From positions 33,634-97,633 of the forward strand of contig OY970289.1 in the NCBI GenBank assembly GCA_963716135.1: a stretch of DNA of 64,000 bases, written 5' to 3'. The position numbers and the translations under genes are program-made. Source of the DNA: Pirellulales bacterium (GTDB lineage: Bacteria; Planctomycetota; Planctomycetia; Pirellulales; JADZDJ01). Under the pieces are notes generated by a model. That model ran no database searches and was not told the DNA's origin. It was given only the letters and a program-made list of their open reading frames with translations. Positions 1 through 64,000 of this stretch are shown one piece after another. Each line of letters opens with the position of its first letter. The first letter of the stretch is position 1.

Positions 1-202
1 CGCGCTGGCTCAGGCCGGTACGTTTGAAGTATTCATCGACGCGCTTTCGCAGCGTCGGATAGAAAGCGTCTTCCGCGCCAAACTTCAATTGGCCGGGCGC
101 TGCCTGCGGGCGTGCGCTTCGCTGTCCGTTTGCGCTTGCGGCACGCGCGAGGCTTGGCGCCGGCATCGATTTGAAATGGATGACATTATCCATTGAGTTC
201 AT
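1..202 (-). CDS. Probable acyl-CoA/fatty acid desaturase, 5' part only (runs off the window)
   Basis: Manual translation from ATG 202 gives ...LKFGAEDAFYPTLRKRVDEYFKRTGLSQR, matching the typical N-terminal 'F..L+.RVdeYF..G' segment of bacterial linoleoyl-CoA-type desaturases. The His boxes lie outside the window. Confidence 0.6.
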   Translation of the reverse strand, partial: MNSMDNVIHFKSMPAPSLARAASANGQRSARPQAAPGQLKFGAEDAFYPTLRKRVDEYFKRTGLSQR

Positions 203-309
203 GCCGCCCGTTTGCCGGCAGTCGCGAAACATTGGCAGCGCATAAAATCCGACCTTGCGGAGTGCGGCTCATGTTCGATCTGCGACGACTTCGGACGGTT
301 TACTCCGTG

Positions 310-456
310 CTAGACGGCTCTGCGGCCTTGTAGCAAATTGACGATCAACACAATGACGGCAATTACCAAAAGAATGTGCACTAATGGCCCAGCTATGCCG
401 AATCCGAGTCCCAAAGCCCACATCAGCAACAAGACAACTAAAAGGGTCCACAACAT
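310..456 (-). CDS. lmo0937-family (DUF5670-like) small membrane protein, 48 aa
   Basis: Not in the ORF track. GGAGGTG RBS precedes MLWTLLVVLLLMWALGLGFGIAGPLVHILLVIAVIVLIVNLLQGRRAV*, matching the family pattern MLW...W.LG...G.lIHILLV.A...GRR. Confidence 0.85.
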   Translation of the reverse strand: MLWTLLVVLLLMWALGLGFGIAGPLVHILLVIAVIVLIVNLLQGRRAV

Positions 457-480
457 ACGTCACCTCCAAAAGCGAAAAGA

Positions 481-590
481 AACCAACAAAAAAACCGACG
501 TGGCCGAACACCCTGGGGTGGTCAACCACGTCGGTTTACTCTTTAACAAGCCCCGGCCTAGAGCCGGCTGCTCTTTATCTAGTCTTCCGA
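481..590 (-). promoter_or_regulatory. Conserved structured leader/attenuator RNA, copy A (ends in an intrinsic terminator)
   Basis: Close homolog of 3210-3322 with compensatory changes. Long hairpin ACCGACGTGG...CCACGTCGGT plus a U tract lies ~25 nt upstream of the 310-456 start. Confidence 0.75.
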
Positions 591-656
591 CAAGCTTGCA
601 ATTAATCATACCCCGTGAAACAGGACAATTCAAGCTGCCGACGGCTTTTTGAACTA

Positions 657-2206
657 TCAATCGGCTTTCTTAACCGCCGTGAATACGTCGAGCAGCGTCT
701 GGAGCTTCACCGGCTTGACGAAGTGATGATCAAAACCGGTCTCTTGATGACGTCGGCGATCTGCCTCGCTAGGTGTAAAGCCGCTCAAAGCGCACAGGAC
801 GGTGTTCTGGAATTCCGGCTTCTCTCGTAAGCGCCGCGCGACCTCGTGCCCATCCATGCCGGGCAACCCAATGTCCAGTAGCACGACGTTTGGATGAAAA
901 TCGGACGCCATTTCCAGAGCCGTGGGTCCAGTGCGGGCCACCAAGACTTCATTGCCATGAAGGCGCAACAGCATACTCAAACTATCGGCTGAATCGACGT
1001 TGTCTTCCACCACCATGATCCGCAGGCCGGGGGCAGCGTGCTGAATCTTCTCGACGGCCACCCGGGTTTCCTGTCCTGATATCGCTGGCAAGGCAGGCAG
1101 TCGGACTGTGAATTTGCAGCCTTTATTCAGACCGTCGCTGTGGGCGTGTATGGTTCCGTCGTGCATTTCGACCAGGTTGCGCACCAAAGCCAAACCAATG
1201 CCCAATCCGCCTTCCGAGCGACCGAGCGTGCCGTTCACCTGCGCGAACAGGTCGAACACGTGTGGCAACATCTCCGGAGGTATGCCCAGACCATTGTCCC
1301 AAATTGTCACGACGGCTTCGTCTTTTTCTCGATAAACATTGATGCGTAGAAGGCCGCCCGGATTGGTGTACTTGGCCGCATTGTTAAGCAGATTCACGAA
1401 AATCTGCTCCAGCCGAACGGGATCGGCATCTACCCAAACAGGTTCCACCGGCAGAGAAATAGAGAGATCGTGTTTGCGCATCGATCAGTATACGCACATC
1501 GTCGGCGGCGCAATTGACCACGGCCCGTAATTCCACTTGCACTTTGCGTAACCGCAGCTTGCCTTTGGTGATTCGACCGACATCCAGGAGGTCGTCCACA
1601 AGGCGCACCATTTGGCCCACCTGGCGTTCGATAATATCTGCTGCCTGCTGCAAAATGGGGTCGTCGGTCTTAATCTGACGTTGGATATTTAGTGCATTAA
1701 CAATCGGGGACAAGGGGCTGCGCAGCTCGTGGGCCAACAGGGCCATGAATCCCTCCTGGCTCTGGTTGGCGCGTGCCAAATCATCCGCCCGCTTCCGCTG
1801 GGCGTCTTGCGCAGCTTTCCGTGAGGTCGTGCGTGACCCGCGCGAAAGACCAGATCTGCTGGCTCTCGTTGAGCAACGGTGTGATGGTTGTCCGGCACCA
1901 AAACCGAGTTCCATCCTTTCGAAGCTGCCAGAGATCGTTGTGTGCCTGATTCCCCGCCAACGCCGTTCTGAGTTCCTGCTCGGGCCGGCCGGCGCGAATA
2001 TCGTCTGGCGAAAAGAGGAGAGAAAAATGCTTTCCGACGATTTCCTGGGACTGGTAACCAAAGCTCCGTTCCGCTCCCGGGTTCCAACACAGCACGTGTC
2101 CGTCCGATCCGACTAGCACGACGGCGTACTCCGTGGCATCCGCCGCCAGCAGATCAAACCGCTCGTCGATTTTTTCGAGTACCGAAATTGTGTCTTCCAT
2201 TGGCAT
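657..2206 (-). CDS. PAS-domain hybrid sensor histidine kinase/response regulator (two indels, ~1810 and ~1478)
   Basis: PAS (WNPGAERSFGY; RKDGTRFW), HisKA (AHELRSPL), HATPase (NLLNNAAKYT, DNGLGI, GGLGIGL) and receiver (VEDN, LLDIGLPGMDG) are spread over three overlapping ORFs. Confidence 0.9.
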
Positions 2207-2251
2207 AGTTTCCGCCTTTCTTTCCGACCGGCGCGGATCCTTCGGCGCAGG

Positions 2252-2625
2252 TTAAACGATTCCAGCGAACGGCATGATGTCGAGTGCGTTCATCTGACGG
2301 ACAAGCAACTGCAATTCACCCCCGTTGCGAGGTAGGTCCGCTTTTGAGAATTGCTCGGCAAGCGATTCTAGCTCCGCAGCAATTTCAGGTATTTCTCGAG
2401 CACGTTCACTCCAGTGCCAGATGGAGGCGATGAGCGTCATCGCTCCCAAATCTTGAAACAGCCCATTGTCCGCTTCCGCTCGCTGAACCACGCGCTGCAT
2501 GTGCGCCGGAAAGGCATCGGAAAAACGTCGGCCTGTACGGTTCCAGCGAAATGACCGGTCGTTAAGCCAGCCGTCTCGGTGGACGGCATTCTACGCATCA
2601 ATACTTTTTCAGTGGTTGTGGACAC
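2252..2625 (-). CDS. Hypothetical protein (two overlapping ORFs, probably one gene with an indel ~2520)
   Basis: AGGAAAGGAAA RBS before GTG 2625. ORFs 2437-2625 and 2252-2500 join across a T homopolymer. No recognised domain. Confidence 0.45.
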
Positions 2626-2879
2626 GCGTGTTTCCTTTCCTATAAATGGTGTCGAGATGTCTTTGCTGTCTCTTCGGCCACTTTGTTGGATATAAGGCGC
2701 TGTCCCCAGCCGCTGACGCGGCTTCTCGGTTGCATTTCAACACGACTGAGGACAGACGCCGCAAACCGATCAACGAGAAGCACTATTTTGATTTCAGATG
2801 CGCCCCTGGGAACTGGACTTATCTGTTGTTATCCGCGAGTGATTTCCAACTTGCCAATTGATTCGACGCACGAGGCACG

Positions 2880-3113
2880 CTACCGCAAAGGCGATGGCGG
2901 GACTTGTGTCCGGCGGTCCAGTGCGCCATTGCCATTGCCATTGATTCGGTCCCAGATTTCCAGTCGATGGACCGGAACATCGGCATCGACTTCGAAACCC
3001 AGTCGAACTTTTCCGCCCCGAATATCCAGCACCGTGACTTTCAGCAGGCGGCTAAAGCCATTGGATCCACCGACCACCACCGATTCCCGATTTTTCCGCG
3101 ACAAAACTAACAT
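2880..3113 (-). CDS. csrA: Carbon storage regulator CsrA/RsmA (variant with loop insertion)
   Basis: MLVLSRKNRESVVVG...VTVLDIRGGKVRLGFEVDADVPVHRLEI; GGAG RBS upstream of ATG 3113. Confidence 0.9.
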   Translation of the reverse strand: MLVLSRKNRESVVVGGSNGFSRLLKVTVLDIRGGKVRLGFEVDADVPVHRLEIWDRINGNGNGALDRRTQVPPSPLR

Positions 3114-3209
3114 GGGTAATTCTCCGGTTGCACGATTCATTCCCCTTGTCGAACTCGGCTGCAATCTTCCGCAGGTACGCTCCGAGCGAACGTCGTTACC
3201 TTCCGCGAA

Positions 3210-3322
3210 AACCAATAAAAAAACCGATGTGGCCGACCACCCTGAGGTGATCGACCACATCGGTTTACTTTTTAACGAACCTCCCGGCACGTCGCCGGGC
3301 TGCTCTTTATATAGTCATCCGA
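3210..3322 (-). promoter_or_regulatory. Conserved structured leader/attenuator RNA, copy B, upstream of csrA
   Basis: GATGACTATATAAAGAGCAG-CCCGGC(gacgt)GCCGGG-AGGTTC...AAACCGATGTGGTCGATCACC(tcag)GGTGGTCGGCCACATCGGTTTTTTT; homologous to 481-590. Confidence 0.75.
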
Positions 3323-3388
3323 AAACCGCACTACAAACTTCTTCGCGGAGCAAACCATCGATTTGGTTTTAACTCCACTGCAACACGC

Positions 3389-3405
3389 AGCATATCACGT
3401 GCCGA
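3389..3405 (-). promoter_or_regulatory. Putative sigma-54 (-24/-12) promoter for leader B and csrA
   Basis: TCGGCACGTGATATGCT has exact GG-N10-GC spacing and lies ~65 nt upstream of the leader. Confidence 0.5.
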
Positions 3406-3493
3406 GCAGAATACAAGGCCTAATCATTGCTTCGCGCTCGATTTATTCAGTTTAATTGCCGAGAAGTGAGAATCCTGTTTGCAGAAACCCATG

Positions 3494-3970
3494 CTAGCGC
3501 TTCGGTCGCCAGCGCCCGACGCGCCCACAGTAAACCTGATAGTCGTTGCCGAACGTTTGCCGAAGCGTCGGCTCTTCGTAAATGACAACGAAACCATGCG
3601 TGACGAGAAGGAATAACACCGCGTAGCCTAATAGCGGAACGGACTGGTAACACAGCGCCGCTCCAGCAAGCGCCAGAGCTGCGCCGAGATACATCGGATT
3701 GCGCACGAATCGATAGGGACCCCGAACCACCAGCCGCCGCGGCGGGTCGAACGGCGCCGGCGTGCCATGGCCGAGAATCGCAAATGTCAGAATGCACCAC
3801 AATGCAATTGCGGCGCCCACGCCGGTCACCATCATCCCGACGACCTGCCACAAGCCAATGATCGGAATTGGCGCGATGCCAGTCCACGACAACACCCGGG
3901 CCGGAAGAAAAACCAGCAGCACGCCAATGAACAGCGAAGAGTAGGTGATGGCGCGGATCAGAACCCACAT
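3494..3970 (-). CDS. Isoprenylcysteine carboxylmethyltransferase/PEMT family membrane protein
   Basis: GTPAPFDPPRRLVVRGPYRFVRNPMY and EEPTLRQTFGNDYQVYC..V.RW motifs, with TM segments. Confidence 0.9.
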   Translation of the reverse strand: MWVLIRAITYSSLFIGVLLVFLPARVLSWTGIAPIPIIGLWQVVGMMVTGVGAAIALWCILTFAILGHGTPAPFDPPRRLVVRGPYRFVRNPMYLGAALALAGAALCYQSVPLLGYAVLFLLVTHGFVVIYEEPTLRQTFGNDYQVYCGRVGRWRPKR

Positions 3971-4096
3971 GTCGGAATCCTCTAATCGTTAGTCTGTTGG
4001 CGCTGCCGGATGGCTCGATTATTATGGCAACACCGTGACTGGTATGCTCTGGAATTTGAGAATTTTGTACAATGCGGAGTAGTCGATAAGCGATGC

Positions 4097-4125
4097 TTGG
4101 AATAGGTGCAACCGACCATTATGAT
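4097..4125 (+). promoter_or_regulatory. Putative sigma-70 promoter of the DUF2294 gene
   Basis: TTGGAA-N17-TATGAT ending 22 nt before ATG 4148. Confidence 0.4.
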
Positions 4126-4147
4126 TTTGTCTCGGCAGAGGCCCGAC

Positions 4148-4528
4148 ATGAAGACTCAAGGCGAAATCGAAGCTGCAATCTGCGCAGGAATTACGCAATT
4201 TGAGCAGCACTACATGGGTCGCGGACCGAAATCGATTCATGCCCATCTGATCGGCGATCTGCTGGTCGTCCGCCTGCAGGGTGTGTTGACGGCTGCAGAG
4301 CAACAACTTGTTAAATCGCTACCGTCCGAGAAGGGAAGAGATCTGCTGAAGCAAGTGCGCACCCACCTGGTTGAAACCGCGCGACCGGTGATGGAAACCA
4401 TGATCGAAGAGGTAACCGGGGTTAAGGTGTTGAGCCTGCACCAAGACATCAGCACCACGACCGGCGAAGAACTGGTTGTCTTCACCCTCGCCGAAGCGCC
4501 TCATTACCGCGAAGGCAGTAATAAATAG
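4148..4528 (+). CDS. DUF2294 / MpsC-family protein
   Basis: MKTQGEIEAAI...YMGRGPKSI...VVRLQGVLTAAEQQL...GRDLLKQVR...SLHQDISTTTGEELVVFTL is the family signature. Confidence 0.9.
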   Translation: MKTQGEIEAAICAGITQFEQHYMGRGPKSIHAHLIGDLLVVRLQGVLTAAEQQLVKSLPSEKGRDLLKQVRTHLVETARPVMETMIEEVTGVKVLSLHQDISTTTGEELVVFTLAEAPHYREGSNK

Positions 4529-4592
4529 CATTCCGATCTTTTAGGTTCGGTCCGCTGTTTGAGAGCGACGTTGTGCCGTTGCGCGAAGTTGG

Positions 4593-6563
4593 TTACGGAC
4601 GCGGCATGCCCGTGCTGCTCAACTCCGTCGGGCCCTGCACGCCGGCGACGATCGGTTGATTGGCCACGCTGAAGCCGGTGATGAGCCAACCATCGTCCAA
4701 GCTAGTGACGACCGTGCCCGCCGGGCCGAAGTAGTGGCGCACCACGTCGAAGGCCGGCAGCGTGTGGCCGTCGATTTTTTGCTTGCGCGGCATGCCGTCT
4801 TTGCTGTCCCCCATCGCGGAGTTCAGAAATTTCGCCAGCAGTGTTTCGGACTGCGGCATCTGCCCCGTGCGAATCAATTCATAAGTCGCGCGGAATGCCA
4901 AATCGGTGCGCGAAAACGCGCGAATGCTGATCGGCCCGCTTTCCAGCCCGGTGGCCTGCTGCGCGATCAAACGGAAATCGGCCGATTGGTTCAGGTTGCT
5001 CCCGCTCTTGGCTTGCAGCAGCACTTTTTGCAGCAGGTCCATGTGCGAGGAGAGGAACAAGTGCCCCTGCGCCACGCAGATGGTGCGGGTCGGCAGGAAA
5101 TGCTCGTCTTGTCCTAGGCGCTTCGTGGCCGGGTCGCTATCGGCGTGCGTGAGGTCGGCGCCGGGAGTTTCGATCTCCAGCTTCGGCACTTCGCTTACGG
5201 AATCCACTTGCTCCCAAATCACAAAGCCTTCGAACTCGCGCCGCCGCACATCCTTGTCGCTCGACATCAGCCGCCCGATGGTGTCGGCCACCGCCGCCTC
5301 GTCGGTCACTTCGATCACGAATACTTTGCGTTCGCTCTTGGGGCCGATCGGCAGCACGTTGTCCGCGATGATCGTGACGCGATGCCCCAATTTCGCCACC
5401 AAATTCTTTTCAATGTCGACTTTCGGCCCGTCGGGATCGTCGCGCAGACTTTCCACCACGTCGCGGAACACGCCCTTTTCGCCGATCACGTCGTCCACCA
5501 GCGATTCCGCCGCCGCGTAGGCCGTTTGCACGTCCCAATTCAGCGAGATGTACGTGGCGACGTCGCTGGGAATCCAGGCTTGGGCGCCAAATCGCCGCCT
5601 GCGGGGAATCGCAGCATGCGCGCCGCCAGATTGTATTTGTCGATGCTCTTCGGATCGCGACCCGCCAGCGGCGGTGCATAGATCATCGTGCGGTGCACCA
5701 ATTCGTATTTATCGGTCGCGAAATCCACAAAGCCGCCCACGCCCTGAATCGCGGTGAAGCCTTGATTGCGGAGCACTTTCAGCAAATCGGGCCCCTTGTG
5801 CTTGTCGCGCGGCGGCAAATCGACCCTGAGCGTTTCCACATAGCCGAACGGCTCGACGAACCATCGCAGGTTCGGCGCCGCTTCGCCCGAGACCGTCTGC
5901 AGATGCGCCATGATTTCGTGATACGCCTTCAGCGTGCGAAGCGAATCTTCCCGCCCCGAGGAAACCGCCGCCAGCATGCTCTCCAGCACCGCCGTGTTGT
6001 CGCCGGCGACCAGCAGATCGCCTTGCAGAAAATACGCAACCACCGGCGCCCGCTCCCGACCCGAATCGTTGGGCAGTTGGAAGGCGACAATCGGATCCCC
6101 CGCGGCGCGGCGAAATCGCTGCGCACCGTTGCGGGTTAGATGATCCGTGGCTTTGGCCACCAGCGCTTCGGCTTGCGCGATGGCCGGTCACGTCGATCAC
6201 CAGCACCAGCGCCACTTCGCCGGCCGCCGGCTGAATCACGGCCAGCGCCATCTCGCCGCCGGGCACTGCTTCCACATCCTGCCACGTCAAGCCGAACTGC
6301 TCGAGTTGTCGAAGTCCCGTCTGGCGAAGTTGCCCCTTGATGCTTTCGACAAACGGCTGCATCACCGGATCGTTGACCAGTTGCCCCCATTGCGAGCGCT
6401 TGAAATGATCGACCAGTTGCCCCAGGTCCGGCACACAGACATAGCCTTTGGTGGTGGCCGGCAGTAAACTGTCCGACGACCGAGCAGCCAGAGCCTCCGA
6501 AACGGACCATGCAAAACAAATCGACGACGCCACCAGGCAAGCACTCAGCGAACGAACGATCAC
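4593..6563 (-). CDS. Secreted planctomycete hypothetical protein (DUF3352-like), indels ~6175 and ~5582
   Basis: Signal peptide followed by LLPATTKGYVCVPD...DPVMQPF; three consecutive ORFs join into one ~655-aa frame. Confidence 0.75.
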
Positions 6564-6924
6564 AGATGGGTTCCTTGTTGTTAGCCGGCGGTCATGTCGG
6601 CCGGTCCGTTGTCAGTTGCAAAGGCTCCCGCGCTGGTCGAGTCAGACAACGCGCAGGGGCAAAGCGCAGCACGGACCGAGTGGGGCTTTTTCCTCTATCG
6701 TCGTGAACGCATGGCCTAACCTACGAGTGCACTTGATAATTCGCCAAGTTCCGAAGTCGTAAACTCCAACGAAGAATCGCCTCATGCCGCGAAAGCCAGT
6801 CGGCGCCGGACCGTCCGTTTGCAACGCCTAGTCAAACCGCACCGAGAATTCCCACAGTTCCACGGCTGACGGACGATCGATGGCCGGTTGGCAAGTCTCC
6901 GGAGGTCGTTGACCTCCGGCTAAT

Positions 6925-6973
6925 GGACTCTGAAACTAGCTCCGAATCCCCGAACCCTGACCCCTGACTCCTG
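6925..6973. repeat. Degenerate heptamer repeat (CCC(C/T)GA(A/C)-like) just before the HD gene
   Basis: ccccgaa ccctgac ccctgac tcctg. Confidence 0.5.
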
Positions 6974-6979
6974 CCGCAC

Positions 6980-8394
<1,415 letters not shown>

Positions 8395-8601
8395 CCGTTA
8401 CAATCGGCGCAAACGTTCGGCCTTCACGCGCCCAATGCCGCCGTGCGCCCGCAAATTCTGCCCAATTCAACAAATACGGCAAACCGCAAAAAACCATATT
8501 GTCGCGCGCAACCGGAACCCATAGCATGACTTTTGAAGGCGTCCGCCGAGTGGTCGTAGGGGGCGAAGCCGGCACGCAGGGCGTTTCTGACATAAGGTTG
8601 T

Positions 8602-9051
8602 ATGGACAGATTCTCCTCTACATTTCTGCATTCGCAGTACCACTCGGAGATAGCAACATGCTTACGCGCTGTATTGCGCGTAACTTGCGCACTTGCTACA
8701 GGGGCAGCCGTGGTTCACGCAGAAGAAGTGAAGAGTTTCAAAATCAATGAACTGCAGCCTGGCAGCAGGTTTCAATTCGCCACGGCCGACCACGTGTATC
8801 GGGCAGAGTTGGTCGATCCCACCACCGGCGAAACCCGCCTGGCCGCCTCGGCCGACGGTAGCCGGTTCAGCGAACCTCGCACCGTGTTTCTGCTGGGGGC
8901 CACCCAAGGCCGCCAGGCTCAAGCCGGTGGTCTGATGTTCGTTAAAATGAACCAGGTACAAACCGGCCTGCGCCTGGAATTGGGCGTCGGGTCATTGGAT
9001 GAACGCGATCGCACCGTGACCGAACCGGTGCAATCGATTCGGTTGAATTAG
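8602..9051 (+). CDS. Hypothetical, probably secreted protein (start uncertain)
   Basis: Open frame with AxA-type signal (AVVHA-EE), followed by a terminator. Confidence 0.6.
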   Translation: MDRFSSTFLHSQYHSEIATCLRAVLRVTCALATGAAVVHAEEVKSFKINELQPGSRFQFATADHVYRAELVDPTTGETRLAASADGSRFSEPRTVFLLGATQGRQAQAGGLMFVKMNQVQTGLRLELGVGSLDERDRTVTEPVQSIRLN

Positions 9052-9092
9052 CGTTGTTCGGTATCGAGTCCGCCATACCTTGGCACATGTGA

Positions 9093-9125
9093 AAGCCCGG
9101 GGGTGAAAGCCCCCGGGCTTTTTTT
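9093..9125 (+). terminator. Intrinsic terminator / REP-like hairpin, copy 1
   Basis: AAGCCCGGGGGT-GAAA-GCCCCCGGGCTT followed by a T run. Confidence 0.8.
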
Positions 9126-9320
9126 ATTGGACTCGCCAGAATCGTGCTGGTGGTGCGTTGACGATCACCAGAGTGTGGTCAGAAATTGGACACGCCGTCC
9201 ACAATCAAGCACCTTGGATAAATTCCTGCCAGGCTTTGCCGGCGTCCCGACCACAAATCCGCCGCAATTTACGGCCGATGCCGCTCGTAGCCCGTTCATA
9301 AATTTGTCTCTGGCGCGACG

Positions 9321-9336
9321 GGGCACGGCAATTGCA
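9321..9336 (+). promoter_or_regulatory. Putative sigma-54 promoter
   Basis: GGGCACGGCAATTGCA (GG-N10-GC, TTGCA) ~100 nt upstream of 9433. Confidence 0.55.
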
Positions 9337-9432
9337 TACTAATACCGCATCCCGGCCAAAATCCCACCCGCAGCCGGGCGCAACCCACTGTTCTCGGGTC
9401 AATCCCTCGTTTTTTGCGCAAGGAGAATTTGT

Positions 9433-9729
9433 ATGATGAAGTTTCTAGCAGCGATCGCGGTTGGCATGTTCCTGGTTGCAACCGTTCATCCCGTGTCCGC
9501 CGCCGATCAAATGACGCATGAAGGCACGGTCGTTTCCGCCGGCAACGGCAAGCTCGAAATGAAAGCCGACGATGGCCAGGATCACACGCACATGATCGAC
9601 TCCAGCGTTCAGATCATGGTGCATGGAAAATCCGGGAAGCTCGAAGACTTGAAGCCCGGAATGAAAATCCGCGTTACCACCGGCGCCGACGGCAAAGTGA
9701 CCGCGGTTTCAACCGTCGACACCAAGTAG
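9433..9729 (+). CDS. Small secreted His/Met-containing beta-barrel (CusF/DUF5666-like OB fold) protein
   Basis: AGGAGA RBS, signal peptide, HEGTVVS...DLKPGMKIRVT. Confidence 0.7.
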   Translation: MMKFLAAIAVGMFLVATVHPVSAADQMTHEGTVVSAGNGKLEMKADDGQDHTHMIDSSVQIMVHGKSGKLEDLKPGMKIRVTTGADGKVTAVSTVDTK

Positions 9730-9768
9730 CGTCTCGAATCGCGTCTCGAAATAACGACGCGATACACC

Positions 9769-9804
9769 AAGCCCAGGGGTGAAAGCCCCTGGGCTTTTCT
9801 TTTT
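9769..9804 (+). terminator. Intrinsic terminator / REP-like hairpin, copy 2
   Basis: AAGCCCAGGGGT-GAAA-GCCCCTGGGCTT plus T-rich tail, between convergent genes. Confidence 0.75.
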
Positions 9805-9817
9805 GCGCCGATCCCTC

Positions 9818-11449
9818 TCACTCCGCCACGCGCCAGCGTCGGTTGAAAATCCAAATCATCGCACCCAACAGGCACACGACCAAGGCGATCGATAAACCTA
9901 GGTACGAGAAATACAGCGGCCAATCGGCCGCGCGATCGGCGATCTCCGGATTTCCAAACGCTAGCGGCACGGTAAATGCCGCCGCGAATGGGCTCGCAAA
10001 ACTCGTCCACTGCACAATACCGCTGGTCGCCGCCGGATAAAAAAACGTCTCGGCAAAATACCGCACCGCCGGCGGCAAGCAATACAACGTGGCAATCGCC
10101 AGATATGCCGCGATCATGCTGTGCACCGTCTTGCGAAATATCACCGAGCAAAACAGTGCAATCGTCGTGGTCGTCGAGCAGCACATGAGCACTATTCCCA
10201 CATAGGCGAGCATCGACGGCAAATTTCCCCAGTAATAAACCGACAGCGGCACCGCCAGCACCAACGGCCACAGCAAAAACAGCGTCAGCACGCTCGATAC
10301 CCGCAGCCCGGAAAGCAGCTTGCCCCACAGAATCTGCCACGGCGAAATGATCGTCGTCAGCAACAGCTCCAGCGTTTGCCGCTCGCGCTCGCCGGTGATG
10401 GCGCCGGCCGAAAACACCGGCCCCACGAGCATATTGAACAGCACGACGTAGCCGATGTACCAGGGCGCCAGCTCCTGCCGCCAAAACAGGCACAACGCCA
10501 TGATCGGGATCGCCAGCAGCATGCTGATCTGAATCACCAGGCGCAGCATCAAGGTGCCCTGCGCAAAAATCTCGCTCCGCATTTCCTTGTCGTAAACCGG
10601 ATTCGCGCCGTCGGGCAAAAGCGCCGTCCGCTTGGCCGGCGCAAATAGCCGATCGGGAAATTGCTCGCGGTGGATGATCATTCCCACCGCCTCCCGCGCT
10701 TCCTGCTCGATATCGACCGGCTCGTTCCCCTCCACGCCCACGTCGGGCGGATACAGCAATCGCCGGCTCGTGGCCTGAAATAGCGCAATGCAAACCGCCG
10801 AGCAAATCGCCGGCAATGCGGTCACGCTCAACAGCAGCCGCACCCGGTCGGCCGCGCCGCTGCCCAGCGTGCTCCAGAGCGCAGCGCCGGCCATCGCCAG
10901 CGGCAGAATCAACAGATACGACACCACCAGCGCCGCCGCGGTGCGCCGAAAGAAACTGCTGCACGCCATGCTGATCATCCCGAAAGTGACGATCGACAGC
11001 CCCAGCGCCACGTACGCGGCCAGCACCTCGTAAATCGAAACGCCCCCCAGCGGCAGCGCCAACACCACGATCGGCAGCGACGAAAATATCAAGATCCCCA
11101 ACGGCAGCAGTGACGCCAACAGTTTGCCCAGCACAATCGCCCCGGGCCGCAGCGGACTGGCCAGCAGCATTTCGTACGTCTTGCGTTCTTTCTCGCCGCT
11201 GATCGCCCCGGCCGCAAACGTCGGCGCCAGAAGCGACGCCAACACGTACTGGCTCAGAAAGAACAAATTCACCAGCCGCGTGGCCTGCTGCGGATTCCGC
11301 GTCAGATCCAACTGCCGCTCCTGCGGCCAGGCCAACAGCACCACCAGTCCCAACAGCGCGTTGTAGCAAAACAGCAAGATGAACGCGCGGGCTGTGCGCA
11401 GATTGACCAGCAGCTCCCGCTCAAGCACCGGATTCTGAAAGAGATACAT
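9818..11449 (-). CDS. ABC-2 type transporter permease with duplicated permease domain
   Basis: Two repeats of NPV..+E and AGAI(S/T)GE(K/R)ER.T.E.LL, many TM helices. Confidence 0.9.
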   Translation of the reverse strand: MYLFQNPVLERELLVNLRTARAFILLFCYNALLGLVVLLAWPQERQLDLTRNPQQATRLVNLFFLSQYVLASLLAPTFAAGAISGEKERKTYEMLLASPLRPGAIVLGKLLASLLPLGILIFSSLPIVVLALPLGGVSIYEVLAAYVALGLSIVTFGMISMACSSFFRRTAAALVVSYLLILPLAMAGAALWSTLGSGAADRVRLLLSVTALPAICSAVCIALFQATSRRLLYPPDVGVEGNEPVDIEQEAREAVGMIIHREQFPDRLFAPAKRTALLPDGANPVYDKEMRSEIFAQGTLMLRLVIQISMLLAIPIMALCLFWRQELAPWYIGYVVLFNMLVGPVFSAGAITGERERQTLELLLTTIISPWQILWGKLLSGLRVSSVLTLFLLWPLVLAVPLSVYYWGNLPSMLAYVGIVLMCCSTTTTIALFCSVIFRKTVHSMIAAYLAIATLYCLPPAVRYFAETFFYPAATSGIVQWTSFASPFAAAFTVPLAFGNPEIADRAADWPLYFSYLGLSIALVVCLLGAMIWIFNRRWRVAE

Positions 11450-11455
11450 GCGGCA

Positions 11456-11600
11456 GAGTGAGCGGTGAGTTGTGAGTGGTACGGTGGGTGGCCGGGGCTG
11501 GACTGAAGGGAAGCCCCGGACGCGCAACCACCGGGGTTTCGGCTGCGCCTCCAACCCCGGCCACCCAGTAGTATCTTACCTACTCAGTTACTCACCTACT
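11456..11600. repeat. REP-like palindrome (GGGTGGCCGGGG...CCCCGGCCACCC) nested inside heptamer (GTGAG) inverted arms
   Basis: Perfect 12-bp IR at 11486-11497/11555-11566; outer arms gtgagcg-gtgagtt-gtgagtg and ctactca-gttactca-cctact. Confidence 0.7.
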
Positions 11601-11605
11601 TGCTC

Positions 11606-12109
11606 CTACACTAAATCCAACCGCCGCGTCTGCCGCTGCCGCCTGGCGCGGCACTCGGCGCAGATGCCTGTGATGATCAGCCGATGCCCGGTGACGCGGA
11701 ACTGATGTTCCCGGGCCACCGCTTCGCGCAGCCGGACCAATTCGTCGCTGGAGAATTCGATCAGCTTATGGCATTCCTGGCAGTACAGGTGATCGTGCTG
11801 CGGATAGCCGTAGTCATGCTCGTAAACGGCCCGCCCCTTGAGCGTCATCGTGCGCAACAGCCCCGCATCGACCATCTCGGCCAGCGTGCGGTACACGGTC
11901 GGCCGGCTCACCTTCCGCCCGGCCGAATTGCGGCTCAGATCGACCAGCAATTGATCGGCGTCGAAGTGCTCATGCCGCTTGGCAATCTGCTCGACCAGGA
12001 TCCGCCGCTGCTGCGTGATCCGCTTGCCGCGGGCCTGCAAAAACTCCTCAAACCGCTCGATCGGCGAAAGCGCGACTTCGACAGTGCCTAGCGAAAACTC
12101 GTGCGACAT
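11606..12109 (-). CDS. Fur-family transcriptional regulator
   Basis: RITQQR, HFDA, SRPTVYRTL, HDHLYCQEC..IEF, C-terminal CAEC. Confidence 0.95.
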   Translation of the reverse strand: MSHEFSLGTVEVALSPIERFEEFLQARGKRITQQRRILVEQIAKRHEHFDADQLLVDLSRNSAGRKVSRPTVYRTLAEMVDAGLLRTMTLKGRAVYEHDYGYPQHDHLYCQECHKLIEFSSDELVRLREAVAREHQFRVTGHRLIITGICAECRARRQRQTRRLDLV

Positions 12110-12117
12110 GGCGAATG

Positions 12118-12192
12118 GTTAGTGGTCCGTAGTCAGTGGTCCGTGGTCAGTAGTCAGGAAACAACGGACAACTGACCACGGACAACGGACAA
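12118..12192. repeat. Heptamer inverted tandem repeat (GTGGTC(A/C)... / ...ACGGACA)
   Basis: gtggtcc gtagtca gtggtcc gtggtca gtagtca ... acggaca actgacc acggaca acggaca. Confidence 0.85.
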
Positions 12193-12346
12193 TTCCCGTA
12201 ATCAATAACGATTCTAGATTAACACGCCGCCAAGCCAAGCGGTAGCAAGTTATGATAACAGCAGCAAAAACCCGCAAGAGAGACGAACCTGCTGCCGTGC
12301 CGTGCGTCTAAGAGAGCTATTCCGGCAATCGAAGAAAGGCATCGCC

Positions 12347-12709
12347 ATGTCAAAGGCCAAATCGAAATGGGATCGTCGATTGCTCGGAGCTTGGAAGTCC
12401 GACAGGCGCCGCACGTTCAAATCGTACCGTCCCCGTCGTGGATTATCACTGCCCAAGTACTGGCGTTTTAAGGCGATATTCGGCAAATTGGTGATTCGAT
12501 GGGGGCGCGGAACATGTCATACGGACTTAGAGGGCTACCGATCCACGCACAAATACGTTGTTGTGGCTAGTGACTCTCACAGTATTGTCATACGCGCTCA
12601 CGATGTTCTTTCGGGCGAGAGTCGGCTCCAATACATCCGTTTTCAAGGGAACTCCTATTGGACCACAACGAACGGCGATTTATGCGAATTCTTCACGCGG
12701 GTCAAATAG
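12347..12709 (+). CDS. Hypothetical basic protein
   Basis: Open frame DRRLLGAWKSDRRRT...EFFTRVK, AT-richer than its neighbours; AAGG RBS before ATG 12347. Confidence 0.65.
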   Translation: MSKAKSKWDRRLLGAWKSDRRRTFKSYRPRRGLSLPKYWRFKAIFGKLVIRWGRGTCHTDLEGYRSTHKYVVVASDSHSIVIRAHDVLSGESRLQYIRFQGNSYWTTTNGDLCEFFTRVK

Positions 12710-12727
12710 CATCATCTCTCGTGGGCC

Positions 12728-12790
12728 CAACAAAAAACCCCGGGGGAAGCGGAGGCCCGGGGCGGAGAGCATTGCTCGATGAAAGCGATG
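12728..12790 (-). repeat. Duplicated hairpin+terminator element, copy 1
   Basis: Near-identical to 12921-12984; CCCCGGG...CCCGGGG followed by TTTTTTGTTG on the minus strand. Confidence 0.8.
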
Positions 12791-12920
12791 AAGGTCGGTG
12801 GTGAGTTTATTGGTTGCGCTCCCGTCGCGAGCGACGGGGCTAAAACGGGATGACAATTGCGTGGCGATTCCCGCCGATGCCATCGGCGGCTTTACATCGT
12901 CATTCAGAGCGGTTGCCGCG

Positions 12921-12984
12921 CAACAAAAAACCCCGGGGGAAGCGAATCCCCGGGGCGGAGAGCCATCGCTCGATGACAGCGATG
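12921..12984 (-). terminator. Duplicated hairpin+terminator element, copy 2 (flgM terminator)
   Basis: CATCGCT..AGCGATG hairpin, then CCCCGGGGA..TCCCCCGGGG-TTTTTT, ~60 nt downstream of the flgM stop. Confidence 0.8.
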
Positions 12985-13042
12985 TTGTTCGATGTGCTGT
13001 TGGCAGCGACCAAGCCCGGCCTGGGGGCACGGGCTAAACGGT

Positions 13043-13333
13043 CTACGCAATTTCGTCGAGGAGCCGATCCAGCGCCACGTCCATCTTCTCGTCGGTCATA
13101 TACGTGCCGTCGGCGATGGCGGCCTTGATGGCGTTGACGCGCTCCCAACGGATGTTGGGAATCTCGCTCAGCTTGCCGGCCATTTGGGCCGCCGGCGATA
13201 GCTGCAGCTCGTCGGTGGTATCGATATGCGTCGACGCGGCAGGAGTCGACGGCGGATTGATGCGGCTGGTGTGCGGGGCTTGAATGCCCTGCGTGCCGTG
13301 CAACTGGCTTGGTCCGTAAATCGGCATGGTCAT
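13043..13333 (-). CDS. flgM: Anti-sigma-28 factor FlgM
   Basis: DELQLSPAA...IR.ERVNAIKAAIADGTY...LDRLLDEI; AGGAG RBS upstream of ATG 13333. Confidence 0.9.
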   Translation of the reverse strand: MTMPIYGPSQLHGTQGIQAPHTSRINPPSTPAASTHIDTTDELQLSPAAQMAGKLSEIPNIRWERVNAIKAAIADGTYMTDEKMDVALDRLLDEIA

Positions 13334-13410
13334 GGTCGTTCTCCTAAAGACCTCAAGCCCACGATCACTCCAATCGTTTATCCAGCGGAGAATACCGCCG
13401 GTTGGCTTGT

Positions 13411-13438
13411 TAGTCGGCTCGTCGTAAAACCGGCTGAA
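13411..13438 (-). promoter_or_regulatory. Putative sigma-28 promoter of flgM
   Basis: TTCAG-N15-GCCGACTA resembles TAAAG/TCAAG-N15-GCCGATAA. Confidence 0.5.
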
Positions 13439-13881
13439 TCGCCGGCGGGCAATCTCGCTCACTATGGGCGGCTGCTTGATCGCGATCCCCAGCCCCGATG
13501 TCTGGAATACGTTGGGCCGGTTGAATCTCATGAATCAGCAGTTCGCTTTCGGCGAACGTGATCGTCCTGGGAAATGTACCTCGCTACTTACTGGGCGCCG
13601 TCGTCTTTCGATACAAACATGCGAAACAGCGGGCACCTAATATTCGCACTGCTTGAATCGGCTGTCCGTCAGCAGCCATTGATTCAAAACCAAATCCACC
13701 TCTCTAAACGTGTTGGCCCGGTTATCGCGGACCAGCACGGCTGTACCAAAGTTCGCGGCTGCGCGGTGAAGCTGACCGGAGGATGTCGATTTTTCGCCAC
13801 CGCGTTTAGCGGCGACATCGCACCACACCTGTCTGTCCGTTCTACTCCGCACGACCGCTCACTTGCACGAAACCATCCTAA

Positions 13882-13897
13882 TGCAAACGCCGGACCA
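13882..13897 (-). promoter_or_regulatory. Putative sigma-54 promoter facing flgM
   Basis: TGGTCCGGCGTTTGCA, GG-N10-GC with TTGCA. Confidence 0.4.
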
Positions 13898-14342
13898 ATG
13901 AAAAACGTCCGCGTGCCAATGCGACCGTTGCCAGCAGCCGCGGCGGCTCGTTGCAACCGGCGCGACGTGAAATTATCGTTATCTTCCGGCGCGGCAAATC
14001 CATGATCTGGCGAATCGGGGCGAATTATAGGGGCCCATCGACAACCTCAACAAGCCCGATTAAGTGCCGCTATATTCGCTACTTGCAGCGCAAAACCAAC
14101 CCCAAATCCATCGCCGGCAACCTTGCCGCCTTCGTGCGCCTCGCGAGCGAAACTTGAATAAATCCGCGCGAAACTAATTCTTTTTCTCGCGGTTAGATGC
14201 TGTGGTGGTACAAAGAATTTCGCCGCGACCGACGCCGCCTCCCGCCGCCGAACGAAACTTTTACATCCCGCCCCCGGCGCTTACAAAACCAAAATTTGCA
14301 CTCCTCGCAAGTTTGCTAAAGAACTCTGTTGAAAGGTCATTT

Positions 14343-15236
14343 ATGTTCCGCACCGTTTTGGTCACTCTGATTTCGACAGCCGCGCTCTCGCTGGCCGCTG
14401 CCGCATTCGCCGCCGATGAGAAGAAACCCGACGATCCGGCGGCCGCCGCCGACGCGGCCAAACGCCATGGCGAACTGTTCGACAAGCTCGACGCCAATCA
14501 CGACGGCTTCATCTCCGCCGACGAAGTGCCTGCCTCTCATAAACGCTTGTTCGATCGCCTCACGCACCGCTCCGACAAAACGGGCGACGGCAAGCTCAGC
14601 CGCGACGAATTCATCGCCGGAATGGCCGAAGACCGCACCAAAGATCGGCCCTTCGCGGCGCTCGACCGACGACCGGAAGACAAGCCGGGCGCCGGCGGAC
14701 CGGGACCGGGACCGGGGCCGGAACCAGGAGAAGGTCGTGGGGCCGGAGCACGAATGATGGGCGGGCTATTCCACGCCTTGGATACCAATCACGATGGGAA
14801 GCTCGATGAGAAGGAAATCGAAGCCGCCAGTGATTCGCTCAAAAAGATCTCCAAAAACGGCGAGATCACCCGCGAAGATCTGATGGAAAATGCGCGAATG
14901 TCTTTCGGGCCAGGTGGTCCGGGAGGCCTTGGTCTGGGCCGGCCGGATATGAACCCGGACGAAGCCGCCAAGCACATGCTCCAACGGCTGGATAAGAACG
15001 GCGACGGCAAAGTTCAAAAAGATGAACTGCCGCAACGTCGTCAAAAGGATTTCGACTCGTTGGACACGAATCACGATGGAGTCCTGGACGAGGAAGAGCT
15101 CAAAGCCTCGATTCCTCAAATGATGGAACGCGTGAAGGAAGCCCGGGCTGGCAAGACCGAGAAGCGGCAGAAGCCTTCGGCCGACGAGATGAAGCCGGAC
15201 GAAACGAAGCCGGGCGAGAAAGGCCCCGAAAAATAA
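14343..15236 (+). CDS. Secreted multi-EF-hand calcium-binding protein
   Basis: Signal peptide; DANHDGFISADE, DKTGDGKLSRDE, DTNHDGKLDEKE, DKNGDGKVQKDE, DTNHDGVLDEEE. Confidence 0.9.
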   Translation: MFRTVLVTLISTAALSLAAAAFAADEKKPDDPAAAADAAKRHGELFDKLDANHDGFISADEVPASHKRLFDRLTHRSDKTGDGKLSRDEFIAGMAEDRTKDRPFAALDRRPEDKPGAGGPGPGPGPEPGEGRGAGARMMGGLFHALDTNHDGKLDEKEIEAASDSLKKISKNGEITREDLMENARMSFGPGGPGGLGLGRPDMNPDEAAKHMLQRLDKNGDGKVQKDELPQRRQKDFDSLDTNHDGVLDEEELKASIPQMMERVKEARAGKTEKRQKPSADEMKPDETKPGEKGPEK

Positions 15237-15581
15237 TAATTGGCCGGGAACCAATTCCCGGCGGATCGGGTCGAATAACCAGAGTACCCCGTCAACGCGC
15301 CTTCTATGGCGTGTAACAGCGAACGCCTGGTGCGACGATGCAGCAAACCCACCTGCATCGGCCAGGCGTTGTTTTTTTCGCCTGACAAACCGGCAGGAAG
15401 CCGATGCGGCTGGCACCAATCGGTCTGGCGGTCGAAAACCCAAACCCCCGAAAAATCAACCTCTTTCAGATCCTTGCGCGAACCTGAAACATTTGACTCC
15501 CGTCAGGCGTATTAGATGGTACAGCGTTTGCAATGACTACCAGGCGGAACGAGAGCATGTTGCCGGAAGGAGACAGAGGTC

Positions 15582-15815
15582 ATGTCAAAACGACCCCGAC
15601 GCAATCGAAAAAGCAACGCATCCGCGGATCGCATCGGCCTGGACGAGTTGCCGCTGATTGTGGTTAGCAGCCCGGAATTTCGCGCTTTTGCTGCCCGGCT
15701 CGACCAGGATTTGGAAACGCTGGTCAGTCGTTGGGGTCACGTGGCTGCTCCGTTTTCGTTGCACGTGCGTCGGCCGGCGCCGCTGCCAATTCGGCGGCCG
15801 GCGGAGCCTGCGTAA
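15582..15815 (+). CDS. Small hypothetical protein
   Basis: GGAG/GAGG RBS before ATG; helical core FAARLDQDLETLVSRW. Confidence 0.55.
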   Translation: MSKRPRRNRKSNASADRIGLDELPLIVVSSPEFRAFAARLDQDLETLVSRWGHVAAPFSLHVRRPAPLPIRRPAEPA

Positions 15816-15991
15816 ACCGTCGTGCGTCGATTTTTCTTTCGCCGAACCGTTGGTCGGCTCGAGCGGACGGCATTTGCCTTTAGCGGATTCCTTGGACGGT
15901 GCGCGCTGGCAGCGTAGGCTTTTCGCGTGATCCAGGCTGAGCGCGCTGCGACAGGCGCTGCGCAATAGTTTCTCCACGGGCCACGTAGCAT

Positions 15992-16021
15992 TTGACAACC
16001 GCCCCCGATGGCATTTACGAT
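15992..16021 (+). promoter_or_regulatory. Putative sigma-70 promoter of tRNA-Phe
   Basis: TTGACA-N18-TACGAT, 60 nt upstream of the tRNA. Confidence 0.55.
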
Positions 16022-16081
16022 TCCCGTTTGCCGCCATCGCTTTTCCGCTTTGCTTTCTGAAGCGTCGGCGCCGGCGGCACC

Positions 16082-16154
<73 letters not shown>

Positions 16155-16170
16155 CTGGAAGTCAGACGAT

Positions 16171-16200
16171 AGCCGCAGCGAGAGTTGCGGCTTTTGTTTT
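16171..16200 (+). terminator. tRNA terminator
   Basis: AGCCGCAGC-GAGA-GTTGCGGCT-TTTGTTTT. Confidence 0.8.
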
Positions 16201-16259
16201 GCGCGGAAGAGAGTTTTCGGCGCGATCGAAATGTAGCTTAATTGTAGCCAATCTCACCG

Positions 16260-17180
16260 TCACTTCGTGACGGTCATGCTGGCCACCAGGAAAAGACCGA
16301 AGTGCAGCCGAGTAGTGAAAAATCTGCCGACCGGATCGGGAATCATGCGCATCGCCAGATTTTTCACTTTCCCGGCAGGCAGCGGGATCAGTTCGACCTT
16401 CGATCCGCAGATCCGCAAACGATCGATTGTAAACAGCCCGTCAATCTCGCGCTGCCATTCGCGCGGTCTGTAGCAACGAGCCAGCGCCCCGTCGAGTCTG
16501 CGTTGCATCAACTGATGCCGAGATTTCTCGCGGAAGAGTCGCCCACGAATGAGGCCGTCAAAAAATCCCGCGAGTACATAGTAGTGCCACCAGCTTCGAT
16601 GGTAGACCATTACAATAGCCGTACCGCCTGGGCGCAGGACGCGCTGCATCTCTTTGAGGATTTGTCGCGTGTTGGATGAATGATGGATTACCCCCCAACT
16701 CCAGATGAAATCGAAGCTGTTGTCGGGGAACTCCATTTTCTCAGCATCCATTTTACTGATTTTCGCCGCAAGGCCCGCGCACTGCAGGCGCTTCGTAGTG
16801 CAGTTCACGGAGTAATCCGTTAGATCGATTCCAGTGTAAGTCTTGCAATGTGGCGCGATGATTTGTGCGTGCGTGCCACATCCAACACCAATTTCTAAAA
16901 CATCTTTGTCCGCCAGATCATCGAACGGTATCAATTGCTCAAACGGCACTCGGCTCCAGGGCATGAAGTTTCTGACGTCGCCTAGGAATCGCGCGTCAAT
17001 TTCGCGATAGAATTCAGGCGAGAACTCGGCCGGAGCCACGGCGCTCGTCCAGTCATAGCGCATTGGGTGATTCTGCCAGAAGTCATAATTGGACTTCTGC
17101 CAGCGCTCTGCCTCGCTCTCGTCCCCGGGTTCGGCTGTTGGCGCGTCGAATCCGGCCAGAATCTTATTTGGTTCGATCAT
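16260..17180 (-). CDS. Class I SAM-dependent methyltransferase (Methyltransf_11-like)
   Basis: VLEIGVGCG, DAEKMEFPDNSFDFIWSWGVIHH, RVLRPGG. Confidence 0.9.
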   Translation of the reverse strand: MIEPNKILAGFDAPTAEPGDESEAERWQKSNYDFWQNHPMRYDWTSAVAPAEFSPEFYREIDARFLGDVRNFMPWSRVPFEQLIPFDDLADKDVLEIGVGCGTHAQIIAPHCKTYTGIDLTDYSVNCTTKRLQCAGLAAKISKMDAEKMEFPDNSFDFIWSWGVIHHSSNTRQILKEMQRVLRPGGTAIVMVYHRSWWHYYVLAGFFDGLIRGRLFREKSRHQLMQRRLDGALARCYRPREWQREIDGLFTIDRLRICGSKVELIPLPAGKVKNLAMRMIPDPVGRFFTTRLHFGLFLVASMTVTK

Positions 17181-17434
17181 ATTGCTTTCGTCTTCCCCGC
17201 GCGGCGGCAAGGTGATTGCGGCAGGCCGCGCCGAACATTCTCCGGCATTTTGACAAATTGAAAAGAAAACTGGCCACTCCGTTTTCAGTTTTGGACCGAT
17301 CCTGGGCTCCTTGGGGGATTGTAGCCTAACCGTAGCCAAACGGGCGTGCTCTGGTGGATATCAACAGGCAGTTTGTTGTGAATTATTCGGCACTATGTAC
17401 ACTGTAGACGATAGTGGGATGTACCGGGATGATT

Positions 17435-17479
17435 TGAAAATCCGTGTCACCAGTTCGATCCTGGTCCCGACCACTGGAA
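17435..17479 (+). repeat. att-like duplication of the tRNA-Phe 3' end
   Basis: TGAAAATCCGTGTCACCAGTTCGATCCTGGTCCCGACCACTGGAA equals 16114-16160 minus one GT. Confidence 0.9.
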
Positions 17480-17584
17480 TAGTAGTTTGCACATCGGGCT
17501 GGTCGAGCGTGCAAATGGCGACTAGGGCTTAGGCACCATGGTCCGGCAGTTCGACTGAACCGGTCTCGATCTGCTGAGAAAACC

Positions 17585-19322
17585 ATGTCAGGCGAAGAAG
17601 ATCAAACTCCTCCCAGCGAAATTCCTCCCACTAAGATATCTGTCTCTCCCGCCGCAGCGCCCGCAAACGCAGGGCGGCCTCGATCAACTATTCCTCCGGC
17701 GGCCGGCGAAATCCAGCTTTCGGCTTCCGCTCCTCGGCGATTCTGGCTGCCACTTAGCATCTTGGTGTTTTCGATTTCCGCGGTGCTGCTGTTCTACCGG
17801 CTGGGATTCTATCCGCTGTGGGGCGACGAAGCCGACACGGCGCTGTACGCCCGGGGAATCGCGCACGGGCGATACTTATGCCGTCTTTGAACACAACGTC
17901 TACGCCTGGCGCAACGGCAACTATCTGAAGAACCTGCATGGCCGCTATGCGCCGCCGGCCTCGTTTTACCTGGCGGCGCCGTTTGTCGGCGCCAGCGGCG
18001 GCGGCGCTTTTTGGCCGCGATTCCCGTTTGCGGTCTGCAGCCTGCTGACGGTCGCCCTGATGCTCTTTTGGATGGCCCGCAGCCACTTGAGCGCGCTGTT
18101 CTGGACGATTTTCTCTCTGGGGTTGCTGGGAAACGTTTCGTTTTTTCTCTATGGCCGTCAATGTCGCTACTATGCGCTGGCCACCCTGCTGACGGTGTTG
18201 ATCGCCAATTTGTATCTGACTTGGAATGGCCGCTGGTGGAAACTCACCGCCATGATGCTGGCGTCCATCCTGCTGTTGTGGACGCAATACCTGCCTTATG
18301 CCGGCTTGTACGCGGCGTTGGGGTGCGATTATTTATTGGCGCAACGACGTCGGAGTCCACTTCGATGGAATCACTGGCTGTTGCTTTTGGGGCCGCAGGT
18401 GCTGGCCGGCGCTTTGGCCGTGGCAATCTACAATCCGATCGGCGCCGGGGTGGTGCCGGATGAAGCGGGTCGCAGCCTTCTGCTGGATAAGCTCACGTTG
18501 TTCTGGTGGAACCTGCGCGACATCAACATTTGCGAGTTCGGCGTCGGCCTGCTGATGCTCGCGGCCCCGGCGCTGTACCTGCTGGAAAAAAATACTTGGT
18601 TGCTGCGCGGGCCGTTGGCAATTCTGTCATACATGTCGATTGTCACCATCTTGTCGCCGCAGCCCATCGGACGCACCTCGTTCGCCGATATCCGTTATCT
18701 CGAGACCTTGATCCCGTGTTGCGTTCTTCTCACGTCGCTGGCGATTCTCACTCTCGCTCGCCACAAGTGGTCGATCGCCCTCCCGCTAGCCCTGCTGGCC
18801 TTCGGCACGAATGTTTTGAATCAGCCGCTCAAGCCCGACGAGTGGCGCAGCAGCATCTACCAATGGCTCGGTGAACTCAAAACACCCCGTTCCACCTCCA
18901 TCCAGCAAGCCATGGATTGGATCCATCAAAACGTGCAGCCCGGACAGAGCATCTGGGTATTTCCGGATTACATGACCTATCCGCTGATGTACGATGCTCC
19001 GCAAGCGGTTTACGCCTGGCAGTTGCAGGGGCCGCCGTCAGGGCAATTCAAAGATCTTCCACCGATTCACTTCGTCGGCGGGGCATCTCCCGATTACATT
19101 TTGGCGTTCGGCCTCATGCCGCAGATCGGGGAAGCACTCGCATATTTGAAACAGCAGCGAAAGACTGACTACAAACTTGTCGCGACGCTGGATGTGTTCT
19201 GGAACGACATGACGCGTCCCGAGTTGTTCTGGCGAAGCTTTCAGCCGGTCGTCGGTTACAACCCGCAGGTTGAAGCGGTGTACATCCTGCAACGCAGCGA
19301 TTTGAAATCCGCGCCACCCTAA
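17585..19322 (+). CDS. GT-C (ArnT/PMT, GT39/GT83-like) membrane glycosyltransferase, indel ~17862
   Basis: LWGDEA acidic motif after TM1, RFPF, RQCRYYAL, multiple TM helices. Confidence 0.85.
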
Positions 19323-19569
19323 GCCGGGGGAGCGAGAACGTCCTGGCCGAATACAAGCGGCCGTTGCAAATGAAGGATATACTCACGGACACGCTGGACA
19401 TTTACTGGAAGGTTCGGGTTTGGCCGGGACGCTTTCCGCGGAGATTGAAACCGGTCGTCATCTGCAAACCGGTCATGGGCCACGTTGACATTTTTTGGCG
19501 AGCCAGCTTGGTTTCAGAAAGGCACTGACCCGCGGAACGATCCGATCGGCATGACCCTCGACAAAGGCA

Positions 19570-20832
19570 ATGGGAATGTTTAGCGAAGTGCATTGCTGCC
19601 GCATCTGTGGCAACCCCAGTCTGCGGCCCATTATTTCGTTGGGACTGCAAGCACTGACCGGAGTGTTTCCCAAGCATCGTTCCCAAAACCTCACCGTCGG
19701 TCCGCTCGACCTGGTGCGTTGCGCGGTAGATGATCCCGCCAAACACTGCGGCTTGGTGCAACTGGCGCATTCCTACGAGCCCAGCGAAATCTACGGCGAC
19801 GACTACGGCTATCGGTCCGGCCTGAATCGCTCGATGGCCGAGCACTTGCGAGCCAAGGTTGCACGGCTCTTGAAAATGGCTTCGGTGGAATCGATCGATC
19901 TGGTGCTCGATATTGGCTCCAACGACGGCACGATGCTGGGCTTCTATCCGGAAAATGGCGCTACGCTGGTGGGCATCGATCCCAGCGCCAAGAAATTCGC
20001 GAATTATTACAAACCTCACATTCATCGAATTCCGGAATTGTTTTCGGCCGCCGTGGTGCGTGACAAGTTTCCCGGCCGAAGGGCCAAAATCGTGACCTCC
20101 ATTGCCATGTTCTACGACCTGGAAGAGCCGGAAGAATTTATCCGGCAAGTGGCCTCGATTTTAGCCGACGACGGCATCTGGCATCTGGAACAAAGTTATC
20201 TGCCTTTGATGCTCCGCACGAATGCCTACGACACGATCTGTCACGAGCACATCGAATACTACGCCCTGCGGCAAATGGATCTCATGATGTCGCGCAACTC
20301 GCTCAAAATCATCGATGTATCGCTCAACGACGTCAACGGCGGAAGCCTCGCGCTGACCGTGGCCAAGGCCCAAGCGCCGTACGCCCAAAACCAGCCGGCG
20401 ATCGACGAATTGCTTCGCCAGGAGGATGACTTGGGGCTGAACTCAGCTCGCCCCTTCGACGAATTCAAAGTCAATGTGCTGCGCCACCGCGAAGAACTGC
20501 TCGCTTTGCTGGCCAAGCTCAAGGCGCAGGGGAAAACAGTCCTGGGCTACGGCGCGTCCACTAAGGGGAACGTCATCCTGCAGTTTTGCGGCATATCTTC
20601 CGCCGATCTGCCGGCGATTGCCGAGGTCAACGAAGACAAGTTCGGATCATTTACCCCCGGCACATTGATTCCAATCATCTCGGAGGCGGAAGCCCACGCG
20701 ATGCGTCCCGACTACTTGCTGATGATGCCCTGGCACTTCCGCCGAAACCTGCTGGAGCGTGAGCAAGAGTTTCTTCGGCGCGGAGGCAAGGTTATCTTTC
20801 CGCTGCCAAAGATTGAAATCGTCGGAGCGTGA
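19570..20832 (+). CDS. NDP-sugar C-methyltransferase (TylCIII/NovU-like, Zn-binding)
   Basis: CRICG...CGLVQL, YGYRSG, DIGSNDG, DTICHEH, GYGASTKGN, PWHF. Confidence 0.9.
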   Translation: MGMFSEVHCCRICGNPSLRPIISLGLQALTGVFPKHRSQNLTVGPLDLVRCAVDDPAKHCGLVQLAHSYEPSEIYGDDYGYRSGLNRSMAEHLRAKVARLLKMASVESIDLVLDIGSNDGTMLGFYPENGATLVGIDPSAKKFANYYKPHIHRIPELFSAAVVRDKFPGRRAKIVTSIAMFYDLEEPEEFIRQVASILADDGIWHLEQSYLPLMLRTNAYDTICHEHIEYYALRQMDLMMSRNSLKIIDVSLNDVNGGSLALTVAKAQAPYAQNQPAIDELLRQEDDLGLNSARPFDEFKVNVLRHREELLALLAKLKAQGKTVLGYGASTKGNVILQFCGISSADLPAIAEVNEDKFGSFTPGTLIPIISEAEAHAMRPDYLLMMPWHFRRNLLEREQEFLRRGGKVIFPLPKIEIVGA

Positions 20833-21021
20833 ACTTTGCCCCGGCGCGCTCGCGATCGCCGCGTGTCACGCCAGCGCAACAAAAACCGGCCGCTTGAGCG
20901 TGCCTTTGCTTGCGACGGCAACAATCGCTTCGTTTTGCAATCGTTCCGCGCCAATGGCCAACGTTCAAGCGGCCGGTGGTCTAATTCGATCGCCGCGCGG
21001 CGCTGCGCGCCGTGCGCCTTC

Positions 21022-21355
21022 TTAGGCCATCGCCTTCAACTGCTTCAGAGGCCGCACCTTGATTTTCGTGCTGGCCGGCTTGGCCGCCACGTCCATCAAT
21101 TCGCCGGGCTTAAACGGATTGGGCACGCCCTTGCGCCGGCCGTGCCGGAACTTTCTTCTTTTCGATTTTCACCAGACCCGGTATGGCGAACACGCCAGGG
21201 CCTTTACTTCCCATGGCCTTCTTGATTTCGTTACCGAGCGCTTCGAGCACGGCACTCACGTCCTTCTTGTTGACGCCTGTAGCCTCGGCGACATTGGCCA
21301 GAATCTCACTTTTCGACGGCGATTTTTTGGATGACATGGTAGCAGCCTTCCCCAT
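21022..21355 (-). CDS. hup: HU-family DNA-binding protein, indel ~21134
   Basis: KSEILANVAEATGVNKKDV...FAIPGLVKI..VPARPA[R]KGVPNPF...KPASTKIKVRPLK. Confidence 0.9.
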
Positions 21356-22008
21356 AGTGTTTGACCCTCCTTGCAAAGTACTAGGAAAACGTTCGTTCGT
21401 CCGACGTACGGAACGTGCTGATTTAATCGCGCCGCGGCGAAATTTCAATCCTAGCAGGCCCCAATTTCAGCCAAATTCGCGGAAAAATCAATCTTCAGCT
21501 CATCGCGCCCGGAAATTGCCGAGACGCTCGGTCAACGGTTTCCCACACTAGTGCGTCCGTGGCAAGCCTTTCAGCTTGCCGACGCCAGCAACGGCGGCGA
21601 ACCGTGAACCCGATTTTGCTAGGGCAATATAGGTCATTCCGCGAACTTATTGCAGTGCAACCGCGAAGATTCTGTAGGGGCCCTAGGGTCATCCCGACTT
21701 TAGCGGTTAGACGGCCCAGCGTTGCTCGAAGCCTTAACTATGCGAATCAAGTTCGCACAACCGCCAAGGGGCGCAAGTCGATTGCCGACCTCACAGGCAT
21801 CGTGTAAGATACACTGTAGCATTAACTTACGGCATGGAAATCGATCGCCGTTCGCGCTCGGTTGCAAGAGAGTACTGGCGGCAACAGGGCTGGAATTGTG
21901 CGCCCGCTTGAAATTGCTGGGCTCACCCATGAACTTCCACGCTGCCTGTCGCGACTAAATTTCGCAGCCCGAACGTCCATTGGGGCAGCCCACCCGGAAC
22001 CACCATCA

Positions 22009-25000
22009 ATGCAGTGGAAATCGCCTAAGTGGCTGCGAATCGGGCTTTGGGCGATGGTCGCTTTGGCCGTCGGGTCCACGTTTCTGGGCCTGCTTCGGCT
22101 GACCACCCGCCAGGCGGCAGCCCAGTTGCAAATCGGCCCCAATGTCCGGATTCGCTTCGGCGCCCAGCCCCCAACCCAGACCAGCGATGTGGGCGAGGGG
22201 GTCTTTTTGCCGATCGACCGCGAAACGACTCGCCATTGGGAAAAGGCGAAGCGATTGTTCGACGAGGGGCACTTCAGCGACGCCGCCGTATTGTTGGACG
22301 AAATCCTAAAGCGCGACGAAGATTTCTTTTTCAAGCCCGACGACGACAAGCCCACGCTCCGGAGTCTCAAGGTCGAAGCGCAGCGCCTGATCGGCGCCAT
22401 GCCACCCGACGGGCTGCAAGCGTATCAACTGCAATTTGGCGCCACGGCGCAGCAAATGTTGAACGCCGCGATCGCTTCGGGCGATGCCAAGGCGTTGGAA
22501 GAAATCACGCGGCGCTTCTTTCACACACAGGCCGGATACGAAGCCGCGCTCGTTCTCGGACGGCACTTGTTGGATCACGGCGACCCGTTGGCGGCGGCGC
22601 TGTGCTTCCAGCGTCTAGCCGAGACTCCGCTGGCTGCCGCGCAATTCGAGCCCGAGCTGTCAGTGCTCCTGGCCACGTGCTGGCTGCGCCGGCCAGTCAG
22701 ACCGCGCCGAGGAAGTTTTAGTGGCTCTGAAAAAGAAACAGCCCAATGCCACCATTCGCGTCGCCGACAAGAAAGTGAAACTGTTCTCCGACGATCGCCA
22801 GGCCGTCGATTGGTTGACCGCGCAACTTGGCGCCGTGCCGCCGGTCAAAAACGAAGACGCCGACAATTGGGAGCTCTACCGCGGCAACCCGGCGCGAAAC
22901 GCCGCCAGCCCGGGCGGCATTCCTCTGTTGAATCCGCGGTGGCGCGTGTCGACGACGACGCACCCGATTTTGGAAAAAGCGCTTGCCGACCTGCGGCAAC
23001 AATACATCGAACAGCAAGTGGCCTTCTTGCCGGCGATGCATCCCTTGGCCGTGGGAAATCTGATTCTCATGCCCACCGCCCGCGACGTGTTGGCCGTCGA
23101 TTTGGAAACCGGCAAGCGGCTCTGGCCAATTCGGGGCTCCAACGACAACTCGCTGGAACAACTGCTCACGTCGTCCAACGGATCTCCGCGCATCGACGTG
23201 CAGACCAATCCTTGGCTCACAGAACGCTTCTGGTGGGATGTCACCCGCGGCACGCTGGCCAGCGACGGCCGGCAAGTCTATCTGATCAAGGATCCTGGCA
23301 GCCCTTCCGCTTCGGCGCCGGCGAATCCGGCCGTCCCGATGTTCCGCCGGCGTCCGTTCAATGTGCCCACCGACGTCCAGGTGCAAAGCAACAAGCTTTT
23401 TGCGTGCGAATTGCGCACCCAGGGAAAATTGAAGTGGGAAATCGGCGGGCCCAGCGGCGAAGAAGAACCGAAACTGGCCGGCGCATATTTCCTGGGTCCT
23501 CCGTTACCGCTGCAGGACAAACTGTACGTGCTGGCGGAAATCAAAGGCGAAATTAAGCTCTGTGCGCTCGATCCCGCCAATGGCCATCTCGATTGGTCGC
23601 AGCAATTGGCCGTGGTTGAATCGAACGTTCAGCAAGATCCGCTGCGGCGTCTGGTCGGTTGCTCTCCTAGTTTTGCCGACGGCGTGTTGGTGTGTCCGAC
23701 GTCGGCCGGCGCCGTAGTCGCCGTCGATATCATCAATCGTTCGCTGTTGTGGGCATATCTATATCCGCGCACCACTCAGAACAACCCGCAAAATCCAATC
23801 ATCATTCGCGGGCCGGCAGTTGTCTTCGCCGCCGATGCGGCCGGCAATCCGTTGGAACGCTGGATCGACGCCGGCGCGACGATCGCCGACGGCTGCGTGC
23901 TGATTACGCCCCCGGAGTCGCACGAGTTGCACTGCGTGCGCCTGTCGGATGGCCAGCCGGTCTGGCGCAAGCCTGTCGAGCGCGGCGACAATTTGTACGT
24001 GGCCTGCGTCCACCAGGGCAACGTGATCCTTGTCGGCAAGCACCAACTGACCGCGGTGAAGCTCGCCGACGGCAAGCCGGCGTGGAACGGCAATTCGCTC
24101 GAACTTCCAGAAGGCGTGATGCCCAGCGGCCGCGGTTTCCAAAGCGACAACGATTATTACTTGCCGCTGACCTCCGCCGAGGTCGCGAAAATCGATTTGC
24201 AGATCGGCAAATTCACCGCCTGGGCAAAATCGCACAAAGGCGCGATTCCGGGAAATCTGATCTGCAGCCACGGACAGGTTGTTTCGCAAGGCGTCGATTA
24301 TCTGGAGTCGTTCTTCCAGCTCAAGCCGCTGGAGGATCGGATCGCCAAGGCGCTCAAAAAGAATCCGGACGATGCCTGGGCGCTTGCGCATCGCGGCGAA
24401 ATCGCCCTGGACGACGGCCGACTGAACGACGCCTTGGCCGATATCCGACATTCCTACAAGGTCGATCCCGATTCGTTCACTCGCGACCTGCTGATCGAAA
24501 CGCTGACGACGGCGCTGGCGAAAGATTTCACCGGCAATCGCGACGCGGTCGGCGAGCTGGAAAGCCTGGTCCAGCTCGATCGCCAGCGGGCGGCGTATCT
24601 CCGCGTATTGGCCAGCGGCTTGCAAAAAACAGGCGATCGGCTTGGCGCGATGGACGCTTACTTGAAATTAGCGTCGCTGGATTCGCCGGAGGAAACCGAG
24701 GACGTCGATTCCACGCTATCCGTTGCCCGCGACCGCTGGGTCCGCGCCCGCTTCGATGCGCTCCTGGCCGAAGCGTCGGCCGCGGAACGCAAGAAGATCG
24801 ACGCCGCAATCGAAAAGCAGTTGAACACGATATTGGCGGCCAAGGATCCAGACGCGCTCGAAAAATTCTTGACCACTTTCGGCGATCACCCGGCGGCGGA
24901 TCGGGCCCGCGAGGCGCTCGTCGCCCAAAGCGCCGAGAGCCAACCTCCCTTGGTTCGCGAACAACTGCTGCGCACTTTGGAGCGATCGCCCGATCCGGCC

Positions 25001-26755
25001 CGCCGCAAAGCCGCCATGGCAAAAATGGCCGATCTGCTGCGCAGCACCGGCCACGACGACGACGCCCGGCTCTATTATCGCAAATTGCAGGCGGAGTTCG
25101 CCGACCAGCCCGTGCTCGACGGAAAGAACGTGAAGCAACTGCTGGCCGAACTGCCCGCCGATTCGCCCCTGCGGTCGGCCGAATCCGCCGCGGCGGATTG
25201 GCCCTTGGGCGAAGTGCTCGTCGAGAAGAGCGGCGTCAAGCAGCAGCGGATGCCGGGCTTCCGCGTCAACTCGAATCTGGAATTGCGCGGATCGCGCGAT
25301 CCCTTTTTCCGAGACCTGACGCTCGATTTCGATCAGCAGCGGATGGAACTCGTCGGGAGCGACGGGCTGGGTCAAGAACGTTTCCGGCAGCCGTTGAACG
25401 AAGGGGGCCGGATGCCGAACTTTTTCGGCAACCCCAACGGCTTGCCCTATTATGCCACGACCGACGGTCATCTCATCGTAGTCTGCCTCGGGATGCAAGC
25501 CATTGCGGTCGACACGCTGCGCACGCCCAACGGCACGAACCGCGTGCTCTGGATGCAAACGCTAACCGATCCGTTCGTTTCGCCCTATAACTTCGGCGGC
25601 GTCACCTTCCCGCAGATGCAGTTGCCCTGGGGCGGCCGGCGAACCGTGATGAAGCTGCAAAATCAATTCCTCGGCAACGTCGGACCGTGCACCGCCAACG
25701 GCGTCTGCATTCAGCAGGGGCGCGAAGTGACCTGCCTCGACAGCATTACCGGCAAGGTGCAATGGGTGCGCCACGGAGTGACGCCAGGCAGCGAAATCTT
25801 CGGCGACGACGAATACACTTTGCTTGCGCCTCCTTCCGATGCCCCCGGCGGCGGCAATGCCTTGGTATTGCGCACAATCGATGGCGAGTTGCTCGGCAAA
25901 CGCCCCGTTCCGCCGGCCGAAGGGCGCTGGACCACTGTCGGTCGCTGCGTGCTAACCTGGCGCACCACCGCGGGCAACAAAGTGCTGATCGCATTGAATG
26001 ACCCTTGGACGCAGCGCGATGTTTGGTCGCAAACGGTCGCTCCCGGTTCTAAAGGCGACCTCGTGGGGGACGACTCCGCGGCCGTCATGCAACCCGACGG
26101 CAGGTTTATGATGATTCGCCTCTCCGACGGCAACAAAATCATCGATGAAAAACTGGAAAGCGAATCGAACTTGCAAACGATTCACGTCATGCGCTCCGCC
26201 GCGCAAGACATTCTGGTCACCAACCGCGTTTACATCAACGCGCATCCTCAGCAGCGCGTCGTGCAAATGCCCCAGCCGTACAATGATCCTTACTGGCTGC
26301 CGGTGACGGGCCGGGTGTATGCCTTCGATCGAACCACGGGCAAGCAGCAGTGGTCCGCTCCCGCTGCCATCGAACAGCACGGCCTGGCCCTCAACGCCCC
26401 GCCGGAGCTGCCGGTGCTCGTCTTCCTGCGGACGATCGTCGTCAACCAGAATCAACAGCATGCCTCGGTGCTGTGCCTCGACAAGCGCACCGGGCGCGCC
26501 GTGTACGACGATGACGATTTGCCGCAAGCGGTTCAGACCTACGATCTCACCGGCGATGCGAAAGATAAAACGGTGACGGTCGTGGCGGCTCCGTCGCAAT
26601 CGATCACTTTGAAATTCACCGATTCGCCGGTCCCGCCCGAGCCGCCGTATCAGGCCGGGCTGTTCGACAAACCCAAGCGGATTAAAGCCGAAGCGCTGTT
26701 TAATGCCATTCGCAGCCGCTTCCCGATTTTCGATTCCGACGACTCGTCGCGCTAA
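22009..26755 (+). CDS. Large PQQ-like beta-propeller repeat/TPR protein, indel ~22688
   Basis: FFHTQAGYEA, WELYRGNPARN, AVDLETGKRLW, FLGPPLP, repeated D..TG..W blades, and a TPR-like central region. Confidence 0.85.
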
Positions 26756-26760
26756 CGCCG

Positions 26761-27812
26761 ATGCCCCCTAATATGCTTTGCCGCCTCCGACCGACGCTTC
26801 TGCTGCTGATTTTCGCCGCCTGGTGCGGCGAGATCATCCCGTGCGCGCCACCGAGAAGCCGGAGCCCCGCTTGCAGCACGTCATTTCGCGCGGGCTGGAT
26901 TGGATCGCCAACAGCCAATCGCGCTTGGGCCACTGGTCGGCCAACGACGGCCGCTACTCCACCGCCATGACGGCGCTGGCCGGCATCGCGCTTTTGCAGG
27001 AAGGATCGACCACCACGCAGGGCAAGTATGCGCTGAACATCCGCCGCGCGGTCGACTATCTCTGCAGCCGCAGCCGCTCCAACGGACTGATCGGCGAGAC
27101 GCGCGACGACCGCTATACCTACGGCCACGGCTACTCGATGCTGTTCCTCTCGCAGGTTTTGGGCGAAGAGGAAGACGAAGCGCGCCGCAAGGAACTGATC
27201 AACGTGCTGACCAAAGCCGTCGAATTCTGCGGCCGGGCGCAGACTGCCGATGGAGGCTGGGGCTATGTCAGCGCCAAAGACGGCGGCGGTTTCGACGAAG
27301 GCTCCACCACCATCACCCAGGTCCAAGGTTTACGCGGCTGCCGCAACGCCGGCATCCCGGTGCCCAAGGAAATCATCGAAAAGGCGATCAAATATATTCA
27401 CAAATGCACGCTCGAAGAGGGCGCTGTGCAGTACAGTTCCAAGGGGGGTGGGCCGCGGCCGGCCATCACCGCCGCCGCCATCGCCTGCCTGTACAACGCC
27501 GGCGATTACGACGACAAGTTTGTCCCCAAAATGTTGAAGTACGCGGAAAGCAACCTGAACAATATTTCCAATCAAGGTTTCGGCCATTGGCACTATGCCC
27601 ACTACTACTATGCCCAAGTGATGTACCGCGAAGGGGGCGATAAGTGGGACAAATACCGCGATCAAATTTATTCGCGCTTGATGAACGAGTCGGCCGAAGA
27701 CAAAAGCGGAGTTTATTGGACCCAGGGATACGTCGGCACCATATATACCACGGCCATCAACCTCACGATTTTGCAACTCGATAGAAACATCCTGCCCATA
27801 TATCAACGATAA
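26761..27812 (+). CDS. Secreted prenyltransferase/squalene-oxidase repeat (alpha/alpha toroid) protein, indel ~26846
   Basis: RGLDWIA.SQ...GHW, YGHGY, AQTADGGWGY, LRGCRNAGIPVP, YAHYY; signal peptide lies in the upstream frame. Confidence 0.85.
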
Positions 27813-27813
27813 A

Positions 27814-27910
27814 AAATGACTGAATGACTAAATGACTGAATGTCTAAATGTGCGTTCCTCAGAATCACTCTTTTGTTTAGTCATTTAGACATTTAGTCAT
27901 TCAGACATTT
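27814..27910. repeat. Octamer inverted tandem repeat (AATGACT(A/G))
   Basis: aatgactg aatgacta aatgactg aatgtcta ... tagtcatt tagacatt tagtcatt cagacatt. Confidence 0.9.
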
Positions 27911-27926
27911 CCCAGGAACTTCCCGC

Positions 27927-28979
27927 ATGACCGAAAGCATCATCGCCCACCACTCCGCCGCCATCAGCAAGCTCAACGAGGCGCGCGAAAAAATATTTCA
28001 GCAGCTCTCGCAGGTCATCGTCGGCCAGAACCAGGTCATCGAGGAACTGCTGATCTCGCTGTTCAGCCGCAGCCATTGTTTGCTCGAAGGCGTGCCGGGA
28101 CTGGCCAAAACATTGATGATCAGCACGCTGGCCCGAGCGCTGAATCTTTCGTTCAGCCGCATCCAGTTCACGCCCGACCTGATGCCCGCCGACATTACCG
28201 GCACGGAAATCATCGAAGAGAATCGCACCACCGGCAGCCGCGAGTTCCGCTTCCTGGAAGGACCGCTGTTCGCCAACATCATTCTCGCCGACGAAATCAA
28301 CCGCACGCCCCCCAAAACTCAGGCGGCTCTTTTGGAAGCGATGCAAGAGCGGCAAGTGACCGTGGGCCGCGTGCGGCATCCGCTGGCCGATCCGTTTTTC
28401 GTGCTCGCCACGCAAAACCCCATCGAGCAGGAAGGCACGTATCCGCTGCCCGAGGCCCAGCAAGATCGCTTCATGTTCAAAATCTTCGTCAAGTATCCGA
28501 GCTTCGGCGAAGAATTTGAAATCGCCCGCCGCACCACCGCGCTGATGACCGACGACGTGGCGCCGGTGCTTTCGGATGAAGAAATCATCGATCTGCAGCG
28601 TCTGGTGCGCGAGGTGCCCGTCAGCGATCACGTGATCCAATACACCTTGTCGCTGGTGCGGCAAACCCGCGTCGGCGAAGCGGGCGTTCCGGAATTCATC
28701 ACCGATCAATTGGCCTGGGGCGCCGGCCCGCGCGCCGTGCAATTCCTCATCCTCGGCGGCAAGGCCCGCGCGCTGCTGCACGGCCGCACCCACGTTTCCA
28801 CCGACGACATTCAAGCCCTCGCCAAGCCGGTGCTGCGCCATCGCCTGGTTGTGAACTTCGCCGCCGAAAGCGAAGGCATCGGTCCCGACGACGTCGTCGA
28901 TCGCCTGCTGCAAATCACCCCCACTAAAGAAGACGAACTGACCTCCGACGCGCGCTTCCGCAAGATCTTCGCGTCGTAA
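27927..28979 (+). CDS. MoxR-family AAA+ ATPase
   Basis: [68 protein letters not shown]. Confidence 0.97.
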
Positions 28980-28985
28980 TCAATC

Positions 28986-29060
28986 GGGTTTCGAGTTTCG
29001 GGTTTCGAGTCTCGAGTTGCAGCGCCCAAACCCGGAACTCGGAACTCGAAACTCGGAACT
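28986..29060. repeat. Heptamer inverted tandem repeat (G(G/A)GTTTC / GAACTC(G))
   Basis: gggtttc gagtttc gggtttc gagtctc ... ggaactc ggaactc gaaactc ggaact. Confidence 0.9.
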
Positions 29061-29066
29061 GATTCG

Positions 29067-29974
29067 ATGGCCATCGCCGACACCAAACGCTTCCTGCACC
29101 CCGAGGCCATCAAACGCATCTCGCGCCTCGATCTGCGGGCGCGCCACATCGTCGAAGGCTATCTGGCCGGCCTGCACCACAGCCCGTACTTCGGCCAGTC
29201 GGTCGAATTTCTGCAGCACCGCGAATACACGCACGGCGACGATCTGCGGCACGTCGATTGGAAAGTCTGGGCCAAGCAGGATCGGCTCTACGTCAAGCAG
29301 TACGAGGAAGAAACCAACCTGCGTGCCACGCTATTGGTCGATATCTCGCACAGCATGCAGTACGGCCGCGGCGCGCTGAATAAATATGAATACGCCTGCA
29401 CCGCCGCCGTGAGCCTCGGCTACTTGCTGTTGCGGCAGCAAGATGCGGTGGGCTGCATTGCCTTTGACGAGGCCATGCGCGCTGCCGTGCCGCTGCGCAC
29501 CAAGCGGACGCATCTCAACTCGATCATCCAATCGCTGGCCGCCAGCGCGCCGAAGCACAAGACCGACCTGCAGCACATTCTGCGTTACGCGGCCGAAAGT
29601 TCGCGCACCGGGGAATGATCATCCTCATTTCCGACCTGCTTGCGCCCCGGCCGGGATTTGTCAAAGGAATCAAGCTCCTTCGCCAGCGCGGCCACGACGT
29701 GATGGTGCTCCACATTCTCGACGACGACGAGCTGGATTTCCCCTTCGCCGGCCCAACGCGCTTCGAAGGCCTGGAATTGCCGGAACACCTCACCTGCAAC
29801 CCGCGCGCGTTGCGCGAAGGATACCTGCAGGCACTGGGGGTCTACCTGGAGGAAATCCGCCGCACCTGCGCCAAAAATGAGTGCGACTACAAGCTGGTGC
29901 GCACGAGCGATCCCTTGGACGCCGTGTTGGCCCACTTCATCAGCAACCGCCAAGCGAAGCAGCGCGGAGGGTAG
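29067..29974 (+). CDS. DUF58 family protein, indel ~29601
   Basis: GLHHSPYFGQSVEFLQHREYTHGDDLRHVDWK, KQYEEETN, DISHSM, ILISD. Confidence 0.92.
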
Positions 29975-29986
29975 AGGTCAATCGAA

Positions 29987-32212
29987 ATGCCGTCTTTCCT
30001 CTATCCATTGCCGATCGCCATCGTCGGCGGCCTGATCGCGCTGCCGATCGCGATCCATCTGATCAACCTCATGCGCCATCGCAAGGTGCAATGGGCGGCG
30101 ATGGAGTTTCTGCTCACCAGCCAAAAGCGTAATCGCACCTGGGTCATGCTCAAGCAACTGCTGTTGTTGCTATTGCGCGTGGCCGCCATCGCCGGCGCCG
30201 TGCTGCTGGTCACCCAACCGATCGTGCAAAACAAGCTCGGCGGCCTCTTCGGCGGCAACAAGCTGCACCACATCGTGCTGTTGGACGACAGCTTTTCCAT
30301 GTCCGACAGTTGGGCCGGCACCACCGCGTTTGATGAAGCCAAGGGCGTCATCCAGCGCCTGGGCACACAGGCCGCGCAACAGCCTGCGCGCCAGGAATTC
30401 ACGCTGCTGCGCTTCTCGCAGGCCAGCCGGCCGCAGCGCGGCACGCAAGACGATCTGGCAAAAGTCGTCGTGGACGAGGAATTTCCCAAGACGCTCGAGC
30501 AGGCCCTGCAGAAATTGCACGTTTCGCAGCTTTCCGTCGGCCCGGCCGACGCCCTGCAGGCCGCCGCGCAAATGGTCGGCGACAAAAGCGATTCCAACAA
30601 CGTGGTGTATCTCGTGAGCGATTTCCGCGCCAAGGATTGGACCGCCCCGAAGGCGCTCGAAAAGCTGTTGCAAAAGCTAAATTCCCAGGGCGTGCAGGTG
30701 CAGCTCGTGAATTGCGTCGATGCGATGCGCCCGAACCTGGCGATCACCGCGCTAAAACCTGCCGGCGGAATCCGCGCCGCCGGCGTGCCGTTGGAAATGG
30801 AAGTCAACGTGCACAACTTCGGGCCCACACCGGTCAGAAATCTGTCCGTGCGCCTGGAAGAGCAGGGCATCCAGCGCCCCGCCATCGAGATCGACAAAAT
30901 CGACGCGGGCCGCAGCGTCAAGCGGCAATTTGAAGTCCGCGCGCCCAACGCCGGCCAGCGGCGGATCACCGCGCTATTGCCGCCGGACGCCGTGATGGCG
31001 GATAACTCGCGCGATGCCGTCGTCGATTTTCCCGCCGGCGTGCCGGTGCTCATCGTCGATGGCGGCCTGAAATCCGGAACCGCCCGCGGCGGCGACGGCT
31101 ACTTTCTGCAATCGGTCTTGGCGCAACCGGGCCCGATTCCCACCGGCCTGCGGCCGCGCGTGGAACCTCCGCGCTTCTTGGAAGAACACCCATTGGATGA
31201 ATTCCACACCGTGTATCTGTGCAATGTCGATCGCCTCTCGCAAGCCGCCGTCGAAAAACTCACCAAGTACGTCGAGGCCGGCGGCGGTCTGGCGTTCTTT
31301 TTGGGCGATCAATCGCGCGCCGATTTTCTCAATCGGCTGTATGCCGATGGGAACGGGCTGTTTCCCGCGCCGCTGGAGGCGCCGGTGCCGCTGTTGGTCG
31401 AGCAATCGCAGAAAACGCCCGACCTGGTGATCACCGATCATCCGATCTTCCGCGTGTTTTCCGGTGAAAACAATCCGTTCATCAAGATGGTGAACATTGA
31501 AAAATACTTCGCCGTAAAGAAGGGATGGAAGCCCGCCGAAGGTTCGACGACTGCCGTCATCGCCCGCATTCGCAATGGCGCGCCGCTGGCGATCGAAAAG
31601 AAACTGGGCGAGGGACGCATCGTGGCCTTTCTCACCACCGCCGCGCCGCAATGGAACAATTGGGCCCGCGATAACCCCAGCTTCGTGGTCACGATGCTCG
31701 AACTGCAAAGCTATCTTTCGGCCGCGCACGAAATCGACCCGGGCCGCATCGTCGGCACGCCCTGGGAAGTGAAGGTCGATCCGCAAAAATATCTCGACCA
31801 GGTCGAATTCACCACGCCCGCCGAGGGCACGGCCGAGAAGGTCGTCGTCAAGGCAGTGCCCCAAAACGATGGGCCGTCGCTGGCCAGGCTCGACGACACG
31901 CTCGCCGGCGGCGAATACGACGCGGTGCTCACGCAAAACGACAACACGCAAGACGTCCTCTCGGTGGCCTACAACGTCGATCCGGCGGAAAGCGACTTGA
32001 AGATCGTCTCGCCCGAGCAACTGGCCGCGGAACTGACCGACGTCGCCTATGAATATCATCGCGCCGCCGATCTGTATTTCGATTCCAGCCAACTGCAGGG
32101 CTTCAACCTCAGCGAAACGGTGCTGTACGTGCTGGCCGCATTGCTGATCGGCGAGCAATTGTTGGCCTACTCGGCCAGTTATCATCCCGCGCACAATCAT
32201 GGAGCAAGCTGA
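29987..32212 (+). CDS. BatA-domain/vWA protein
   Basis: N-terminal PIAIHL...WAAMEFL...LLLLLR (BatA), MIDAS DDSFSM, VSDF, GATase-like YVEAGGGL, C-terminal TM. Confidence 0.9.
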   Translation: MPSFLYPLPIAIVGGLIALPIAIHLINLMRHRKVQWAAMEFLLTSQKRNRTWVMLKQLLLLLLRVAAIAGAVLLVTQPIVQNKLGGLFGGNKLHHIVLLDDSFSMSDSWAGTTAFDEAKGVIQRLGTQAAQQPARQEFTLLRFSQASRPQRGTQDDLAKVVVDEEFPKTLEQALQKLHVSQLSVGPADALQAAAQMVGDKSDSNNVVYLVSDFRAKDWTAPKALEKLLQKLNSQGVQVQLVNCVDAMRPNLAITALKPAGGIRAAGVPLEMEVNVHNFGPTPVRNLSVRLEEQGIQRPAIEIDKIDAGRSVKRQFEVRAPNAGQRRITALLPPDAVMADNSRDAVVDFPAGVPVLIVDGGLKSGTARGGDGYFLQSVLAQPGPIPTGLRPRVEPPRFLEEHPLDEFHTVYLCNVDRLSQAAVEKLTKYVEAGGGLAFFLGDQSRADFLNRLYADGNGLFPAPLEAPVPLLVEQSQKTPDLVITDHPIFRVFSGENNPFIKMVNIEKYFAVKKGWKPAEGSTTAVIARIRNGAPLAIEKKLGEGRIVAFLTTAAPQWNNWARDNPSFVVTMLELQSYLSAAHEIDPGRIVGTPWEVKVDPQKYLDQVEFTTPAEGTAEKVVVKAVPQNDGPSLARLDDTLAGGEYDAVLTQNDNTQDVLSVAYNVDPAESDLKIVSPEQLAAELTDVAYEYHRAADLYFDSSQLQGFNLSETVLYVLAALLIGEQLLAYSASYHPAHNHGAS

Positions 32213-32213
32213 C

Positions 32214-34766
32214 ATGCCCGGGCTGATGCCAATTCTCGCGACGGTGGGCAATGCGACCGCGGATGCCGCGCGCGCCGTGACCACGAGCACAGAAACCACG
32301 CCGGTGGCCGAAGCCCTCACGCGCACGCGCTACGAGTTGGCCCGCGTGGAATCGTTTTCCGATTGGTGGCAGATGCCGCTGTTGGTGCTTGTCTGCGTGG
32401 TGGTGTTGATCTACGTCGCCTATCTTTACCGCCGCGACAGCGTGGAATTGAAGCCAGGCATTGGCTTCCTGCTGATGTTTCTGCGCCTGGCGGCGTTCTG
32501 CGGAATTCTGCTGGCCTATCTCGACGTGCAAAAGCGCACGGAGACCAAGGTGGTGCACAATTCGCGCGTGCTGCTTTTGGTCGACACCAGCTTGAGCATG
32601 GCCCGCGCGGATGCGGATGAAAGCACCGCCGGCGCGCCGTCCTTGCGCGCCGCATCGACCACGTCGCAACCGCCCTGGTCGATGGCGATTTCCTCGATCA
32701 ACTCCGCCATACCCATGACGTGTCGGTGGCCAAATTCGACACGGAATTGCGCCGCATCGCCACGCTGCCGCGCTTCTCGCTGGAGGCCGATGAACAGATA
32801 ACAGCGGCTGCCGCCGCCGAGGAAAAACCGCCCGCCGACAAAATCGATTGGCGCAAGGAACTGGAACCGCAAGGCGCCGAAACGCGCCTCGGCCAGTCGG
32901 TACGCCAGATTATCAACGACGAACGCGGCTCCCCAATCTCCGCCGTGGTAGTCTTCAGCGACGGCGGACAAAACGCCGGCGTCGACGTTGCCGCCGCCAT
33001 CAAAACCGCCCAAGAAGCGAAAATTCCCGTTTACACCGTCGCTGTCGGCTCCGCCGCCACGCCCACCACCGTGCGCGTCAGCGATCTGGTCGCCCCGGCA
33101 CGGGCCTATCCCGGCGATGCTTTCCAAGTCACCGGCTACCTGCAATCGCGCGGTCTGAACGGCCGATCCGTCACCGTCGAACTGAGCGTGCTCAACGCCG
33201 CCAAAGAAAAAGAGAACGCCGCCGAGCCAGGCCTGGATGTATCGCAGCGCGTCACGCTGGGCGGCGATAACGAAACGCTGCCGGTGCGGTTCGACATCCC
33301 CGGCCTCGAAACCGCTGGCCGTCGCATCGTCCGCCTGCGCATCAAACCGATTCCCGAAGTCAAAGACAAGACCGACAGCCAGCGCGAAATCGAGGTTGAC
33401 GTGGTCGATCGCAAAAGTCGCGTGCTCCTGTTCGCCGGCGGGCCCTCGCGCGAATATCAATTCCTGCGCAACATGCTCCGCCGCAGCGAACTTGCCAAAA
33501 GCGGCGAGACCATTGTCGACGTTCTGCTGCAATCCGCCGCCGAAGGCGTGTCGCAGGACGCCAATCAAATCCTCGCCGAATTTCCCCGCTCGAAAAAAGA
33601 TCTTACGCGGTACGACACGATCGTGGCCTTCGATCCCGACTGGCGCGCGCTGGACCCTTCGCAAATCCAGGCACTGGAAGATTGGGTCGGCGAAGAATCG
33701 GGCGGGCTGATCGTCATCGCCGGTCCGGTCTATACCGACGCCTGGGTGCAAAGCCCCGCCATGGGACCGATTCGCTCGCTGTATCCTGTCGAATTTAGCC
33801 GCCGCATCGCGCTGTTGGAGGAGGCTCGCTACGGCTCAACGCAGCCGTGGCCTTTGGAATTCACTCGCGAAGGACTGGAAGCCGAATTCCTTTGGCTCGA
33901 CGACAATGCGGCCGTCAGCCGCGAAATCTGGGATTCATTCGCCGGCGTTTACGGTTATTACCGTGTGCGGGGCCCGAAGCCCGGCGCGACGGTGTACGCC
34001 TTGTATTCCGATCCCGAAGCCGCCATCGGCGATCAAAAGCCCGTCTACTTCGCCGGGCAGTTCTACGGCTCCGGCCGCGTGTTCTACATGGGCAGCGGCG
34101 AAATGTGGCGCTTGCGGGCACTCAGCGACAAATATTTCGACACGTTCTACACCAAGCTCATTCGCCATGTGTCGCAGGGCCGATTGCTGCGCGGCTCCGG
34201 TCTGGGCAACCTGATGGTCGAGCGCGATCGATACGTCGTCGGCAACACCGTCGTGGTGCGGGCGCAATTGATGAACGCCCAGCACCAACCGCTGGAAATG
34301 CCGAAGGTCGCGCTGCATGTCATCCAGCGCGACGGCCAGCCGGTGCTGGTGCCGCTGGCTGCCGATTCCGCGCAAGGGAATGTACACCGGCCAGTTCACC
34401 GTCACTCAGGAAGGCGAATGCCGTTTGGAATTGGAGAATCCTGATGCCCTCGGCGAGCCGCTGACCAAGCGCCTGCAGGTGTTCATGCCAAAATTGGAAC
34501 AGGAACATCCGCAGCGCAACGACAAGCCGCTGAAGGAGCTGGCCGACGGCACCGGCGGGCAAATGTACGTCGGCATTCCAGCGGCGATTGGCTCGACGAG
34601 CGAAAAACCGCTGCCGCTGCAACTCAAAGACAAAACGCAAGAAACCTACGTGATGGGGCGCAAGGACCGCAAATGGGAAGAAAACTGGATGCATTTGCTG
34701 CTGGCCCTGATTTGCGGATGCCTGTGCACCGAATGGCTCGTGCGGCGCCTATGCCGCCTGGCATGA
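32214..34766 (+). CDS. Membrane-anchored vWA + glutamine-amidotransferase-like domain protein, indels ~32644 and ~34370
   Basis: DTSLSM, FSDGGQN, GPSREYQFLRN, QFYGSGRVFY, C-terminal EWLVRRL. Confidence 0.85.
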
Positions 34767-34775
34767 AAATTCGAT

Positions 34776-37301
34776 ATGTCCGTTGAATTACAACAACCGT
34801 CGCTCGCTCCCGCGATTTCATCGCTGCTGGCAGGCTTGCGCCTGCGCATCCGCGGCTATGTTTGGGCAGAAGGTCTGGCGCGCGTCGCGATCGTCTTTGG
34901 CGTGGCGTTCTGGGCCACACTGGCGTTCGACTGGTTGTTCGAACCTCCGTGGCAGTTCCGCGCCGTGATGTTGGCCGCGGTCGGTGCTTCGCTCCTGTTG
35001 GTGATCTATCGCCACATTGTGCGCCGCGCATTTCATCGGTTGGACGACGCAAGCCTGGCGCTGGTGCTGGAGCGTCGGTATCCCGACTATTGCGACAGCC
35101 TGTTGACCACCGTCGAAATCGACCGCCATCCGTCGCACGCCTCCGCATTCAATCGCGACATGGTCGATTTCACCCGCCGGCAAGCGGTCGCGCGCTCCAA
35201 AGATGTGCGCCTTGGCGAAGTCTTCCGCATTGCGCCCTCGGCGCGCACGCTCAGCCTGGCGATCGTCCTGGTGGTATCCGTTGGGGCTTTTGCCCTGGTC
35301 GCCCACGGCGCCTACCACACCTGGTATCAGCGCGTGGTCCTGCTGAACCGAGACCTGCTGTGGCCGCGCAGCAATCACGTGCGGGTCGAAGGCTTCCCGC
35401 CCAATCACGTGCGAAAAGTGGCCAAGGGGGCCGACTTCGAATTGCTCGCCGCCGCCGATTTCCGCGCCCCGTTCAAGCTGCCGCACTGGGTCGAAGTGCG
35501 CTATCGAACCGACGAAGGCGTGCGCAACCGCGACAACATGAGCACCGTCGGCGCCGCATCGGCTGAAGATCCGCAGCAAAAATATTCCTATGTCTTCAAG
35601 GGCATCATGTCGTCGATCGATTTCGACGTGCTGGGCGGCGACGACCGCGATCGCGGCTATCGCCTGGAAGTGGTTGACAATCCGGCAATCAGCAAAATGC
35701 AATTGGCCTGCGAGTATCCCGCATACACCGGCCGGCCCGCCGGCATCGTGCCGGCCAGCGCGCTGGTGCAACTGCCGCAAGGCACGAACGTCACCATCAA
35801 CTGCACGACGAATAAAGACATCGCCGGCGTGAATGTTACGATCGTGGCCGGCGACAAGACCGGCAAGCTCGCCGAAATTCAACCTTCGCAAGTCGACCCG
35901 CGGCAGTTCAGCCTCGTGCTGCCCGAATTGATGGAAGACACGACGCTTATGTTCGAGCTGCACGACACCGACGGCATCCAAAGCCGCGATCCGGTGCGAT
36001 TAACGCTGATCGCCGCGCCCGATGAAGCCCCCGTCGTCGCGCTGCGGCTGCAAGGCATCAGCACCGCCATTACGCCCAACGCGCGGCTGCCGGTCATTGG
36101 CGAAGTGCGCGATGATTACGGTTTGACGCGCTTGTGGTTTGAATATCAACTGGCGTCGCACGCGCCCGCAGGCTCGTCGAAAGATTCATCAGCAAAGCCA
36201 ACGCCGCCTGGCGACAAAGAACCCTCCGCCGAACAGCCGCTGCACGCCTCGACCCTTGGGCGTGACGATCGGCCCAAAACTCAACTGGCCCTGGAATCAA
36301 CCGACGCTGAGGCCCTCGATCTGAAGCATCTTCGCGACGTCGGCGAGCTGCTCGCGCGCCGCGGCGTGAAATCGCCCAAGGACCTGGCGAAAATCACCGC
36401 CCCTGATGAATCACGACTAATCTCGGCCATCAAAAGCCAAGAGCAGATCGATCGCGCCATGGCATTCCACCCGCAGGTCGGCGACCACCTTTTCGTGGCG
36501 CTCAAAGCGGCCGACAACTGCGCGTTGCCATCGGGAATCAACATCGGACAGGGAGAAAGGTATCAGCTCGAGATCGTTCCGCCCGAGCAACTGCTTTCGA
36601 TGTTGGAAGGGCGGGAATTGATGTTGCGGCGGCGCTTCGAGGTCATCTATCAGGAAATGCTCGACACCCGCGACGGGCTGGCGCGGATCGATTTCACGCC
36701 TCCCGATGCCCAGTCGGCGGCCGACGACAAATCTCAAGAACCGGGCGACAAGGCAAGCGGTGATTCCGACAAACAGCTCGGCGATCTGCAAGAAACCCCC
36801 GACGAGCGCGCTGCGCGGCTAGCCAAGCGCGCCGCCGAAATGCGCGACCTGCGAGTCAACCGCGCCCTGGACAACGCCGACCGCTCGGCCAGCGAAACGC
36901 TCACCGTGGCCGATTCGTTCGACGACATCCGCGAAGAGATGGTCAACAACCGCGTGGATACGCCCGCCGTCGAAGCGCGGCTGAAGGATCAGATTGCCGA
37001 CCCGCTGCGGCGGATCAGCGTCGAAATGTTTCCGCAGTTGAAGGCCAGTTTGCAGCAGCTTCGCCGCGAGCTCGACGATCCCCAAGCCGGCCAGGCCAGC
37101 CTGCGGAAATCGCTGACCCAGGCCGACGCCATCCTGGTCGAGATGAAGCTCGTGCTGGACAAGATGTTAGAATTAGAGACGTTCAACGAAGTGGTCGAAC
37201 AGTTGCGGCAGATCATCGCCAACCAAGGCCGGCTGAGCGACGAGACCCTGAAACGCCAAAAGGAGGAGTTGAAGCAGAAGTTGCGCGATCTGGAGAAATA
37301 A
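34776..37301 (+). CDS. Membrane protein with Ig-like and coiled-coil regions (DUF4175-like)
   Basis: N-terminal TMs, A..LERRYP...SLLTTVE, YPAYTG, DDYGL, long C-terminal helices. Confidence 0.8.
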   Translation: MSVELQQPSLAPAISSLLAGLRLRIRGYVWAEGLARVAIVFGVAFWATLAFDWLFEPPWQFRAVMLAAVGASLLLVIYRHIVRRAFHRLDDASLALVLERRYPDYCDSLLTTVEIDRHPSHASAFNRDMVDFTRRQAVARSKDVRLGEVFRIAPSARTLSLAIVLVVSVGAFALVAHGAYHTWYQRVVLLNRDLLWPRSNHVRVEGFPPNHVRKVAKGADFELLAAADFRAPFKLPHWVEVRYRTDEGVRNRDNMSTVGAASAEDPQQKYSYVFKGIMSSIDFDVLGGDDRDRGYRLEVVDNPAISKMQLACEYPAYTGRPAGIVPASALVQLPQGTNVTINCTTNKDIAGVNVTIVAGDKTGKLAEIQPSQVDPRQFSLVLPELMEDTTLMFELHDTDGIQSRDPVRLTLIAAPDEAPVVALRLQGISTAITPNARLPVIGEVRDDYGLTRLWFEYQLASHAPAGSSKDSSAKPTPPGDKEPSAEQPLHASTLGRDDRPKTQLALESTDAEALDLKHLRDVGELLARRGVKSPKDLAKITAPDESRLISAIKSQEQIDRAMAFHPQVGDHLFVALKAADNCALPSGINIGQGERYQLEIVPPEQLLSMLEGRELMLRRRFEVIYQEMLDTRDGLARIDFTPPDAQSAADDKSQEPGDKASGDSDKQLGDLQETPDERAARLAKRAAEMRDLRVNRALDNADRSASETLTVADSFDDIREEMVNNRVDTPAVEARLKDQIADPLRRISVEMFPQLKASLQQLRRELDDPQAGQASLRKSLTQADAILVEMKLVLDKMLELETFNEVVEQLRQIIANQGRLSDETLKRQKEELKQKLRDLEK

Positions 37302-37502
37302 GGTCGCTCGAACTGGCTGCTTTCGCGGCAACCGCCGGTAAACGAGGAACTTTAGCACTGCTCGATGGCACTAACCTATTGTCCCGATTCACCATGGAGA
37401 TACGTCAGTTTGGCGTGCCGGTCGCTTGAGAGGAAACGGATCGAGATTGCCGCTTGCCGGCAATCGGCACACAATTGAATGACTGCACAAGGCTATTTCG
37501 TA

Positions 37503-39355
37503 ATGACAATGTCCGGCCGCATTAAACCCTGGATTCCGCTAGCGACGATAAGCGCCCTTTCGCTTTTGGCGCAATGCGGCCAGGCTTCGCCCGCGCCGAC
37601 GAGACGCCGGACGCCGGCGCCGCGCCGCAGCCGGCCGTCAAAACATCTTCATCGGCCGAGGACGACGCCAAGCTTTCCGTCGAGCAAGCCCGGCTGGCCG
37701 ATCGCTACAAGGAATTGGAGCGCGTCATCCTCCGCATGGCCGAGGTGATGCAGCCCACCGATCCTAAGCGCGCCGCCTTGCTGAAGCAGGCGTTTGCACA
37801 AAGCAAAGAGCGGCAGATCGACCTGCAATTCGAAGACGTCGTCAAGCTGCTGGAAAAGGAACAGCTCTATCAGGCCAACAAAGGCCAGGCGGCGGTCCAG
37901 CAAGATCTCAATCGCCTATTGCAATTGCTGCTGAGCGGCGAACGCGAAAAACAAATCGCCAACGAGCGCGTCGAAATCAAGAAATTCATCGAGCGCATCA
38001 ACAAACTGATTCGCCAGCAGCAGGGCATCCAGGGCGAGACTGAAGGGCAGGGGGAGGTGCCCGATCTCACCAGGCGGCAAGGCGAAGTTGCCGACAAGAC
38101 GGGCGAACTGGCCGGCGATCTGAAAAAATTCGAAAGCCGAAACGAGCCGGCCGGCGCCGCCGACCAGCCAGCCGATAAAGCCGGCGAAAAGCCCGGCGAC
38201 AAGGAATCCGGCGCCAAACCGGACGACAAAAAAGCTTCCGGCAAGCCCGACGCCAAACCGGCCGGCAAGGCGGACGATAAAAAATCGGACGGCAAATCGG
38301 CGGACGGCAAGGCCAACGGCAAACCGGACGATCAATCCGCCGACAAGTCCGGCGGCAAACCTGGCGGCAAGCCCGACGACAAATCCGCAGACGACCAAAA
38401 AGGCGAGCCGGGCGGCGATAAAAACAAACCCTCCGGCAGCAAGCAAGACCAACAAGGCGGATCGCCCAGCCCGGGCGAATCACCCGGCGAGGAAAACTCC
38501 GATAATCAATCGGACAAATCGTCGGAGAACGACCAGACGCAAGGGCGCAAGCGCGTCCAACAAGCCGAAGAGCGGATGCGCGACGCCCGGCGCCGGCTGG
38601 AACAGGCCAACCGCCGCGGCGCCGCGGAGGAACAGGAAAAGGCGCTCGCCGAATTGAAACTCGCCAAGGCCCAACTGGAAGAGATTCTCCGCCAGTTGCG
38701 CGAAGAAGAAGTGGAACGCGTGCTGGCCGCCCTGGAAACCCGCTTTCGCAAAATGCTCGAAATGCAACTCGGCGTGAATGAAGGCACCGTGCGCCTCGAT
38801 TCCATCGCCGAGGACCAGCGCGACCACGACGTCGAAATCGAGTCGGGCAAGCTCAGCCGCAAAGAGTCGCTCATCACCGCCGAGGCCGACAAAACATTGT
38901 CGCTGTTGCGCGAAGAAGGATCCTCCGTCGCCTTCCCTGAAACCGTCGGCCAGATGCGCGAAGACATGGACCAGGTCGCCGGCCGGTTGGCCCGGGCAAA
39001 CGTCGGCCACATCACGCAAGACGTCGAAAAAGACATCGTCGCTTCATTGGAAGAGCTGATCGCCGCCTTGCAAAAAGCGCAAAAAGAACAGCAAATGCGC
39101 CGCGGCGGGAGCGGCCACGGAGGCGGTGGCGGCAACCAGGACCAGCCGCTGTTGGATCAAATCGCTGAACTGAGAATGATTCGCTCCCTGCAAATACAAG
39201 TGAACTCCAGGACACAACGGTATTCCAAGCTGCTTACCGATGGCGCCGAACAGGCCACCGAGCCCGACCTGGTCGAAGCGCTCAAGCGGCTGGGCGAGCG
39301 GGAAGAGCGCGTCTACCGAACCACGCGCGACATCGTGGTGGGGAAAAACCGATGA
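37503..39355 (+). CDS. Secreted coiled-coil protein with K/D/G/P low-complexity linker, indel ~37570
   Basis: Signal in the upstream frame; LRQLREEE, QPL...AELRMIRSLQ.QVN.RT. Confidence 0.8.
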
Positions 39356-40476
39356 GTCGATTCATCCATCAAATGGTGCTGACGCCGACGCTGCTGGCCG
39401 TGGCGCTGTGCGCCGCTGCCCGCGGGCAAGTGGCGCTCGACGACACGTTCGGCAAAGCGCCGTCGTGGAAATCGCCCACGGTCGCGGAGGTGCGCTCCCA
39501 AGTCGTCGCCTGGCTCGACGAATCGAAGCCCGCCGACGCCGTCCGCCGGCAGGTGCTTACGCTGTGGCCGGAATCGGAAACCACGGCCGGCGCATCGAAG
39601 CAACCGACTTCCGCGCAGCTTTTGGAGCGCGTGGTGACCACCCTGTCGCTAGTCGATCCGCAGTCGAAGCAATTGGCCGATCTGTGCACCAAACCGCACG
39701 ACGCGTTCAAAACGCCGCAGTTCCCCTGGTTGGCCGACAGCAAGACTCCCGCCTTCGTGCGCAACAATTTGCGCTTGTGCCTCGGCCGGTGGCTGGCTCA
39801 GCAGCAGATGTACGATGAGTCGCTGGCGCAACTCGCCGATTTGCAACCCGCCGACGTCGTCGATCCCGGGGCGCTCTTGTTCTATCAAAGCGTCTGTCAA
39901 CATTGGATGCTGCACAAGACCGATGGCCTGAAGAGCATCGCGAAACTTTTGGAGCAGAAGAAAACGATCCCTCGCCGCTACGCGCAAATGGCCGAACTGA
40001 TGCAGGCCGACCTGTCGGCGCTCGAGGACGATTCGCTGGATCATATTTCGCGCCGAATGAACGACGTCACACGGCGGTTGGATTTCGCTCATGCCGGCAA
40101 GCGAGTGCGCGGCATCGAGGACGGCATCATCGCCTCGCTGGATAAGCTTATCAAGCAAAAGGAAGACGAAGCCGCCGCCAGCAGCGGCGGTTCCGGCGAC
40201 GAAGACAAAGATAATCAGGGTCCCGGCGGTCAGGGAGGCAATCCGCAAGGCATTCGTTCCACCGCTCCCGCTAAAGATAGCCGCGCCGCCCCGGGGGGCG
40301 GTCCCGGCGAAGTCACCAGCAAGAGAATCGGCAACCAAAGCGGCTGGGGCGAGCTGCCCGCCAAGGAGCGCGAAGCGGCCATTCAGCAAATCGGCAAAGA
40401 TTTTCCCTCCCACTACCGCGACATTATCGAGCAATACTTTCGTAAGCTGGCCACAGACGAGGAAGAGAAGCAATGA
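39352..40476 (+). CDS. Secreted hypothetical protein (TPR-like, C-terminal WG.LP..ERE...YF..LA motif)
   Basis: Overlapping ATGA coupling with the previous gene; signal peptide. Confidence 0.85.
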   Translation: MSRFIHQMVLTPTLLAVALCAAARGQVALDDTFGKAPSWKSPTVAEVRSQVVAWLDESKPADAVRRQVLTLWPESETTAGASKQPTSAQLLERVVTTLSLVDPQSKQLADLCTKPHDAFKTPQFPWLADSKTPAFVRNNLRLCLGRWLAQQQMYDESLAQLADLQPADVVDPGALLFYQSVCQHWMLHKTDGLKSIAKLLEQKKTIPRRYAQMAELMQADLSALEDDSLDHISRRMNDVTRRLDFAHAGKRVRGIEDGIIASLDKLIKQKEDEAAASSGGSGDEDKDNQGPGGQGGNPQGIRSTAPAKDSRAAPGGGPGEVTSKRIGNQSGWGELPAKEREAAIQQIGKDFPSHYRDIIEQYFRKLATDEEEKQ

Positions 40477-40553
40477 CCAATGACCAAATCCCAATGACCA
40501 AAGATCTTTCCAATGCCGCAGGCTTGGTCATTGGTGCTTGGTTATTGGTCATT
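40472..40553. repeat. Heptamer inverted tandem repeat, AATGACC family
   Basis: aatgacc aatgacc aaatccc aatgacc ... ggtcatt ggtgctt ggttatt ggtcatt; the first unit supplies the TGA stop. Confidence 0.9.
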
Positions 40554-40576
40554 CGAACTAATCGGGAGATGAAAGC

Positions 40577-41842
40577 TTGACTTGTGCTCCCTTCATTATC
40601 GTTGCAGTTTTGGCCATCGGGGCCGCTGATGCACATGCCGCCACGCCGGATGCCAAAGCCGCCGCTTTGAATCAAAAGCCGGCGTTCGTCGCCGGCCCGG
40701 CCGTGGACGTAGGCCTGTCGGATGGCAGCGCTTTATCCGGCACGCTTTCAAACGTATCAGCCGACAAAATCGCCGTCGAATCCGACAATAAGACGATGAC
40801 GCTGCCCAGCGAGCGTTTGTTGTCGGTCGTGCCGAAGGCTTCGCCGGAGCCTTCCACCGAAAGTCCCACGGCCTGGATCGAACTGGTCGACGGCTCGAAA
40901 CTCACCGACGACAATTTCGTCTTGGCCAACGACTCACAGTCCGGCGCCGCCGATCGCTACGGCCAGGGCGCCGGCGCTTTGCGCATCGTGCGCTTCTCCC
41001 GCCCCGGCGATCCGGCTTCTCCGATTTGGCCGGAGAAAATCGCAGCCGATGCCACCGGCGATCTGGTGGTCGTGCGAAAGAAAGATTCGGTCGACTTCCT
41101 CGAAGGCCAGATCGAATCGGTCAGCAAGACTCACGTCGTGCTCCGCATGGATGGCCAGCCCTATCCAATCGCCCGCGAGAAAGTCGACGGCATCATTTTT
41201 TATCACAAGGCCGGCGAGGCGCTGCCGGAGGCCGCCTGCGTGGTCGAGACGAATCGCGGCTGGAAGTTGCAGGCCCGCGAACTGTTCCTTTCCGACGAAT
41301 CGAAAAAACTGAATGTCAAGTTGGCCAGTGGCGTCGAACTTCCCTTGCCGTGGAACACCGTCACGCGGCTGGATTTTTCCGTCGGCAAAATCCTCTATCT
41401 CAGCGATCTGGATCCGGAATCCGTTCGCTGGACTCCCTATCTCGATTTCCAAAAGGCCTCCGCCACGCTGGAACAATTCTACGCTCCGCGCCGCGACGAA
41501 GGGCGCGAGCATCGGTCGCTTGTGATCGGCGGGAAGACGTATGCCAAAGGGATCGCCCTCTACAGCCGGACCGAGATGACCTATCGTTTGCCCGCCGGCG
41601 CCAAAAAGTTCACCGCGTTGGCCGGCATCGACGATAGCGTGCGCTCGGTCGGCGGGGTGCGCCTGGAAATTTCCGCCGACGGCAAGAAGCTCTTTGACAA
41701 GGCTATCTCCGGCGGCGACGCGCCTGCGAACATCGATCTCGATCTGTCCGGCGCGAAGCGGCTTACGATCCTGGTCGATTACGGCGCCGGGCTGGATGCC
41801 GGCGATTATCTGGATCTCGCGGAGGCAAAGATTTTGAAATGA
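40577..41842 (+). CDS. NPCBM/NEW2 domain protein
   Basis: YLSDL, GGKTYAKGI, FTALAGIDD, DLSGAKRLTILVDYG...D.LDLAEAKI. Confidence 0.88.
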   Translation: MTCAPFIIVAVLAIGAADAHAATPDAKAAALNQKPAFVAGPAVDVGLSDGSALSGTLSNVSADKIAVESDNKTMTLPSERLLSVVPKASPEPSTESPTAWIELVDGSKLTDDNFVLANDSQSGAADRYGQGAGALRIVRFSRPGDPASPIWPEKIAADATGDLVVVRKKDSVDFLEGQIESVSKTHVVLRMDGQPYPIAREKVDGIIFYHKAGEALPEAACVVETNRGWKLQARELFLSDESKKLNVKLASGVELPLPWNTVTRLDFSVGKILYLSDLDPESVRWTPYLDFQKASATLEQFYAPRRDEGREHRSLVIGGKTYAKGIALYSRTEMTYRLPAGAKKFTALAGIDDSVRSVGGVRLEISADGKKLFDKAISGGDAPANIDLDLSGAKRLTILVDYGAGLDAGDYLDLAEAKILK

Positions 41843-43661
41843 TTCTCCGCCCGATCCACCTGCCGTTTGCGATCGCGCTTTCAACCGCGCTGTGGCTGGC
41901 GCTGGCGCGCGCGCCTCGGCGCTGCCGACCGACCAGCCTAAGCCGTCCGACATCGATCCCGCGGTGCTGGCGGCCGAGCAATCGCGCATCGCCGCCGCGG
42001 ACAAGGCGATTCCCTCGGTGCTGTGCATCTTCTCGCCGGGAGGGCAGGGGGGCGGCTCCGGCGTCGTCATCTCGCCGGATGGCTACGCGCTCACGAATTT
42101 CCACGTCGCCAAACCGTGCGGCACCTTCATGAAGTGCGGCATGGCCGACGGAAAACTGTACGATGCGGTGATCGTCGGCCTCGATCCGGTGGGCGACGTC
42201 GCGCTCATCAAGCTGTACGGCCGCGACGATTTCCCCGCCGCCGAACTGGCCGACAGCGACGACGTCCAAGTCGGCGACGGCTGCTTCACCATGGGCAACC
42301 CGTTCCTGCTGGCCACCGACTTTCATCCCTCGGTCGCTTATGGCATCGTTTCGGGCGTGCACCGCTATCAGTATCCCGCCGGCACGTTGTTGGAATATAC
42401 CGATTGCCTGCAAGTCGACGCGGCCATCAACCCCGGCAATTCCGGCGGGCCGCTGTTCGACGCCCAAGGCCGCCTGCTGGGCATCAACGGCCGCGGCTCG
42501 TTTGAAAAGCGCGGCCGCGTGAATGTCGGCGTGGGCTATGCCATCTCGATCAATCAGATCAAGAACTTTCTGGGAAATTTGAAAGCCGGGCGCATCGTCG
42601 ATCATGCCACCCTCGGCGCACGAGTGTCCACCAGTGAAGATGGCCGAGTCCTGGTCAGCGACATCTTGGAAAATAGCGACGCCTATCGCCGCGGGCTGCG
42701 TTACGACGACGAAATCGTCTCCTTTGCCGGCCGTCCTATTCGCAGCGTCAACGCGCTGAAAAACGTGCTGGGAATCTTCCCCAAGGGCTGGCGAGTGCAA
42801 CTTACCTATCGCCGCGGCGGCGAAAACCACGACACGTTCGTGCGACTGATGGGCGTCCATAGCGACGTGGAGTTGCTCGCCAAAGTCGAAGGCCGACTGC
42901 CGGGCGAAATGCCGCCGCAGCGCCGCCCCAAAGGCAAACCCGGCGAGGAACCCAATCCCGACAAAAAGAAACCCGCTCCAGACAAAAGCTTGAAAGAAGC
43001 CGTCAAATCGCCGGTGCCCGAGGAATTGAAAAAACAGTTCGAGGCGCGCCCCGGCTACGCCAACTACTATTTCAATCGGCAAAACGTCCAACGCATATGG
43101 AACGCCTGGAAAGCTCATGGCGATTTCTCCAAGCTCTCCGGCGCGTGGACCATTACCGGCCAGGCGGGCGCCGACCAGCAGGTGGTCATCCGCTTGGACA
43201 ATTCTCAAGGCGAAATCGAATTGCCCACCGGCGATTCGAAAATTGCAGTCGCCGGCGGCGTGATCGATTCGGTGCTCAACCCGCCGGGCAGCGGCGGCTT
43301 TCTGCCCGCCATGTACTTATGGCGAAAACTGCTCATCGGCGGACCGGGCCGCTTCGGCCAGATCACCTACGAAGGCGCCGCTCCGTTGCCGCATTACGAG
43401 GGTCTGTTCGACGTGCTGCACGCCGTGGGGGACGGTGTCGAAACCCGCTTCTATTGCGATCCGTCCGACGGCCAACTGGTGTGCCTGGAAATGTTCCCCG
43501 ACGATGGGGCCGATCCGTGTGAAGTTTATTTCAGCGACTATCGCGAAGTCGACGGGCGGCTGTTGGCGCATCGCATGCTGGTGCGCTACGAGAACAACGT
43601 GTTCGCAGAATTCACGCTGACCAATTTCGATTTGCAAAAGAGCCAACCGGCGGCGCATTGA
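41839..43661 (+). CDS. S1C (HtrA-like) serine protease with PDZ and C-terminal extension, indel ~41908
   Basis: GSGVVISPDGYALTNFHV, DVALIK, DAAINPGNSGGPL: intact triad. Confidence 0.92.
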
Positions 43662-44707
43662 TGGCCAACCTTCGAAATAACTCGACGCTCGGTTTCGGAT
43701 GGACGCTGGCGGTTGCCGCGCTTGTGCTGATTCCGCGCGCCGCATCCGCCGCCAGGCCCGCGGAGGTCATCCACGACGGCCAGCAGCGATCCGTCAAGGT
43801 CTACGGCGCCGGCGGCCTGCGCGGCTTGGATGCCTATCAATCCGGCTTTCTGATTTCCGCCGAAGGCCACATCGTCACAGTCTTCAGCCACGTGCTGGAT
43901 AGCGACGTGATCACCGTCACCCTCGACGACGGCCGGAAGTTCGAAGCTCAGTTGCTGGGCGCCGATCCGCGGTTGGAAGTCGCCGTTTTGAAAATCGACG
44001 CCGCCGAGTTGCCGTTTTTCGATCTGCATCAGGCGGCGACCGCCACGGAAGGCACGGCCGTGCTGGCCTTCAGCAATCTGTTCGGCATCGCCACCGGCGA
44101 GGAGCCCGTAAGCGTGCAGCACGGCGTCATTTCGGCCGTCGCGCCGCTGGCCGCGCGCCGCGGCGCCTACGAAACTCCCTACCAGGGCCCCGTCTACGTG
44201 CTCGATGCCATGACGAACAATCCCGGCGCCGCCGGTGGAGCGCTCACCAACGTCCGCGGCCAACTGCTGGGCATGCTCGGCCTCCAACTGCGCAATGCCC
44301 AAAACAACAGTTGGCTGAACTACGCCGTGCCGGTGAACGAAATCGTCGAAGCCGTCGAGGCGATCAAAGCCGGTCAAACGCGCTCCGCCGACGCGCACTC
44401 CGCCCGCCAGAAGCTTCCCGAGAATCCGCTCACGGTGGCCGACCTGGGAATCGTGCTGGTGCCCAACGTGCTGGAGCGCACCCCGCCGTTTGTCGACACC
44501 GTGCGTCCGGATTCCCCCGCCGCGGCCGCCGGAATTCGCGCCGACGATCTGATCGTCTTCGTCAACAATCAGCTCGTGCAATCGTGCAAAGCGCTTCAAG
44601 CGGAATTGGAAAAACTCGATCAAGACGCCCAAGTGCGGCTGATGCTATTGCGCGACAACGCGCTGGTGGAAGTAAATTTGCGAGCCAACGATGAACCGGT
44701 GCACTAA
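43658..44707 (+). CDS. S1C protease-like PDZ protein, catalytic Ser replaced
   Basis: SGFLISAEGHIVTVFSHV, EVAVLK, NNPGAAGGAL in place of GNSGG. Confidence 0.85.
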   Translation: MMANLRNNSTLGFGWTLAVAALVLIPRAASAARPAEVIHDGQQRSVKVYGAGGLRGLDAYQSGFLISAEGHIVTVFSHVLDSDVITVTLDDGRKFEAQLLGADPRLEVAVLKIDAAELPFFDLHQAATATEGTAVLAFSNLFGIATGEEPVSVQHGVISAVAPLAARRGAYETPYQGPVYVLDAMTNNPGAAGGALTNVRGQLLGMLGLQLRNAQNNSWLNYAVPVNEIVEAVEAIKAGQTRSADAHSARQKLPENPLTVADLGIVLVPNVLERTPPFVDTVRPDSPAAAAGIRADDLIVFVNNQLVQSCKALQAELEKLDQDAQVRLMLLRDNALVEVNLRANDEPVH

Positions 44708-46679
44708 AACGATCACTGCCTGCTTTGCGGCACTGCTCATGGTGACATGTAGCGCGATCGCCGCGCGCGCCGACGACGACCTGGCTGCCCGCGAACAAGC
44801 CGCGCTGAAATCCGCAGTCGATCGCATCGCCCCTAGCGTGGTGCGCATCGAAACGCTCGGCGGCCTGGAAACGGTCGACAACGTGCTCATCGGCACCGGG
44901 CCGACCACCGGCCTGATCGTCTCCGCCGACGGCTATATCATCACCAGCGCCTTCAACTTCATCCAAAAGCCGACGCAAGTGATCGTCGATCTTGCCGACG
45001 GCACGCGCCTGCCAGCCGAAGTCGTGGCCCACGACAACAATCGCATGCTGGTGCTGCTGAAAGTGGCGCTGGAAGGCAAGAACGCCGATCGCCAACTTCC
45101 CGTGCCCGTCGCTGCCCCCGTCAGTGAATTGCGCGTCGGCCAATGGGCCATCGCCGTGGGGCGCGTTTACGACAACGATCAGCCAAACATGTCGGTGGGC
45201 ATCATCAGCGCCACCAATCGCATCTGGGGCAAAGCCATTCAAACCGATGCCAAAGTCTCGCCGGCCAACTACGGCGGACCACTGGTGGATCTCGAAGGGC
45301 GCGTCATCGGCGTGCTCGTGCCCATGTCCCCCATGGAAAGCGGCGAGATGGCCGGCGTCGAATGGTACGACTCCGGCATCGGCTTCGCCGTCCCGCTGGA
45401 GCACATCGACCGTGTGCTTGAGCGGCTGAAGCACGGCGAAGATTTGCAGCCCGGTCTGATGGGCATCACGATCAAAGGCGGCGACCCTTATGCCGACGAC
45501 GTGACGATCGCCACCTGCCTGCCGAAATCTCCCGCGCGCCAGGCCGGCCTGAAGCCCGGCGACAAGATTGTGGAAATCGACGGCGCGAAGATTGGCAATG
45601 AATCGCAACTCAAACATCAACTGGCGCCGCGCTACGCCGGCGAAAAAATCACGCTGGCCCTGTTGCGCGACGACAAGCGATTGGAAGAATCGCTGGAACT
45701 CGTCGCCAAACTGCCGCCGTATATTCACCCGTTCTTGGGAATCCTGCCTGGCCGCGACGCCGCAACCGACGAAACCAAAGGCGTGGCGGTGCGCTACGTC
45801 TATCCCGAGAGCCCGGCCGCCAAAGCGGGCATTGAAATCGGCGATCGAATCATTTCCCTTGCGGGGCAGCCGACTACCTCGCCGCAGAACCTGCAGGAGC
45901 AGCTCGCGGCGTTGGAACCGCTGGAAACCGTCAAACTGCAAATCGAGCGCAACGGCAAGACGCAATCGCTCGAAGCGGCGCTCGCCACGCTCCCTGAGGC
46001 CGTGCCCGAGAGTCTCCCGCCGGCTCACACGGCGAAGCCCCCGGCCGACGATCCCGCGCCTGTGCTGGGCAAGCTCACCATCAAGATCCCCGAAGCCCCC
46101 AACGATTGCCTCGCGTACATTCCCGAACACTACAACTCGCACGTGCCGCACGGCCTGGTCGTCTGGCTGCACCCGGCCGGCGGTTTCAAGGACGACGAGC
46201 TGATCGACCGTTGGAAAAAGGTCTGCAACGACTTCGACCTGATTCTGCTGGCCCCCAAAAGCGCCGACCCGGCCCACTGGCAGCGCACCGAAGCCGAGTT
46301 CGTCCGCAAAGCGATCGACGACGTGCTCCAGAAGTACAACATCGACCGCTCGCGCATCGTGGTCGCCGGGCAAGAAGCCGGCGGCGCCATGGCATACCTC
46401 GTGGCGCTGAAAGATCGCGACCTGGTGCGCGGCGTGGCGGCAATCAACGCTCCCTTGCCGGCGCGCGTGAAGCCGCCCGCCAACGATCCGATCCAACGCC
46501 TGGCGATTTTCACCACGACCGCCAAGTCCTCGTCGCCGGCGATCGACGCCGGCATCAAGCAATTCCGCGATGCCAAGTTTCCCGTGACGCAAATCGAGCT
46601 CGGCATGGTTCAGCGCCCGCTCAACGCCGACGAATTGAAACAACTCGCTCGATGGATCGACGCTCTAGACCGAAGCTAA
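44691..46679 (+). CDS. S1C protease-like protein with two PDZ and C-terminal alpha/beta-hydrolase-like domain (degenerate active sites)
   Basis: ITSAFN (no His), DAKVSPANYGGPL, LVVWLH, IDRSRIVVAGQEAGG. Confidence 0.85.
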   Translation: MNRCTKTITACFAALLMVTCSAIAARADDDLAAREQAALKSAVDRIAPSVVRIETLGGLETVDNVLIGTGPTTGLIVSADGYIITSAFNFIQKPTQVIVDLADGTRLPAEVVAHDNNRMLVLLKVALEGKNADRQLPVPVAAPVSELRVGQWAIAVGRVYDNDQPNMSVGIISATNRIWGKAIQTDAKVSPANYGGPLVDLEGRVIGVLVPMSPMESGEMAGVEWYDSGIGFAVPLEHIDRVLERLKHGEDLQPGLMGITIKGGDPYADDVTIATCLPKSPARQAGLKPGDKIVEIDGAKIGNESQLKHQLAPRYAGEKITLALLRDDKRLEESLELVAKLPPYIHPFLGILPGRDAATDETKGVAVRYVYPESPAAKAGIEIGDRIISLAGQPTTSPQNLQEQLAALEPLETVKLQIERNGKTQSLEAALATLPEAVPESLPPAHTAKPPADDPAPVLGKLTIKIPEAPNDCLAYIPEHYNSHVPHGLVVWLHPAGGFKDDELIDRWKKVCNDFDLILLAPKSADPAHWQRTEAEFVRKAIDDVLQKYNIDRSRIVVAGQEAGGAMAYLVALKDRDLVRGVAAINAPLPARVKPPANDPIQRLAIFTTTAKSSSPAIDAGIKQFRDAKFPVTQIELGMVQRPLNADELKQLARWIDALDRS

Positions 46680-46747
46680 GGCAGAAGGCAGAATGCAGAA
46701 AGCAGAATCAGACTTGTAGCACTTCTGCCGTTTGCTCTCTGCCTTCT
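46678..46747. repeat. Heptamer inverted tandem repeat (GCAGAA(G/T/A) / TTCTGC)
   Basis: aaggcag aaggcag aatgcag aaagcag ... ttctgcc gtttgct ctctgcc. Confidence 0.8.
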
Positions 46748-46755
46748 TCTTTACC

Positions 46756-47265
46756 ATGGATGTCCTGCAGCTTGCCTCCGATTTGAAGAATTCTGATGCG
46801 AATGTGCGCGCCGCCGCCGCCGAGCAATTGGCGCACCTGGAAGAGGGCGCCGAAGCCGCCGCGGTTCCGCTGGTGCGCGCGATGAACGACGCTGAATCCA
46901 CCGTGCGCGACTGGGCCTACGCCGCGCTGGAATCGCTCGGGCCGCCCGCCGCCGGCGATGGGCCCGCTTTGGCGCAATTGCTCTCCGATCCCTGCTTGGA
47001 CGTCGCCTATTGGGCGGCAACATTGTTGGGCCGACTGGGCGCGGAAGATGGCTCCGCCTGCGCCGCGTCGGTGAAGTCGCTCGTCGCCGCATTGGAAAGT
47101 TATCCCGAATCCGCCGTCCGCGAACGCGCCGCCTGGGCGCTGGGTCAAATCGGTCCTCCCGCCGCCGAAGCTGCCGCCGCACTGCAAATCGCCGCCGCCG
47201 GCAGCATCCCGCGCCTATCGCGCCTGGCGAAAGAAGCGCTCGAGAAGATCTCTGACGGCAAATGA
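46756..47265 (+). CDS. HEAT-repeat protein
   Basis: VRAAAAEQL, VRDWAYAALE.LG, VRERAAWALGQIG. Confidence 0.88.
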   Translation: MDVLQLASDLKNSDANVRAAAAEQLAHLEEGAEAAAVPLVRAMNDAESTVRDWAYAALESLGPPAAGDGPALAQLLSDPCLDVAYWAATLLGRLGAEDGSACAASVKSLVAALESYPESAVRERAAWALGQIGPPAAEAAAALQIAAAGSIPRLSRLAKEALEKISDGK

Positions 47266-47336
47266 CCAATGACCAAATCCCAATGACCAACGATATACGC
47301 TTGCGATTGGTCATTCGTGCTTGGTCATTGGTCATG
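47260..47336. repeat. Heptamer inverted tandem repeat, AATGACC family
   Basis: Left arm identical to 40472 (aatgaccaatgaccaaatcccaatgaccaa); supplies the TGA stop. Confidence 0.9.
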
Positions 47337-47361
47337 CTTCTTTGTGCGGTAAACTGAAGCG

Positions 47362-47928
47362 ATGCAAACCTCCAGCAACACTGCTTTCAAGGAATGGGCC
47401 GTGGTCTGCGCGGCCTTGGCCGCCGGCCGGCAGACCATCATTCTGCGAAAGGGGGGCATCGACGAAGGCCGCGAAGGCTTCCGCGTCGCGCACAACGAAT
47501 TCTGGCTGCTGCCGACGCGGTTTCATCAAGTTCCGTCGCAATTGACGCCCGATGCCAAGCCGCTCTGGCAACAAACGCAGGATCAACAACCGCCGGCAGG
47601 AAAGTTTTCAATCGATTTGTATGCCACCGTGGAGAAAGTTTTCGAGGTCCACGATCTCAGCATATTAAATACGATCTCCGACGCGCACATTCTTTCCGCC
47701 GAAACCATCCAGCAGCGATTTCACTATCGCCATCCCGGCCTGTTCGTCCTGGCCGCGCGAGTTTACAAAATCCCGCAGCCGCTCGAAGTGAGCGACAGCC
47801 CCTACATCGCCGGCTGCAAAAGCTGGGTGGAATTGCCGGCGTCGATTTCCACCTCCGGCGCCGTGCCAGTACTTGATGATGCCGCATTCGCCGCACGGAT
47901 CAAAGCTCTCGGAGCAGCGTTGCCCTGA
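47362..47928 (+). CDS. DUF1802 family protein
   Basis: AFKEWAVVC.AL..GRQTIILRKGGI.E...F.LLPT.FHQ...GCKSWV. Confidence 0.9.
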   Translation: MQTSSNTAFKEWAVVCAALAAGRQTIILRKGGIDEGREGFRVAHNEFWLLPTRFHQVPSQLTPDAKPLWQQTQDQQPPAGKFSIDLYATVEKVFEVHDLSILNTISDAHILSAETIQQRFHYRHPGLFVLAARVYKIPQPLEVSDSPYIAGCKSWVELPASISTSGAVPVLDDAAFAARIKALGAALP

Positions 47929-48013
47929 TGTTCATTGCCGATCTCAACCTCATCTGATAGGTTGACAACACGCAAATCGTACTTTGTTTCATCCCCACGG
48001 GGTCGCCAAAATC

Positions 48014-48544
48014 ATGTCCAAAAATCGCAAAGCCGAAGTCGACGAAGCGAAAAAATCGCTCGACGTGAAAAATAAAAAGTATCAGCTCGAACTCGACACC
48101 TCCGAAGGCAAGATTCTGCTCGACATGGCCCCCGACGTGGCGCCGGGTCACGTGGAAAACATCCTGGCCTTGGCCAAAATCGGCTACTACGACGGGCTGA
48201 CCTTCCACCGCATCATCAAGGGCTTCATGATCCAGGGCGGCTGCCCCGAAGGCACCGGCACCGGCGGCCCCGGCTACACCATCAAGGCCGAGTTCAACAA
48301 AATGAAGCACGAGCCCGGGGTGTTGTCCGCCGCGCGCTCCAGCGATCCCAACTCCGCCGGCTCGCAGTTTTTCATCTGCCTGGGCGCGCATTCGCATCTC
48401 GACGGCCAATACACCGCCTACGGCAAAACCGCCGACGCAGCCAGCATGGAAGTAGTGAAGAAAATCGGCAATGTGCCCACGGGCTCCCAAGATCGCCCGC
48501 AAAAGCCGGTCACCATCAAATCGGCCAAAGTGGTGGAGAAGTGA
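48014..48544 (+). CDS. Cyclophilin-type peptidyl-prolyl isomerase
   Basis: YDGLTFHRIIKGFMIQGGCP.GTG.GGPG, SAGSQFFIC, HLDGQYT. Confidence 0.97.
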   Translation: MSKNRKAEVDEAKKSLDVKNKKYQLELDTSEGKILLDMAPDVAPGHVENILALAKIGYYDGLTFHRIIKGFMIQGGCPEGTGTGGPGYTIKAEFNKMKHEPGVLSAARSSDPNSAGSQFFICLGAHSHLDGQYTAYGKTADAASMEVVKKIGNVPTGSQDRPQKPVTIKSAKVVEK

Positions 48545-48569
48545 TCGCTTGGTGAGTAGGTTGGATAGT

Positions 48570-50776
48570 ATGCCCACCCGATTGCTTCGCATCTTTGTCG
48601 CGCTCGTCAGCCTAGGCGTTGTCGCGGCGCTTGCCCCATCGTCTGCCTTCGCCGACGGCGCTTCCCCTTTGCCCGACGTGAAAAGCGTTCATATCGGCTT
48701 CAACAACACCTGCAAGCTCGGTTGTTGGACTCCGGTCGCCGTAGAGTTGAACTCTGCGCCGGGCGGCTCTTGGAAAAGTGGCACGCTGGGAATCCAGGCG
48801 CTCGATTGCGATGCGGTCCCGGCGGTCTTCCTCGGCCCATCCATTGCCTCCCGCGCCGAAGCAACGCACATGGCCTACATTCGCCTCGGTCGCCCCGACG
48901 GGCCGGTCGACTTGCTCTATTACCCGGGCGATCCAAGATCGAAAGATGAAATGCCGGTCGCTTTGCGAAGCCTTTCCGCCGGCGAACTTCCGCGCACGCT
49001 GCCCAATACCGCCGAACTGATCGTCGAGCTCGGCGCATCGATCGGCCTGGCCGATTACTTTCGTCGCAGCGAGCAAAGCGAATCGCAGCGCGCCACCGTC
49101 GTGACCATCGAAGCGCCGCAACAATTGCCCGATCACTGGTACGGCTACGAAGGCGTCGACCTGCTGGTGATCGTCGGAGGACCGGTGGTTGAAAAATCGT
49201 TGCTCGACGCTCCGTCGATCGAGGCGCTGAAGCAGTGGGTTCGCCGCGGTGGCACGCTGCTCCTCGAATGCGGCCAAGATGCCGAAAAAGTCGTCGGGCC
49301 GGGCGCCCCGCTGGCGGAATTCGCGCCCGGCGAGTTCGTGGAAACGATCGATCGCCAGCCTTTCGGCGCGATTGAAAGCTATTCCGCCGCGGAACAACCG
49401 ATCGACGTCGGTGCCGCCGGCCGACGCACCATCCGGGTGCCGCAATGGAAAAATGTGCGCGGCCGCGTTGAGCTTTCCGAGCGATCCAAAACCACCGAAG
49501 TGCCGTTGGTTGTCCACTGGCCGCTGGGATTTGGCCAGGTCATCTTCGTCGGCGTCGATCTCGATCAGCCTCCCTTCAGCACCTGGACCGGACGCGGAAA
49601 ATTCCTCGACAAGCTTCTCCGGCTGCGCTCGGCGGCCGGCAAGCCGTCGGACGCCAGCGCCGCCGTCGCTCTGGCCAGGCATCTGGGCTACATCGATCTC
49701 AGCGGCCAGCTTCGCAGCGCCCTCGATCAGTTCGAAGGGGTGCGCCTGATTCCCTTTTGGACCGTAACGCTTCTCACGCTGGCCTACATCGGCATTCTGT
49801 TTCCGCTCAACTATTTCGTCGCCACCCGTTGGCTGAAGCGTCAGCAGTTAGCGTGGGTGATTTTCCCCGCCGTGGCGATCGGGTTCTGTGCCGCCGCGTA
49901 TGCGATGGCTCATCAAGCCAAAGGAAACCGGCTGCGAGTCAATCAGATCGACCTGATCGATATCGACGCCAAAAACGCTTGGCGCGCGGCACCACGTGGT
50001 TCAATTTGTTCAGCCCGGCCAATGCCGCCTACGACCTGCGCGTTAAGCCTATTTTGCTCGGCGCGACCGATCAGCCGGCGCCGGACGCCGATGGCCTGCT
50101 CAGTTGGTTCGGCCTGGCCGGCAGCGGATTGGGTGCGATGAACTCCGCGGCCGCAAGTTTGCCGCTGGTGGATCAGCCGTACAAAATCGATCCCCGCGAC
50201 GGCGTCATCACGGAAGTTCCCATCGCCAAGTGGTCCAGCAAAAGCTTCGTGGGTCGCTGGACTTGCAATGGTCGCGGCGTTTACGGCGATCTCACGGCCA
50301 CGCTCGATCGCCGGCTGAAGGGCACGGTGGCAAATCGCTTAACAGGCTCGCTCGATCATTGCGTGCTGTTTTTCGGGCGCTGGGCCTATCCGCTGGGCAC
50401 GATCCGCGTCGGCGAAGAAGTCAGCTTGGATCGCAAGGATCCGTCCACGATCGAAACGTATCTCACCCATCGCCGCTTGCTTGCCGCGCGCAACGAAGTG
50501 CCCCCGTACGATCGCTCCGACTTTGACCTGCCACGCATTCTCGAAGTGATGATGTTTCACAATGCCGCCGGCGGTGTAAACTACACCGGGCTGCTGAACC
50601 ACCAGCAGGCGTTCGTCGATCTCAGCGCCCAATTGGAACTCGGCCAGGCAATCCTCGTCGGCCGCGGGCCACCGGGAACTGAACTGCAAATCAACAACCG
50701 GCCGCTGGCCCCGGAAAACACCAGCGGCCACGAAACCATCTACCGCTTTGTGATGCCCGTGACAGTTAAAGAGTAA
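48570..50776 (+). CDS. Membrane-anchored hypothetical protein (ABC-associated, GATase-like domain), indel ~49977
   Basis: Signal peptide, KLGCWTPV, WYGYEGVD, WVRRGGTL, two TMs (YIGILFPLNYF). Confidence 0.8.
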
Positions 50777-50816
50777 CACCATTTAGCCGCTGGCCTTGCC
50801 CAGCACTTTTGCCGCC

Positions 50817-51743
50817 GTGATTGAAACCCGCGACCTCACGAAAAAATACGACGAGCTCTTCGCCGTTAAATCGTTGTCGATCAAGCTCGACAAGGGAGAC
50901 GTGTACGGCTTCATCGGCCCCAACGGCGCCGGCAAAACGACGACCATGCGCATGTTGGCGACGCTGTTGAATCCCACCTGGGGCGAAGCGTATGTGTGCG
51001 GCTACTCGATCTACACCAAGCCGAAGGAAATCCGCCGCCTGATCGGCTTCATGCCCGATTTCTTCGGCGTGTACGACGACATGAAGGTGATCGAGTACCT
51101 GGAATTCTTCGCCGCCGCCTACCGCATCCGCGGCGAGAAGCGCCGCAAAGTTTGCAACGACGTGTTGGAGCTGGTCGGGCTGGGCTACAAGCGCGACGCC
51201 CTGGCCACGAGCCTGTCGCGCGGTATGAACCAGCGCCTCGGCCTGGCGCGCGTGCTGCTGCACGATCCGCAGGTGCTGCTGTTGGACGAACCGGCCAGCG
51301 GGCTCGATCCCCGCGTGCGCATCGAAATTCGCCGCGTCATCCGCCAGTTGGGCGAGATGGGAAAAACGGTGATGGTCTCCAGCCACATCCTGCCGGAGCT
51401 TGCCGACATGTGCAACAAAATCGGCATCATCGAGCGCGGCGAACTGTTGGTGAACGAAAGCGTCGACGATCTGATGAAAAAGGTGCGCCGCCAGATTGTG
51501 CTGCGCATCGCGGTGGCCGGCCCGCCGGATGGCGCCGCCAAATTACTGCAGCAGCACACGTCCGTTGACCGCGTCGATGGCGCCAGCGACGAAATGGTCG
51601 TCACGCTGAAAGAAGGCGTCCGCGATTACGCCGACCTGGCCACGCTGTTGGTTTCCAATGGGCACAAGCTGCGATTGTTCAAGGAAGATGAATTGAATCT
51701 CGAAGGCGCCTTCATGGCCCTCACCAAAGGCATTACGGCCTGA
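50817..51743 (+). CDS. ABC transporter ATP-binding protein
   Basis: GPNGAGKTT, LSRGM, LLLDEPASGLDP, SSH. Confidence 0.96.
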   Translation: MIETRDLTKKYDELFAVKSLSIKLDKGDVYGFIGPNGAGKTTTMRMLATLLNPTWGEAYVCGYSIYTKPKEIRRLIGFMPDFFGVYDDMKVIEYLEFFAAAYRIRGEKRRKVCNDVLELVGLGYKRDALATSLSRGMNQRLGLARVLLHDPQVLLLDEPASGLDPRVRIEIRRVIRQLGEMGKTVMVSSHILPELADMCNKIGIIERGELLVNESVDDLMKKVRRQIVLRIAVAGPPDGAAKLLQQHTSVDRVDGASDEMVVTLKEGVRDYADLATLLVSNGHKLRLFKEDELNLEGAFMALTKGITA

Positions 51744-51908
51744 TTGTCCAACGGCCGAAAGTCCGCCCGCTAGCGGCACATTTTACCAATTATCTTGATT
51801 TCGCCGTTGCACCATCGCCCTGGGTCTCCCGTAGAATATTCGGGCCGGCGCTTTCGACGGACTGCGTTACGGCAAATCGCACACACATTTTCCCAAGGAA
51901 TATAGAAC

Positions 51909-52671
51909 ATGAAGTTACAAGCTCTCGCCGTGGCAGCCCTTTTCGCGCTTTCCGCTCCCGCCCTTTGGGCCCAAGCCACGCCGGGCCAAAAACCGGCGGC
52001 ACAGCCCGGCGCCAGCGGCCAAAGCGGTTTAAGCACCATCCAGCAAAAAGCCAGCTATGCCATTGGTATCGGCGTGGCGGAAAGCATCAAATCCGATCAG
52101 CTTGAATTGGATCAGCAAGCTTTGATGAAAGGCATCAGCGACGGCTTGAATGGCGCGAAGTCGGCACTGACGGATCAGGAGATGTCCGAAGCCGTGCAGC
52201 AATTCCAGAAAGATCAGGTCGCAAAAATCTCCGACAAAAACAAAAAGGAAGGCGCCAAGTTCCTCGCCGACAACAAATCGAAGGAAGGCGTGAAAACCAC
52301 CGCCAGCGGCTTGCAGTACAAGGTGGTCAAGGCAGGCAACGGCGCCACCCCTGGCCCCACCGACGAAATCACCGCCCATTACAAAGGCACGCTGCTGGAT
52401 GGCCGGGTGTTCGATAGCTCTTACGATCGCGGACAGCCGATCCATTTGCGCCGACAAAGTCATCAAGGGTTGGTCCGAAGCGCTGCAATTGATGAAGGTC
52501 GGCGACAAGTGGCAATTGTTCATCCCGTCCGAGCTGGCCTATGGCGAAAGCGGCGCCGGCAGCACCATCGGCCCCAATGCCGTATTGGTGTTCGATGTCG
52601 AGCTGCTCGACGTGAAAAAGCCGGGCGCCGGCAACCCGCTCCAATTGCAACCGCTGAATTCGCAGAAGTAA
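51909..52671 (+). CDS. FKBP-type (FkpA/Mip-like) peptidyl-prolyl isomerase, indel ~52449
   Basis: SYAIG, TASGLQY, HYKGTL.DG.VFDSS, then [25 protein letters not shown] in the shifted frame. Confidence 0.93.
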
Positions 52672-53894
52672 TGCAAAGTCCGCCGAAAGTCTGCTTTCTG
52701 CTTTCTGCTTTCTGCCTTCTGCTTTGTGCTGCCGCCGCTGCGCAGTCGAAGCCGGGCTTCGACGAAGCCCGCCGCCGCATGGTGGAAGAAGAAATCGTCG
52801 GCGGCGGCGTGCGCAACAAGCGCGTCATCCAGGCGATGCTCGACACGCCGCGCCACGAGTTCGTTCAGCACGACCAGCAGAAAAACGCCTACTACGACAT
52901 GTCGATCCCGATCGGCGAAGGCCAGACCATCAGCGGCCCCTTTGTGGTGGCGTACATGACCGAGCAGCTCGATCCGCAGCCCGGCGACAAAGTGCTGGAA
53001 ATCGGCACCGGCAGCGGCTATCAGGCCGCCGTGCTCAGCCCGTTGGTCAAAGACGTTTACACGATCGAAATCCTCGCATCGCTCGGCAAGCGCGCCGAGG
53101 CAACGCTCAAGCGGCTCAAGTACGGCAACGTGCACGTCAAAATCGGCGACGGCTATCAGGGCTGGTCCGAGCACGCGCCGTTCGACAAGATCATCGTCAC
53201 CTGCTCGCCCGAAAAAGTTCCGCAGCCGCTGGTTGACGAGCTCAAGGAAGGGGGCCGCATGATCGTCCCCGTCGGCGAGCGCTACGAGCAGATGCTCTAT
53301 CTGTTCACCAAGCAAAACGGCAAGCTGGTTTCCGAAGCCCTGCGTCCCACGCTGTTCGTGCCCATGACCGGGCAGGCCGAGCAAGGCCGCGAAGTGCAGC
53401 CCGATCCGCTGCATCCAAAAATTGTGAACGGCAGTTTTGAAGAGCAGGGGGGCGTCGAAAACGAGCCGCGCGCCTGGTTCTACTGCCGTCAGATGAAAGT
53501 ATCCGAAGCCCCCGATGCCCCCGATCAGCAGCACTACCTGGTGTTCACCAATGACGTGCCCGGCCGCATGAGCCGCGCCCTGCAGGGTTTTGCCATCGAC
53601 GGCTCCAAAGTCGGCCAGTTGGAAGTGAGCGCGATGATTCGCGGACGCAATATCCAGCAGGGGCAGGCGGTCGACGAACTGCCGCAAATTTCGCTGACGT
53701 TCTTAGACGACAATTCCGGCTCCATCGGCCGGACGTTTGTCGGACCTTTCCGCGGCACGTTCGATTGGAAGCGCGTGACGGAAAAAGTGAAGGTGCCCGC
53801 CAAAGCCACCAAGTGCATCATGCACGTCGGCCTGCTGGGCGGCGTCGGTGAATTCGCGATCGACGACGTGTCGATCAAGCCCATAGCGCGCTAA
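52671..53894 (+). CDS. pcm: Protein-L-isoaspartate O-methyltransferase with signal peptide and C-terminal CBM-like domain
   Basis: PRHEFV, PIGEGQTIS.P, VLEIGTGSGYQAAVL, GDGYQGW.EHAPFD, FVPMTG; TAATG overlap with the FKBP stop. Confidence 0.92.
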   Translation: MQSPPKVCFLLSAFCLLLCAAAAAQSKPGFDEARRRMVEEEIVGGGVRNKRVIQAMLDTPRHEFVQHDQQKNAYYDMSIPIGEGQTISGPFVVAYMTEQLDPQPGDKVLEIGTGSGYQAAVLSPLVKDVYTIEILASLGKRAEATLKRLKYGNVHVKIGDGYQGWSEHAPFDKIIVTCSPEKVPQPLVDELKEGGRMIVPVGERYEQMLYLFTKQNGKLVSEALRPTLFVPMTGQAEQGREVQPDPLHPKIVNGSFEEQGGVENEPRAWFYCRQMKVSEAPDAPDQQHYLVFTNDVPGRMSRALQGFAIDGSKVGQLEVSAMIRGRNIQQGQAVDELPQISLTFLDDNSGSIGRTFVGPFRGTFDWKRVTEKVKVPAKATKCIMHVGLLGGVGEFAIDDVSIKPIAR

Positions 53895-53922
53895 TTGTTC
53901 GGCAAGTCTATTGTCGTGGCCG

Positions 53923-55078
53923 TTACGCGATAATTTCGACGACATGCCGCTGGGCACTAATCACCAGACCCAAGCCCAGCGCGTGGGCCATCAGCCCGCT
54001 GCCGCCATAGCTCACCAGCGGCAAAGAAACGCCGGTGATGGGCACCAATCCCGTCAGCATCGCGGTGTTGATGAATACTTCGGTGGCAAACAGCGCTGCC
54101 ACGCCGACCGCCAGCAGCCGGCCGGCGGGCTCGTTGATCCGCTGCGCCGTATGCACGCATTGGTACACCAGCGCGAATAAAGAACCAGCAGCATGCCGGC
54201 GCCCATCAATCCAAACCGCTCTCCGACCACGCAATAAATCGAATCGGTATACGGCTCCGGCAACCGGCACGACACCACGGCGTCGTCGGCCGGATCCGGG
54301 TCGGGTCGAACCATGCTTCCCCACACGCTCCCCAGCGCGAACATCCGCTTGGCCTGGTCGAGGTGAAATCCGTCGGCGGTGGCGGTTTCGCGCGGACCAT
54401 TCTGTTCCCACAGCGCCGTGATGCGCGAGCGCTGCTCGTGGCTCATTTGGCTCCATAAGAGCGGCGCCAACATCAACCCGGCCGCCACCAGCCGCACCAT
54501 GTCGCGCGTCGCGCGCCGCCCGCGAACAGCATCGCCAACAACACGGGCAAAAACACCAGCGACGTCCCCAAATCGGGTTCTTTCAAAATCAAAAGCACGC
54601 ATAGCACGGCCATGGCAAGCGGCCAGAGCAGGGCAGTGAAGCCTGTCGCCAGATCGCGATGTGCCAGATATCCGGCCAGCGCCAGAATAAACGCGATCTT
54701 GGCGAACTCAGACGGCTGCAGGCCGATTCCGCTCAGGCGAATCCAACGATGCGCTCCGTTAACCGCGGGAAACGCATACACCGCCACCAGTGCGGCCGCC
54801 ACCAGGCCGAAAAACACCGCCGCCGATCGGACGAACCAACGATAATCTACCGCTGCCGCGCCGGCCATCGCCGCCAGGGCCAAAACCGACCACACAATCT
54901 GCTGCCGCAACAGGCGGCTGCCGCCGCTGGCGATGGCAGTTGCCGAAAGCCCCTCGGTGAGCTGTTCGGCGCACCCCAATGCCGCCCAGCCGACCGCAAT
55001 CAGGGCCGCGGCGGTCACTGGAATCCACCACGACGTGGCGCGAAATTGCGGCGAACGAAAACCGGCGGAGCCTTCCAT
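53923..55078 (-). CDS. rodA: SEDS family rod-shape protein RodA/FtsW, indels ~54510 and ~54175
   Basis: NGAHRWI...QPSEFAK, EPDLGT, LPEPYTD, ERFG..G, PITGVSLPLVSYGGS. Confidence 0.88.
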
Positions 55079-55417
55079 GGCACCTCGCACCCAGTGGGGC
55101 AGAAAATACGGTGGGTCCTAGGCGCGCGGATTATAGGGCCTCGCTGCCGGCCGCCGCGACATCGCTTGGAAGCCCTCGAAACGCCAGTCCCCAAGTGCAC
55201 CCTGTCCATGCGGACAGTAGCATCGGTCCAAAAACACGGGGTTTTTGACGGAAAATTCGCCCCAATTGGCAAATTTCAGACCATATATGCCAAAATCCTT
55301 ATCCGGAAAAACTTGCCCAATCTACTTGATTTGCATGCTAGTGTTTGTATGTTTTGGGGGGTAAGGATGCTGCCCCAAAGTACATCGTATTCACGAGTTA
55401 TTGGGAGTAAACAAAAC

Positions 55418-56479
55418 ATGTTGCGAAGGAATTTGACCAAGTGGACCGTGGCCGCGACCGTGGCAATTGCCGGCGTGGCACTCAATGCAAACACATCCGA
55501 AGCGTTCCATCACGGCTGGGGCTCGTGGGGTTCCTCGTCCAGCGGCGGTAGCTGGGGTTCCTCGTCCAGCGGCGGTTGGGGTTCGTCTTCCAGCGGCGGT
55601 TGGGGGTCCTCGTCCAGCGGTGGCTGGGGCTGGGGTTCCTCTTCGTCCGGCAGCTCCTCGAGCGGCGGCTGGGGATGGCACCATCACCGCGCCTATTACG
55701 GTAGCTGGGGTTCTTCGTCTTCCGGCGGCAGCTCGTCGTCCGGCGGTTCGAGTTCTTCCGGCGGCGTCGTCTACTACGACAACGCTCCGATGCAGATGCA
55801 GCAAGGCGCTCCCGCCATGCCGCCTCCGCCGGGCAGCAACATGAACAATCCTTCGAATAGCAATCCGCCGTCGGGTCCGGGAACTGACGTTCCTCCGTCC
55901 CCGATGCCCGGCGCGATGTATCGCAGCCTCGGCGGCAGCCAGGTCGCCCTGCTGAGTGTGAACGTTCCGGCCGAAGCCAAGATCTTCGTCAACGGCAACG
56001 CCACCACCAGCACCGGCACTCAGCGTCAATACGTGAGCCGTGGCCTGGAAGCCGGCAATCGTTATGCCTACGAAGTGAAGGCTGAAATCGTCCGCGACGG
56101 ACAAACGATTACGGAAACCAAGAACGTCACGTTGGGCCCCGGCGAACAAGCCAGCCTGGCCTTCAATCTCGACGGCAAGGCCGCTCCGGTCGCTGCCGAA
56201 AAGACCAAGACCAAGTTGACGCTGCACGTTCCCGCCGACGCCAAGGTCACCTTGGCCGGCCGGGATACGACCTCGACTGGCGACGTGCGTGAATACACGA
56301 CCACGAAGCTGGCTTCGGGCGCCGAGTGGAACGACTACACCGTGCGTGTCGTCGCCAACATCGACGGACGTGAAGTGACCAAGGAGGAAACGATTAAGCT
56401 CATCGGCGGCGAAGATCGCGAGCTGACGATTGATCTCGGCTCGCCGGCCATCGCCAGCAACGCGACGGTCAGCCGATAA
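55418..56479 (+). CDS. Secreted TIGR03000-domain protein (two domains) with Gly/Ser/Trp repeat N-terminus
   Basis: Signal peptide, nine GSSSSG units, Pro-rich linker, two VPA.AK...G..T.STG..R.Y domains. Confidence 0.9.
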   Translation: MLRRNLTKWTVAATVAIAGVALNANTSEAFHHGWGSWGSSSSGGSWGSSSSGGWGSSSSGGWGSSSSGGWGWGSSSSGSSSSGGWGWHHHRAYYGSWGSSSSGGSSSSGGSSSSGGVVYYDNAPMQMQQGAPAMPPPPGSNMNNPSNSNPPSGPGTDVPPSPMPGAMYRSLGGSQVALLSVNVPAEAKIFVNGNATTSTGTQRQYVSRGLEAGNRYAYEVKAEIVRDGQTITETKNVTLGPGEQASLAFNLDGKAAPVAAEKTKTKLTLHVPADAKVTLAGRDTTSTGDVREYTTTKLASGAEWNDYTVRVVANIDGREVTKEETIKLIGGEDRELTIDLGSPAIASNATVSR

Positions 56480-56548
56480 GTTTGGCTGGGAAGCCACAAG
56501 ACAGTGGCTCGCAGAGCGTAATCATCCTCGAATAGTGCAACTGAGCCC

Positions 56549-56588
56549 ACGCCCTCGCATGGTTCGCCATGCGGGGGCGTTTTTGTTT
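56549..56588 (+). terminator. Intrinsic terminator
   Basis: ACGCCCTCGCATGG-TTCG-CCATGCGGGGGCGT-TTTTGTTT. Confidence 0.85.
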
Positions 56589-56693
56589 GCGCAGGCCATA
56601 TTCTGCCCGCCGCCTGCCGCCTGCTTTTCCCCGCACAAGTGTTAAAATCTACCGCAGTTTCACGCCTCGCCTTGCCGGGCTCCGATAACCGAA

Positions 56694-57326
56694 ATGATGG
56701 CCACCGCCCCGCAAAAACCGCCGATCGCGCCGCCGACCCGCACGCTTGCCCTCCGTTGGCGGATCATTATCAGCGTCGCGCTATTGATTCATCTGACAGC
56801 CGTCATCGCCGCGCCCTTGGCCGTGCAACCCGCCAGCGAATTGCAAGCCAACCTTGCGGAAACGCTGCGGCCTTACATCTGCGCCTCCTACCTCGATCAC
56901 GGATACCGCTTCTTCGCGCCAATGCCCAGCCCGGGGCACCTGGTGCGCTACAAGCTCGAGATGCCCGACGGCAGCGCCAAGGATGGCGTCTTCCCCGACT
57001 TGAAAACCGAGCAGCCCCGGCTGTTCTACCATCGCCACTTCATGCTGAGTGAAAAGCTGGTGCAGTATTTCGATCCGGAACAACCAGACGCCAATGCCCC
57101 GCCTCAGGCGCGCGCCGATTGGCAGCGCGAACGGCAACTTTTTGACACCATCGCCGAATCCTACGCCCGCTACTTGCTCAAAACTTCCGGCGCCAAGCGC
57201 GTGACGCTCGAATTCGTGCAGCACGAATTGCCGAGTCCCGCGGATTTGGAAAACGATCGGCCGCTGAATAATCCGAATTCGTACAGAGTGCTGTGGACCG
57301 GCTCTTACGGAACTGAAACGCTGTGA
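56694..57326 (+). CDS. SdpA/DUF5819-like single-TM protein
   Basis: N-terminal TM, then HGYRFFAPMP (cf. W.(L/F)FAP.P); stop overlaps the HTTM gene start. Confidence 0.6.
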   Translation: MMATAPQKPPIAPPTRTLALRWRIIISVALLIHLTAVIAAPLAVQPASELQANLAETLRPYICASYLDHGYRFFAPMPSPGHLVRYKLEMPDGSAKDGVFPDLKTEQPRLFYHRHFMLSEKLVQYFDPEQPDANAPPQARADWQRERQLFDTIAESYARYLLKTSGAKRVTLEFVQHELPSPADLENDRPLNNPNSYRVLWTGSYGTETL

Positions 57327-58348
57327 AATTGATTACCGATTATTTTCGGGAACTCGCGCGCTCCACCTGGCAAGGCTGGAACCGATTCTGGTTCGCGCCA
57401 TCCGATCCGGCCACGCTTGGGCTGATTCGCATCCTCGCCGGCGCGATGCTGTTCTACACGCATTTGGTATGGTCGCTCGATCTGCAAGGTTTCTTCGGAC
57501 CCAACGGTTGGCTGCCTGCCAGCACTGTCGCCGCACTGCCCGGACACACGCCATTCCAATGGAGCTGGTTCTACTGGATCAATTCGCCGGTCCTGCTGTG
57601 GACGGTTCACATTGCGTGTTTGGTGGTGTTTTTCTTGCTCACGATCGGCTTGTGGAGCAGGGCCACGTCGATCCTGGCATTTCTGGCCACCGTGGCCTAC
57701 GCCAACCGCGCCTCGCTGGCGCAGTTCGGGCTGGACGACGCGAATGCCATGCTCGCGCTGTACTTGATGATCGGGCCTTGCGGCGCCGCCTACTCGGTGG
57801 ACAACTGGCTGAAGCGTCGCCGCGCCGGCGGCAAATTGCCCGTCGAACCGCGCATCGGCGCCAACTTCGCCATCCGCTTGATGCAAGTTCAACTGTGCGT
57901 GGTTTATTTCTTCTCCGGCATCGGCAAAGCTCAAGGGCCGCTGTGGTGGAACGGCGATGCCATTTTGATGGCCACCGCAAATCTCGAATACCAATCCCTC
58001 AGCGCCACCTGGCTGATCCACTATCGCACCCTGGCTTCGCTGCTCACGCACATCACGGTCTTCTGGGAATTGTCATACTGTGCCCTCGTCTGGCCGCGTC
58101 TCACTCGGCCGATTGTGATTGCCCTTGCGTTTGCCGTTCACCTGGGAATCGGCCTGTTCCTGGGCATGTGGACCTTCGGCCTGGCGATGTGCTTTGCCAA
58201 TCTGGCCTTTGTCTCTCCCTGGATTGTGCGGCGCATCATCGATCGCGTGCCGGCGCCGGCGAGCGAATCGAACGCTACGGCGACAGGCAAGCCGCAATCT
58301 GCTGTGAGCAATCGTGCTCGCGTATTGGCAGAGCGCCAGGCCGTCTAA
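57323..58348 (+). CDS. HTTM-domain (SdpB/VKD-carboxylase-like) membrane protein
   Basis: LGLIRI..G, IGLWSR, YSVD, LMQVQLCVVYFFSG.GK..G..WWNG.A, HLGI...GM..F. Confidence 0.88.
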   Translation: MKLITDYFRELARSTWQGWNRFWFAPSDPATLGLIRILAGAMLFYTHLVWSLDLQGFFGPNGWLPASTVAALPGHTPFQWSWFYWINSPVLLWTVHIACLVVFFLLTIGLWSRATSILAFLATVAYANRASLAQFGLDDANAMLALYLMIGPCGAAYSVDNWLKRRRAGGKLPVEPRIGANFAIRLMQVQLCVVYFFSGIGKAQGPLWWNGDAILMATANLEYQSLSATWLIHYRTLASLLTHITVFWELSYCALVWPRLTRPIVIALAFAVHLGIGLFLGMWTFGLAMCFANLAFVSPWIVRRIIDRVPAPASESNATATGKPQSAVSNRARVLAERQAV

Positions 58349-58466
58349 TAGCCGGGTTGTAACTCGTTGCTGCGGCCCGCGTTTCCATGCGGCTCCTTTT
58401 CGCCCGCGGGGCAGGGGGGCTATAATGGAGGCTGCCCGCTAAGCTTCGCGCCCTCCTACGGAACCA

Positions 58467-59321
58467 TTGGTTTTGCAAATCTCTCGCCGTCAGTTTTTGA
58501 CTGCCACCTGCGCCGCTGTCGGGGCTGCGGGCCTGACGGGCCTGTATGCATGGCGCATCGAGCCCCACTGGGTCCAGGTCGTCGAGCGCCGATTGCCTAT
58601 CGCCCACCTGCCGGCAAACTTGGTCGGAAAAACCCTCGTCCAAATCAGCGACCTGCACGTCGGGCCCTACGTCGATTCCGAATACATGATCGGCTGCATG
58701 CGCCGCGTCTCGGAGCTGAAGCCCGATTGGGTAGTCATCACCGGCGATTTCGTGAGCTACAAGCAGGCGACTGTCTACGACGAAGTACGCCGCGTGCTCG
58801 AGCATCTGGAACGGCCCACTTTTGGCTGTGCCGCCATCTGCGGAAATCACGACTACGGTTGGAACTGGTCGCAGGTTTCTGTTGCCGATCATTTGGAATG
58901 GTTGCTCGGCGGGATGGGCATCGACATGCTTCGCAATCGCGCCGCCAACTTTGGCGGCTTGAACATCGTTGGGCTTGACGATTATTGGAGCCCTCGATTC
59001 AGCCCCAACGAAGTGCTCGCAAAAATCAATCACCAACAAGCGAACCTCGTGCTGTGTCATAATCCTGATGTCGTCGATCACCCGATCTGGAATGGCTATC
59101 AAGGCTGGATTCTCGCCGGCCACACGCACGGCGGGCAGGTGAAGCCTCCGTTCTTGCCTCCGCCCATTTTGCCCGTGACCAACAAACGGTACTCCGCCGG
59201 CGATTTCGATCTCTGGGACGGCCGCTGGCTGTACATCAATCGCGGACTGGGACACACGCTGCCCGTGCGCTTCAATGTGCCGCCGGAAATCACGGTGTTT
59301 CGACTGACTGCTCCAGCGTGA
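58467..59321 (+). CDS. Metallophosphoesterase (YkuE/YaeI-like) with twin-arginine-like N-terminus
   Basis: SRRQFL, SDLH, TGD, GNHD, HNPD, GHTHGGQ. Confidence 0.93.
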   Translation: MVLQISRRQFLTATCAAVGAAGLTGLYAWRIEPHWVQVVERRLPIAHLPANLVGKTLVQISDLHVGPYVDSEYMIGCMRRVSELKPDWVVITGDFVSYKQATVYDEVRRVLEHLERPTFGCAAICGNHDYGWNWSQVSVADHLEWLLGGMGIDMLRNRAANFGGLNIVGLDDYWSPRFSPNEVLAKINHQQANLVLCHNPDVVDHPIWNGYQGWILAGHTHGGQVKPPFLPPPILPVTNKRYSAGDFDLWDGRWLYINRGLGHTLPVRFNVPPEITVFRLTAPA

Positions 59322-59468
59322 TGGCCGCATCGAAGCAGGGCAGGGGAGCGCGACAGTTTCGCCGCTGCGGCAGAATTGCCTCACGTTCGAGTATATTGTT
59401 GAGATCTCTTTCGAATGGCGCGCCCCTTCGGGCTGACTTCCATTGTTCTCTTCCAAACGAGGTGACCC

Positions 59469-59840
59469 ATGAGCATTCATCGATTCCTTGCCGCTGCCTC
59501 AATCGCCGCAATGGCGGTCGCAATGGCTGCATTGAGCTCTCCTGCGGCTGCGGACGAGGCTGCCGGGGCGCGCGGCGATGAACCCAATCCGTTCGAAGGA
59601 AAGTATTTGATGATCCGCTTGGATCGCGCCTTGGACGAACATGCGGCCTATCTCAAAGACGCCCGCATCACGAAAATTGGCGACGACGTCTTCCTGGCCG
59701 GCACTGGATTTACCCTCGGTGCAAAATCGAAATGGTATGCCGGCCGAAATGTCTGGCTTTCGCTGCACCACGTCGAGCAGATGTTCGTTTTCGACAGCAT
59801 GGATGAAATCGAAAAAATGTACGAGAAAGACGATGAATAA
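59469..59840 (+). CDS. Hypothetical secreted protein
   Basis: GAGGTG RBS and Ala-rich signal peptide. Confidence 0.7.
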   Translation: MSIHRFLAAASIAAMAVAMAALSSPAAADEAAGARGDEPNPFEGKYLMIRLDRALDEHAAYLKDARITKIGDDVFLAGTGFTLGAKSKWYAGRNVWLSLHHVEQMFVFDSMDEIEKMYEKDDE

Positions 59841-59962
59841 TCGGTACGCTGCCGCGCAATGGCCAGCGGATTCGCGCCGCTTTAACTTGCCGCCCGTGCG
59901 AACCAGAACGTATACTGATGGGTCTAATTCATAACGGATTTTGATCATCCAAGGAGTCTTTC

Positions 59963-60982
59963 GTGCCTGAATCGATTGCCATCGTCGGCGCCACCGGCGC
60001 AGTGGGGCGCATCATCTTGCAATTGCTCGAAGAGCGCAAGTTTCCGTATTCGCGCATCAAGTTTCTGGCCTCCAGCCGTTCCGCCGGCAAGCAAATCACC
60101 TTCCGCGGACAAGAGCACACGGTCGAAAAGCTCGAGCCCGATGCGTTCAACGGCGTGGATATTGCCATCGGCAGCACCCCCGACGAAGTGGCCAAGGAGT
60201 TCGTGCCCTGGGCCGTGGAGCGCGGCTGCACGGTCGTGGACGAAAGCGGCTACTGGCGCATGAATCCCGACGTGCCCCTGGTAATTCCCGAAGTGAATCC
60301 CGACGCCGTTTTGAATCACAAAGGCATCATCGCCAGCCCGAATTGCTCCACCACGCAGTTGGTCGTCGCCATCAAGCCGCTGCACGATGCGGCGCGCGTG
60401 AAGCGCGTGGTCGTCAGCACCTATCAAGCCACCAGCGGGGCGGGACTCGCCGGCTGCCGCGACCTGGAAAACAGCACCAAGGCCAAGATCTCCGGCGGCC
60501 AGCACACGAACGAAACCTTCGCCTACGACATCGCTTTCAATCTGATTCCGCAGATCGGTGGCCCCAAGTACAAGGGCTATACCTCTGAAGAGATGAAGAT
60601 GGTGCTCGAGACTCGCAAAATCATCGGCGACGAATCGATTCAGGTCTGCCCGACCTGCGTGCGCGTGCCGGTTTCCAACTGCCACAGCGAAAGCATTCTG
60701 GTCGAAACGGAAAAGAAGCTGACGGTCGAAAAGGCGCGCGAACTGTTCGCCAACGCTCCGGGCATCACCGTCGTCGATGATTTGGAGCGCAAACAATACC
60801 CCATGCCCAACGACTGCGACGGCAGCGACGAGGTGTTCATCGGCCGCATCCGCGAAGACATCTCCAGCCCCAACGGCCTGGCGTTCTGGTGCGTCAGCGA
60901 CAACTTGCGCAAAGGCGCCGCCACCAACGCTGTGCAAATTGCCGAATTGCTGGTGAAAGCGAAGTCGCTGCAGAACGTGTGA
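59963..60982 (+). CDS. asd: Aspartate-semialdehyde dehydrogenase
   Basis: VGATGAVG, PEVN, PNCST, STYQA.SGAG, CVRVPV, DNLRKGAA.NAVQIAE. Confidence 0.97.
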   Translation: MPESIAIVGATGAVGRIILQLLEERKFPYSRIKFLASSRSAGKQITFRGQEHTVEKLEPDAFNGVDIAIGSTPDEVAKEFVPWAVERGCTVVDESGYWRMNPDVPLVIPEVNPDAVLNHKGIIASPNCSTTQLVVAIKPLHDAARVKRVVVSTYQATSGAGLAGCRDLENSTKAKISGGQHTNETFAYDIAFNLIPQIGGPKYKGYTSEEMKMVLETRKIIGDESIQVCPTCVRVPVSNCHSESILVETEKKLTVEKARELFANAPGITVVDDLERKQYPMPNDCDGSDEVFIGRIREDISSPNGLAFWCVSDNLRKGAATNAVQIAELLVKAKSLQNV

Positions 60983-60987
60983 ACGAA

Positions 60988-61082
60988 GAATGACTAAATG
61001 ACTGAATGACTAAATTTCTAAATGAGCAAACGCGGCATCATCGATCATTCAGTCATTTAGGCCTTTCGTCATTTAGTCATTT
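60988..61082. repeat. Octamer inverted tandem repeat (AATGACT(A/G)), same family as 27814
   Basis: aatgacta aatgactg aatgacta ... cagtcatt ... tagtcatt. Confidence 0.85.
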
Positions 61083-61087
61083 ACCCT

Positions 61088-61838
61088 GTGCCTCGCACTC
61101 TCAAACTCACGCTCGCTTACGACGGCACCGACTTCGCCGGCTGGCAGATCCAGGCCAACAATCAGCGCACCTTGCAGGGAACGCTGGAAGACACGCTAGC
61201 CAAGGTGACGGGCCAATTCTCGCGCGTCTTCGCCAGCGGCCGCACCGACGCCGGCGTGCATGCGCTAGGGCAGGTGGTCAGTTTCGATACCCAGAGCGAG
61301 CTGCCGCTGGAGGTTTTTCAGAAGGCTCTCAATGCCGAGTTGCCGCGCGACGTGGCCGTGATTTCCGTCGAAGAAGCCCCGCGCGGCTTCAGCGCTCGCA
61401 GCGACGCCAAGCGCAAACGCTATCGCTACGTGCTCCAAGACGGCCCCGTGCGCAATGTCTTCCAATTGCGCTACGCCTGGCATTTGTTTCAGCGGATGGA
61501 TGTCGCTGCGATGAGCAGGGGGCGCAGCGCTCGTGGGCCTGCACGATTTCGCCAGCTTCCAAACCAGCGGCTCGGAGCGCGAAACCACCCAGCGCACCAT
61601 TTTCGCCATCGACATTTGCCGTTGCAACGCGCCCAACGACAACCTGATTCACATTGAAGTCGAAGCGGATGGCTTTCTGTACAACATGGTGCGCAACATC
61701 GTCGGCACGCTCGTGGAAGTCGGAAGGGGGAAGCAGCCCGATTCGTGGCCGGCCGAAGTGCTCCTGGCGCGCAACCGCCGCGAAGCAGGCAACACCGCGC
61801 CGCCGCAGGGCCTGTTTCTCCTGTGCGTACAATACTGA
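61088..61838 (+). CDS. truA: tRNA pseudouridine(38-40) synthase, indel ~61525
   Basis: YDGTDFAGWQ, GRTDAGVHA.GQ, HDFASF, FLYNMVR.IVG, APPQGL.L. Confidence 0.95.
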
Positions 61839-61842
61839 CAGA

Positions 61843-61913
61843 CCAAATGACCAATGACCAATGACGCAAATCTCCGCGGAGCGTTTGGTCATTGGTGCTT
61901 GGTCATTGGTCAT
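61843..61913. repeat. Heptamer inverted tandem repeat, AATGACC family
   Basis: aatgacc aatgacc aatgacg ... ggtcatt ggtgctt ggtcatt ggtcatt. Confidence 0.9.
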
Positions 61914-61983
61914 TCCTTCTTCAAATGCGTTCGATTAAGCTATCGTTTTCGGCGCAAACTCTAATTTTTGAGGCATCCAGCAC

Positions 61984-62859
61984 GTGGCGTGGTCGGCACA
62001 TGATCGAGTCGGCTCGTATCGGCTCTTGTCGCTGGTTGGCACCGGCCGCAGTTGCCAGGTCTGGGAGGCCATCAACGACACCACGCACCAGCGGCTGGCG
62101 CTGAAAATCCTCACCCAGGAATTCGCCGAGGACAAAGAGCAGGTCGCATTTCTCAAGCACGAGTACGGCGTCGGTCACGGACTCAATCATCCCAACGTGA
62201 TGCACATCTACGAATTCGGCGTCCGCAGCAACGCGACTTTCCTAGCAATGGACTTGTTCGCCGCACAGAACGTCAAGCAATTGATCCTGCAGGGGGTCGA
62301 ACATATCGCCTATCTGGCTCAATCCATCGCCGAACAATCCGCCGCCGGGCTGGGATACCTGCACAGCCGCGGATGGGTGCACCGCGACGTCAAGCCCGAT
62401 AATTTTCTGATCAACAAGAAAGGGGAAGTGAAGCTCATCGACTTCGCCCTGGCAGAACGCAGCAAAGGATTCTTGGGCAAGTTGCTGTCAAGAAAGTCGA
62501 AAATCCAGGGCACTCGCAGCTACATGTCGCCGGAGCAAATCCGCGGCCGCGGCGTCGATCCCCGATCCGACATTTACAGCCTCGGCTGCATGTTGTACGA
62601 ATTGATTGGAGGCAAACCGCCGTTCACCGGCCAATCGACGCAAGAATTGCTGAGCAAACACCTGACCGCCGGTGCGCCTGCGGTGATGGGGGGCGGCGGC
62701 CGTGAAGTGACTCCCGAATTTTCGCAACTCTTGAAGAAGATGATCGCCAAGAAACCACAGGATCGTCCACCTTCGATGGACGACGTCGTCTCGGCCCTGC
62801 GCGGAATTAAAATCTTCCACCGCACGCCCCAGCCGCCGACCGCCCAAAAGAAAAGCTGA
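61984..62859 (+). CDS. Soluble Hanks-type Ser/Thr protein kinase
   Basis: ALK, HRDVKPDN, DFAL, GTRSYMSPEQ, DIYSLG; no TM or sensor domain. Confidence 0.93.
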   Translation: MAWSAHDRVGSYRLLSLVGTGRSCQVWEAINDTTHQRLALKILTQEFAEDKEQVAFLKHEYGVGHGLNHPNVMHIYEFGVRSNATFLAMDLFAAQNVKQLILQGVEHIAYLAQSIAEQSAAGLGYLHSRGWVHRDVKPDNFLINKKGEVKLIDFALAERSKGFLGKLLSRKSKIQGTRSYMSPEQIRGRGVDPRSDIYSLGCMLYELIGGKPPFTGQSTQELLSKHLTAGAPAVMGGGGREVTPEFSQLLKKMIAKKPQDRPPSMDDVVSALRGIKIFHRTPQPPTAQKKS

Positions 62860-62891
62860 CGCGCGACACCCCTGAACCCGAACCCCTCCGC

Positions 62892-63878
62892 ATGCCCGCC
62901 ACGCTCCACCGACTGTCGTTCGAGAAGCCGATCTACGATCTGGAAGATCAGATCGCCGCATTGGAGGCCGACTCCGCCGGCAAGGGCCAGCGCTCCGACG
63001 AAGTCAGCCGCTTGCGTCGCGAAGTCAGCGATTTGAAACGAAAGATCTTCGGCAATCTCGCCCCGTGGCAAACGGTCGAAGTGGCGCGCCATCCCGATCG
63101 TCCGATGACCAGCGACTATCTTTCACTGGTCTTCGAGGAGTTCGTCGAGCTGCACGGCGACAAGTCGTTCGGCGACGATCCCGCCATCCGCACAGGCTTC
63201 GCCAAGCTCGATCAGTTCAAAGTGGTCGTCATCGGCCATCAAAAAGGCAAAACGCTCAAAGAGCGCAACGCCTGCCACTTCGGCTGCGCTCATCCCGAGG
63301 GCTACCGCAAGGCCATGGCCAAAATGAAGATGGCCGCCAAGTACGGCCTGCCGGTGATCTGCCTGATCGACACGCCCGGCGCGTATCCCGGCGTGGGGGC
63401 CGAGGAGCGCGGCCAGGCCCAAGTCATCGCCGAAAGCATGTTCCTCATGTCGCAACTGCGCACGCCCATCATCTGCGTGGTGATTGGGGAAGGGGGCTCC
63501 GGCGGCGCCTTGGGCATCGGCCTTGGCGACAAAGTCGCCGTCCTGGAACACGCCTACTACTCGGTCATCAGTCCCGAGGGTTGCGCCGGCATCCTCTGGA
63601 AGAGCGCCGACTACAAAGAACAGGCTGCCCAGGCGCTGCGAATCACTGCCCGCGACTTGCTGAAGCTCGGCGTGATCGACGACATGGTGGATGAGCCACT
63701 AGGGGGGGCTCACAGGGATCTACAGCAGATGGCGCTGCGACTGAAAATCTATTTGATTCGCTCCCTGCGCGAGTTGGCCCCCAAGCCGATCGACGAGTTG
63801 CTCACCGCCCGCTACGAAAAGTTCCGCCGCATGGGAGTCTTCCTGGAGCCGTCTCACGAAGAGCGCAATGGCGGATGA
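62892..63878 (+). CDS. accA: Acetyl-CoA carboxylase carboxyltransferase alpha subunit
   Basis: FEKPI, ARHPDRP, ELHGD, IDTPGAYPG..AEERGQ, GEGGSGGAL, SPEGCA.ILW. Confidence 0.97.
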   Translation: MPATLHRLSFEKPIYDLEDQIAALEADSAGKGQRSDEVSRLRREVSDLKRKIFGNLAPWQTVEVARHPDRPMTSDYLSLVFEEFVELHGDKSFGDDPAIRTGFAKLDQFKVVVIGHQKGKTLKERNACHFGCAHPEGYRKAMAKMKMAAKYGLPVICLIDTPGAYPGVGAEERGQAQVIAESMFLMSQLRTPIICVVIGEGGSGGALGIGLGDKVAVLEHAYYSVISPEGCAGILWKSADYKEQAAQALRITARDLLKLGVIDDMVDEPLGGAHRDLQQMALRLKIYLIRSLRELAPKPIDELLTARYEKFRRMGVFLEPSHEERNGG

Positions 63879-64000
63879 GATTTCAATCGCGAAGGAAAAA
63901 ATTCGAGCTCGCAGGGCGCTGCAAATTTCGCCGACGCAAACCAAAATCGGACCCTGGCGCCAACGTCCGATAATGTCTCTTATGTTCGGTAAGAGTGCGT

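Follow-up and report, generated by a model that had tools for sequence, protein, structure and literature searches.

The window, by which we mean the whole 64,000-nt stretch of DNA analyzed, carries near one end two homologous elements on the minus strand, copy A and copy B, which lie where the earlier note had placed them (Table 1). Aligned together with their flanks, the two show a mean column identity of 84%, which drops outside the element. Two occurrences of the word GACTANATAAAGAGCAG are found in the 64-kb window where 0.07 would be expected, and none of 100 shuffles reaches that count. The genes previously assigned directly downstream are confirmed, namely an lmo0937-type ORF and a desaturase gene behind copy A and csrA behind copy B. 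The lmo0937-family ORF is preceded by the Shine–Dalgarno (SD) sequence GGAGG, and its ATG lies 31 nt past the U tract of copy A. Full-length orthologues of the desaturase in relatives are among the three FA_desaturase members of our tally of downstream genes. The CsrA-family gene begins 103 nt past the U tract of copy B and scores under the NCBIfam equivalog cut-off (48.7 vs 73). The DUF2294/MpsC gene is divergent from a PEMT-like gene and the copy B unit, and relatives repeat this divergent placement beside a leader copy.

Table 1. Positions of the two leader RNAs, their parts and the neighboring genes (window coordinates; CM, covariance model)
Feature	Position	Strand	Details
Copy A leader RNA	488..590	(-)	U(-1) 590, C1 589, U tract 494-488; CM 104.5 bits, E 1.4e-21
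Copy B leader RNA	3217..3322	(-)	U(-1) 3322, C1 3321, U tract 3223-3217; CM 115.9 bits, E 2.5e-24
Copy A 5' box UCGGAAGACUAG	579..590	(-)	family consensus UCGGANGACUA
Copy B 5' box UCGGAUGACUAU	3311..3322	(-)	sequence, family consensus
Copy A domain 1, irregular hairpin	538..583	(-)	fold and covariation
Copy B domain 1, hairpin	3267..3315	(-)	fold and covariation
Copy A terminator hairpin	492..537	(-)	21 pairs, one C.U mismatch, loop CCAG
Copy B terminator hairpin	3221..3266	(-)	21 pairs, loop UCAG, then U7
Copy A sigma70-like promoter	605..633	(-)	TTGAAT 633-628, 17-nt spacer, TATGAT 610-605; 9/12 matches
Copy B probable 5' transcript extension	3323..3390	(-)	extra hairpin GGAGUUAAAACCA...UGGUUUGCUCC, by eye
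lmo0937-family membrane protein, 48 aa	310..456	(-)	NF033488 47.5 bits (cut-off 30); DUF5670 50.8 bits
Fatty-acid desaturase gene, 5' part	2..232	(-)	second gene of copy A unit; extends beyond window
CsrA-family gene, divergent subfamily	2880..3113	(-)	Pfam CsrA 55.2 bits; subfamily model 125.3 bits
Canonical DUF2294/MpsC gene	4106..4528	(+)	127.3 bits

Domain 1 of copy A is built from P1a (ACU:AGU), P1b (UAA:UUA), P2 (GAGC:GCUU) and P3 (CCGGC:GCCGG), closed by a variable loop. That of copy B comprises P1a, P1b, P2 (GAGC:GUUC) and P3 (CCCGGC:GCCGGG) with the loop GACGU. The predicted folds have energies of −53.1 kcal/mol for copy A (z −4.6) and −61.9 kcal/mol for copy B (z −8.7), and in neither case did any of 200 shuffles equal the value. 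A terminator scan reports the full hairpin of copy B (3266-3221, 20 pairs, 10-11 of them G-C, T7) and only the lower five pairs of copy A, because of the C.U mismatch. The U7 of copy A (494-488) overlaps the last pairs of its terminator. The compensatory pair noticed earlier between the two terminators is real, a change from C-G to U-A. Upstream of copy A, the −10 box ends 15 nt before C1; taken alone, this promoter is not above chance (one site in 3.3 kb vs 1.6 expected). Upstream of copy B only a weak promoter-like TTGTAT-N16-TATGCT is present (3416-3389), below the scan threshold.

A covariance-model search reveals 11 full copies of the leader RNA in the 4.25-Mb source genome; both copies of the earlier note are real, but they are not the only two. 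Of the 61 genomes in an order sample, 23 contain the RNA, as do 5 of a further 150 drawn from a phylum-level sample; these counts include related genomes and do not represent independent samples. A DNA pattern scan of public genomes added at least 120 further stretches from several classes, with Pirellulales, Planctomycetaceae, Gemmataceae, Isosphaeraceae, Phycisphaerae and Ca. Kuenenia among the labels, and brought the total to at least 180 copies. Homologues in Bacillota, which had been thought worth seeking, do not appear among the labels of the matches listed (80 loci). The distribution is patchy and copies are grouped in islands, while the sequence is kept across classes of Planctomycetota. 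These leader RNAs of ~105 nt apparently form a large, unnamed family of this phylum.

The element had been described as unassigned, and the database check agrees. With Rfam 15 at gathering scores, the single match in the whole window is a tRNA, and none falls at the leader copies. Relaxing the limit to E ≤ 10 for positions 1-4200 yields nothing that overlaps either copy, and eight leader loci from other lineages give no match. The literature consulted, including the main texts of PMC11109978, PMC5737381 and bioRxiv 10.64898/2026.10.21.760802, does not describe the RNA. An earlier description may nevertheless exist. The "Rhodopirellula-1" motif of Weinberg et al. 2010, whose Table 1 entry lists it as probably cis-regulatory, of ambiguous RNA status and found in Planctomycetes and Proteobacteria (PMC2864571), is possibly the same RNA. 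To judge by that entry, the two have in common the occurrence in Planctomycetes, the probable cis-regulatory role and the lack of an Rfam deposit, which would explain the blank Rfam search if they were identical. They differ in that the entry also names Proteobacteria, and no proteobacterial leader copy is among the matches listed (80 loci).

The family fold consists of the conserved UCGGANGACUA box, a long irregular hairpin and a 21-bp terminator with its U tract. Across 150 copies, the share of paired cells is 92.4%, compared with 83.5% for shuffles, none of 500 being as high, and double-change cells number 518 against 134. Slid controls reach at most 47% paired. The top 13 mutual-information column pairs all lie within the proposed structure. 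The two parts of the terminator helix are paired in 93.8% and 91.8% of cells, and its lower stem is conserved in sequence as well (CCG/CGG in 147-148 of 150 copies, ACGUG in 108-133 of 150). A U run of 6-8 nt occurs in 157 of 180 copies and follows immediately on the G+C-rich hairpin, as in an intrinsic (Rho-independent) terminator. The covarying stems and the terminator proposed from two copies are thus upheld by the covariation in 150 and by the U tracts.

Sequence conservation is found in the internal loops and in the 5' tail, whereas the stems covary. In the 5' box, U occupies position −1 in 164 of 179 copies, and C1, G2, G3, A4, G6, A7 and C8 are kept in 173-179 of 179; among the copies, 105 are pattern-derived with 22 positions set by the search pattern, where conservation is inflated. 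The box thus contains an invariant CGGANG, a putative CsrA-type GGA site, and this is the one conserved GGA of each RNA. The A-rich tracts, earlier described as conserved and single-stranded, are indeed conserved, but they partly pair with each other to form P1b. A mini-hairpin pairing U-1/C1 with A7/G6 around a GGAN loop is unsupported, as only 87 of 179 copies have a complement to C8 at position −2. T-box leaders have a Stem I with a specifier loop and a T-box sequence that pairs with the tRNA 3' end, and ANTAR target RNAs have two small hairpins in tandem, both with hexanucleotide loops, of which the second overlaps a terminator. The leader RNA belongs to neither class, as had been supposed. 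It has no Rfam T-box match and only two helical domains in ~105 nt, with one long irregular hairpin whose loop varies from 3 to 6 nt and a terminator loop commonly of 4 nt.

The position of the copies points to a role in cis. Of 176 copies, 51 have a sigma70-like site with at least 9 of 12 matches in the 110 nt upstream, compared with 9.4 for shuffles. The calls fall into two distance classes, with the −10 box ending 10-19 or 40-69 nt before C1, the latter accounting for 27 of the 51. On the other side, 146 first ORFs supported by an SD sequence start within 50 nt of the model end in 41 cases and within 100 nt in 82, and at one locus (L188) the SD sequence begins only 4 nt past the U tract. 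The genes that start too close for a promoter of their own encode DUF2294/MpsC, CsrA-like, lmo0937, DUF3309, YeaQ, Hsp20, CsbD and other proteins. The leader copies sit between sigma70-like promoters and co-directional genes, in line with the preference for 5' leaders expected earlier. Because many start codons are too near the U tract to allow a separate promoter, expression of the downstream gene should need terminator read-through, and this supports the earlier view that a terminator ahead of coding sequence implies read-through. Two loci carry tandem leader copies, 17 and 26 nt apart, so that the second copy can be reached by read-through only. Homologue-supported downstream ORFs, assigned by bit score for 165 copies, lie on the same strand in 69 cases and on the opposite strand in 9 (24 ambiguous, 63 none); the test is crude, and the "opposite" calls that were checked have a plausible same-strand gene. 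Scoring the strand by ORF conservation alone was uninformative (98 vs 87), because antisense frames of conserved genes are also conserved.

The genes behind the leader are diverse, with two families recurring. Among first-ORF guesses (n = 150), MpsC/DUF2294 accounts for 21 and CsrA for 10, followed by DUF3309 (6), fasciclin, DUF5670 and Transgly_assoc (4 each), desaturase, HSP20 and DUF1328 (3 each), and ferritin and CsbD (2 each). Among the 150 copies having at least 1.2 kb of downstream sequence, 44 are followed on the same strand within 1.8 kb by a DUF2294 gene, 33 by a CsrA gene and 23 by both. DUF2294 lies upstream of csrA, with a spacing of 9-28 nt in 16 of 19 distinct pairs. In motif-positive genomes, 15 of the 22 high-scoring DUF2294 genes are divergent and within ~700 nt of a leader 5' end.

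The module is also co-inherited with the RNA. In the 61 genomes, the leader RNA and PF10057 occur together in 19, the RNA only in 4, PF10057 only in 3 and neither in 35. The divergent CsrA subfamily occurs in 13 of the 23 motif-positive genomes and in none of the 38 motif-negative ones, at a threshold of at least 101 bits where every other match scores 71 or less. The control family PF04226 is present in 21 of 23 motif-positive and 28 of 38 motif-negative genomes. For 12 families sampled with two genomes that disagree in motif presence, DUF2294 tracks the motif in 10 cases, as against 6 for the CsrA subfamily and 1 for the control. The CsrA subfamily is missing from 10 of the 23 motif-positive genomes and DUF2294 from 4, some of these assemblies being incomplete, and so neither is an obligatory partner everywhere. 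We know of no RNA-binding activity of DUF2294. A Foldseek search of the PDB with its AlphaFold2 model (pLDDT 75) gave no match at E ≤ 0.001, and searching the PDB by sequence produced no match below E 0.1. A predicted complex of a CsrA-like dimer with DUF2294 returned a score of 0.00 and the verdict "no answer", which speaks neither for nor against binding.

We propose that the leader is a cis-acting conditional terminator common to stress-type genes, a reading to which the sequence evidence leads us to assign a probability of about 0.6. Transcription would start at the sigma70-like promoter, whose −10 box ends 10-19 or 40-69 nt 5' of C1. The polymerase would make the UCGGANGACUA box first and then the long irregular hairpin P1a-P1b-P2-P3, which the 21-bp G+C-rich hairpin with its 6-8 U would abut directly. 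By default, most transcripts should end at the terminator and give a short RNA, and the genes behind it, mostly without room for their own promoter, would be made upon read-through only. We infer that this read-through is conditional and set by a trans-acting factor instead of a classical competing antiterminator helix. Such a factor would recognize the conserved box, the hairpin and the sequence-conserved lower terminator stem. Against this reading, no alternative structure covaries that would let a factor defeat a 21-pair hairpin.

The identity of the factor is speculative. Our preferred, though tentative, candidate is a protein of the CsrA-like/DUF2294 module, which is co-inherited with the RNA and would itself be under leader control. 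The divergent CsrA-like paralog could bind the GGA box, with the DUF2294/MpsC proteins as the other members of the module. CsrA targets usually have two or more sites, and fliW adjoins csrA in other bacteria. The single conserved GGA and the lack of GGA enrichment in the long 5' extensions (27 observed vs 24.2 expected, 151 of 500 shuffles as high) count against this model. Compared with the CsrA/RsmA-controlled 5' leaders and the CsrA-FliW partner switch, as presented in the parts of PMC4894983 and PMC7652899 used here, the present RNAs likewise have a GGA box near the mRNA 5' end, csrA-like genes behind the leader would permit autoregulation, and a small partner gene, DUF2294, stands 9-28 nt upstream of csrA. 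However, they have one conserved GGA in place of two or more, DUF2294 is unrelated to FliW, and the proposed output is an intrinsic terminator and not a ribosome-binding site, the CsrA binding being putative. If these steps hold together, one leader with a built-in terminator would serve as the common operator for dozens of unrelated stress genes, in an RNA-level general stress regulon that acts instead of or atop an alternative sigma factor and is opened by a self-regulated CsrA-like and DUF2294/MpsC module. We regard this full picture as rather doubtful.

The earlier note had suggested a riboswitch or antiterminator target, and in that case domain 1, possibly with the terminator stem, would alter terminator efficiency on binding a stress signal, for example an alarmone, a cyclic dinucleotide or a cation. 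The compact hairpin, with covarying stems and conserved nucleotides in its internal loops and 5' tail, would suit an aptamer. It is a structured 5'-UTR domain always placed in a leader before a terminator, its sequence is kept across the classes of the phylum, and the broad gene set resembles that of riboswitches for signaling molecules. What is missing is the switch itself. The proposed antiterminator, GACUAUAU with AUGUGGUC, is paired in 58.5% of cells over the 150 copies, no better than the 58.8% of shuffles (419 of 500 at least as high), and a mutual-information scan found no off-structure column pair with both high mutual information and pairing, hence no supported mutually exclusive helix or pseudoknot. 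The conserved sequence of the lower terminator stem is unusual for an expression platform, a specific protein module is co-inherited with the RNA and so argues for a protein partner, and the gene set names no ligand. With neither a ligand nor a switching structure in evidence, we consider a riboswitch unlikely. The Na+ riboswitch "DUF1646 motif" is a terminator-type leader motif (PMC9337991), and the HMP-PP "thiS motif" has a terminator-embedded aptamer (PMC6478431), according to the parts of these papers used here. Like them, the present RNA is a structured 5' leader adjoining or merged with an intrinsic terminator before several functionally related genes; unlike them, it has no Rfam match and no covarying antiterminator, and its terminator stem is itself sequence-conserved. 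In the relevant part of PMC11109978, the yjbJ motif of Streptococcus is called a "weak riboswitch candidate", with 40 representatives in one genus before one gene, and its authors also consider a protein factor. There too, a CsbD-like general-stress gene is preceded by a pair of hairpins, of which the second is interpreted as an intrinsic terminator. It differs in sequence, with homology compared via Rfam scans only, and the Planctomycetota family precedes dozens of gene families.

It is less probable still that the short terminated RNA is the product, one of a family of sibling sRNAs that pair through the 5' box or titrate a protein, for example the CsrA paralogs, with gene read-through as a by-product or second output. 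Each copy has the layout typical of a bacterial sRNA, with a promoter and a strong terminator enclosing a conserved single-stranded 5' box, a hairpin and an A-rich linker. The copies are near-identical, 11 of them per genome, and the box contains GGA in a genome with 14 CsrA genes. Csr/Rsm sponge sRNAs, however, carry multiple GGA motifs, mostly in hairpin loops, whereas here a single GGA lies in the 5' box and the loops are variable, which would make a poor sponge. Further points against an sRNA are the co-directional gene without promoter room that almost always follows closely, the strand bias (69 vs 9 of 165 copies, by the crude measure) and the tandem copies 17-26 nt apart. No match to the sRNA chaperones Hfq and ProQ (PF17209, PF04352) was found in the source genome, which is 91% complete. 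Like the sibling sRNA families and Csr/Rsm sponge RNAs, as treated in the parts of PMC1488887 used here, the leaders occur many times per genome in nearly identical form, and every copy has a promoter and a terminator of its own; they differ in their fixed place before genes, the single GGA and the missing chaperone match. Finally, the element could be an unregulated damper, a leaky terminator that limits the basal level of potentially harmful small membrane proteins behind strong promoters and owes its conservation to recent cassette spread. The absence of a switching structure and the patchy, island-like distribution would fit. The box and loop nucleotides are, however, kept across classes while the stems covary, which argues for specific recognition beyond a hairpin and U tract, and termination does not need domain 1. 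We therefore find a mere damper highly improbable, and the conditional terminator remains our preferred reading.

The results describe a large orphan RNA class with a strongly supported structure. The leader sequence alone marks the whole regulon, which can consequently be read from any genome. They also link two poorly understood families, DUF2294/MpsC and the divergent CsrA subfamily, to a testable RNA target. The terminator seems to be controlled with no competing helix of the customary kind; whichever effector proves right, this would be new as a mechanism. The RNA gives riboswitch research a well-defined new candidate and CsrA biology a possible new mode of action. Should the module be the effector, it would provide the first CsrA-family protein that controls an intrinsic terminator and the first gene-control function for DUF2294. 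To our knowledge, stress-gene switching in Planctomycetota is largely unexplored, and our literature search on how these bacteria turn on stress genes found no paper.

Some further observations concern the spread of the element. Its copies do not appear to be mobile elements, since they are placed precisely between promoter and gene; a mobile element is also disfavored by the lack of a transposase among the 25 families listed in the Pfam tally of downstream ORFs. Reverse-strand matches of the leader model are due to the palindromic terminator only. Among 2.9 million viral contigs, one match to the leader RNA was found.

Our analysis strongly supports the leader as a real, widespread orphan RNA with a built-in terminator. 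Reading of window positions 1–4200 confirmed the two minus-strand elements where the earlier note had placed them, together with the downstream genes it had named: an lmo0937-family ORF and then a desaturase behind copy A, and a CsrA-family ORF behind copy B. When aligned with flanks of 30–40 nt at both ends, the copies share 84% mean column identity, which ends at the element edges. A 17-letter word of the 5′ part has exactly two occurrences across the 64-kb window, where 0.07 would be expected, and both RNAs fold far better than dinucleotide shuffles (z of −4.6 and −8.7). A G+C-rich hairpin without a clear U tract, 120 nt past the csrA-like stop codon, may mark where the copy B unit ends; its sub-threshold score as the eukaryotic MAT2A_A family (20.5 bits against 40) is surely chance.

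Coordinates of leader copies and associated features (window positions unless a contig, locus or genome is named; C1, nucleotide 1 of the leader)
Feature	Position	Strand	Remark
Copy A	C1 at 589; U7 tract 494–488	−	
Copy A promoter	633–605	−	sigma70-like, TTGAAT-17-TATGAT
lmo0937-family ORF	310–456	−	48 aa
Hybrid kinase	657–2206	−	frames 1781–2206, 1384–2061, 657–1481
G+C-rich hairpin	2696–2760	−	
CsrA-family ORF	2880–3113	−	
Copy B	C1 at 3321; U7 tract 3223–3217	−	
5′ extension	3323–3390		
Canonical DUF2294/MpsC gene	4106–4528	+	divergent from leader-led unit; without leader
Own-genome copies	31.8–36.9 kb		4 copies, 2 just left of the window
Own-genome copy	894 kb		1 copy
Own-genome copies	3.205–3.275 Mb		6 copies
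Terminator-only remnant (L015)	G000:C1:3217547–3217600	−	
DUF2294 C-terminus remnant (L009/L035)	G000:C1:3230364–3230531	−	
Short peptide	L026:1366–1449	−	
Viral-contig pattern match	L252:2834–2934	−	

RNAalifold, applied to 10 own-genome copies from BLAST, yielded a fold of two domains that shows compensatory changes. A 37-pair structure was then counted on a MAFFT alignment of 150 diverse copies (all 105 pattern-scan copies plus 45 of the 67 found in relatives). Paired cells reach 92.4%, whereas column shuffles give 83.5% and none of 500 is as high; both-side changes number 518 cells against 134 in shuffles; sliding the partners by 1–3 columns lowers pairing to 28–47%. The best single pair, within P2, is AU in 55 copies, GC in 47, GU in 27 and CG in 12. 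The leader begins with the box UCGGANGACUA; 164 of 179 copies have U at −1, which is imposed neither by the model nor by the pattern. Next come P1a (ACU:AGU), two of whose pairs are invariant in 150/150 copies and therefore uninformative on pairing, a 3×3 loop, the covarying P1b (UAA:UUA), a bulged A, P2 with an A-rich/G-rich internal loop after it, and P3 with a free loop. The terminator, 21 pairs and 6–8 U, abuts this long hairpin without a linker, and its lower stem shows unusual sequence conservation (GCCGACGUGG/CCACGUCGGC). In 105 of the 150 aligned sequences, 22 positions were set by the search pattern itself; conservation is the same in the copies that the model recovered from relatives. 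A leader subgroup (L085, L026, L032, L089, L110, L112 and one window stretch) carries a 45–60-nt 5′ extension after a TATAAT box, with an extra hairpin (GGGAG..GUGUCC-loop-GGACAC..CUCC) conserved solely within the taxonomic family of our genome.

Searches with BLAST and with a covariance model of the copies found 11 full copies in the 4.25-Mb genome. Of 61 genomes (our own and 60 order-level relatives), 23 have a model match at E ≤ 0.01, often as several copies close together. A second model matched just 5 of 150 other genomes sampled evenly across the phylum, 2 from the same class and 3 from other classes. A degenerate DNA pattern hit at least 120 stretches in public contigs (one genome per species), where the model confirmed copies at 49–112 bits. 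Labels among the 80 loci listed comprise Pirellulales, Planctomycetaceae/-ales, Gemmataceae, Isosphaeraceae, Phycisphaerae/Tepidisphaeraceae and Ca. Kuenenia. From these distributions, the leader family is phylum-wide but patchy; in all, 180 forward-strand copies with distinct context were collected. Three MAG copies among the loci listed, L140, L160 and L191, bear odd labels (Aggregatilineales, Bryobacteraceae, Chitinophaga). L191 is likely mis-binned, since it is nearly identical to the Planctomycetaceae copy L187, and P3 of L140 contains a large insertion. Among 2.9 million viral contigs (IMG/VR), a single exact pattern match turned up, in a contig of 22.5 kb. In our own genome, a remnant (L015) lacking the 5′ box and domain 1 precedes an ORF that appears, by eye, DUF2294-like over its first ~45 residues and receiver-domain-like over the rest.

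The element had been proposed as unassigned, a candidate new riboswitch or antiterminator target. Rfam 15 at gathering scores gave only a tRNA in the whole window. Even at E ≤ 10, nothing overlapped copies A and B (window 1–4200), and eight pattern-scan loci of different lineages gave no match. In its working mode the leader resembles a terminator-type leader or riboswitch, but it lies outside every Rfam family. No description of the leader was found in the literature searched, RNA-discovery papers included. The nearest published concept found is the yjbJ motif of Streptococcus, where two hairpins, of which the second is a terminator, precede a CsbD-like gene (PMC11109978). A 'Rhodopirellula-1' motif is listed by Weinberg et al. 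2010 (PMC2864571, Table 1), with ambiguous RNA status, probably cis-regulatory, from Proteobacteria and Planctomycetes and without an Rfam accession; there is about one chance in four that it is our leader.

The genes behind the leader point to a module. Among 150 copies for which 1.2 kb or more is available downstream, DUF2294 follows on the same strand within 1.8 kb in 44, CsrA in 33 and both in 23. The DUF2294–CsrA gap is 9–28 nt in 16 of 19 distinct pairs, and 2 nt separate the DUF2294 stop from the csrA start in our own genome. The four lowest-scoring (Pfam) of its 14 CsrA paralogs are those in leader-led units. PF10057 (DUF2294) occurs in 22 of the 61 genomes (19/23 motif-positive, 3/38 motif-negative) and the CsrA subfamily, delimited by a score gap (≥101 vs ≤71 bits) and not by motif status, in 13 (13/23 and 0/38); the control PF04226 (Transgly_assoc) occurs in 49 (21/23 and 28/38). 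Twelve taxonomic families have two sampled genomes that are discordant for the motif; the number in which presence tracks the motif is 10 for DUF2294, 6 for the CsrA subfamily and 1 for the control. Given the shared ancestry of the genomes and the incompleteness of some assemblies, these co-inheritance counts only suggest a link between leader and module.

CsrA-family matches occur in all 61 genomes (2–12 each), a striking expansion in this order. The canonical DUF2294 type (~125 bits) is leaderless and stands repeatedly divergent beside a leader-led unit, as a regulator beside its target: 15 of 22 high-scoring genes in motif-positive genomes lie on the opposite strand, ~700 nt or less upstream of the leader 5′ end. 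A second, lower-scoring type is the one behind the leader. At L009/L035, a short DUF2294 C-terminus remnant (E 3e-11) lies between leader and csrA-like gene, most of the gene seemingly deleted; copy B in the window has no such remnant.

We propose, with a probability of roughly 60%, that the leader is a cis-acting conditional terminator. Polymerase would by default halt at the U tract, and a factor recognising the box, hairpin and lower stem would permit read-through under stress. Sigma70-like sites (at least 9/12) lie upstream of 51 of 176 copies, against 9.4 in shuffles, with 10–19 nt from the −10 box end to C1 in 22 copies and 40–69 nt in 27. The first ORF starts within 50 nt of the model end in 41 of 146 SD-supported cases, the SD begins 4 nt past the U tract at one locus, and tandem leaders are 17 and 26 nt apart at two loci. 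Such close-set genes have no room for their own promoter and would depend on terminator read-through.

The core idea of the earlier note, a structured leader RNA with a terminator, holds, but its antiterminator helix does not: it pairs in 58.5% of cells, and shuffles reach 58.8%. Across all column pairs scanned, the top 13 by mutual information belong to the 37-pair structure, no off-structure pair was high in both mutual information and pairing, and the other high-information pairs off structure are mostly unable to base-pair. A small-molecule riboswitch seems unlikely. That the copies are sibling sRNAs, with the short form as product, is quite improbable, and our genome has no match to Hfq or ProQ. 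That the leader is an unregulated damper is very hard to credit.

As effector of the conditional terminator we prefer, only tentatively, a protein of the co-inherited module, because no competing helix was found, the terminator sequence is conserved, the box holds GGA, the core of the CsrA-site consensus, and the leader itself controls the module. Each leader has a single conserved GGA, the long 5′ extensions show no GGA enrichment, and the CsrA subfamily is absent from 10 of 23 motif-positive genomes. The predicted DUF2294 structure gave no fold match (Foldseek against PDB, E ≤ 0.001), and we know of no RNA-binding role for DUF2294. That a 21-pair hairpin would have to be overcome also counts against it.

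Pfam families were tallied for 150 of 173 first-ORF guesses: MpsC/DUF2294 21, CsrA 10, DUF3309 6, fasciclin, DUF5670 and Transgly_assoc 4 each, desaturase, HSP20 and DUF1328 3 each, ferritin and CsbD 2 each, and single cases including FloA, KaiC, G6PD and P-type ATPase. Their usual annotation suggests a general-stress, membrane and dormancy set; on that reading the leader marks a stress regulon, and it is tied to the DUF2294 and CsrA-like module. A 28–31-aa peptide (M..TELIILIVVLVLLFGGGGGYYWSRGR) with a weak DUF3309 match (22.3 bits) stands directly behind leader copies in several genomes (L026, L032, L089, L091 and others). The window's PAS/HisKA/HATPase/receiver hybrid kinase spans three reading frames, implying two frameshifts and hence either a faulty assembly or a pseudogene; in the relative L091 the kinase is intact (519 aa) and immediately follows a leader copy.
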